This document shows, piece after piece, positions 1 through 34,053 of a DNA stretch of 34,053 nt. A program made the position numbers and the translations under genes. This DNA comes from Pseudomonadota bacterium (GTDB taxonomy: Bacteria > Desulfobacterota > Desulfobacteria > Desulfobacterales > RPRI01), in NCBI GenBank assembly GCA_043825875.1, contig JBDRRF010000014.1, positions 1 through 34,053 on the forward strand, in the 5' to 3' direction. How positions within the stretch are numbered: the first letter of the stretch is position 1; each line of letters opens with the position of its first letter. The notes under the pieces are model-generated. The model made no database searches. It had not been told where the DNA came from and saw only the letters and a program-made list of their open reading frames with translations.

Positions 1-885
1 ATAGATAAGCTGCCCCACGGTCTCTTCAGGCTTTACTTTGAAGAATTCATAGAAAGAACGGCTGACCATGACCACCCGTAGGTCTTGATCCAGAGCTATC
101 AATGGTTCGCGCACAGTGTTGATGAGGCTCTCTGCGAATTCCCGGGCGGCATCTTCGGATATTTTGGTCACTTCCAGTTCTTTAAGGGCGTTTCTTTCTT
201 TTTTCAGTGCACTTTCTAAACCCTCACCCTTTAAAAAAAGCTCACGGCTTTTCTCTTCTAGGATAAGTTCTGCCTGCTTGCGGGCAAGTTTTTCCCGGTC
301 CAAACGGCGGCGCGATAAAGCTATCTCTTCACTCATGCAGCTCCCTTTAACTCGGGTGATCGTAAAGAGAGTTGCCCTGGAATTCCCTAGAACATTGTTT
401 CTGATCACTTTCATCTGCTCTCCGAAGTGTTCAAGACAACCGAGAATTAATCCTTCCGCAAGGTCCGGCAGGTTGCGATCGGACTCATAGGTCATTTCCA
501 AATGATCGGGAGTTGGGAAAATACACGAAAATGTCGGAAGTTCCGCATCCGGGTAAAGCTTTTTCACCTCGACATGTACAAAGCCGTCAACCTTCGGCAG
601 AAACTCAAAAGTTGAACTGGTCCCGTCAAAGAAGGCCGGAAACTTGGCGAAGAACTGCCGTAATAAATGTCTTCCGAATTCTTTGAGCAGATCCGGAACT
701 CCAATTTCTACGATCGTAGCCAGGTTGGAGACGAGCGTCACTATTTCACAATGGTCATATGTTCCGACCGACGTATAAATGCCCTTTGAGGGTAGGTCGG
801 AGCTTTCTATAAGCTGTTCGGCAATATCAGACGAGAACCGGCCCTCTACGAACTCGAAAAATTCTGTAAACACAACACCCTTCAT
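1..885 (-). CDS. Partial (runs off left edge) H-NOX heme-NO-binding domain fused to coiled coil and PAS domain; probable sensor kinase or other signalling protein
   Basis: Hand translation from ATG 885 (RBS ACAGGAGG): MKGVVFTEFFEFVE...YTSVGTYDH...VHVEVKKLYPDAELP...YESDR (proximal His, conserved Pro, YxSxR). No stop codon; frame continues into MSEEIALSRRRLDREKLARKQAELILEEKSREL and PAS-like AESLINTVREPLIALDQDLRVVMVSRSFYEFF. Not in ORF track because it has no stop in the window. Confidence 0.9.
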   Translation of the reverse strand, partial: MKGVVFTEFFEFVEGRFSSDIAEQLIESSDLPSKGIYTSVGTYDHCEIVTLVSNLATIVEIGVPDLLKEFGRHLLRQFFAKFPAFFDGTSSTFEFLPKVDGFVHVEVKKLYPDAELPTFSCIFPTPDHLEMTYESDRNLPDLAEGLILGCLEHFGEQMKVIRNNVLGNSRATLFTITRVKGSCMSEEIALSRRRLDREKLARKQAELILEEKSRELFLKGEGLESALKKERNALKELEVTKISEDAAREFAESLINTVREPLIALDQDLRVVMVSRSFYEFFKVKPEETVGQLIY

Positions 886-951
886 AGTCCCTCCTGTTGG
901 TGTGTTATTAAGAATAGTTTTCTGTCAAGTTGAAATATACGGCTTTTCAGA

Positions 952-975
952 ATTATCTGCAATATTATCTGCAAT
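952..975. repeat. Perfect 12-bp tandem direct repeat upstream of the H-NOX gene
   Basis: ATTATCTGCAAT at 952-963 and 964-975. Confidence 0.7.
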
Positions 976-1154
976 CGAAAATAATATAAATGATTGCGCA
1001 ATGAAATGACGTATTTCCGTCAAAATTGCCGGATGCTACATTACAAGGAAGAAGTTACATTTATAGTTATAAAGCGGTTATTCAATTCAATTGTTAATTC
1101 TTATTTAGCTTCAGCTTCAGCTTTCCCCTTTCTTATTCTTTTCTTCCCTGTCTT

Positions 1155-1245
1155 AATTAACCCCGCCGCCTGTTTATAATACTAACCATCACATCGTAAG
1201 CCTATCTGCGGTCAAGAGTTATTCTTCGGGCAATAATGGCATGTT
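1155..1245 (-). pseudogene. Decayed third copy of the [DE]RR-repeat microprotein gene
   Basis: acatcgtaagcctatctgcggtcaagagttattcttcgg resembles acatcgtaagcctgcctgcggtcaaggctgtttcttcgg in 4775..4990. Translates ARRITLDRR*AYDV versus DRRNSLDRRQAYDV (CAG to TAG at 1202-1204). Boundaries approximate. Confidence 0.7.
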
Positions 1246-1293
1246 TAGATAAATATAATCGGTTGCAAAATTTATAATTTTTATCTCAAACAG

Positions 1294-3756
1294 TTAATCG
1301 ATAACCACCGGTTTTATTCGCCAGATATGATCGCAGTATTCACTGATTGCGCGGTCTGAAGAAAATTTCCCCATCCTTGCTACGTTCAGCATGCTCATAC
1401 GAAGCCACTCCTCTTGCTTTAAATAGGTTTGAGCGACCTGCTCCTGGCAGGCGATATACAGCGGATAGTCTGCACACAGCATATACTCATCATGCTCGCG
1501 GAGCGTTTTTGTAAGCGGTATGAACATGTCACGGTCGCCGTGTGAGAAAAGGCCGCTTTCAATCAGTTCGATTGCCTCACGCAGCTCGTTGTTTGCCAGG
1601 ATTACATCCTGCGGGCGATAGCCTTCATGTCTTTTCTGAACCACTTCATTTGCAGTAAGGCCGAAAAGAAAGAAATTTTTGGCGCCAACTTCTTCGCGGA
1701 TTTCTACATTGGCGCCGTCCAGTGTACCTATCGTTAGCGCTCCATTTAAGGAGAATTTCATATTCCCTGTGCCGGAAGCTTCCTTTCCTGCAGTTGAAAT
1801 CTGTTCGGACAGATCGGCTGCGGGAAAGACTCGATACGCATTTTTCACGTTGAAATTTGGAAGAAAGGCTACCTTTAGCAGATCGGCTGCTTTAGTTTCG
1901 TTGTTGATCACATCGGCAATGGAGTGAATAAGTTTAATAATCAGCTTTGCCATAAAATATCCGGGCGCGGCTTTACCGCTGAAGATGACCGTGCGAGGTG
2001 GCATGTCCTGCGTCTGCCCTTTCATGATACGGTTATAAAGGGTGATAACATGCAGTACATTAAGATGCTGTCTCTTGTATTCGTGAATTCTTTTGGCCTG
2101 GATGTCAAAGAGCGAATCCGGGTTTGTTACAATACCTGTGCGATTTATGATGATTTCAGCAAGGAGCGCCTTGTTTTGGCGTTTGATTGCGCGCCATTGA
2201 TCAAGAAAAGATGAGTCTTTAGTGCATGCTTCTAATTTCTTGAGTTGGGATAGATCCTTGATCCATCCGTCACCTATGCACTCTGATATTAGCAAAGCAA
2301 GTTTGGGGTTGGAAGCAAGGACAAAGCGGCGCGGTGTAACGCCGTTTGTTACGTTCGTAAATTTTTCCGGAGTGATATGATTAAAGTCGTTTAAAACCAG
2401 TTTGCGTAAAAGTTCGGTATGCATTTGTGCAACGCCGTTTATTTTATGGCTGCCGATACAGGCCAGATTTGCCATTCGCACATAATGCTCTCCACCTTCA
2501 TCAATTATGGAAAGCCGCTGGATCAAGTTTTCATCGTCCGGGTAGTTTATGCGAATATCATCTAAGAAACGCCGGTTAATTTCATAGATGATTTCCATGT
2601 GACGCGGTAGAATAATCTTAAAGAGTGGTACGGACCATTTTTCCAGTGCCTCTGACAACAGCGTATGATTGGTGTAGCAGAAGGTTCTTCTTGTAATATC
2701 CCATGCATTGTCCCATTCCATGTTATAAACATCGACTAAAAGGCGCATTAATTCAGCAACACCGATTGCCGGGTGTGTATCATTAAGTTGGATAGTGTAT
2801 TTTTCATGAAATTTATCTATCGTTTTTTCCCGTTGGAAGTATATGCGGATCATGTCCTGCAGGGCGCAGGAAACGAAAAAGAACTGTTGCATCAGCCGCA
2901 GCTGCCTGCCTGCAAGTGGCTCGTCATTGGGGTAGAGTACCTTGGTAAGGTTTTCCGATCCGATCTTGTCATGAACTGCACCATAGTAATCGCCGATATT
3001 GAAAGATTTAAAATCAAAAGACATGGTTGCTTCCGCCTTAAACAGGCGCAACATTATGACAGAATGCGAGCGATAACCGGTAATCATTGTATCATAGGCA
3101 ACGCCGCGCACACTATGATCGGGTATCCAGTTGACACGGTATTCTCCGGAATCTTCATATTTACTTTCCGTATAACCGCCGAAGGGAATATCGTAGATAA
3201 TTTCCGGACGCGCCACTTCCCACGGATTTCCCTTGCGCAGCCACTGGTCGGCAACCTCCACCTGCCAGCCGTCCCGGATTTCCTGCGTGAAGATGCCGAA
3301 TTCATAACGGATGCCATAGCCTATAGACGGGATATTGAGTGTTGCAAGTGAGTCCAGATAGCAGGCGGCAAGCCGCCCAAGTCCTCCGTTTCCTAAGCCC
3401 GGTTCTTCTTCCTGATCTATGAGTTCCTGTAAATCCAGCCCAAGTTCAGAAACGGCCTGTTTTACCTCTTCATAGATGCCTAGGTTGATCATATTATTTT
3501 CCAGTAATGGTCCGAGAAGAAATTCTGCCGAGAGATAGCAAACGGTTCTGCTTGCTTTCTGATAGTAGGTACGTGCTGTTTTCGCCCATTGCGCCAATAT
3601 CCGGTCGCGAATAGCATAGGCGACAGCAAGATAGTAGTCATTTTTAGATGCAACGGGTGCAAAGCGGCCCTGAACGCAAATAAGATTGTCGAGAATAGAT
3701 TGTTTAATCTCTGCCACATCGCTGCCGGTTCTAACTATGCATGTCAAATTTTCCAT
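1294..3756 (-). CDS. glgP: Glycogen/starch/alpha-glucan phosphorylase (GT35), paralog 1
   Basis: GLGNGGLGRLAAC, QLNDTHP, KRIHEYKRQ, PLP-lysine motif EASGTGNMKF. Start chosen at ATG 3756 (RBS AAAGGA). Confidence 0.96.
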   Translation of the reverse strand: MENLTCIVRTGSDVAEIKQSILDNLICVQGRFAPVASKNDYYLAVAYAIRDRILAQWAKTARTYYQKASRTVCYLSAEFLLGPLLENNMINLGIYEEVKQAVSELGLDLQELIDQEEEPGLGNGGLGRLAACYLDSLATLNIPSIGYGIRYEFGIFTQEIRDGWQVEVADQWLRKGNPWEVARPEIIYDIPFGGYTESKYEDSGEYRVNWIPDHSVRGVAYDTMITGYRSHSVIMLRLFKAEATMSFDFKSFNIGDYYGAVHDKIGSENLTKVLYPNDEPLAGRQLRLMQQFFFVSCALQDMIRIYFQREKTIDKFHEKYTIQLNDTHPAIGVAELMRLLVDVYNMEWDNAWDITRRTFCYTNHTLLSEALEKWSVPLFKIILPRHMEIIYEINRRFLDDIRINYPDDENLIQRLSIIDEGGEHYVRMANLACIGSHKINGVAQMHTELLRKLVLNDFNHITPEKFTNVTNGVTPRRFVLASNPKLALLISECIGDGWIKDLSQLKKLEACTKDSSFLDQWRAIKRQNKALLAEIIINRTGIVTNPDSLFDIQAKRIHEYKRQHLNVLHVITLYNRIMKGQTQDMPPRTVIFSGKAAPGYFMAKLIIKLIHSIADVINNETKAADLLKVAFLPNFNVKNAYRVFPAADLSEQISTAGKEASGTGNMKFSLNGALTIGTLDGANVEIREEVGAKNFFLFGLTANEVVQKRHEGYRPQDVILANNELREAIELIESGLFSHGDRDMFIPLTKTLREHDEYMLCADYPLYIACQEQVAQTYLKQEEWLRMSMLNVARMGKFSSDRAISEYCDHIWRIKPVVID

Positions 3757-3853
3757 GACCGTTCCTTTTAGGCTTTTCCGGCAAATTAGCATCCGGATTA
3801 ATCAGGTTACGAAGTAGAAAAGTATAATTCTCCAGTTTCTCTCAAAAGACTAC

Positions 3854-3975
3854 TGTCACGTCAACTATGAAATGTACCAACCTGTCATTTCGACCAACGG
3901 GAGAAATCTTTATAAATCTCTTAAAAGCAAGATCTCTCCTTTCAGTCGAGATGACAAATGATGCATGACACGACA
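3854..3975. mobile_element. MITE-like element with imperfect terminal inverted repeats, 4-bp flanking direct repeat and internal REP-like palindrome
   Basis: CTAC|TGTCACGTCA ... TGACACGACA|CTAC (TIR 8/10). Internal stems TGTCATTTCGAC/GTCGAGATGACA and GGAGAAATCTT/AAGATCTCTCC. Confidence 0.7.
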
Positions 3976-4000
3976 CTACTCGCGCTTGTTCAAAGAATTC

Positions 4001-4657
4001 CTATGTTTCAGGATAGTTGTCCAAATAAAGTTCGAGCGCACGGGAGAGGGATGATAGAAATGCCACTTGTTTTCGATTACGAACCATACGCAAGACATAC
4101 CATACTACTACGAACATTCCCACCAGCCAAATCATACCCACAATCCTATTGATCATTGCCGGACTCAAAAGACTGTGCAAGAGTTCTGAAAACAATTTTC
4201 CATGATCGTCTTCAGAAACCAGTTTGATTAGCCCCCACCAAATCGTTATGCTGCTCAATAATAGTGCAGACTTACCCAGGGCTGATCTGCCCAGGATTGC
4301 CAAGGGATGGTAATCGCCCTTAAGCCCGGCCAATTCCATCATGGTCAATTTATGGTAGTGATGCAACTGGTCATATTCATATTTTTGAAAGAATTCAAAC
4401 AAGGTCACTATAGCACAAGCGTCTTCGCAGAAGGTGCTTTCATATTTTTGATACGTTGCCGGTTTACCGTTATCGTCATGATAGTTTTTTTCCACCTCAC
4501 TGCGGATAAGCAAAACGTCCGGATGGTGTTTTGAAACCTTGTTTTGTTTTAGGTATGAGCGGGCTTCGTTAAGAAATTTCAGAAAATCTGCAATCTGATC
4601 TGCCCATGTTTTATAAACCATAGTTGATTTGAACTGTTTCATATACGACTCCAACAT
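4001..4657 (-). CDS. Hypothetical membrane protein (two C-terminal hydrophobic helices)
   Basis: 218-aa ORF with hydrophobic segments ALLLSSITIWWGLI and IVGMIWLVGMFVVVWYVL; no family recognised. Confidence 0.65.
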   Translation of the reverse strand: MLESYMKQFKSTMVYKTWADQIADFLKFLNEARSYLKQNKVSKHHPDVLLIRSEVEKNYHDDNGKPATYQKYESTFCEDACAIVTLFEFFQKYEYDQLHHYHKLTMMELAGLKGDYHPLAILGRSALGKSALLLSSITIWWGLIKLVSEDDHGKLFSELLHSLLSPAMINRIVGMIWLVGMFVVVWYVLRMVRNRKQVAFLSSLSRALELYLDNYPET

Positions 4658-4774
4658 GATTTGTATTAAACGGCAGTTTTAATGAGATGTAAATCGGATT
4701 GGAAACATTTATTAGGTTCAGATTAAATTAAAAGTAATCAATAGGTATCAGCTCAATATATTTAAAAAACGAAG

Positions 4775-4990
4775 TCAGACGAAATAAGATGAAACAAAAA
4801 TACTGCTCCACTTATTTGTTCTCATCCAACCTTTTCGCTGTTCTCCATTTTTTCTTCTATCAAAGGCCGGTCTTCGACGTTCCTGACCTAATATATCTGT
4901 GGCTATAACATCGTAAGCCTGCCTGCGGTCAAGGCTGTTTCTTCGGTCAATATCAGCGCGTTCCCGTCTGTCTGGTCTTAAATTATCCAT
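4775..4990 (-). CDS. 71-aa Arg-rich [DE]RR-repeat microprotein, copy A
   Basis: Intact paralog at 12376..12591 (44/71 identical by hand alignment, same length); RBS GAGG; conserved upstream promoter. Confidence 0.85.
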   Translation of the reverse strand: MDNLRPDRRERADIDRRNSLDRRQAYDVIATDILGQERRRPAFDRRKNGEQRKGWMRTNKWSSIFVSSYFV

Positions 4991-5045
4991 AATAAGATTT
5001 CCTCATGGTAATATAAATGTAACAGTTTTTTACCGAATAGAAATT

Positions 5046-5074
5046 ATCTTAACAGATTACAATTTGCTTTTCAA
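5046..5074 (-). promoter_or_regulatory. sigma70-like promoter for microprotein copy A
   Basis: TTGAAA-17 bp-TAAGAT with extended TGT; same architecture upstream of copy B. Confidence 0.6.
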
Positions 5075-5098
5075 GCGTCAAAATTAATATTTCTTGGT

Positions 5099-5125
5099 AT
5101 ATCGGCATGTTTTCAAGAAAGGTTA
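5099..5125 (-). promoter_or_regulatory. sigma28 (FliA)-like promoter upstream of microprotein copy A
   Basis: TAAC-N15-GCCGATAT versus consensus TAAA-N15-GCCGATAA. Confidence 0.5.
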
Positions 5126-5163
5126 AGAGGTATTTAGAATGAATGGTTTTATTATGCTCATCT

Positions 5164-6765
5164 TTATTTGATTTTTACGTCGCTTAAGTCTTGATAGAGT
5201 TGTTTGTTATACGAAAAAATGAGTCCTTCCTCAAAATCGATTTGCCCTTCTTTATATAATTTTGCAAGGGACACATCGATAGACATAAATTCTTCACATC
5301 CGGTTTCCATCTGGGAGCGGATCTGATGCAGTTTGCCTTCCCGTATCAGGTTTCCTACCCGATTCGAATTTGAGAAGCGTTCCAACACCAGAAGCTGTTT
5401 GCTTTTGTCTTTATTGAGTACCAGACGTTGTGCTAAAGAAAGCAGCAGAGTGTCCGCCAATAACATGCTGATCAGGTTTTGCTGATTTTCCGGGAACATG
5501 TTTACTATTATGCGAATTACTGCTGTGGAATTAGCGGCATTCATAGTGCTTAGAACAAGGCTGCCGGTTCCGGCGGCTCTTAAAGCAATTTCAAAAGATT
5601 CAGTATCACGCAATTCACCAATGACTACCACATCAGGGGATTGCCGGAAAACAGAGCGCAAACCTATGGCAAAACTTTGGGTATCTCTGCCGATTTCCCG
5701 CTGGTTGACATTACTTTTTTTGTGTTTGTGCAGATATTCTACCGGATCTTCCAAAGTGATAATATTGCATTGCCGGTTTGTATTGATGATATCTATCATG
5801 GAGCAAAGGGTCGTTGATTTTCCATGGCCGGCCGGGCCGGATATGATTATCAGGCCATGAGGTTTTAATGCATAATTTTTTATCCATTCAGGAAGGTTGA
5901 GTTCTCCCATTGTGGGAAGGTTGTCGTACAGACGACGAATATTAATGGATACGGATTTTCTTTGTTTATAAAAATTAATTCTGAAACGGCCTGTATTCGG
6001 ATATGTTACTGCTATGTCCAAATCATTGGTCTGCTGGAATTTTACCCAGCCGGAAGCATTGTTACTTAAAAGCTCTTTGGCATATAATTCACAATCAGCA
6101 GGGGTTAAGGAAGCACTCGACAGTCGTTTGACCTGATTGCTTACTTTAATGGACGGTGGGACTCCTGCCGTCAGCAGCATGTCGGTAGCCCCTGTTTTGA
6201 CAAGATAGGCCAGAAGCGATTCGATTTTGGGAGAAGAATGGGCTTCACTTTTATCTTGCAGTGCTATAGCCTTGATTGTCTTACCAATGACATCATTACC
6301 ATAATTTGAAGATAAAAAGTTAAGTGCTGCCTCCATCATAAAAAACGGTACCACCACGGGTTTGATTTTGATTCCCATTGTAAATTCCAGATCGCTGACT
6401 ACCCCAAAATCATGGGGGCTGACCATGCCAAGAGTAAGGATATTGCTTTCTTTGGATATGGGAAGAATTTTATATTGTTTGATCTGGTTTAGTGGAATTA
6501 ATTTAATTATTTCATGAGGAATGTTGATACCAAACAAGTTAATATGGGGCACGCCAAATTTTTTCGACAGAAATTTCAGCATATTATCGGTTGACACAAA
6601 ACCCATCTTTATAAGAAGCGAGCCTATGGGCATGTCAACCTGAGACCGTCTGGCAAGGGCTTTTTTAAGTTGTTCTTTTGTTATGAGTTTGGAGCTGACA
6701 AGTTCTTCTCCAATAAGGCCTTTAATACTTAGAGAAGTACTGCTGCTCTTTGGTTCGACCGGCAT
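5164..6765 (-). CDS. PilT/PilU-family type IV pilus ATPase with N-terminal MshEN/GSPII_N-like domain
   Basis: N-terminal LIGEELVSSKLITKEQLKKAL...PIGSLLIKMGFV; GRFRINFY, Walker A GPAGHGKST, ITLEDPVEY, NQREIG, PDVVVIGELRD, and AIRNLIRE-like RVGNLIRE. Confidence 0.88.
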   Translation of the reverse strand: MPVEPKSSSTSLSIKGLIGEELVSSKLITKEQLKKALARRSQVDMPIGSLLIKMGFVSTDNMLKFLSKKFGVPHINLFGINIPHEIIKLIPLNQIKQYKILPISKESNILTLGMVSPHDFGVVSDLEFTMGIKIKPVVVPFFMMEAALNFLSSNYGNDVIGKTIKAIALQDKSEAHSSPKIESLLAYLVKTGATDMLLTAGVPPSIKVSNQVKRLSSASLTPADCELYAKELLSNNASGWVKFQQTNDLDIAVTYPNTGRFRINFYKQRKSVSINIRRLYDNLPTMGELNLPEWIKNYALKPHGLIIISGPAGHGKSTTLCSMIDIINTNRQCNIITLEDPVEYLHKHKKSNVNQREIGRDTQSFAIGLRSVFRQSPDVVVIGELRDTESFEIALRAAGTGSLVLSTMNAANSTAVIRIIVNMFPENQQNLISMLLADTLLLSLAQRLVLNKDKSKQLLVLERFSNSNRVGNLIREGKLHQIRSQMETGCEEFMSIDVSLAKLYKEGQIDFEEGLIFSYNKQLYQDLSDVKIK

Positions 6766-6800
6766 TAATTAATCTCCTTATCTATTCGCATTAAGGATAT

Positions 6801-7706
6801 TTACCTTAATGCAATGACCCGATTCCGTCCTGTTTCTTTAGCAAGATAAAGTGCTTCATCCGCCTTTTTTAGCATTGAATCGGCCGAATCTTTATTGTCT
6901 TTGCACTCGTATACACCAATGCTGACGGTAATTCTGATAGGATCGGTGACATTAAAGCTGTGCTCTTTTTTTTCTATTATTTTCCTGATGCGTTCTGCCA
7001 GTAAAGTTGCTGAATCAAGATTGGTTTCAGGCAGAATGCAGCAGAATTCCTCTCCGCCAAACCTTACCAGAAAATCATTATTTCTTACCATAGATGATAT
7101 TTCATCGGCAATCGATTTTAAAACCAAATCTCCTGTTTGATGACCATACATATCATTTACGTTTTTAAAATGATCAATATCAATCATCATAAGGCTCATA
7201 GATCTACAGCAACGGTTGTGTTTTTCCAATTCATCTTCAAGTTTGGTGGAAAGAAATCGCCTGTTATAGGCTCCGGTCAGACTGTCTCTGAGATTCATCT
7301 CAATAAGTTTTTTTTCGTAGATTGCAAGTTGGGTAACATCCTGGACCGTGATACAGATGTGCGTTATAGATTCATTTTCACCGCGAACCGGACAGATGGA
7401 ACAGCTTTGCTGCATGAATTCAAACTGCGACTGAAAGGAGCTATAGGTTTTTATCGGGAAAAGATATGGATGCATTTTCCGGGAAATGTAATTGATATTG
7501 CCGAATTTTAAAGAGGACTTAAAATTACGCAAAAAGGCAGGAGTATTTAAATTCGGAAATAAATTGAGAATATCTGATCCGATAATCGAATCTTGTTTGA
7601 TACCGCTATGAACACTCATCCAATTATTCCAATACCGGATATGCATATTCTTATCCAGTATAATTACTCCGATATTCAATGTGTTTAAAATATTATCAAA
7701 ATTCAT
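6801..7706 (-). CDS. PAS-domain diguanylate cyclase (GGDEF)
   Basis: N-terminal PAS (GVIILDKNMHIRYWN), DSLTGAYNRR, DIDHFKNVND, I-site RNND five residues before active site GGEEF. Confidence 0.95.
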   Translation of the reverse strand: MNFDNILNTLNIGVIILDKNMHIRYWNNWMSVHSGIKQDSIIGSDILNLFPNLNTPAFLRNFKSSLKFGNINYISRKMHPYLFPIKTYSSFQSQFEFMQQSCSICPVRGENESITHICITVQDVTQLAIYEKKLIEMNLRDSLTGAYNRRFLSTKLEDELEKHNRCCRSMSLMMIDIDHFKNVNDMYGHQTGDLVLKSIADEISSMVRNNDFLVRFGGEEFCCILPETNLDSATLLAERIRKIIEKKEHSFNVTDPIRITVSIGVYECKDNKDSADSMLKKADEALYLAKETGRNRVIALR

Positions 7707-8350
7707 TCGTATTGACTCAAAAAAGTCTGGAGTGCCTGTTTGAGCCAGCTAACGGATTCATGGCTTGTGACAAGAAATAGACATCCGGTAGCGCTGTTGC
7801 TGCTGAAGTGAAAGATTGTACGAAGTATAATAACGATATTTCTGGGATCTGACATGTCATCTGATAATGCCCTGTCTGCCAGATTCCCGGTGATGATCCG
7901 CGGAGGGGAATAGTTTACAACATCTCCAAGAAGTTCGGCAATTTTTCCGACGCAAGCCCCGATCAGTATATTACCTACTTCAAGCAACAAGTCTTCTTCA
8001 AGCATTCCCATAGGGTCCGATTCAAGAATTTCTTCATCCAATTCCTTACCAAGAACGGATAATAATCCTTTGCCTGCTCCAAGTGTAAAAATAAGCAGCG
8101 CGAGTCCCTTAAATTTTGAGAAGAAATTCTGCTCGACTATAGTAATATTGTTATGATCCTTTATTTCGGATTTGATATGTTCGAGAAGATCAGATGTTTT
8201 TAAAACTGAAATTGTGGGCACGCTTAAAACAACATACAGGTCGATGACCTCGGAAATATCGGCTGCGGCAGACCCAAAGCCTATATTCATTATTTCCTGG
8301 AGGGTATCTCTTTCTTCTTCTGTTAGTACTTCCTGCTCATTATTATTCAT
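7703..8350 (-). CDS. CheC-family phosphatase
   Basis: Two ExxN motifs (DTLQEIMNIG; LLEVGNILIG); 4-bp overlap with the cyclase gene. Confidence 0.88.
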   Translation of the reverse strand: MNNNEQEVLTEEERDTLQEIMNIGFGSAAADISEVIDLYVVLSVPTISVLKTSDLLEHIKSEIKDHNNITIVEQNFFSKFKGLALLIFTLGAGKGLLSVLGKELDEEILESDPMGMLEEDLLLEVGNILIGACVGKIAELLGDVVNYSPPRIITGNLADRALSDDMSDPRNIVIILRTIFHFSSNSATGCLFLVTSHESVSWLKQALQTFLSQYE

Positions 8351-8353
8351 AGG

Positions 8354-8728
8354 TTATTTCTGCTTCCGGTATTGAGCCAAATCGGCAAAGAGCTTTGCTA
8401 CCGCCTCCTTTGATGGTGGTTTTTTCAGAAATGCAAAAGCACCCAGTGACATTACCCTTTCTTTTGTAATTGGCTGAACATCCGCACTCGATACGATGAC
8501 AATCGCATCCGGGTAGCTTTTTTTGATCTTTTCCAGTACTTCCATGCCGTTCATTTCGGGCATGGTTAAATCAGTTATGGTAATATCGGGATAAATTGTT
8601 TCAAACCGTTGCAGCCCACTTATGCCGTCCCCTTCTTCAAAAAGCTCCATAGGTTCATCCTTCGGGATACAACTCTTGAGAATTTTCCGGGCTACGGGTG
8701 AATCGTCGATAATTAGAATCTTTTGCAT
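8354..8728 (-). CDS. Single-domain CheY-like response regulator
   Basis: IIDDS, phospho-acceptor ITDLTMPEMNG, SSA, KKP; RBS CAGGAG. Confidence 0.93.
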   Translation of the reverse strand: MQKILIIDDSPVARKILKSCIPKDEPMELFEEGDGISGLQRFETIYPDITITDLTMPEMNGMEVLEKIKKSYPDAIVIVSSADVQPITKERVMSLGAFAFLKKPPSKEAVAKLFADLAQYRKQK

Positions 8729-9027
8729 GTTTTCTCCTGTGAGAGGTTGCTCCTGATCCTTTTTAAGCGGGTTTTTATCATAAAAAAATCATCCTATAGA
8801 ATTATCATATTTTTGATTTGATTCGATAAAATGCTATTTTCGAATTCTGAAATATATGATAAGCAACTTTTTATGTCAATTGGAAAATAAGCCTGGAAAA
8901 AATGAAGATCCGTACTTTTGGAAAAAATTTCCAGGTATGTTATACTGGCAAAAAAAAAATAAGTAAGGAAATTTAACTGTGGCAAATTTGCTAATATGTA
9001 ATCCATGTAACTCTCAGAGGACAATAC

Positions 9028-9624
9028 ATGAATGATAAAAGCAAAATAGAAAATAAAGAGCTCCACACAGCAATAAAAATTCCCGGATGGGCAACCATCG
9101 TATCTGTAGTAAGCGGCTTAGCATTTTTGGTTATTCTGCTTATAATCGCAGTTTTTATTGCTCATCCCACAGATTTTCAGATATTTATCTTTCGCATCGT
9201 TATTGCGTTGGCTGCTGCTGCTTTTGGTGCGACAATCCCCGGTTTTTTAAAAATAGATCTGCCTGTGGGGAAAAAAGGACTTATAACAGCAGGAGGAGCA
9301 ATTGCTTTTTTTGTACTGATTTATTTTATGAACCCTCCAAAATTGGTTTCAGATAAACCTTTGCCACCTGAAATTATTAAGCAGCCCCTTATGGGTTTTA
9401 TTTTGGATCAGGAAGGCGAACCATTACCCGGCGTTAGTGTGACCGTATTAGAGCATAGTGTTAATGACGCTACCGATGGAAATGGTAAATTCTCTTTTGA
9501 GATTAAAGCAGAGAAAAATTCTTCGGTACGCCTTATGGCTCAAAAACAAGGTTTTAAAACACATCGGCAGGATGTTACGCTGGGAAATACTAATTTGAGT
9601 TTTAAGATGGATAAAAAACCATGA
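9028..9624 (+). CDS. Membrane protein (about 3 TM helices) with C-terminal carboxypeptidase-regulatory-like beta-sandwich
   Basis: Hydrophobic N-terminal half; GFILDQEGEPLPGVSVTV...TDGNGKFSF...AQKQGF; 4-bp overlap with next gene. Confidence 0.8.
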   Translation: MNDKSKIENKELHTAIKIPGWATIVSVVSGLAFLVILLIIAVFIAHPTDFQIFIFRIVIALAAAAFGATIPGFLKIDLPVGKKGLITAGGAIAFFVLIYFMNPPKLVSDKPLPPEIIKQPLMGFILDQEGEPLPGVSVTVLEHSVNDATDGNGKFSFEIKAEKNSSVRLMAQKQGFKTHRQDVTLGNTNLSFKMDKKP

Positions 9625-12281
9625 CAAAGCCAGCCTCTACACATATTTGTCTTAAGATTATCCTTTGCTTTGCTATTTATTTTCTCATATGCCCGGCTTT
9701 ATCGGCAAAAGCTAAACAAGAGTTGCGCGGTAAGATTTATATGCTTGGTGAAAATGATATTAGAATTCCCGTAACAAATACAACCGTTCGTATTAAGAGT
9801 ACTGATGATTCAAATATAACATCAAGCACAGGCATGTTCAGAATTTATTTGCCGGATATATTTAGGCCTGGAGAAACCGTGACTCTTGAAGTGGAAAAAC
9901 CAAAGTATAGGATACTTCATCCATTTGCAGGCGAAGTTAGGATACCGGCAAACCTATTGAAGGATCTGGTTGAAATCATTTTGGATAAAGAAGGTTCGCA
10001 TCGCTTTATGAATGATGCTGCATTTGCGAAATTAATTGAAAATACTGCCAATAAGTCCAAGCAGCAAATTAAGGCCGATGATAAACGCAAAGCAGTAGAT
10101 TTGAGCAGCGATATAAAGGAATGGGCTGTAAAACTAGGTTTAGGGATTGAGGATGTACAAGCAGGACTGGATAAATGGGCAGCCGATATAGAAGCAAGGC
10201 GGGAGAATTTTCATGAGCTTGCCCTGGCCGCATTTTACAAGCAGAAATTTAAAGACGCTGCACAAATGGCCTACCAATCGGCTATGCAATATGAAAAACA
10301 ATTGGCCGGGTTGCCTGAGCATGAAAAGAGAATCAATGAAAAAAAGCATAAGCTAAAAGAAAAGATCATTCGTGATTATCGTCTTGCCGGTGATGCCCAT
10401 TATAATGACTACCGGTTTGAAGATGCTCTTGTTGCTTATCAGAAGGCAATGGTTTTAGTTAATAAAGCCAATAGTCCTAAAAAATGGGCGTCCTTAATGA
10501 ATGACATAAGCACAACATACTGGAATTTTGGCGTCAGAGCCGATGGAAGTGCATCCCGTCTGTATCTTAAAAATGCAGCAAATGGTTACCGTGAGATATC
10601 AAAAGTCTATACCCGCGAAAGTTTGCCTCTGTATTGGGCCGGGGCTCAGAATAATATGGGGCTTGTGTTGCAAGAGCAAGGAATTCGAACTGAAGGCGAA
10701 GAGGGTACAAGATTGCTATGCGATGCGGTTAAAGCGTTTGAGGCAGCTTTAATGGTTTGCACCCGCGAAATTTTGCCACAACAATGGGCTATGACCCAGA
10801 ACAATATGGGGAATGCACTTTCACAACAAGGGGATCGTACGGGAGGAAAAGAAAGTGTGAGGCTGTTTAGCAGGGCAGTTAAAGCATACAAGGCAGCATT
10901 GACTGTCAGGACACGTGAGAGTTCGCCTCATGACTGGGCTATGACCCAGAATAATATGGGCATTGTACTAAAGGAGCAAGGAAACCGTGTGGGAGGTAAC
11001 GAAGGATTAAGATTACTGCGTGAAGCGGTAGAAGCATACAGGGCAGCATTGACTATCAGAACACATGAGAATTTGCCCCAGGACTGGGCCATGACCCAGA
11101 ACAATATGGGTATTGCACTTTCGGAACAAGGAACCCGAACAAGAGGCAAAGAGGGGGCAAGATTGCTGGATGGGGCAATTAAATCATACAAAGCGGCTTC
11201 GACAGTCTATACCCGTGAAAGTTCGTCTCAGGATTGGGCTATGACCCAGAATAATATGGGGCTTGCATTACGAAGTAAAGGGATACTAACAGGAGGTGAA
11301 GAAGGAACCATATTGTTAAGCAAGGCAGTTGAAGCATTTAATGCAGCTCTAACGGTTTATACCCGTGAGAACCTGCCTCAGGACTGGGCTATGACGCAAA
11401 ATAATCTGGCGATTACCCTGCAAAATCAAGGAACCAGAACTGAAGCTGATGAAGGGCTAAGATTGCTGGAAAAAGCTATTAATACTTATAATACAGCTTT
11501 AACGGTAAGAACACGCGAGAGTCTGCCTCAGTACTGGGCTGATACTCAGAACAATCTGGGAACCGCTTTAAAAGAACAAGCTTTAAGGGTGGAAGATGGT
11601 CAGAAAAAAGATTTGTTTCAAAAAGCAGTAAAAGCATTTAAGAATGCTTTAGAAGTAAGGACTTATAAATACCTTCCCTTGCAGTGGGCTAAAACCTATA
11701 AAAATATGGCAGAAACATACTATTTAATGGAAGACTGGGCCAATGCAGCTACATGCTATAGTAAGGTACTTAAAGTTTATCGAAAGGATTATACAGCTTA
11801 TGAAAGGGCCAGCTACTTATATCATGAGCGACTTTTTCAATTTGATAAGGCATACGGATTAAGCTTTTACTGGATCGTAAAATTAGAAAACGTCAATACC
11901 TCATCACTAAGCCAATTCATTGAAACACATTTTACTACAGCTCGTTTTGAAAAAGCAGAAGAGATTCTGGAAGAAGTACTTCCCAAATGGAACAGTAACG
12001 ATCCTTTTTATATACCTCTTTGCATCATCGAAATTGCAAATCTTGTGGCGCTCAAAAAAAACGATGCAGTTTCCGATAATATAGATGAACTCGTTTCCGT
12101 TATTAAACAACAACCGGCAGACTTTACCATAGGCTGGTCTTTTAATGGTGTAAAACATTTTATTAAAAATTCAGAAAAGTTAAAACCAGATAGTAAAAGG
12201 CTTCTGTCTTTTTTTGCTGCTGTTGAAGGTCCCGACCGGGATACTATTATTAAAAGGTTACAGAATGTCCAGAAAAAATAA
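9621..12281 (+). CDS. Secreted/periplasmic tetratricopeptide-repeat protein
   Basis: Signal-peptide-like N-terminus (IILCFAIYFLICPALSA), beta-rich N domain, repeated WAMTQNNMG..L...G..T.G.EG..LL..A..AY.AAL.V.TRE..P units. Confidence 0.88.
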   Translation: MTKPASTHICLKIILCFAIYFLICPALSAKAKQELRGKIYMLGENDIRIPVTNTTVRIKSTDDSNITSSTGMFRIYLPDIFRPGETVTLEVEKPKYRILHPFAGEVRIPANLLKDLVEIILDKEGSHRFMNDAAFAKLIENTANKSKQQIKADDKRKAVDLSSDIKEWAVKLGLGIEDVQAGLDKWAADIEARRENFHELALAAFYKQKFKDAAQMAYQSAMQYEKQLAGLPEHEKRINEKKHKLKEKIIRDYRLAGDAHYNDYRFEDALVAYQKAMVLVNKANSPKKWASLMNDISTTYWNFGVRADGSASRLYLKNAANGYREISKVYTRESLPLYWAGAQNNMGLVLQEQGIRTEGEEGTRLLCDAVKAFEAALMVCTREILPQQWAMTQNNMGNALSQQGDRTGGKESVRLFSRAVKAYKAALTVRTRESSPHDWAMTQNNMGIVLKEQGNRVGGNEGLRLLREAVEAYRAALTIRTHENLPQDWAMTQNNMGIALSEQGTRTRGKEGARLLDGAIKSYKAASTVYTRESSSQDWAMTQNNMGLALRSKGILTGGEEGTILLSKAVEAFNAALTVYTRENLPQDWAMTQNNLAITLQNQGTRTEADEGLRLLEKAINTYNTALTVRTRESLPQYWADTQNNLGTALKEQALRVEDGQKKDLFQKAVKAFKNALEVRTYKYLPLQWAKTYKNMAETYYLMEDWANAATCYSKVLKVYRKDYTAYERASYLYHERLFQFDKAYGLSFYWIVKLENVNTSSLSQFIETHFTTARFEKAEEILEEVLPKWNSNDPFYIPLCIIEIANLVALKKNDAVSDNIDELVSVIKQQPADFTIGWSFNGVKHFIKNSEKLKPDSKRLLSFFAAVEGPDRDTIIKRLQNVQKK
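10485..11834 (+). repeat. About nine intragenic tandem repeats with exact 150-bp (50-aa) period
   Basis: ATGACCCAGA at 10791, 10941, 11091, 11241; in-register Trp codons from 10485 to 11685; last unit degenerate. Confidence 0.9.
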
Positions 12282-12301
12282 ACAGGCATCCCTTTTTATA
12301 A

Positions 12302-12346
12302 ATTAGCAAAGGATATACTAATAGAAATAATATTTCCTTTGCTAAT
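12302..12346. terminator. Hairpin between convergent genes, possible bidirectional terminator
   Basis: Perfect 12-bp inverted repeat ATTAGCAAAGGA / TCCTTTGCTAAT. Confidence 0.55.
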
Positions 12347-12375
12347 CCATGAAAACTATATATTTAAAAAACAGG

Positions 12376-12591
12376 TCAAGTGGAAAAAACCGATACAGGG
12401 ACACTGATCCACTTATTAATTCTTGTCCAATCTTTTCGTAATTCTCCGTTTTTTCTTCTTTCAAAGGTTGGTCTCCGACGTTCCTGGCCCAATATATCCA
12501 CAACTAAAACATCATAAGACTGCCTGCGTTCAAGAGTTCTTCTTCGGTCAACTTCAGAGCGTTTATGCGTGCTTGGTCTTAAATTATCCAT
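12376..12591 (-). CDS. 71-aa Arg-rich [DE]RR-repeat microprotein, copy B
   Basis: Paralog of 4775..4990; G-rich RBS; shared downstream TATATTTAAAAAAC. Confidence 0.85.
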   Translation of the reverse strand: MDNLRPSTHKRSEVDRRRTLERRQSYDVLVVDILGQERRRPTFERRKNGELRKDWTRINKWISVPVSVFST

Positions 12592-12688
12592 AATAAAATC
12601 CCCCCAGGATGTAAGTTATTATGTTAATATAAATGACTGGTTTTTCACAGAACAGGAAGCCCAAATATTGTGTTTTAAATCTTAAATT

Positions 12689-12717
12689 TTCTTAACACAC
12701 TAACACTTGTTTTTCAA
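12689..12717 (-). promoter_or_regulatory. sigma70-like promoter for microprotein copy B
   Basis: TTGAAA-17 bp-TAAGAA with extended TGT, matching copy A. Confidence 0.5.
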
Positions 12718-12839
12718 GTGCCAATAACAACTACAAAATATATCAAAGGATATCATTATCGTTATCCTGTTTCACAGGTTTTGGCATGAGATTGTGATAG
12801 TCTCGGCGGCAATTTTATCCATTAAGTTTTTAGATTGCT

Positions 12840-13352
12840 TTAGCGACTATCCTTTGACAGCTTGAGCAGACGGTTAGGTTGCAATGTTTCACATTTTGGG
12901 CATGTTCCGGAATACCAGTGAATTGCGGTGCTACACGCATGACATTGCCAGCGTTTTTCCTGTTCATGAATCCAGTTTTTGATACCAATCAGGCGCATAT
13001 CAATCATATTTTTAACCGCTTCAGCATGATGAGGCATACCATCATTATTAAAGTCAGCGATTAAAGAACATGGGAAATCTTTGCATTCTGTGCAATGGCC
13101 AAAGTCTGATTTTTTTTCCACACACAGGCGGATCTTGCAACCCATACAATAGGATGTTAGCAGGCCTCCAGCACGACAGCCATCGCAGTCTATTTCATCC
13201 ATATTGATTTTCTCGTCTGGCACCGGCAAATCATTTCTAATGACTTGCATCATCTCATCAATAAACTGTGGGTTGTTGTCACGTCTGGCCCGGTAAAGTG
13301 AACAGGCGCCGCAGTAAAGCCCGCAGTTTGCTGCCAAATGTTCTTTAGACAT
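12840..13352 (-). CDS. DUF3795-like Cys-rich protein with C-terminal zinc ribbon
   Basis: NCGLYCGAC, CDGC, CKIRLC, CTECKDFPC, CHAC...CPKC; start ATG 13352 with RBS AAAGGA. Confidence 0.85.
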   Translation of the reverse strand: MSKEHLAANCGLYCGACSLYRARRDNNPQFIDEMMQVIRNDLPVPDEKINMDEIDCDGCRAGGLLTSYCMGCKIRLCVEKKSDFGHCTECKDFPCSLIADFNNDGMPHHAEAVKNMIDMRLIGIKNWIHEQEKRWQCHACSTAIHWYSGTCPKCETLQPNRLLKLSKDSR

Positions 13353-13621
13353 AACATGTTCCTTTCTCATGTGTTTTTGTTGAGGTTGCAAAGATTATCT
13401 TTTAAAACCAGAATAACCTGAATTTTTGAAAATTTAAAGTTCTTATTTTCTATATTTATAGGCTCAGGCAAAATAATTAAAGAGGTTAACAGTTCTTTTG
13501 CATGAAATACCGTATGTGCTATACTGGCAAAATAAAGCGGAAGACAGCACTTTGATGGAGTTATAATCCTGATATATTCAATATATTGCAGAATATTACT
13601 ATATACATAACCCAATGATAC

Positions 13622-14842
13622 ATGAAGACTTTAAATTCAAATAGCAGCCGATCTTCTACAACCGGCTTGGGAGCGTTCAAAGCTTTACCTGCTGGCATCT
13701 GGGCGTTGGGTTTTGTCTCAATGTTCATGGACATATCTTCCGAACTTATTCACAGTCTGCTGCCGGTATTTATGTCCACTGTCCTTGGAGCTTCCATGAT
13801 AACCATTGGTATCATCGAAGGAATAGGCGAGGCCGCCGCCTCTATAACAAAAGTATTTTCCGGAGCAATCAGCGACTATCTTGGAAAACGCAAGTTGCTC
13901 GCTGTTATTGGATACGGATTGGCGGCTGTTACTAAGCCGGTCTTTCCGCTGGCAATCAGTATTAATTGGGTATTCGCAGCACGTTTCATCGACCGGATCG
14001 GCAAGGGCATTCGTGGTGCCCCAAGAGACGCTCTGGTAGCGGATATAGCACCTATCGAGCTACGTGGTGCGGCATATGGTCTCCGCCAGTCGCTGGATTC
14101 CGTTGGTGCATTCATAGGCCCGCTGATAGCACTTGCGTTTATGGCATGGCTTGCAAACGATATCAGAATGGTGCTGTGGATTGCAGTTGTCCCTGCGTTT
14201 ATCGCTGTAGCGTTGCTTATCTTTGGCGTTCATGATCCGGAGAGCACAAAGAAAAAATCGGGTGTACGAAATACTTTGATCTTAACCGATGCAAAGCGTT
14301 TACCGCTTCGTTATTGGCTCGTCGTGCTACTCGGTGCTGTATTTGCTCTGGCTCGCTTCAGCGAAGCATTTCTTATACTTCGTGCTCAGGATGTAGGGCT
14401 GAGCATAGGCTACGTGCCGCTTATTATGATCGTAATGAATATCGTTTATACGGCAACTGCCTATCCTGCCGGAGTTGCCGCCGATCGGCTCAGTCAAAAG
14501 AAAATACTTATCATTGGGCTTGCTATGCTGGTTGCAGCTGATTTGGTATTGGCCGCAGCAAAATCGCCGTTAACAGCATTTGTAGGAGCAGCGCTTTGGG
14601 GACTGCATATGGGACTTACGCAAGGATTATTCACTAAACTTGTGGCTGATACTGCTCCTTCAGAGCTTCGTGGCACAGCCTTTGGGGTTTTTAACCTTGT
14701 CGGTGGAAGCTCGCTCCTGCTTGCAAGTGTAATTGCCGGCTCAATTTGGAATGCTTTCGGTGCTCCGGCTGCCTTTTTGACAGGAGCGGTTTTTGCTATG
14801 CTTGCTTTGTTAGGGTTGCTTGCCTATCGAAGGAAGCATTAA
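13622..14842 (+). CDS. Major facilitator superfamily transporter
   Basis: About 12 hydrophobic helices, motif A GAISDYLGKRK, DRIGKGIRGAPRDAL. Confidence 0.93.
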   Translation: MKTLNSNSSRSSTTGLGAFKALPAGIWALGFVSMFMDISSELIHSLLPVFMSTVLGASMITIGIIEGIGEAAASITKVFSGAISDYLGKRKLLAVIGYGLAAVTKPVFPLAISINWVFAARFIDRIGKGIRGAPRDALVADIAPIELRGAAYGLRQSLDSVGAFIGPLIALAFMAWLANDIRMVLWIAVVPAFIAVALLIFGVHDPESTKKKSGVRNTLILTDAKRLPLRYWLVVLLGAVFALARFSEAFLILRAQDVGLSIGYVPLIMIVMNIVYTATAYPAGVAADRLSQKKILIIGLAMLVAADLVLAAAKSPLTAFVGAALWGLHMGLTQGLFTKLVADTAPSELRGTAFGVFNLVGGSSLLLASVIAGSIWNAFGAPAAFLTGAVFAMLALLGLLAYRRKH

Positions 14843-14870
14843 GATATATTCGTATCTACTCTGGTTGTTA

Positions 14871-15034
14871 GGTTCAAAGTTCACGGTTCACAGTTGATTG
14901 CCTTGAGCCCTTCATATCCAAAGACTGTCAGGTGGGTAAACTTTTTGAGTCAATTCACAAGCCGGTTGCCAAGCCTCAATGTCTTCAAAACGTGCGATTC
15001 TCATCGCTTTCTAAACTGGAACTGTGAACCCTGG
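14871..15034. repeat. Inverted arrays of short heptamer repeats flanking a gene relic
   Basis: GGTTCAA-AGTTCAC-GGTTCAC-AGTT at 14871-14895; reverse-complement copy GGAACT-GTGAACC near 15018-15031. Confidence 0.65.
14912..15004 (-). pseudogene. Truncated four-helix-bundle (23S rRNA IVP / bAvd-like) protein gene
   Basis: Hand translation MRIARFEDIEAWQPACELTQKVYPPDSLWI* matches the family N-terminus F-E-D-[LI]-x-[AV]-W-Q-x-A-x-E-L-x-x-x-[VI]-Y, then stops after 30 aa. Confidence 0.75.
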
Positions 15035-15048
15035 ATGAGTAGTTATGT

Positions 15049-17529
15049 TTATTCTTTAAGCACAGGCCATGGCTCAGTATGCCATATATCACGATTATAT
15101 TCCATAATAGTTCTGTCGGATGAAAACTTGCCCATTCTTGCAATATTTAATATTGCTTTTTTGCTCCATGCGTCCTGATCTCTGTACAGGGAATCAACTT
15201 CCCTCTGGCAATTAAAATACGCCTCGAAATCGGCAAGAATGAAATATCTGTCATCATTAAGCAGCAAATTGACAAGATCATGGAATATATCAGGCTCTTC
15301 AGGGCTGAAGAAACCATTACGGATAAGTTCTATCGTTTTAACAAGAAGAGGATCTTTCTCATAGTATTCGCGAGGATTATAGCTTTGACGATTGTCGGCT
15401 ACTTCATCCGCAGTTAAGCCGAATATAAATATATTTTCCCTGCCGACTTCTTCCATGATTTCTATGTTTGCTCCGTCAAGCGTACCTACAGTGAGTGCCC
15501 CATTTAGAGCAAATTTCATATTGGAAGTGCCCGAAGCTTCCAGGCCGGCAGTTGAAATCTGCTGGGAGACATCAGCGGCAGGAAAGATCTTTTCGGCCAG
15601 TGAGACCCGATAGTTTGGAATAAATACTACTTTTATAATATTATTTGTTGATGTGTCACGATTTACCATTTCGGCAACATGGCAAATAAGCCGGATAATG
15701 GTTTTTGCCGTTATATATCCGGGAGCAGCTTTGCCGCCAAAGATAAACGTTCGGGGGTGCATCGAAAAATTCGTATCCTCTTTGAGTTTTAACCAGCAGT
15801 AGATTATATGAATAACATTTAAGAGCTGTCTTTTGTATTCATGAATTCTTTTCACCTGGATATCAAAAATAGAATTAGGACTAGCTATGATACCGGTTTG
15901 GTTTTTTATGATTTTTGCAAGCCGTTTTTTATTGTAAAGCTTTACAGCTTTTAATTCTTTTATAAAATCGGGATCTTCTGCAAAGGGCTCAATTTTTCTA
16001 AGCTGCTCAAGATCTTTCGCCCATTCGTTTCCTATTCTTAAAGTAATAAGTTCGGATAATTTAGGGTTAGAGGCAAGCAGCCATCTTCGGGGAGTAATTC
16101 CATTTGTTTTGTTATTGAACTTACCCGGATACATTATATCAAAATCTTTTAATTTACTTTCCTTCAGCAGTTTGCTGTGAAGCGCAGCTACTCCGTTTAC
16201 AGAGTGCGAGCCTACGATTGCAAGATGAGCCATACGAATTCTCTTTTCAGAATCTTCTCCAACAATGGACATTCTTTGCAATTTGTTTTCATCACCCAGA
16301 TAACGAACCGAAACGTCTCTTAAAAACCGACGGTTTATTTCATATATTATTTGCAGGTGCCGGGGCAGAAGTGATTCAAACATGGTTACCGGCCATTTCT
16401 CAAGAGCTTCCGAAAGAAGTGTATGGTTAGTATAGGCGCATGACTTTTCGGTAATATCCCATGCGGTTTCCCAGTCAAGGCCGTGTTGATCGAGAAAAAG
16501 GCGCATAAGTTCGGGGATTGCAAGGGCAGGGTGGGTGTCGTTCATCTGTATAGCTACTTTTTCGGGAAATTCATCAAAAGAATCATGATTTACCAGATAC
16601 CTCCTGATTATATCCTGAATTGAGCAGGAAACGAAAAAGTATTCCTGTTTAAGTCTCAACTCTCTTCCGACAAACAACTCATCGTTTGGATAAAGTACTT
16701 TTGAGATATTTTCGGAGATATTTTTTTCTTCAACCGCTTTTAGATAATTGCCATGCTGGAAATATTGAAGATCAAATTCTTTTGAGGCTCTTGCCGACCA
16801 GAGCCGTAAAGTATTTACTGTGTTATTTGCATAGCCGGATATTGGAGTGTCATAGGCAATGCCAACTAAATCATTAGTATCAATCCATTCGGTTTTAAGT
16901 TTCCCGTCAGGCAGGATAATTTGTTTTATTTTGCCGTAGAATTTGACCGTAAAACTGTATTCGGGTCTGGCGATTTCCCATGGGTTTGTATATTTGAGCC
17001 AATTTTCAGGAAGCTCGACCTGGCCGAGATTTCTTATAGCCTGATCGAAAATGCCGAACTCATATCTTATGCCGTAGCCATATGCAGGAATTTCAAGGGT
17101 TGCCATTGAATCAAGAAAACAGGAAGCAAGCCTCCCAAGACCACCGTTTCCCAGTCCCATATCCGGCTCATTTTCTACAAGCTCTTCCATCTCAATATTG
17201 AGTTCATCCATGGCTTTTTTTGATTCGTTATAAATTTCCAGATTAATCAGGTTATTAATAAGCAGGCGACCCATGAGGTATTCGGCAGAAAGATAATATA
17301 CTCTTTTAACATCATGATTATAATAAAGCTGCTGAGTACGTATCCAGCGCTCAATAAGACGGTCTCTGGCAGAAAGTGCGAGAGAAAGATACAGATCACG
17401 ATCGGTTGCAGTATATTGATCTTTAGAAAGGGAATATTCAAGATGGTTCGCAAAAGATATCTGTATGCTTTTCCAATCCGTTCCTTTATTAAAGGTGCCC
17501 CATTTATGAAACAGCGTACTTTTTTTCAT
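15049..17529 (-). CDS. glgP: Glycogen/starch/alpha-glucan phosphorylase (GT35), paralog 2
   Basis: GLGNGGLGRLASC, QMNDTHP, KRIHEYKRQ, EASGTSNMKF. Start chosen at ATG 17529 (RBS GAGG). Confidence 0.96.
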   Translation of the reverse strand: MKKSTLFHKWGTFNKGTDWKSIQISFANHLEYSLSKDQYTATDRDLYLSLALSARDRLIERWIRTQQLYYNHDVKRVYYLSAEYLMGRLLINNLINLEIYNESKKAMDELNIEMEELVENEPDMGLGNGGLGRLASCFLDSMATLEIPAYGYGIRYEFGIFDQAIRNLGQVELPENWLKYTNPWEIARPEYSFTVKFYGKIKQIILPDGKLKTEWIDTNDLVGIAYDTPISGYANNTVNTLRLWSARASKEFDLQYFQHGNYLKAVEEKNISENISKVLYPNDELFVGRELRLKQEYFFVSCSIQDIIRRYLVNHDSFDEFPEKVAIQMNDTHPALAIPELMRLFLDQHGLDWETAWDITEKSCAYTNHTLLSEALEKWPVTMFESLLPRHLQIIYEINRRFLRDVSVRYLGDENKLQRMSIVGEDSEKRIRMAHLAIVGSHSVNGVAALHSKLLKESKLKDFDIMYPGKFNNKTNGITPRRWLLASNPKLSELITLRIGNEWAKDLEQLRKIEPFAEDPDFIKELKAVKLYNKKRLAKIIKNQTGIIASPNSIFDIQVKRIHEYKRQLLNVIHIIYCWLKLKEDTNFSMHPRTFIFGGKAAPGYITAKTIIRLICHVAEMVNRDTSTNNIIKVVFIPNYRVSLAEKIFPAADVSQQISTAGLEASGTSNMKFALNGALTVGTLDGANIEIMEEVGRENIFIFGLTADEVADNRQSYNPREYYEKDPLLVKTIELIRNGFFSPEEPDIFHDLVNLLLNDDRYFILADFEAYFNCQREVDSLYRDQDAWSKKAILNIARMGKFSSDRTIMEYNRDIWHTEPWPVLKE

Positions 17530-18032
17530 GGTTTTCCTCATTTTTTTTAAAGCAATCTTGTTAACAACAATCAATCTTGATGCCTTCACAAAAAGGTCTG
17601 GTTTTTATCGAAGGTTGTATATAACAAATAAAGCAGCAAAAAGCGGGCCAAATTAGAATAGCGACTAATTTGCTTAATTTAATAGTATTTATTAATTTCA
17701 ATATTCGCAATCACTGTTTTGATTATAAATTATTGAAAATATATGTCATTAATTTGACATAAAACAGGGAGGTAGTTGATATGCCATATTATTTTAAATA
17801 ATAGAAGATCAGGCAAATTCAACCTAACCCTAATACGGTGCTAAATTATCATAAGCCTTTTATCGAACTTCCTGCAAACGTGTAATTATTGCTGATATAA
17901 TAATCCGTATAATGCTGACATGCAAGAACAATCCAATTTAATTATCTTTACGAATGGGTTTTGATTTTTAATCGGCATTATGGTACCAGAGAATCTATAA
18001 CATTTATCATATGAGATTGGAGGAAAATATAG

Positions 18033-19220
18033 ATGAGCAAAGTCCTTATAATTGGTGCAGGTGGAGTGGGAGGTGTTGTAACCCATAAATGCGCCCAGGT
18101 TCCGGATGTTTTTTCAAAAATAGTTCTTGCAAGCAGGACAATTGAAAAATGTGAAAAAATTAAAAACCAGATTTCAGTGCCTGTGGAAACAGCAAAGGTT
18201 GATGCTGACAATACGCCGGAGTTGATTGAACTCATCAAAAAAGTATCTCCCGACCTTGTTATTAATACGGCTCTTCCTTATCAGGATTTGACTATAATGG
18301 ATGCATGTCTTGAAACAGGTGTTGATTACCTTGATACTGCAAATTATGAACCGCCTGATGAAGCGAAATTTTGCTATAAATGGCAGTGGGATTACCATGA
18401 AAGATTTAAGGAAAAAGGAATAATGGCTCTGCTTGGTTGCGGATTTGATCCGGGAGTAACAAATATATTTTGCGCTCATGCAGCAAAAAATCATTTTGAT
18501 GAAATCCATTATATCGACATAATGGACTGTAATGCCGGGGATCACGGGCATCCATTCGCCACCAATTTTAATCCTGAAATAAACATAAGAGAAGTATCGG
18601 CAAGAGGCAAATACTATGAAAACGGTAAGTGGGTTGAAACAGATCCTCTTTCTCTGCACAAATCATTTGATTTTCCCGAAATTGGTTCTAAAGAGATGTA
18701 TCTTATGTACCATGAAGAACTTGAGTCTCTTATCAAAAACATACCTGCCATAAAACGTATCAGATTCTGGATGACTTTTTCGCAGGAATATCTAACACAT
18801 CTCAGAGTACTTGAAAACGTAGGAATGACAAGAATAGATCCGGTAGAATTTGAGGGGCGTCAGATTGTACCATTAAAATTTTTAAAAGCTCTTCTTCCCG
18901 AGCCCACATCTCTTGCCGAAAACTATAAAGGTAAAACCTGCATAGGTTGCATGATTGAAGGAATAAAAGACGGCAAAAAAAGAAAGTATTATATTTATAA
19001 TATTTGTGATCATGCAAAATGCTACAAAGAAATAAAAGCACAGGCAATATCTTATACAACCGGTGTTCCAACCATGATAGGGGCAATGATGATGTTAACC
19101 GGCAAATGGAAAGGAAAAGGAGTATTTAATGTGGAGGAATTTGATCCTTCTCCTTTTATGGAAAAACTTGGAGTATATGGCCTGCCATGGATTGAAAGAT
19201 TTATAGATGAATCAAAGTAA
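18033..19220 (+). CDS. Carboxy(nor)spermidine dehydrogenase (saccharopine dehydrogenase family)
   Basis: GAGGVG Rossmann motif, YLDTANYEP, GCGFDPG, FATNFNPEINIRE, YHEELESL; adjacent to nspC. Confidence 0.93.
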   Translation: MSKVLIIGAGGVGGVVTHKCAQVPDVFSKIVLASRTIEKCEKIKNQISVPVETAKVDADNTPELIELIKKVSPDLVINTALPYQDLTIMDACLETGVDYLDTANYEPPDEAKFCYKWQWDYHERFKEKGIMALLGCGFDPGVTNIFCAHAAKNHFDEIHYIDIMDCNAGDHGHPFATNFNPEINIREVSARGKYYENGKWVETDPLSLHKSFDFPEIGSKEMYLMYHEELESLIKNIPAIKRIRFWMTFSQEYLTHLRVLENVGMTRIDPVEFEGRQIVPLKFLKALLPEPTSLAENYKGKTCIGCMIEGIKDGKKRKYYIYNICDHAKCYKEIKAQAISYTTGVPTMIGAMMMLTGKWKGKGVFNVEEFDPSPFMEKLGVYGLPWIERFIDESK

Positions 19221-20346
19221 AACTAAACATATATCAACACCTTGTTATATCCTGGAAGAAGAAGCCCTTTTGCGAAATCTGGAAATTCTTGATTCCGTTC
19301 AAAAACAAACAGGTTCAAGGATTATAATGGCACTTAAAGGATTTGCCATGTTTGCCGTTTTTCCGCTGATAAGAAAATATCTTTATGGAGTATCTGCAAG
19401 CTCTGTAGATGAAGCAAGATTGGGATATGAAGAATTCGGCAAAGAAGTTCATGTTTGTTCTCCTGCATATAGTGATGATGAATTTAATGAAATATTAAAC
19501 TACGCCGACTATATTGTTTTCAACTCATTTTCACAGTGGAAACGCTTTAAAAAAGCTGTTGCCACAAGCAAAAAAAAGATTATGTGTGGCATAAGAATTA
19601 ACCCGGAACATTCCGAGGTCAAAGTATCTATTTACGATCCCTGCGGACAATTTTCAAGGTTGGGTACTACAAGAAATAATTTTGATGAAAATGAGCTGGA
19701 CGGCATTACAGGCCTTCATTTTCACAATTTGTGTGAGCTGAATTCGGATTCTCTTTTAAGAACATTGAAAGTGGTAGAAGAAAAGTTCGGGGTATTTTTC
19801 AACAGGTTAAAATGGATAAACTTTGGGGGCGGGCATCATATAACAAGAAAAGATTATGATATAAATTTGTTATGCAACCTGATAAATGATTTTAAGAAAC
19901 GTTATCCGTTAGAAGTCTATCTTGAGCCCGGAGAAGCGATTGCGCTTAATGCAGGTGTACTTGAAGCATCGGTTATTGATATTATTCATAATGAAATGGA
20001 AATTGCAATACTCGATACTTCGGCTGCGACGCATATGCCTGATGTTCTGGAAATGCCATACAGACCGAATATAAGAGGAGCGGGCCTTTCCGGAGAATAT
20101 AAGTATTCGTACAGACTTGGTGGCTCAACCTGCCTTGCTGGAGATATTATAGGAGATTATTCTTTTCCCAAACCGCTTGAAGTAGGTTCACGAGTGGTAT
20201 TTGAAGATATGGCTCATTATACAATGGTTAAAAACAACACATTTAATGGCATTCGCCTGCCATCTATTGCTATAAGGAAAAAAACAGGAGATATTAAGTT
20301 AATAAAAAAATTCGGATATGAAGATTATAAAAACAGACTTTCCTAA
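19207..20346 (+). CDS. nspC: Carboxy(nor)spermidine decarboxylase
   Basis: MALKGF (PLP Lys), YDPC...SRLG, GLHFHNLCE, NFGGGHHIT, EPGEA, HMPDVLEMPYRP, TCLAGD, YTMVKNNTFNG. Confidence 0.95.
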   Translation: MNQSKTKHISTPCYILEEEALLRNLEILDSVQKQTGSRIIMALKGFAMFAVFPLIRKYLYGVSASSVDEARLGYEEFGKEVHVCSPAYSDDEFNEILNYADYIVFNSFSQWKRFKKAVATSKKKIMCGIRINPEHSEVKVSIYDPCGQFSRLGTTRNNFDENELDGITGLHFHNLCELNSDSLLRTLKVVEEKFGVFFNRLKWINFGGGHHITRKDYDINLLCNLINDFKKRYPLEVYLEPGEAIALNAGVLEASVIDIIHNEMEIAILDTSAATHMPDVLEMPYRPNIRGAGLSGEYKYSYRLGGSTCLAGDIIGDYSFPKPLEVGSRVVFEDMAHYTMVKNNTFNGIRLPSIAIRKKTGDIKLIKKFGYEDYKNRLS

Positions 20347-20353
20347 AAAAACT

Positions 20354-20791
20354 TCATGCCGTATCAATTCCAAGAGCTTTTGCATCAATTAACTTTATTC
20401 CGTTTTCCTGTAAAACTTCAATTGCTTTATCATTATCACTGAAACGAAAAATCATGATGGTTTTTCCTGAACAAAAGCCAATATATGTATACATATAAAC
20501 TACTCGTACTTTTGCATTTTGCAAAGGCTTAAGTAATGCTGTAAGCTGACCCGTCTTGTCTTCAATTTCTGCGGCAACCACATTTTCGACTATTGCAGGC
20601 AGTTGTTTTTCCATAAGTATGCGTCTTGCTTTAGCAAGATCGGAAACGATAAGCCGTAGAATTCCACATTCTCCGGTATCAACAAGGTTAAGGGCCCTTA
20701 AGTTTATTCCGGCCTTTCCCAGTATTTGAATTACTTCAAACAATCGGCCATGTGAATTTTCAATGTTTACTGCAATCTGTTTTAATTTCAA
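20354..20791 (-). CDS. Tandem ACT-domain protein
   Basis: QIAVNIENSHGRL...GINLRAL...GILRLIV; second ACT unit EIEDKTGQL...VYMY; TTG start after CAGGAGG. Confidence 0.88.
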   Translation of the reverse strand: MKLKQIAVNIENSHGRLFEVIQILGKAGINLRALNLVDTGECGILRLIVSDLAKARRILMEKQLPAIVENVVAAEIEDKTGQLTALLKPLQNAKVRVVYMYTYIGFCSGKTIMIFRFSDNDKAIEVLQENGIKLIDAKALGIDTA

Positions 20792-21080
20792 TTAAACCTC
20801 CTGTTGTGCGGCGCAAAAAAGGTTTATTAATTGCCATTTAAGCTGCAAGCATAAACAGTATATACAAAAAACTCTATATTTCTTTTTATACGATAATGTT
20901 TTTGTTTAAAAGACTAATTTTTTTTGCATTGAAAGCATGAATGTAATATTGTTTAGAGTGTAACTTATATTTTAGTAAATTCATTTATTTACCAAAATAT
21001 AATATAGTATAATCAGAATTGCTTTTCAAACTATTTATTATATCATATGATTATTTTAACATTCTATTAGAGGAAAGTTA

Positions 21081-22253
21081 ATGAAACCATGTATAGAAAT
21101 CAGGGATAAAAACTTCAACTTATTTGATGTCACACGTTTGATATTGAGCATTCTGATTATTTTTTTAGTAGTTTTTATAAGTTCTTGTTCAAAAGAAAAA
21201 GCGGCAATTGATAAAAAACCGGTTGTAAAGCCTGTTAAAATATTGACTTTGACAGAAATTTGCGAAATCTCCACACGTAAGTTTCCCGGCAAGGTGCGGG
21301 CTTCACAGCGAGTGGATCTGGCCTTCCAGGTACCGGGCCTGCTAATTAAACTTTCCGTAAATGAAGGGCAATATGTAGGAAAAGGTGAACTTTTGGCACA
21401 GATAAATCCAAAAGACTTTCAGATAAATCTCAAGCAGGCACAAGGGCAATTGGCGATGGCCAGAGCATCTGTCGAACGCGCACAAAGCGATTACGAAAGA
21501 ATATTAAGAATCAAAAAAGAAGATTCCGGTGCGACAAGTCAGGCAATGGTTGACCAGAGGCGTGCGGCATTAGACATAGCAAAGGCTGAAATTACATCTC
21601 TTAAGGCTGCGTTTGAAGGAGCAAAGGACAAATTGAGTTATACCTATATGAGTGCCCCTTTTGCCGGTGTTATTGCCAAGCGCTATGTAAACAATTTTGG
21701 TGAAGTTCAGGCCAAGCAGCCCATTGTAAGTCTTCAGGACATATCCTATGTTGAAATACTTATAGATGTGCCCGAAAATGTGGTAGCAAATATTAAAGAG
21801 AAAAACTATAGTACCTTTGCGGAATTTACGGCCGATCCAGGAAAATTTTATAAACTGGACTATAAGGAAATCGGCACGGAAGCTGATCCCATGACCTTGA
21901 CCTACCAGGTCGTTCTGACGATGAAATCCCCGAAAGGTATCAATATTTTCCCCGGTATGACGGCAAATGTTCTTGCCAAGGCTGAATTGGGAGAATGTGA
22001 CAGCCAGACATATGTGATTCCGGCTATTTGTGTTTTTGCCGATGAAGCCGGGAATTCAAATGTATGGGTGGTTGATCCCGGTAAAATGACTGTTCACAAG
22101 CGCAAAGTTGCTACGGGTAATCTCACGGGAGAAGACAGTATCCAGATTCTTAAAGGTCTTTCATACGGCGAAAAGATCGCTACCTCAGGTGTTAGCATGT
22201 TAAGAGAAGGAATGAAGGTTCGGGACCTCGATGAAATGGAGGCCTATAAATAA
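21081..22253 (+). CDS. RND efflux periplasmic adaptor (membrane fusion protein)
   Basis: N-terminal anchor, DLAFQVPG...VNEGQ.V.KG, coiled coil, APFAGVI, IFPGMTA. Confidence 0.93.
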   Translation: MKPCIEIRDKNFNLFDVTRLILSILIIFLVVFISSCSKEKAAIDKKPVVKPVKILTLTEICEISTRKFPGKVRASQRVDLAFQVPGLLIKLSVNEGQYVGKGELLAQINPKDFQINLKQAQGQLAMARASVERAQSDYERILRIKKEDSGATSQAMVDQRRAALDIAKAEITSLKAAFEGAKDKLSYTYMSAPFAGVIAKRYVNNFGEVQAKQPIVSLQDISYVEILIDVPENVVANIKEKNYSTFAEFTADPGKFYKLDYKEIGTEADPMTLTYQVVLTMKSPKGINIFPGMTANVLAKAELGECDSQTYVIPAICVFADEAGNSNVWVVDPGKMTVHKRKVATGNLTGEDSIQILKGLSYGEKIATSGVSMLREGMKVRDLDEMEAYK

Positions 22254-25200
22254 TGAATATTGCCGAACTCAGTATAAGAAAAAACGTGGTTACATGGGTG
22301 ATAACCATACTTGTTTTTGTCCTCGGAGGGTTCGCCTACAACAATTTATCACGCCTTGAAGATCCTGAGTTTACAATTAAAGAAGCAGTTATTGTTACAT
22401 TATATCCTGGAGCGTCTGCTGCGGAAGTGGAAGAAGAAGTCACAAACGTTCTTGAAAAGGCCATCCAGGAACTGGGGCAGGTAAACTGGATTGAGTCACG
22501 GTCTTCCAGGGGCTATTCACAGATAAAGGTCAGCATCCAGGAGAAATATAGCGAGGACGAGTTACCACAGATCTGGGACGAAGTTCGCCGAAAGGTTAAT
22601 GATTACCAGCCCAGGCTTCCTCCGAGTGCCGGACCATCTATTGTAAACGATGATTTTGGAGATGTATTCGGCGTTTACGTAGCTATTACCGGCGAAGGCT
22701 ATACTTATAACGAGATTTATAAGTACGCGAAATTACTTCAGCGCGAACTGCTCCAGGCCCAGGATGTTAAAAAGATCGTACTTTACGGGGTGCAGCCGGA
22801 AGTGATCTACGTGGAAATGAGGCGTGAACAAATGGCCGAGCTGGGCATTTCCCAGGAACAAATTTATGGTGCCCTGGCTTCCAAGAACCTGCCTGTGGAA
22901 TCGGGTTATTTAACACTGGGCAAAGAATATATTCCGGTGAATCCAACGGGAATGTTTAAGTCGGAAAAGGATTTTGGTGATCTTCTTATTAGAGGAATAG
23001 GCCCTAATGCCCGGAGCATGGTTTATTTGCGTGATGTTGCTGTTATCAAACGCGGATACAAGGAACCATCGGACCCCATTTTACGGTATGACAGCAAACC
23101 GGCTATCGGGATGGCCATTTCGACCGTATCCGGTGGTAATGTAATCACAATGGGCGAGGCGTTAAAAAAACGTTTTTTCGAACTCGAGGCTCTGGCGCCT
23201 TTGGGAATGAAAGCTTATCCAATTTATCTCCAGACCGATGCCGTAAGCACGGCCATCAACGGTTTTCTGATAAATCTTTTAGAAGCAGTGGGTGTTGTGA
23301 TAATTGTTCTGTTGATATTTATGGGACTGCGCAGTGGCCTTATCATCGGGGCTATCCTGCTTGTCACAATTATGAGTACGTTTTTGTTCATGGATGTATT
23401 TGAAATCACACTTCAAAGGGTTTCACTCGGCGCACTTGTGATTGCCCTGGGAATGCTGGTTGATAATGCAATAGTAGTGACAGACGGTATGCGGGTAAGA
23501 TTGGCCAGGGGTGAGGATGCGCGCACGTCTGCCAAAGAAGTGGCAGGGCAGATGGCTGTGCCGCTATTTTACGCAACACTGATTGCAATTGCCGCATTTG
23601 CTGCTATAGGGATGTCACAGGACAGTACCGGAGAATACTGCCGGACATTGTTTTACGTTATTTTGATATCACTGTCGATAAGCTGGCTGACTGCCGTAAC
23701 CAGCACGCCGCTATTTTGTCTAAACTTCTTAAAAACAAAAAACGGAAAAAATAACAACGGTGAATCCGGCGATCCTTATGCGGGTAAATTCTATCAGTTT
23801 TATAGAAAATTTTTGTCAGTCAGTATACGTTTCAGGTGGATTACGGTTTGTATTGTAATCGGTTTATTCTTTCTTTCCCTTTTTGGGTTTAAATATGTCA
23901 AAAACAGTTTTTTCCCTGATTCGACCAGCCAGCAATATTATATCGATTTCTGGTTTCCCGAAGGAACCCATATCAATGAAACGGCAAAAGAAATTAAGCG
24001 GGCCGAAAATTATCTCATGGAATGCGAAGGGGTTGATCATGTGATTACTTTTATCGGCGGGGGGCAGATCCGGTTTTTACTGACCTATGCTCCTGAGTCG
24101 CGCTATAACTGCTACGCGCAGATTCTTGTAAAAGTGGATGACTATAAAAAGATTCCTGCAATGATAAAAAAGACGCAAGCGGATCTTGAAAATCTGTTTC
24201 CCCAGGCTGTTGTCAATACGAAGGCTTTTGTACTTGGGCCGTCAACCGGTGGAAAAATTCAGCTTAAGATCAGCGGGTCTGATCCTGAAGAATTGAGAAA
24301 ACTGGGCAAAAAAGCCGAGGAAATTATTTTATCCGATCCTGCTGCAAAAGGTCTGCGAAATGAATGGGGCAATAAGGTAAAGGTGTTAAGGCCGCAAATG
24401 GCTGAGACACAGGCCAGGCGCGCAGGTCTTGGAAGACCGGATATAGCAAGGGCCATTGCGGCTTCGGTAGAAGGAATCCGGGCAGGAGTTTACAGAAAAA
24501 GAGATGAGCTGATTCCGATTATTGCCAGGTCACCGGAATCGGAACGTGTGGATATGGACAACCTGAGCACAATTAATGTCTGGAGTCCGGTGGCCGGCAA
24601 AATGATTCCCCTTGGCCAGTTGATAACCGGTTTTAAGACCGATTTTGAGGATGCCAATATCTGGAGGCGTGACCGGAAAAAGATGTTAAGAATTCATACT
24701 GATCCAAGGTCAGGCCTTGCCAGTGAGCTTCTGGCGCGGATAAAGCCCAGGATTGAAAAGGCGCTGGGTGTGGATGTTGAACAAAAGCTTGGAAAACCTG
24801 TTAAACCGGATGAATGGGATGCTTCAACTATTCCGGTTAAGGATCAGGATTTGGTACCCCTTAAAGACATGCCGGGTTATTATATATCATGGGGTGGTGA
24901 AGCTGAAGACTCGAGTAGGGCGCAGTCCAGACTTAGCTCTAACATACCCATATTTTTCGGACTTATGATTCTTTTGGTAATTATTCTCTTTAATTCCATA
25001 AAAAAGACCCTGATCATATGGCTGACAGTGCCGCTTGCAATTATTGGTGTTACGGCCGGTTTGCTTTTGTTTAATCAGCCATTCGGATTTATGGCCCTTT
25101 TGGGATTGATGAGCCTTTCCGGGATGATGATCAAAAATGCAATTGTTTTAATCGATCAGATTAATCTGGAGATGACAAGCGGAAAGACTTCCTTTGAGGC

Positions 25201-25405
25201 AATTGTGGATTCTGGAGTTAGTCGTCTTATACCGGTTTCAATGGCGGCTCTGACGACTATGCTAGGTATGGCGCCGCTGCTCCAGGATGCTTTTTTTATT
25301 TCAATGGCTGTGACCATTATGTTCGGACTTGGCTTTGCTACTTTGCTGACGCTGATTGTGATTCCGGTATTGTATGCAATATTTTTCAGGGTAAAAAATC
25401 CATAA
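22253..25405 (+). CDS. RND efflux permease (AcrB/AcrD/AcrF family)
   Basis: 1050 aa; EDPEFTIK, VNDDFGDV, LGMLVDNAIVV, IKNAIVLID, SRLIPVSM. Confidence 0.95.
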   Translation: MNIAELSIRKNVVTWVITILVFVLGGFAYNNLSRLEDPEFTIKEAVIVTLYPGASAAEVEEEVTNVLEKAIQELGQVNWIESRSSRGYSQIKVSIQEKYSEDELPQIWDEVRRKVNDYQPRLPPSAGPSIVNDDFGDVFGVYVAITGEGYTYNEIYKYAKLLQRELLQAQDVKKIVLYGVQPEVIYVEMRREQMAELGISQEQIYGALASKNLPVESGYLTLGKEYIPVNPTGMFKSEKDFGDLLIRGIGPNARSMVYLRDVAVIKRGYKEPSDPILRYDSKPAIGMAISTVSGGNVITMGEALKKRFFELEALAPLGMKAYPIYLQTDAVSTAINGFLINLLEAVGVVIIVLLIFMGLRSGLIIGAILLVTIMSTFLFMDVFEITLQRVSLGALVIALGMLVDNAIVVTDGMRVRLARGEDARTSAKEVAGQMAVPLFYATLIAIAAFAAIGMSQDSTGEYCRTLFYVILISLSISWLTAVTSTPLFCLNFLKTKNGKNNNGESGDPYAGKFYQFYRKFLSVSIRFRWITVCIVIGLFFLSLFGFKYVKNSFFPDSTSQQYYIDFWFPEGTHINETAKEIKRAENYLMECEGVDHVITFIGGGQIRFLLTYAPESRYNCYAQILVKVDDYKKIPAMIKKTQADLENLFPQAVVNTKAFVLGPSTGGKIQLKISGSDPEELRKLGKKAEEIILSDPAAKGLRNEWGNKVKVLRPQMAETQARRAGLGRPDIARAIAASVEGIRAGVYRKRDELIPIIARSPESERVDMDNLSTINVWSPVAGKMIPLGQLITGFKTDFEDANIWRRDRKKMLRIHTDPRSGLASELLARIKPRIEKALGVDVEQKLGKPVKPDEWDASTIPVKDQDLVPLKDMPGYYISWGGEAEDSSRAQSRLSSNIPIFFGLMILLVIILFNSIKKTLIIWLTVPLAIIGVTAGLLLFNQPFGFMALLGLMSLSGMMIKNAIVLIDQINLEMTSGKTSFEAIVDSGVSRLIPVSMAALTTMLGMAPLLQDAFFISMAVTIMFGLGFATLLTLIVIPVLYAIFFRVKNP

Positions 25406-25491
25406 TTCCGATCCTGAGCAAGGGAGTTTAAATGCTATTGCTATTGCAATATTTTAATTTATCAGATGCCAAGAAAGGAAAGCTTTTATAT

Positions 25492-27015
25492 ATGAAGCGG
25501 TTTTTGATTGTTCTTGTAAGTTGTGTATTAATGTTTTGCGGCTGTGCCGTAGGTCCTGACTATATCAAACCTTCGGCGCCGGAACAGGAAAAATGGCTTG
25601 AGCACGAAGATGACAGGGTAAAAACAGAAACCGTAAGCTACAGCCATTGGTGGCGGGCTTTCAATGATCCCGTGATGGATGTTTTGATTGAATCCGCGTA
25701 TAGGCAGAATCTTTCATTGCGTATTGCAGGAATTCGAATCCTGGAGGCCAGAGCGCAACTGGGAATTGCTTTCGGAAATCTATTCCCGCAGTCACAACAA
25801 TTACGTGGCGGGTATTCTTATAACAGTGCAAGTGAAAACTCGGCCAACACAATTTCCGGAGACTTGTCTTACGCCGATGTGGCTGTAGGATTCGATGCCG
25901 CCTGGGAGCTGGATTTCTGGGGCAAGTTCCGGCGTTTGGTGGAATCCGGCTCTGCTAATCTGGATGTCTCTGTCGCAAGCTATGATGATATTCTTGTTAC
26001 ACTTACAGCCGAAGTTGCCCGAACCTATGTCAGTATTCGAACATTTGAAAAAAGGCTGGCAATTGCGCGGGAAAATGTGAATATCCAACAACGTTCTCTT
26101 AGAATCGCCAATGTACGCTTTAAAGCCGGGGAAGTGACTGAACTTGATGTTGCACAGGCCACAACCCTTCTTAAAAATACTCAGGCATTGATTCCAAGGC
26201 TGGAAGCTGCCTTGCGTCAAACCAGGAATGCACTCTGTATTCTTTTGGGCAAAACGCCGGATGATCTTGATGATATAATTACCGGAGAATCCGTTATCCC
26301 TAAAGCTTTTGCAGAAGTTGCGGTGGGCATACCTGCCGATCTTTTGCGCAGACGCCCGGATATACGGCTGGCGGAATCTTATGTAGCGGCCCAGAGTCCT
26401 TTGGTAGGTGTTGCCAAAGCGGATTTATTCCCTCATTTTAAGCTGTTTGGTTCAATAGGTCTTCGTTCAAGCAATGGCGAATATACCAGAGACGGAGGCT
26501 TGAACGGCAGTAGATTAAAAGATGTTTTTGAGACGGACAGCCTGGAATTTTTCGGCGGGCCTTCTTTTGGCTGGGATTTGTTTAACTACGGCCGTATAAA
26601 AAACAGGGTTCGCGTTCAGGATGCCAGGCTCCAGCAAACGATAGTTAACTACCAGAATACGGTTTTACGGGCTGCACAGGAGGTTGAAAATGCTTTGGCC
26701 GGTTTTCTTAAAGCACAGGAAGAAGAATTGTTTTTATCGGAAGCGGAAAAAGCAGCCAAACGTTCGGTTCAAATATCAGTATTACAGTACAGGGAAGGTT
26801 TGATAGATTATCAGAGGGTTATCGATACTCAAAGGGCTCAGGCAGCACAGGAAGATATTCTTGCCGAAACAAAAGGGTCTGTTGCGCTTAATCTGATTGC
26901 CATTTACAAATCGCTTGGAGGAGGCTGGGAGATACGGGAAGGAAAGGATTTTGTGCCGGAAGAAACCAAAGAAGAAATGCGAAAAAGAACGAACTGGGGG
27001 AATCTTTTAAATTAG
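25492..27015 (+). CDS. RND outer-membrane lipoprotein (NodT/OprM/TolC family)
   Basis: Lipobox FCGC-AVGPDY, WELDFWGK, PADLLRRRPDIR, IYKSLGGGW; start ATG 25492. Confidence 0.94.
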   Translation: MKRFLIVLVSCVLMFCGCAVGPDYIKPSAPEQEKWLEHEDDRVKTETVSYSHWWRAFNDPVMDVLIESAYRQNLSLRIAGIRILEARAQLGIAFGNLFPQSQQLRGGYSYNSASENSANTISGDLSYADVAVGFDAAWELDFWGKFRRLVESGSANLDVSVASYDDILVTLTAEVARTYVSIRTFEKRLAIARENVNIQQRSLRIANVRFKAGEVTELDVAQATTLLKNTQALIPRLEAALRQTRNALCILLGKTPDDLDDIITGESVIPKAFAEVAVGIPADLLRRRPDIRLAESYVAAQSPLVGVAKADLFPHFKLFGSIGLRSSNGEYTRDGGLNGSRLKDVFETDSLEFFGGPSFGWDLFNYGRIKNRVRVQDARLQQTIVNYQNTVLRAAQEVENALAGFLKAQEEELFLSEAEKAAKRSVQISVLQYREGLIDYQRVIDTQRAQAAQEDILAETKGSVALNLIAIYKSLGGGWEIREGKDFVPEETKEEMRKRTNWGNLLN

Positions 27016-27060
27016 TGTTTAGTATGGTGTATGTAGCAGGGATACCATTAATAAATATTC

Positions 27061-27090
27061 TTGACATATTCGTTTGTCGGAAGTTATTAA
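27061..27090 (+). promoter_or_regulatory. Possible sigma70 promoter for pfp
   Basis: TTGACA followed 17-18 bp later by (T)TATTAA. Confidence 0.4.
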
Positions 27091-27197
27091 AAACAATTAT
27101 ACCTATATATTCGTTTATAGCCATAATTCGATAAGTAGATAAATAGTTTATTATTGCTAAAAAGAATTTTCATTAATAATTTTTTGCGGAGAGACCA

Positions 27198-29303
27198 ATG
27201 CCAAGCAAAGAAAACACCGATTTAACCCACATTATAAAAAACAATTCTTCGATTCAGCAAGTTGTAAGCCGTGTAAGCCCTGAGCTAACCGCAAGAAGAT
27301 ATCACAAACCGGCCGTATGCAATGTATTTATGAATGACTTTATAAGAACAGATGAAACAGATGATTATAAGTTTGAGATTCATGTTGAATCAAAAAAACG
27401 ATTGCCTGATATAATAGGAAACAAGGTGCAGATTTTGAAAGGCTTAAATTCTGCTGATGACTCATTCAAAAAGAAATATTGCAAAAAAAGAAATATAGGA
27501 ATCGTATTTTCAGGAGGACCGGCGCCAGGGGGGCACAATGTTATTGCAGGTATGTATGATGCCGCAAAGAAAGCCAATCCGGAAAGTACTATATACGGTT
27601 TTTTGCTTGGCCCTGACGGGATTATTGAAAATGAATGTGTAGAACTGAATGACGACATCGTTGATGCCTACAGAAACCTTGGCGGATTCGGTATGATAAA
27701 AACTGGCCGTACAAAAATAGATTCCAAGGGAAAAACGTCTCTCTCAAAGGAGACATGCAGCAAATTGAAACTGGATGCACTTGTAATTGTGGGAGGAGAT
27801 GATTCGAATACAAATGCCGCCTTTCTTGCACAAGACATGTTTGATGATGGTGTGCAAATCATTGGTGTTCCAAAAACAATTGATGGTGATATCCAGGTAA
27901 GGGATGCAAACGGAACGATTCTTTGTGCAATTTCTTTCGGCTTTCATACGGCAGCTCTTGCTTTTGCAAATTCCGTAAGCAATCTATGCACAGACAGCAG
28001 TTCGGATGTAAAGTACTGGCATATATGTAAAGTAATGGGAAGGGTTGCAAGCCATCTTGCTTTAGAAGTTGCACTCCAGACTCATGCCAATATAACTCTT
28101 ATAGGTGAGGATCTGGCCGATTATGTGGATGTAAGACGGCTGGAAAAAGCAAAAAAAGAAGGAACTGTTGATTATACTGCTTTTGGGATGACCTTGCGTC
28201 ATCTGTCCCGTATGATGTGTGACGGGATTGTACGCAGAGCCGCTGTCGGTAAAAGTTACGGAGTGATAGTTATTCCCGAGGGGGTTCTTGAATTTGTAAA
28301 TGAGATCCAGGTATTTATTATCAAGCTTAATACAATTATAGCCAAATATAATTCAACCCATGATAACGACTTTCACAGTGATTTTCCGGTTCTTGAAGAT
28401 AAACTAGAATACCTGCGCAGATTAGCAAAAGTTTCAAGGGAAGATGGAGGCTTTACTGTCTGGAACACAAGAGATGATGATCTTTTTAATGACATTCCGG
28501 CTTTTTTCCAGGAAGGTCTTCTTACTGAAAGAGACAGCCATGGTAATTTCCAGTTTTCCCAGGTTGAGACGGATAAAGTGCTTATGGGTCTTGTAAAAGA
28601 TTATCTTAAAATATTAAAAGAAAAAGGTCAGTACAAGATTGGAATAAAAAAGAGCTATTTTAATAAAACTCTACAAAAGGGTAATCTTAACCCTGATCTT
28701 TACGGCCCTGTGCTTTTTAATAATTACAAAGAAGAGTTTCTGATAGTCAAAAATTCCATTACATCGCTTAAAACCTTAACTCAGGAGCTTGTTAAAGAAG
28801 GCCTGTTGGAAGAAGGCGGGAATATTCCGGGGGCGGTTGAAAAAATCTATAAAAAATCCATACCCAGCTTTAAGACACAGCTTCACTTTTATGGCTATGA
28901 TGGAAGAGGAAATGACCCAAGCGGTTTTGACTGTGTTTATGGATATAATTTAGGCCTTACAGCTTTTAGTCTTATAGCAAACGGGGCAACCGGCCAAATG
29001 GCTGCTATAAAAAACCTTGAAAAAGGATTTGGAGAATGGGAACCGATAGGTATTCCCATAGCGCCTCTTATGCGAATAGAAGAAAGAAAAGGAAAGATGG
29101 AACTGGTTTTGGAAAAAACTATTGTAGATGTGAATTCGCCTGCTTTTAATATAGTAAAAGAACTTCGGGAAAAATGGCTTGGTGCTTATGCTGGTGAAGA
29201 TGATTACCGTAAGCCCGGGCCTATAAGATTTAGCGAAAACTGTGAAGAAAACAGGCCATTGACGTTTATCTTGAATGAACTTGTAAGGAAGGAGCAGAGT
29301 TAA
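27198..29303 (+). CDS. pfp: Pyrophosphate-dependent phosphofructokinase (long form)
   Basis: SGGPAPGGHNVI, PPi-type GGDDSN and PKTIDGD, VMGR, GYDGR. Confidence 0.9.
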   Translation: MPSKENTDLTHIIKNNSSIQQVVSRVSPELTARRYHKPAVCNVFMNDFIRTDETDDYKFEIHVESKKRLPDIIGNKVQILKGLNSADDSFKKKYCKKRNIGIVFSGGPAPGGHNVIAGMYDAAKKANPESTIYGFLLGPDGIIENECVELNDDIVDAYRNLGGFGMIKTGRTKIDSKGKTSLSKETCSKLKLDALVIVGGDDSNTNAAFLAQDMFDDGVQIIGVPKTIDGDIQVRDANGTILCAISFGFHTAALAFANSVSNLCTDSSSDVKYWHICKVMGRVASHLALEVALQTHANITLIGEDLADYVDVRRLEKAKKEGTVDYTAFGMTLRHLSRMMCDGIVRRAAVGKSYGVIVIPEGVLEFVNEIQVFIIKLNTIIAKYNSTHDNDFHSDFPVLEDKLEYLRRLAKVSREDGGFTVWNTRDDDLFNDIPAFFQEGLLTERDSHGNFQFSQVETDKVLMGLVKDYLKILKEKGQYKIGIKKSYFNKTLQKGNLNPDLYGPVLFNNYKEEFLIVKNSITSLKTLTQELVKEGLLEEGGNIPGAVEKIYKKSIPSFKTQLHFYGYDGRGNDPSGFDCVYGYNLGLTAFSLIANGATGQMAAIKNLEKGFGEWEPIGIPIAPLMRIEERKGKMELVLEKTIVDVNSPAFNIVKELREKWLGAYAGEDDYRKPGPIRFSENCEENRPLTFILNELVRKEQS

Positions 29304-29476
29304 TAAATCTGAATACATAGATATTCTGACTTTAACGCTTTTCTTATAGATGATTTGATCGACAACACCTCAAGTTATCTGCGAAAGAGGAAAAGTAAAG
29401 GGCGTTTTCTTTCTTTGATTGTTGAATGACTCTTCAGGCTTGTGCATTCGGGCGAATGCACACAGGAGATTTTTCT

Positions 29477-30334
29477 ATGAACGATGTCGATGGTGTCGAA
29501 GCAATAGTAGCACAACTACCAACGTTTAAAATTAAAGCATTCAGAACTGCCCTAAAGGTCGTCTCAGACATCAAGAAACATTGGGTCATAGCTGCTATCA
29601 TTTTGTTTTCACTAACCTCATTTAAAATGTTTCCTGTTTGTATTAATAAAGAATATACGGCTCTTCCCCCAAACCATACAGTCAGATTTATTTTCGCTAT
29701 TTTATATGCATTAGCCCTCCCTATGTTTGTGGTTCCATGGATGAAAAGAGTATATGACCCAAAAAACAACATGGGGTTTCATTTTAAATATGGCCGTGAT
29801 GAAATAGGATACTTACTAAAAGTGCTTCTTGTGGTCGTTGTCAGTTTGGTAATGGCTATTCCTCTATTTATAATTTTTGAAATGATGAAGGGAGCAAACG
29901 ATATTGCCACGTGGACTTTGCTTATCACGGGTATTGTTTATATAGTCTTTGCATTCAATTATCTTTTCAGATTCGTACTGATAATCCCTGCTGCTGCACT
30001 TGCTCATAAACTAACCTTAAAAGAGGCTTTGGCTCTTGGAAAAGGTAACGCAGGTAAAATATTTCTAACATTTATTTTCACAAGCATAGCTTCAGTCCTT
30101 ATTGCAATACCAATCATGGTTACAGCAAAAATATTTGGATATATTTTTGAAAACATCAATATGTATCATTTTTTAGATCACTTCCCCGATTTTATTAATT
30201 ATTTGATTCCCGGGTATTTTATATTTTTCTTTCCAAATTTTATATTGTTTTTAGCTGGGGCTTTTGCATTATCTGTTTCAACGCTAATTACAGCCGGAAC
30301 ATACGCAGAAATTTACAAACAGCTTATTGATTGA
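29477..30334 (+). CDS. Hypothetical polytopic membrane protein
   Basis: About 6 hydrophobic helices, RFVLIIPAAAL...LKEAL; start ATG 29477 after CAGGAG. Confidence 0.75.
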   Translation: MNDVDGVEAIVAQLPTFKIKAFRTALKVVSDIKKHWVIAAIILFSLTSFKMFPVCINKEYTALPPNHTVRFIFAILYALALPMFVVPWMKRVYDPKNNMGFHFKYGRDEIGYLLKVLLVVVVSLVMAIPLFIIFEMMKGANDIATWTLLITGIVYIVFAFNYLFRFVLIIPAAALAHKLTLKEALALGKGNAGKIFLTFIFTSIASVLIAIPIMVTAKIFGYIFENINMYHFLDHFPDFINYLIPGYFIFFFPNFILFLAGAFALSVSTLITAGTYAEIYKQLID

Positions 30335-30469
30335 CGACAAGTAATTCCATTAATAAAGGAGGTGTCTTAATTTTTAAGCTTTACGTATGAACTTAAGCCT
30401 TTATATGATTATCAAGACTGGTGCCTTCAGCGCTGAAGATACCTGCCGCATAATATTGGAGAATTGTCT

Positions 30470-31396
30470 ATGGTTAACAGAGCTGGACAGCCTACTATGC
30501 TTGCATGGCTAATTTTATTGATATCATTAGGATTGCCGCTGGTTATCATTTGGTTTTTTCGAATCGACTATTACATGTGCCTTTCACAATCGTATTGTAA
30601 ATTCCCGCCGTTCCTCGGTTCCGGAGTTTATGTGTTGCTTACTTTATTTGTTTTTCCTGTTTTTTTTGTTGGGTTCGGTTACTTTTATATAAAAAACTAT
30701 TTTAAAGAGAACATCAAGTTAGCTATAAACTTGCTATTTTTGGTTTATGTATCTGTTTTGACCGCTTTTTTACCTATCATTTTAGATAAGATATACAATC
30801 GGAAACTTGCCGACGTTGCTGCCGCGCATGACAGATATCTCACAGAGATAGGAGAACGCGCTCTTTTATCTAAACCTGAAAATCGATTAGCGCCAAGTAA
30901 ATTCGAACCACCATATATTATTTTTCATGATGTACTATATTATGTTAAGCCTATGAGTGGAGAGTTTGCAACATCTATACGAGTTATTGATTCTATGAAC
31001 GGAGAATCTTTCGTAAAAAAGTTGGACAAGGACATCATTCGGTCAATTATTATTGGGAAATTAACCTACCGAGATATGCCAAAAATTGATTATCGTACTA
31101 TCTTTGTAGTCAATTATGAAAAGTGGACGGCAGGCAAAGCAACTGTTCGAGGCGGAGGATATTATGCAGGGGATCTAAATGCATATAGCCTGGATGCAAG
31201 AGTGCATGTGGTTGATACCTTAACCAATAATAGAGTCATTTTACCGGTCAGTGTAGAGGGAAATGTGCCGAAGGGGAATGCATCCAACTCTTTTGTATCA
31301 AACACCACTGTTATCGGTAACAGGCCCAATATGCAAAGAATCGAACAATATATTCATTCTCTTGTAAAAAGGCATAGTCAAAAGAAAAATAAATAA
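30470..31396 (+). CDS. Hypothetical protein, 3 N-terminal TM helices plus soluble domain
   Basis: About 308-aa ORF after GGAG; hydrophobic N-terminal third; no family recognised. Confidence 0.7.
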   Translation: MVNRAGQPTMLAWLILLISLGLPLVIIWFFRIDYYMCLSQSYCKFPPFLGSGVYVLLTLFVFPVFFVGFGYFYIKNYFKENIKLAINLLFLVYVSVLTAFLPIILDKIYNRKLADVAAAHDRYLTEIGERALLSKPENRLAPSKFEPPYIIFHDVLYYVKPMSGEFATSIRVIDSMNGESFVKKLDKDIIRSIIIGKLTYRDMPKIDYRTIFVVNYEKWTAGKATVRGGGYYAGDLNAYSLDARVHVVDTLTNNRVILPVSVEGNVPKGNASNSFVSNTTVIGNRPNMQRIEQYIHSLVKRHSQKKNK

Positions 31397-31561
31397 AAAT
31401 CAAATATAATCAATAATAACAAGTTATCATATAGAATATAATGGACTTTAAAAAGATAGATTCCACCATCACTTTTGCTGAAATGTCTCTCTCTTCTTCT
31501 ATGGAAAAAACCGAAGCCTAAAAGTAAGTATGGGTGACCCCAATTTCTCCAATTTCCTTAT

Positions 31562-31794
31562 ATGCGGATTGAAGAAAGAAAAGGAAAGCTGGAACTGGTT
31601 TTGGAAAAAACTATTGTAGATGTAAATTCGCCAGCTTTTAATATAGTAAAAGAACTTCGGGAAAAATGGCTTGGTCTTACCATGGTGAAGATGATTACCG
31701 TAAGCCGGGGCCTATAAGATTTAGCGAAAACTGTGAAGAGAACAGGCCTTTGACGTTTATCTTGAATGAACTCGTAAGGCAAGAGTCGGGCTAG
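31562..31794 (+). pseudogene. Duplicated, frameshifted 3' end of pfp
   Basis: Matches 29070..29303 (MRIEERKGK.ELVLEKTIVDVNSPAF...NELVR) with a 1-nt deletion (GGTGCTTAT to GGTCTTAC) and its own stop TAG. Confidence 0.93.
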
Positions 31795-31799
31795 TAAGG

Positions 31800-31825
31800 C
31801 CGGAACTCAGGATTATTTGTTCCGG
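31800..31825. terminator. Hairpin immediately after the displaced pfp 3' end
   Basis: CCGGAAC / GTTCCGG 7-bp stem, 12-nt loop. Confidence 0.45.
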
Positions 31826-31920
31826 GCATTTGAAGTGCTCCTTTTTGCCAAAATGTCTTCTGTGAAAAATGATAATAAACCAAAAAGAAGCTTTGTTATG
31901 ACCAGATATAGCCATTTTTA

Positions 31921-33474
31921 CTAAACGTTTACTTTCCGGCCAAATGGGATGCCTAATTTGCGCATTTTTGTTCGAAGAGTTGAAGGATTTAATTTCAAAA
32001 GCTTTGCCGCACCTTTTTTCCCGTCTACACGGCCACCGGTTATGTTCAGGGCATTTATAATCGCTTGTGACATTGTTTCTTCAAAGCTGAGAGGATTTTC
32101 CCCGTTACTCTCGGATATCATAACATTTGTGCGAGTCATAATATTACCCAGATTGTCAAAGGCCAGCGGTTTTTCCCTGCTGAGGATAAGGGCACGTTCT
32201 ACTGCATTTTGCAGTTCCCGGACATTGCCAGGCCAATTGTAATTAATGAGCTTCTCGATTGCTCCCTGAGCAAGAGTTGGGACATTCATAAATCCCATTT
32301 CCTGTGACTTTTTCATCATGAAATATTGCACCAATGCAGGAATATCATTGCGTCGATCACGAAGAGGTGGAATCACAATAGGAAAAACCCGCAAGCGGAA
32401 ATAGAGGTCCTCGCGGAACTTGCCTTCTGCCAGCATGGCCTCCAGATTGCGGTGTGTGGCGGCTATGACACGAATATCAACCTTGATGGTCTCTGTCCCA
32501 CCAACCCGTTCGATCTCCTTTTCCTGGATCACTCGTAAGAGCCTGATTTGGGCTCCCGGTGTTAACTCACCGATCTCATCGAGAAAGATTGTGCCGCCCT
32601 GGGCGCGCTCGAATCGGCCTCGTTTCTGGAAAATGGCTCCGGTGAACGCACCCTTCTCATGGCCGAAAAGTTCGCTGTCCATAAGGGTTTCCGGGACAGC
32701 ACCACAATTTACCTTAATAAAAGGACCGTTTCTGCGTAGTGATAGATTATGAATAGCAGTTGCAATTACCTCTTTTCCGGTTCCCGTTTCCCCCAACAAT
32801 AGGACAGGGCTGGCCAGGGGAGCCACTTGCCCGACCATTTCCATGACATGCTTCAGCCCGAAATGGGTGCCTATGATCTCTTCACCAGACTGCTGACGTA
32901 ACTCTTCCTGCAAATACCGGTTGTCATCTGCCAGGCTCTCCTTGAGCCGCAAAACCTCTCTGTAACGTAAATAATTGGAGAGAGCGATGGTAAAAGGCTT
33001 ATTTAAAAGCGTAAACAGTCGCATATGTTTTGCTGAATATTTTTTCCCTCTATTGTTACTGACAAAAATGCCGGCGATAAAATACCATTCCGGATTTGAG
33101 ACAAATCCCATACAGGAGGCATCCGGAGGGCCGATAAGTTCAGACATAGGCCCCATAATGGGATGATCGCCAATTCGGTCGGCCACCGATACACTTGTCA
33201 TCGTCTGAGGATTTTTTCTCATTTCCTCAATAAGCTGTTTCGTATCTGCCGGGGCTACGGTTTTGACGGATGTAAGTTTCCCCCCGCTTAAATCAGCTTT
33301 TGCAATAGTTTCCCCGATTCCTGCCTCTGTATCATAAACATCTATAAGCATGATATCTGCCGGGATATAGTCACGGATGTACATAAAGCAATCCCATAGC
33401 GCTTTTTCGATCTCAAGACTGCCGCAGATTCGAAATGTGGACTCCCTGAAAAAAGAATTTTCATCTGTTGGCAT
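31921..33474 (-). CDS. sigma54-dependent transcriptional activator (GAF-like N-terminus, AAA+, Fis-type HTH)
   Basis: GETGTGKE, SELFGHEKGAFTGA, IFLDEIGE, WPGNVRELQN, GAAKLLKLNPSTLR; start ATG 33474 after AGGA. Confidence 0.95.
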   Translation of the reverse strand: MPTDENSFFRESTFRICGSLEIEKALWDCFMYIRDYIPADIMLIDVYDTEAGIGETIAKADLSGGKLTSVKTVAPADTKQLIEEMRKNPQTMTSVSVADRIGDHPIMGPMSELIGPPDASCMGFVSNPEWYFIAGIFVSNNRGKKYSAKHMRLFTLLNKPFTIALSNYLRYREVLRLKESLADDNRYLQEELRQQSGEEIIGTHFGLKHVMEMVGQVAPLASPVLLLGETGTGKEVIATAIHNLSLRRNGPFIKVNCGAVPETLMDSELFGHEKGAFTGAIFQKRGRFERAQGGTIFLDEIGELTPGAQIRLLRVIQEKEIERVGGTETIKVDIRVIAATHRNLEAMLAEGKFREDLYFRLRVFPIVIPPLRDRRNDIPALVQYFMMKKSQEMGFMNVPTLAQGAIEKLINYNWPGNVRELQNAVERALILSREKPLAFDNLGNIMTRTNVMISESNGENPLSFEETMSQAIINALNITGGRVDGKKGAAKLLKLNPSTLRTKMRKLGIPFGRKVNV

Positions 33475-33540
33475 GAAGTATTTCCTATGTTGAATGAATA
33501 AAATATATCTTATACCACGTTTTATTATAATAAGTGTGTA

Positions 33541-33564
33541 ATGCAACATAAATATACATTGCAT
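33541..33564. promoter_or_regulatory. Candidate upstream activator sequence (inverted repeat)
   Basis: ATGCAA-N12-TTGCAT; related half sites TATGTTGAAT (33486) and CATACAACA. Confidence 0.4.
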
Positions 33565-33620
33565 ACAACATTTTTATTTCAATATTTGTTTAACTGTCTA
33601 TATTTATTTATATAAATATT

Positions 33621-33637
33621 TTGGCATGCTTTAAGCT
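33621..33637 (+). promoter_or_regulatory. sigma54 -24/-12 promoter
   Basis: TTGGCATGCTTTAAGCT, exact GG-N10-GC spacing, divergent from a sigma54 activator gene. Confidence 0.65.
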
Positions 33638-33767
33638 AAGTTCTCTGAGCTGAAATGATAAAAAAATAGAGAGGTATAGTTTAATATAACAAAAAAAGGA
33701 GGTGGAAACAAAGAAAGGGGTGGGAATTTATATCTTTTTAGAAATAACTTAATTGAGGAGGAAAGAT

Positions 33768-34053
33768 ATGAGAAAGAGAAGATGGGGTGAAGCAGGCTTG
33801 TGTGTGTTTTTGGTGCTGGTGATGTTGGGAATTTTCTCTCCAATTGCTGCAGCACAAATGACTACCAGTTTCCATGGTTACCTGGAGTCTAATATTGTTT
33901 TGCGGGATGTAGATGGTGCGCAGTATGGTTTTTTTGACCAAACAGAAGCAGTACAGCAGAGAAATACATTAAAGTTTGATGTTGATATTGATCCCGATAT
34001 AGATATGGGTCCCTTTAGAGTCGAAAAAGTTCATTTGACCTTCAGGGGAGCCT
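33768..34053 (+). CDS. Partial secreted/outer-membrane protein, DUF1302-like (runs off right edge)
   Basis: RBS GAGGAGG; hand translation MRKRRWGEAGLCVFLVLVMLGIFSPIAAA-QMTTSFHGYLESNIVLRD...QQRNTLKFDVD...HLTFRGA; signal peptide then beta-strand pattern; open to the window end. Confidence 0.7.
   Translation, partial: MRKRRWGEAGLCVFLVLVMLGIFSPIAAAQMTTSFHGYLESNIVLRDVDGAQYGFFDQTEAVQQRNTLKFDVDIDPDIDMGPFRVEKVHLTFRGA

Follow-up and report, generated by a model that had tools for sequence, protein, structure and literature searches.

Published work describes two-protein NO sensors in which an H-NOX protein is paired with a diguanylate cyclase, namely SwH-NOX with SwDGC in Shewanella woodyi, Hnox1 with Lpg1057 in Legionella pneumophila, and H-NOX with Dgc1 in Dinoroseobacter shibae (PMC8846402). 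According to this literature, H-NOX of split systems binds NO and alters how active the adjacent cyclase or kinase is (PMC8846402; PMC12329717), the two reading frames overlap in the Caulobacter hnoX-hnoK cassette (PMC12329717), obligate anaerobes have H-NOX fused to MCPs (PMC8738867), and HNOB occurs with GGDEF proteins in a census (PMC8846402).

The locus described here belongs to a groundwater bacterium with a metagenome-assembled draft genome (G000; 118 contigs, 4.77 Mb). The window, by which we mean the whole 34,053-nt stretch of DNA analysed, has its base 1 at the end of contig C14, and the ORF listing places at this end one minus-strand ORF (885..1, 295 codons) that starts at ATG 885-883 and is stop-free up to base 1, as the first-pass annotation had read it. 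Since window base 1 is the C14 end, the gene is truncated by the assembly and not by the window. Pfam matches and the structural model give the order H-NOX, long helix and first half of a PAS domain, and the following minus-strand features were assigned:

343..885 (-), H-NOX (haem NO-binding) moiety, codons 1-181 (Pfam HNOB, homology, model)
333..348 (-), putative fossil gene boundary (sequence, shifted frame, nucleotide count against relatives)
169..336 (-), putative partner-derived N-terminal signalling helix, residues 184-239 (identity to partners, motif, model)
1..219 (-), linker and first half of PAS, cut by the contig end (Pfam PAS, homology, partner alignment)

The helix part and the linker/PAS part overlap at about residues 223-239, the crossover zone. 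Pfam HNOB (PF07700) matched residues 2-160 with an E value of 5.4e-36 and 124.4 bits against a cut-off of 25.5. The Pfam PAS match extends from residue 252 to the truncation at 295, and its 18.8 bits lie below the cut-off of 22.6, as expected for a half-domain. The first-pass annotation had assigned 183 codons to H-NOX; the domain is upheld by the HNOB match, but homology stops at codon 181.

The AlphaFold2 model showed an H-NOX fold with pLDDT 93-98 over residues 1-180, and the best Foldseek matches of this part were the NO-sensing H-NOX structures 6bde (E 3.6e-17, TM 0.88 on target) and 6ocv. When the 295-residue model was searched, Foldseek found no solved structure matching past the H-NOX domain; the model helix over 244-283 belongs to the truncated PAS half and is not to be trusted. 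H104, P117, Y133, S135 and R137 are present in the window H-NOX, are invariant or nearly so in alignments of 20, 98 and 80 sequences, and align to identical residues of 6ocv. We take H104 to be the proximal histidine, P117 the conserved proline, and Y-x-S-x-R (133-137) the haem-propionate motif. A genome search showed that a second H-NOX is absent from G000.

Compared with the two-protein systems, the window likewise has an H-NOX of the NO-sensing type, 38% identical to S. woodyi 6ocv, beside what is most likely a GGDEF enzyme, and its closest relatives show the same two-gene layout with a GGDEF partner. Unlike those systems, sensor and enzyme share one frame here, a PAS domain is present, and EAL is absent as far as contig C90 (the probable continuation of the gene, see below) shows. 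The fusion is a variant of the known two-protein NO/c-di-GMP sensor and not a new kind of system. The overlap of the hnoX stop with the partner start in Caulobacter resembles the proposed ancestor of the window gene and the layout of a close relative (L103) and of 14 out of 59 motif-bearing metagenome loci; hnoX-hnoK, unlike the window, stays two genes and has a hybrid histidine kinase as output. With the MCP-fused proteins (Tt H-NOX; 1u4h/1u55) the window gene has in common that H-NOX lies at the N-terminus and is linked covalently to a signalling output, but the former are membrane-bound and O2-binding and only 22-23% identical to the window H-NOX, and Pfam detected no MCP domain in either the 295-residue protein or the C90 fragment.

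Animal soluble guanylate cyclase beta (6jt0, 6jt2, 8hbe) is likewise built from H-NOX, PAS-type, coiled-coil and nucleotide cyclase modules, a likeness that the first-pass annotation had pointed out. The H-NOX parts superpose (TM 0.54-0.55 on query, ~185 columns), and no likeness was found beyond them. Their order is H-NOX, helix, PAS in the window versus H-NOX, PAS, helix in soluble guanylate cyclase; the catalytic domain would be GGDEF, given the proposed join to C90, versus a class III cyclase; and neither HNOBA nor class III cyclase (Guanylate_cyc) matched the window protein or the C90 fragment in Pfam. The likeness thus shrinks to a shared list of modules.

The junction and the split state of relatives

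At the junction the sequence is GTT AAA GGG AGC TGC ATG AGT. A Shine-Dalgarno-like AAAGGGAG is present at 348-341 (-), before an internal ATG at 336-334 (codon 184), in agreement with the ribosome-binding site and start that had been proposed for this position. The junction codons Ser182-Cys183 occupy 342-337 (-), and the former H-NOX stop TGA, at 335-333 (-), lies one base out of frame and overlaps the partner ATG. Translation of 344-333 (-) one base later yields Gly-Ala-Ala-stop, with TGA over ATG. Gly-Ala-Ala is the true C-terminus in 5 of the 18 closest relatives (G008, another genome of the genus, counted) and in their consensus, and L103 has the corresponding DNA layout, which bears out the ancestral ATGA overlap suggested by the first-pass annotation. 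Ser182-Cys183 are what the shift of frame left of the old H-NOX C-terminus.

Concordantly, the distance from the Lys codon to ATGAG is 9 nt in the window versus 8 nt in G008, L103 and a contig of run X4, and the partner ATG is offset by 549 (frame 0) in the window versus 548 (frame 2) in G008. The exact one-G-shorter sequence was not found among the relatives with DNA, which differ at several of the 8 nt. The three marks of a recent fusion by stop loss at a stop/start overlap are thus all present: orthologues are split, a change in length brings the frames into line, and the fused frame still contains a ribosome-binding site with its start codon. Searches before the internal ATG found no promoter, nor was a minus-strand promoter-like site found, and the terminator-like matches inside the ORF are consensus matches only. 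Programmed frameshifting and phase variation were considered and dropped, as the fused frame requires no shift; a run of three Gs is too short for either.

A side observation concerns cysteines. Cys46 of the window (748-750 (-)) is Gly, Ala, Glu, Asp or Val in the 17 closest relatives and G008, and Asn in the more distant P0004. Together with the frameshift-made Cys183 it gives the fused protein two cysteines that are absent from relatives.

A protein search with the 295-aa query covered 41 related genomes including G000, 16 of them other genomes of the genus. Only one of these 16, G008, gave a strong H-NOX match (about 83-84% identity), and this match has a TAG inside it: an H-NOX of 181 codons is followed by TAG, 2 nt, and the ATG of a 382-aa gene whose product starts with MSEEI and is helix-GAF-GGDEF according to Pfam. 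In L103 (79% identity) a stand-alone H-NOX ends in Lys-Gly-Ala-Ala-TGA, overlapping the ATG-Ser-Asp-Glu-Ile of the partner. The X4 contig, from an unrelated sediment metagenome, aligns over 345-754 and then has TAG, 2 nt, ATG and Asn-Glu-Glu-Ile, a split state read from the loose end of the contig. The partner therefore starts directly downstream in all three, with MSEEI, MSDEI and MNEEI in G008, L103 and X4, respectively. Moreover, in a collection of 5.8 billion proteins, the 17 closest proteins were stand-alone without exception (179-195 aa, 75-91% identity), and the C-termini of the closest relatives end within two residues of window codon 181-183. The H-NOX part alone was covered by 119 of the 120 best matches, P0004 (49% identity) being the exception.

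At 78 of 80 metagenome H-NOX loci the frame measures 147-186 aa; of the others, one (L125) is fused and 789 aa long, and one has 239 aa. Genes bearing the partner motif (see below) follow downstream at 59 of the 80 loci, with gaps of -28 to +234 nt and a 4-nt overlap in 14. At three loci (L107, L109, L139) the motif-bearing partner lies 174-234 nt downstream, neither abutting nor overlapping. Tight coupling of H-NOX and partner is common without being universal.

Order-wide, HNOB matched in 9 of 201 genomes including G000, and all 5 other full-length H-NOX matches of the order were unfused in these 201 genomes (stop-to-stop frames of 180-247 aa). No further genome or sample was found to carry the fused allele: runs X2, X4 and X15 hold relatives or the PAS repeat only, and X15, from the same study, has no coverage of the junction. 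Judged from these comparisons, the fusion is specific to this lineage. The orthologous loci, split in G008, L103, X4 and all 17 closest proteins, thus agree with the recent one-base fusion that the first-pass annotation had claimed, and the same old fusion does not recur in many relatives, the fused forms found being distant (41-49% identity) and different in output.

The partner half and the missing C-terminal end

The partner is encoded immediately downstream of H-NOX, within one transcription unit and by now within one frame. Its first 56 residues are 70% identical to the start of the G008 partner and 77% identical to the helix-GAF-GGDEF protein P0274. The dN/dS values after divergence from G008 are 0.092/0.776 for the H-NOX part and 0.245/1.138 for the helix, so that both have been under purifying selection. 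The helix carries a motif of R, E, R, A, E and E, six positions that are invariant in 54 partner N-termini (window plus 53); this motif was defined from alignment A3 in the present analysis and not from the literature. The model predicts one continuous helix over residues 183-239 (57 residues, pLDDT 79-87) with the junction at its start.

The same N-terminal helix opens all 41 partner ORFs scanned. These comprise 12 GGDEF enzymes, either bare or combined with GAF or PAS (the latter in L104 and L119), 22 kinases, 2 PAS-GGDEF-EAL proteins, 4 truncated ORFs in which PAS or PAS-GAF alone is visible, and 1 without Pfam domain.

In the alignment, the sequence switches from the GAF-type partner to a PAS family near ...RKEL.... 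As one unbranched contig of X1, the likely source run, spans this switch, the helix-to-PAS join is no assembly chimera. The partner half is thus a mosaic, in which the helix of a helix-GAF-GGDEF enzyme is joined to a widespread PAS module, and by the same comparison the lineage has undergone two changes, exchange of the partner body and loss of the stop. The protein search did not find a split helix-PAS-GGDEF orthologue with the same PAS family; its single match was of the GAF type, which is weak evidence of absence.

The PAS module itself is found with 66-92% protein identity in metagenome-assembled genomes labelled with many different phyla (loci L024-L101), an unusually strong likeness for PAS, and with at least 85% nucleotide likeness in four metagenomes at a depth of 100-1000 over window 1-140. 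Members of this family often occur in 2-4 tandem copies in kinases (L027; G010:C12). When contigs were scanned with all 295 aa, this module dominated the matches, and H-NOX was present in 1 of 79 loci (L023, 50% identity). L027, which came up as a match spanning both parts, was rejected as a multi-PAS kinase without H-NOX.

In G000 the PAS family occurs at just two places, with PAS residues 1-61 at the C14 start and residues 88-136 at the C90 end, leaving a gap of exactly 26 residues; the genome has no contigs below 2 kb. The community-wide repetition of this PAS, with its high depth and its presence in many phyla, explains the assembly break at the C14 end. Beyond the PAS half, C90 encodes a GGDEF domain (E 1.9e-52) in which both the GGDEF motif and the upstream RxxD are intact, followed by a stop. 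In a related genome, one open frame (G011:C132) covers both PAS halves together with this GGDEF and shares 95% identity with the C90 part. The missing end is therefore most likely C90, which would supply the second PAS half and an intact GGDEF by complementarity of the two contig ends. The joined protein would read H-NOX-helix-PAS-GGDEF with about 540 aa, possibly with extra PAS repeats. For the output domain, which the first-pass annotation had proposed to seek by extending the contig to the left, GGDEF is thus the candidate, given the proposed C14-C90 join.

A different output, with further PAS repeats leading for example into a histidine kinase and C90 belonging to another gene, would fit the 2-4 tandem repeats of this PAS family in kinases of relatives (L027, and a 920-aa open frame in G010), the repeat depth that breaks assemblies over window 1-140, and the missing contigs of less than 2 kb. 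We consider it unlikely, however, as just two contig ends carry the family, these hold complementary halves separated by 26 residues, and G011:C132 unites both halves with a GGDEF at 95% identity to C90.

Altogether, we consider it likely that the window holds a real and recent one-base fusion with an exchanged partner body, whose protein most likely ends in the PAS-GGDEF of C90. The ancestor would have been a two-gene operon, in which an H-NOX of about 183 aa ended in Gly-Ala-Ala with its TGA over the next ATG, and the gene after it coded for a diguanylate cyclase with a conserved helix over its first ~50 residues. A single G added to a GG run (net +1 nt) would have brought the frames into register and removed the stop, tethering H-NOX via Ser-Cys-Met to the N-terminus of the helix. 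In the same lineage the partner body would have been exchanged, such that the helix now leads into a PAS of the widespread family instead of GAF. Binding of NO to the ferrous haem would change the shape of H-NOX, and this change could pass through helix and PAS to the GGDEF dimer and alter c-di-GMP synthesis. In characterised split systems cyclase activity is lowered by NO-bound H-NOX. From the kept ribosome-binding site and ATG (codon 184) a sensor-less form may also be made. On this reading, the full-length product would be a single-chain diguanylate cyclase responsive to NO, with the helix as carrier of the signal.

Fused H-NOX proteins and alternative readings

The background on which the first-pass annotation had relied, that proteobacterial H-NOX is usually stand-alone and that the described anaerobe fusions are to MCPs, holds in part: relatives are mostly split, but fusions to proteins other than MCPs exist in databases. 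Among the best 150 matches, 5 of 109 H-NOX-type representatives were fused. The protein search gave 5 fused proteins of more than 517 aa at 41-47% identity, and 1-2 of the 80 metagenome loci were fused. Besides P0004, the fused forms, whose partners are kinases, PP2C phosphatases or GGDEF-EAL proteins, include:

P0008 and P0010, H-NOX fused to helix-SpoIIE/PP2C
P0021, P0271 and P0270, H-NOX fused to kinases
P0052 and L125, H-NOX fused to PAS-kinase
P0273 (1210 aa), PAS-PAS-GGDEF-EAL-receiver chain with C-terminal H-NOX, the reverse of the usual order

The partner helix motif follows H-NOX in P0004, P0008, P0010, P0021 and P0052. Fusions to the same helix motif thus arose repeatedly and independently, implying that tethering is structurally tolerated. 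Like the window, the database fusions hold H-NOX in one chain with its usual type of neighbour enzyme; they differ from it in being 41-49% identical, in having other outputs or another domain order, and in lacking equally close split relatives. None of the database fusions found has an N-terminal H-NOX-helix-PAS-GGDEF arrangement. Going by these searches, the window architecture appears to be rarer than the literature suggests, without being unique. The textbook description of H-NOX as stand-alone or MCP-fused is corrected to this extent, in that H-NOX is also fused, though rarely, to kinases, to PP2C phosphatases and to c-di-GMP enzymes.

Fusion of the genes of partner proteins is a common process. 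The fusion at this locus could be real and still be a neutral or mildly harmful accident, with the cell relying on the internally initiated partner while the tethered H-NOX is inert, misfolded or decaying. The allele is known from a single genome, the partner has kept its Shine-Dalgarno-like site and ATG such that its old form could still be made, and the patchy distribution of H-NOX (1 of 16 other genus genomes; 9 of 201 of the order including G000) marks it as dispensable. These points are outweighed, in our judgement, by the conserved H-NOX residues, which are all intact with no visible decay, by the independent fusions to the same helix motif elsewhere, which have linkers of about 10 to about 50 residues, and by the model, in which an unbroken helix begins at the junction. 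We therefore regard an accident of this kind as improbable, and prefer a fusion in which H-NOX would act on the tethered cyclase.

The first-pass annotation had named a sequencing indel as the alternative to a fusion. Over 112-1200, a 3772-nt Logan contig of X1 at depth 33 matches the window without a difference or a gap, and thus reproduces the junction letter for letter; Logan is a second assembler run on the same data as the draft genome, drops rare variants, and yields contigs, not raw reads. This second assembly excludes an assembler or polishing slip over 112-1200 but not a minority allele. GGG is not an error-prone homopolymer for short-read consensus. That the true genome instead reads GG with separate genes and an ATGA overlap, the extra G being an error or a minority allele introduced by sequencing, consensus or binning, is very improbable given the letter-identical contig. 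In its favour, the difference amounts to one base within a short run of Gs in a metagenome-assembled draft of 118 contigs, the likely source is the sole run containing the stretch, and with contigs rather than raw reads compared a systematic error or a minority split allele remains conceivable. The frame stays open for at least 112 further codons and has the conserved partner residues, as it also would after an error.

Taken as a real fusion, the locus is a snapshot of two interacting signalling proteins becoming one, with the old boundary still readable and with split orthologues at 79-91% identity as natural controls, and the conserved partner helix marks the point where sensor and enzyme meet. 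Tentatively, and with less than even confidence, we propose that the helix that opens the partners may be a universal docking or control element for bacterial H-NOX, to whose N-terminus the natural single chains fix the H-NOX C-terminus. The outputs over which this reading extends are GGDEF, GAF-GGDEF, PAS-GGDEF-EAL, histidine kinase and PP2C phosphatase. If it is true, the gene and its split twins at 79-91% identity form a matched tethered/free pair for NO-signal transfer, and the fusion, produced by a change of one base, would be a bacterial counterpart of the animal NO receptor. A limited literature search returned no mapped interface between a stand-alone H-NOX and its kinase or cyclase, which the printed literature may hold.

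Upstream region and neighbourhood

Upstream of the fused gene, one further feature was assigned:

886..1027 (-), non-coding stretch shared with relatives, probable promoter or leader of the H-NOX operon (X2 and X4 contigs)

The alignment of the X2 and X4 contigs includes a 12-nt deletion at 952 and stops at 1026-1027; a search of the minus strand for sigma-70-like sites gave none. Further upstream, a conserved non-coding element of ~48 nt occurs on the plus strand at 1188-1235, 4905-4952 and 12510-12534 (3 mismatches); these three copies, all on this contig, are the only ones in G000. Two of them precede minus-strand genes by 250-300 nt, namely the H-NOX fusion and a 218-aa ORF without Pfam family. 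Read on the minus strand, the element contains a TTGACC-like hexamer; an Rfam family was not found in window 1-5200.

The neighbourhood of H-NOX is not shared with G008, where the gene is flanked by a 351-aa membrane protein and a receiver protein. A c-di-GMP-related cluster at 5167-8728 (-) encodes a receiver domain, a CheC-like protein, a PAS-GGDEF cyclase and a T2SSE-type ATPase with MshEN, a domain that binds c-di-GMP. Two full-length glycogen/carbohydrate phosphorylase genes (1297-3792 (-) and 15052-17589 (-)) lie within 14 kb, one of them directly upstream of the H-NOX fusion.

Follow-up and report, generated by a model that had tools for sequence, protein, structure and literature searches.

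Arginine-rich peptides bind RNA, and Arg-Asp pairs read guanine in DNA. Some PilZ receptors have two parts, with a partner domain on the N-terminal side of PilZ, as in YcgR-type PilZN-PilZ proteins and PlzA. PlzA is reported to bind nucleic acid in a manner that depends on c-di-GMP (PMC9915621), which provides a precedent. The Cle proteins of Caulobacter are CheY-like with an Arg-rich region, and the c-di-GMP-sequestering peptide CSP1 derives from one of them, CleD. CSP1 carries a DRR and an [R/K]RxxD motif together with a Gly turn and tyrosines that stack; it has no fold in the free state and acquires one when c-di-GMP binds (PMC7382256). Peptides of this type follow the linear motif DRR-x11-[R/K]RxxD (PMC7382256) and are reported to bind at submicromolar concentrations, with two c-di-GMP per peptide.

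The window, that is, the whole 34,053-nucleotide stretch of DNA that was analysed, encodes two 71-aa microproteins on the minus strand, copy A (4775..4990, including the stop codon) and its paralogue copy B (12376..12591, including the stop codon). A preliminary description had presented them as intact paralogues of equal length, built from [DE]RR repeats and ending in W-x-R-x-N-K-W, and the open reading frames and their alignment bear this out. By position, 44/71 amino acids and 164/216 nucleotides are identical (BLASTP, 44/69 identities, E 9e-34), the [DE]RR units of copy A read DRRNSLDRR and ERRRPAFDRRKNGE, and the ending is common to both copies. One homologue of copy A, P0001, is 92% identical and named only ‘hypothetical protein’, and a homologue in a genome of the same genus (G003) is identical to copy A at 65 of 71 positions. 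The window also holds a decayed third copy that was missing from the preliminary description, a pseudogene remnant at about 1097..1246 (minus strand) recognised by profile match and DNA alignment. It lies downstream of a glycogen phosphorylase gene (1294-3792, minus strand), is interrupted by three stop codons (one TAG, two TAA), and matches the profile at E 2.6e-4, against 9.5e-45 for copy A and 1.0e-43 for copy B.

Sequence comparison places copies A and B, as stand-alone proteins, in the family of a conserved, unnamed, modular domain of ~55-60 residues, here called the DRR domain. A profile search of 1.84 billion representatives returned 161 cluster representatives at E<=1e-3, mostly stand-alone proteins of 55-130 aa, and a word-based protein search found four close relatives only. 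The family is thus far wider than the two paralogues that the preliminary description had tentatively called uncharacterised, and the homologue loci examined are labelled mostly Desulfobacterales or "delta"; one of them, L093, comes from the culturable Desulfosarcina alkanivorans PL12. In the family consensus, RSGxDRRSGxDRRxxYDLxYFxxGGxERRxxxERRxxxExRxGWVRIxxWSSV, four [DE]RR units are joined by an ExR, and aromatic residues are conserved at two positions, alongside a GG turn and, at the C-terminal end, a W-x-R-x3-W-S-S hairpin. The spacing is DRR-x3-DRR-x14-ERR-x3-ERR-x3-ExR, interspersed with Y, Y/F, GG and two W. In the 153-member alignment, about 130-153 members retain each of D-R-R, E-R-R, E-x-R, both W and S-S, and the acidic residue ahead of each RR is nearly invariant. 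The median net charge of members is +7; Arg makes up 19% of their residues, acidic residues 15% and aromatic ones 9%. Of the 153, 147 do not exceed 130 aa, and 121 have the end of the domain no more than 10 residues from their C-terminus. Copies A and B match a 74-sequence family profile at E 1.7e-21 and 3.1e-22 and carry all invariant columns of three family alignments. No Pfam or NCBIfam domain was found for either copy above the curated cut-off (one sub-threshold SYF2 match falls on copy B), and both a PDB profile search of the family and a Foldseek search of its model against the PDB gave no match at E<=10. Nor did a literature search, whose coverage stopped short of subscription journals, find a published description of a DRR-motif family. 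We know of no described counterpart of the strict hexameric [DE]RRxxx period combined with invariant acidic residues.

Short reading frames such as these could in principle be there by chance, or belong to an RNA or DNA element, and encode no functional protein. The A-versus-B comparison taken alone would permit this, with differences at codon positions 1/2/3 of 13/17/22 and a dN/dS, the measure proposed in the preliminary description, of only 0.43. However, 161 diverged homologues share position-specific conservation, the domain occurs in frame within fusion proteins, the window has no Rfam match, and decay is confined to the third copy. We reject this explanation as extremely improbable, since family-wide conservation contradicts it. 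Across ten pairs within the genus, dN/dS ranges from 0.15 to 0.52, which indicates moderate purifying selection on the genus copies.

The two copies have similar upstream regions, as had been described. Copy A is preceded by a candidate sigma-70-like promoter at 5046..5074 (minus strand; TTGAAA-17-TAAGAT with a TG extension, 9/12 consensus matches) and by a GAGGA ribosome-binding site, read from the sequence, at 5000..5004 (minus strand), 9 nt before the ATG. The promoter-like box of copy B, read by eye at 12689..12717 (minus strand; TTGAAA-17-TAAGAA, with TGT before it), was not listed by the promoter scanner because the last base of its second hexamer is A. The TTGAAA box is seen again upstream of the homologue in G013, and the start context tcttattATGGA is common to all five of five genus copies. 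Same-strand gaps upstream of homologues span 84-633 nt (n=33). Judging from these gaps and boxes, copies A and B probably each form their own transcription unit.

Some relatives carry the domain alongside others. In a subfamily of ~209 aa (18 clusters, 43-100% identity), the DRR domain stands on the N-terminal side of a canonical PilZ barrel, and the linker holds the RxxxR loop. Conservation covers both halves, KRxxxRF and DISRGG among the conserved motifs, and the PilZ half has a complete c-di-GMP site with RxxxR and DxSxxG intact. Another cluster, of six members, joins NUDIX to DRR, the domain sits between two helical parts in proteins of 235-243 aa, and partial DRRSG-repeat matches occur in cNMP-binding proteins and small HisKA/DHp proteins. 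A search for longer family proteins returned one protein, a weak gauge of how rare fusions are, and the PilZ half of the fusion, used as query, had no match in the window's genome. In structure predictions, the AF2 model from 74 sequences (pLDDT 70.9) contains only a helix at 28-34 and a hairpin at 55-57/63-65, the Atlas model reaches pLDDT 0.39, and the DRR part of the modelled PilZ fusion (residues 1-94) stays below pLDDT 50. The DRR domain alone is predicted to be largely disordered, being mostly coil in these models.

There are several possible explanations for what such a domain does. The one that we tentatively prefer, at a probability of about 0.35, is that the DRR domain is an induced-fit binder of a polyanionic target, acting by itself or serving nucleotide-sensing domains as their output; direct binding of c-di-GMP ranks close behind. 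The disordered domain would fold upon a polyanionic cellular target, with nucleic acid as the first guess, whose bases and phosphates would be recognised by Arg-Asp pairs and aromatic residues. In relatives where the module is attached to nucleotide-handling PilZ or NUDIX domains, it could supply a one-component-type regulator with its output or targeting part, and the stand-alone microproteins would be small regulators controlled through their expression level. We infer that the module binds at all, what kind of target it has and that it can act as an output. Related proteins differ in how many DRRSxx units they have, which suits the binding of a polymer better than one defined pocket. Much like the arginine-rich RNA-binding peptides, the domain is basic, contains aromatic residues, is predicted to be disordered and could fold on nucleic acid. 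The fusion also places the DRR part where two-part PilZ receptors have their output or targeting domain. Unlike such receptors, the proteins of the window lack a PilZ part; nor does the DRR part resemble PilZN or xPilZ, and the fusion has no Pfam match beyond PilZ. Set against the preferred reading, no known nucleic-acid-binding family or fold was matched in Pfam, NCBIfam, the PDB profile search or Foldseek, and a NUDIX or DHp partner is equally readable as an output under a DRR sensor. Moreover, a near-invariant acidic residue before RR is unusual for plain backbone binders and would also fit guanine-nucleotide recognition.

That last feature bears on the possible, though doubtful, alternative that the microprotein is a direct c-di-GMP receptor or sponge. 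Here a disordered peptide would fold round an intercalated c-di-GMP dimer, in which Arg would recognise the Hoogsteen edges and Asp/Glu would recognise the Watson-Crick edges, with Tyr/Trp stacked on the outer bases, so that the microprotein buffers the signal or gains the ability to bind a partner. The resemblance to Cle and CSP1 is one of style: a short linear stretch in which D-R-R and RR..D/E are frequent, with aromatics and a Gly turn between Arg clusters, which models predict to be disordered when free. The spacing differs, being DRR-x14-RR-x3-[DE] in the DRR family and DRR-x11-[RK]RxxD in Cle. Where Cle has two motifs, the DRR family has four to five [DE]RR units; it also has an extra W-x-R-x3-W-S-S hairpin and stands alone, in place of forming a C-terminal tail on a CheY-like receiver domain. 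The PDB profile search gave no sequence match. The Arg motifs of Cle and PilZ, on which the preliminary description had founded the c-di-GMP idea, are both absent from the 153 members. The exact Cle motif occurs in none even when [DE] is allowed at its end, and the PilZ motif (RxxxR plus [D/N]xSxxG) likewise in none, with copies A and B lacking Pfam PilZ (PF07238). A loosened DRR-x9-16-[RK]Rxx[DE] is found in only 26/153, the usual unit being RRxxx[DE], one residue longer, and DRR-x12-16-[RK]Rxxx[DE] in 75/153. The conserved fusion of ~209 aa fits either reading, since the DRR part could be a second c-di-GMP site or a PilZ-controlled output, although the complete site of its PilZ half counts against the need for another, as the variable number of DRRSxx units counts against one pocket. 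A modelled complex of the PilZ half, two c-di-GMP and the DRR half scored 0.02 and is uninformative for or against.

Genomic context was the other basis of the c-di-GMP idea. Directly upstream of copy A, on the same strand, lie genes for an MshEN-domain T2SSE-type ATPase (5164..6765; Pfam T2SSE 2.3e-38, MshEN 7e-13), a PAS-GGDEF protein (6801..7706), a CheC/CheX protein (7703..8350) and a REC protein (8354..8728), the last three also assigned by Pfam. Copy A does sit 173 nt downstream of this series and is co-oriented with it, as had been described; its inclusion in a four-gene ‘operon’ is conjectural because copy A has its own promoter-like site. In G003 the MshEN ATPase still adjoins the homologue of copy A, whereas PAS-GGDEF, CheC/CheX and REC were not among the neighbours scanned there. 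A ‘split Cle’ made of the REC protein and microprotein A was also considered and rejected, because REC genes do not recur as neighbours and the neighbours scanned in G003 lack the REC-CheC-GGDEF block; this REC is a separate gene four genes away from copy A and has no Arg-rich tail.

For a wider view we sampled 54 homologue loci among the matches listed by a genome profile search and a back-translated DNA pattern, calling genes as greedy longest ORFs of >=90 aa, so that small neighbours were missed. The 274 neighbours include two GGDEF genes (one also EAL), one PilZ and one MshEN, where about 1.1, 0.8 and 0.4 would be expected from background densities in five genomes, which include the window's own and are distinct from the 54 sampled. 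The enrichment for GGDEF/EAL/PilZ/MshEN genes that the c-di-GMP idea had anticipated is therefore not seen among these neighbours (GGDEF plus PilZ, 3 observed vs 1.92 expected, P 0.30; MshEN, 1 vs 0.37). In its favour, besides copy A, one locus (L111) adjoins GGDEF-EAL and GGDEF genes and another (L103) an MshEN ATPase. No c-di-GMP riboswitch or other Rfam regulatory element reached the gathering score in the window or in the 34/54 sampled loci scanned. Taken together, the c-di-GMP idea has mixed support, and binding by copies A and B is a candidate function. Its broadest form is slightly more doubtful: a new receptor class widespread in sulfate-reducing Desulfobacterota, in which a stand-alone, repeat-built linear motif would wrap round an intercalated dimer or larger stack, serving as buffer or adaptor alone and as a second nucleotide clamp beside PilZ in fusions.

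The contexts of homologues are dispersed and clade-specific, as expected for a general small regulator. Among the neighbours, MnmE/MnmG, a DEAD helicase, an RF-1-domain protein and Tpt1 hint, only weakly, at RNA. Other neighbours could point towards the cell envelope and division: in 4/54 sampled loci (L037, L039, L067, L080) the next gene upstream, in the same orientation, encodes a SPOR domain, against about 0.27 expected (24 per 29.97 Mb), and SLT/LysM, FtsA-FtsZ, FtsH and FtsEX occur at other loci. These could suit a protein-protein adaptor or a self-associating charged module (a ‘polar zipper’) that docks on a conserved machine with an acidic surface, possibly a machine linked to envelope or division, and the alternating acid-Arg-Arg pattern could self-pair. 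We consider this improbable. The SPOR signal was chosen post hoc from hundreds of Pfam families and comes from two independent groups only, the four genes having two unrelated SPOR architectures, and such neighbours are absent at most sampled loci; the family also has no signal peptide or membrane segment, yet SPOR domains act outside the cytoplasm. Radical-SAM genes near 6/54 sampled loci (L057, L061, L064, L070, L092, L115) could mark a precursor of a modified or exported, RiPP-like peptide. Such genes are common in the genomes of these bacteria, and those found here belong to different subfamilies at varying distances. Conservation spans the whole domain to the C-terminus, with no leader-plus-variable-core layout, and the domain is also embedded in larger cytoplasmic proteins, so the precursor reading was rejected as very improbable.

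The DRR domain is a conserved modular domain that has no name in any library, spread over at least 161 sequence clusters and found in environmentally important sulfate-reducer lineages, and fusion proteins link it to the c-di-GMP sensor PilZ. If it binds c-di-GMP, it would be a second natural linear, peptide-sized receptor and a ready-made sponge tool. If it is instead an output under PilZ control, it would add a new effector module and show what c-di-GMP controls in these bacteria.

Copies A (4775-4990) and B (12376-12591), both on the reverse strand, are intact 71-aa ORFs that share 44 of 71 residues and 164 of 216 nucleotides by position (BLASTP 44/69 identities, E 9e-34). Both carry [DE]RR units and end in W-x-R-x-N-K-W, and both have a ribosome-binding site rich in purines and share the start context tcttattATGGA. 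A promoter scan placed a promoter-like, TG-extended TTGAAA-17-TAAGAT before copy A (5074-5046), while the corresponding TTGAAA-17-TAAGAA of copy B (12717-12689), absent from the scanner's list, was recognized by eye; such a box and another common upstream stretch recur 5′ of the homologue in G013, a genome of the same genus. The preliminary description, which reported two paralogous genes with conserved promoters, is borne out in these respects. dN/dS is 0.43 between A and B and 0.15-0.52 across the ten pairs formed by five copies from the genus. A decayed third copy (~1097-1246, reverse strand), interrupted by three stop codons (one TAG and two TAA), sits between a glycogen phosphorylase gene (1294-3792) and an H-NOX (HNOB) gene (1-885) that runs off the start of the window.

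Neither copy matched Pfam above curated cut-offs or NCBIfam, and a word-based protein search returned only four close relatives. When 1.84 billion cluster representatives were searched with a profile, 161 proteins were recovered at E<=1e-3, seven of them at E<=1e-10, and 153 of these representatives were used for alignment, length and motif counts. Members are short (median 81 aa; <=130 aa in 147/153), with a median net charge of +7, and in 121/153 no more than 10 residues follow the domain. The consensus reads [KR]-R-S-G-[IVL]-D-R-R-S-G-x-D-R-R-x-x-Y-D-L-x-Y-F-x-x-G-G-x-E-R-R-x3-E-R-R-x3-E-x-R-x-G-W-V-R-[VI]-x-x-W-S-S-V; its D/E, R, W and S positions are retained in approximately 130-153 of the 153 sequences, and conservation is, judging from the alignment, positional and beyond mere composition. 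The DRR family, as we call it here, is a real, conserved and unnamed domain family. The earlier view of it as possibly uncharacterised is supported, as Pfam, NCBIfam, a PDB sequence-profile search and Foldseek against the PDB all gave no match and source databases name its proteins only 'hypothetical protein'.

The family is found in 4 of 17 genomes of the genus and, in a phylum sample, in 17 of 401 genomes at E<=1e-3, eight of which, G000 included, match at E<=1e-15. A back-translated DNA pattern that hits copies A and B, where no chance match is expected, found at least 117 stretches in a collection of species-representative genomes. Eighty of these were retrieved with flanks, and 54 loci held 56 true family genes (E<1e-10 over at least 50 profile positions). 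Record titles label 48 loci as Desulfobacterales, other Desulfobacterota or 'delta'; of the remainder, three are contigs of Gammaproteobacteria MAGs (two from a single MAG) and three have unspecific titles. The cultured strain Desulfosarcina alkanivorans PL12 supplies one locus. Several genomes carry two or three copies.

Copy A does lie downstream of, and co-oriented with, GGDEF and MshEN genes, as first described: a set of four genes encoding an MshEN+T2SSE ATPase (5164-6765), a PAS-GGDEF protein (6801-7706), a CheC/CheX protein (7703-8350) and a REC protein (8354-8728), all assigned by Pfam, ends 173 nt upstream of it. G003, another genome of the genus, also has an MshEN ATPase gene before its homologue of A (65/71 residues identical) and a glycogen phosphorylase gene after it; the genes at this locus (L009) run phosphorylase, MFS, MshEN ATPase, microprotein, phosphorylase. 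Missing from it are the REC-CheC-GGDEF block and copy B with its neighbours. Relative to G003, the window has, within 6801-13391, DUF3795, copy B, TPR, CarboxypepD_reg and REC-CheC/X-GGDEF genes between MFS and ATPase, and a 218-aa ORF at 4001-4657 is likewise extra; by gene order, one of the two genomes has undergone an insertion, or the other a deletion. In G013 and G007 the B-like copies stand in unrelated contexts, that of G007 (L011:8578-12196) beside AIPR, DUF4420 and HNH genes in what looks like a defence-type island. Same-strand gaps upstream of family genes are usually long (84-633 nt, n=33), so the genes are predicted to be independent transcription units.

The preliminary description had proposed c-di-GMP-binding sponges or effectors and had set neighbourhood enrichment for c-di-GMP genes as a check beforehand; this expectation failed. 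The flanking genes, at most three per side of each of the 56 family genes (274 proteins, 342,909 bp, 54 loci), were scanned with Pfam, which found two GGDEF genes, one also with EAL and both in a single locus (L111), and one gene each for PilZ (L059), MshEN ATPase (L103) and HDOD (L044). Five genomes (29.97 Mb, the window's own among them) hold 96 GGDEF, 72 PilZ and 32 MshEN matches, which predicts approximately 1.10, 0.82 and 0.37 in 342,909 bp. GGDEF and PilZ together are thus not enriched (3 observed versus 1.92 expected, Poisson P 0.30), in statistics that use crude gene calls and a five-genome background and include related loci. An Rfam scan of the window gave no match, and no c-di-GMP riboswitch was found either there or in the 34 of the 54 loci that were scanned.

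Motif comparison gives a mixed picture of direct c-di-GMP binding by the DRR domain. A peptide derived from Caulobacter CleD is reported to bind an intercalated c-di-GMP dimer via DRR-x11-[R/K]RxxD, with tyrosines stacking on the bases and a glycine making a turn, and to be unfolded when free (PMC7382256). The family resembles this peptide in style (DRR, RR...D/E, aromatic residues, GG, predicted disorder), whereas the exact DRR-x11-[R/K]RxxD occurs in 0/153 members, the usual unit being RRxxx[DE]. PilZ motifs likewise occur in 0/153, and by these motifs the family would fall outside both the Cle and the PilZ classes.

PilZ enters by fusion. A 209-aa protein of G060, a genome of the phylum, carries a DRR domain (residues 3-66, E 1e-25) followed by a PilZ domain (22.3 bits versus a cut-off of 22.5) with RxxxR (KRQYFR) and DxSxxG (DISMGG). 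The architecture recurs in 18 clusters (~208-222 aa, 43-100% identity, ~98% coverage), eight of them with a precomputed PilZ match, and the fusion alignment retains the PilZ motifs and the DRR invariants common to A and B. AlphaFold2 models the PilZ barrel of the fusion with moderate confidence, and residues 1-94 have pLDDT <50. NUDIX is joined to DRR in one cluster of six members. Partial DRRSG-repeat matches occur in two further groups: cNMP-binding proteins of 712 aa, and proteins of ~139 aa in which a HisKA/DHp segment follows five DRRSxx units. Two such ~139-aa paralogues in G163 (L028:1501-1920, forward; L034:1240-1752, reverse) have five DRRSxx units, then GW and a HisKA/DHp-like segment, lack an ATPase domain, and resemble a small signalling family of their own that uses this repeat unit. 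Proteins of 235-243 aa (G583, G493, G595, L115, P0154; L154:5702-6415, L155:7125-7841, L156:7041-7745, L115:3640-4368) have helical parts on either side of the DRR domain, the N-terminal one containing ...YLWGAYNNFD...FYFFSFYF, and neither part matches Pfam; L115 and L156 adjoin mnmE and a 538-aa radical-SAM gene. A search for longer DRR-bearing proteins returned only one protein, so fusions appear to be a minority, although this search is weak evidence.

The sponge mechanism is a candidate that gains from the PilZ fusion and loses by the failed neighbourhood test. Direct c-di-GMP binding is a reading that we rate only slightly below the favored one set out further on: the motifs resemble Cle in style, an acidic residue almost always precedes each RR, and a DRR sensor could have NUDIX and DHp partners as its outputs.

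Among homologues elsewhere, one diverged subfamily lies in a fixed block (L046, L049, L050, L054, L068, L069, L072, L088, L096, L102, L112) of CysZ/EI24, a ~124-130-aa Trp-rich CxxC...CxxC protein, the family gene, NAD-epimerase, UDP-glucose dehydrogenase and PepN, often near a class III cyclase. The CxxC...CxxC protein has no Pfam match, and the two translated examples (L049, L068) look CULT/yippee-like by eye. In a Desulfobacterales MAG, a 6S RNA gene (L036:2917-3099, reverse strand) lies ~3 kb from a family gene. Four of the 54 loci (L037, L039, L067, L080) have a same-strand SPOR-domain gene as the direct upstream neighbour of the family gene, versus approximately 0.27 expected, the one weak lead to a protein-adaptor role; the signal was spotted after the fact and comprises two unrelated SPOR architectures, and we consider such a role improbable.

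The only secondary structure in an AlphaFold2 model (74 sequences, pLDDT 70.9) is a short helix (28-34) and a hairpin at the C-terminal end (55-57/63-65). For this protein the ESM Atlas has a model with pLDDT 0.39, whose nearest clusters are all 'hypothetical protein' and commonest in Thermodesulfobacteriota.

By its motifs, the PilZ part of the fusion has a complete c-di-GMP site, and the DRR part occupies the position of the output or targeting domain in two-part PilZ receptors such as YcgR. PilZ, cNMP-binding and NUDIX are all nucleotide-handling modules, and other one-component regulators, such as CRP and NrtR, pair such modules with a nucleic-acid-binding output. DNA and RNA binding by PlzA is reported to depend on c-di-GMP (PMC9915621). 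The PilZ fusion links the DRR domain to c-di-GMP signalling, where it may be a second binding site or an output under PilZ control. Given the parallel with one-component regulators, together with a net charge of +7, aromatic residues and genomic contexts that are dispersed, we narrowly and tentatively favor, at a probability of roughly 0.35, a DRR domain that would bind a polyanionic target, for instance nucleic acid, by induced fit.
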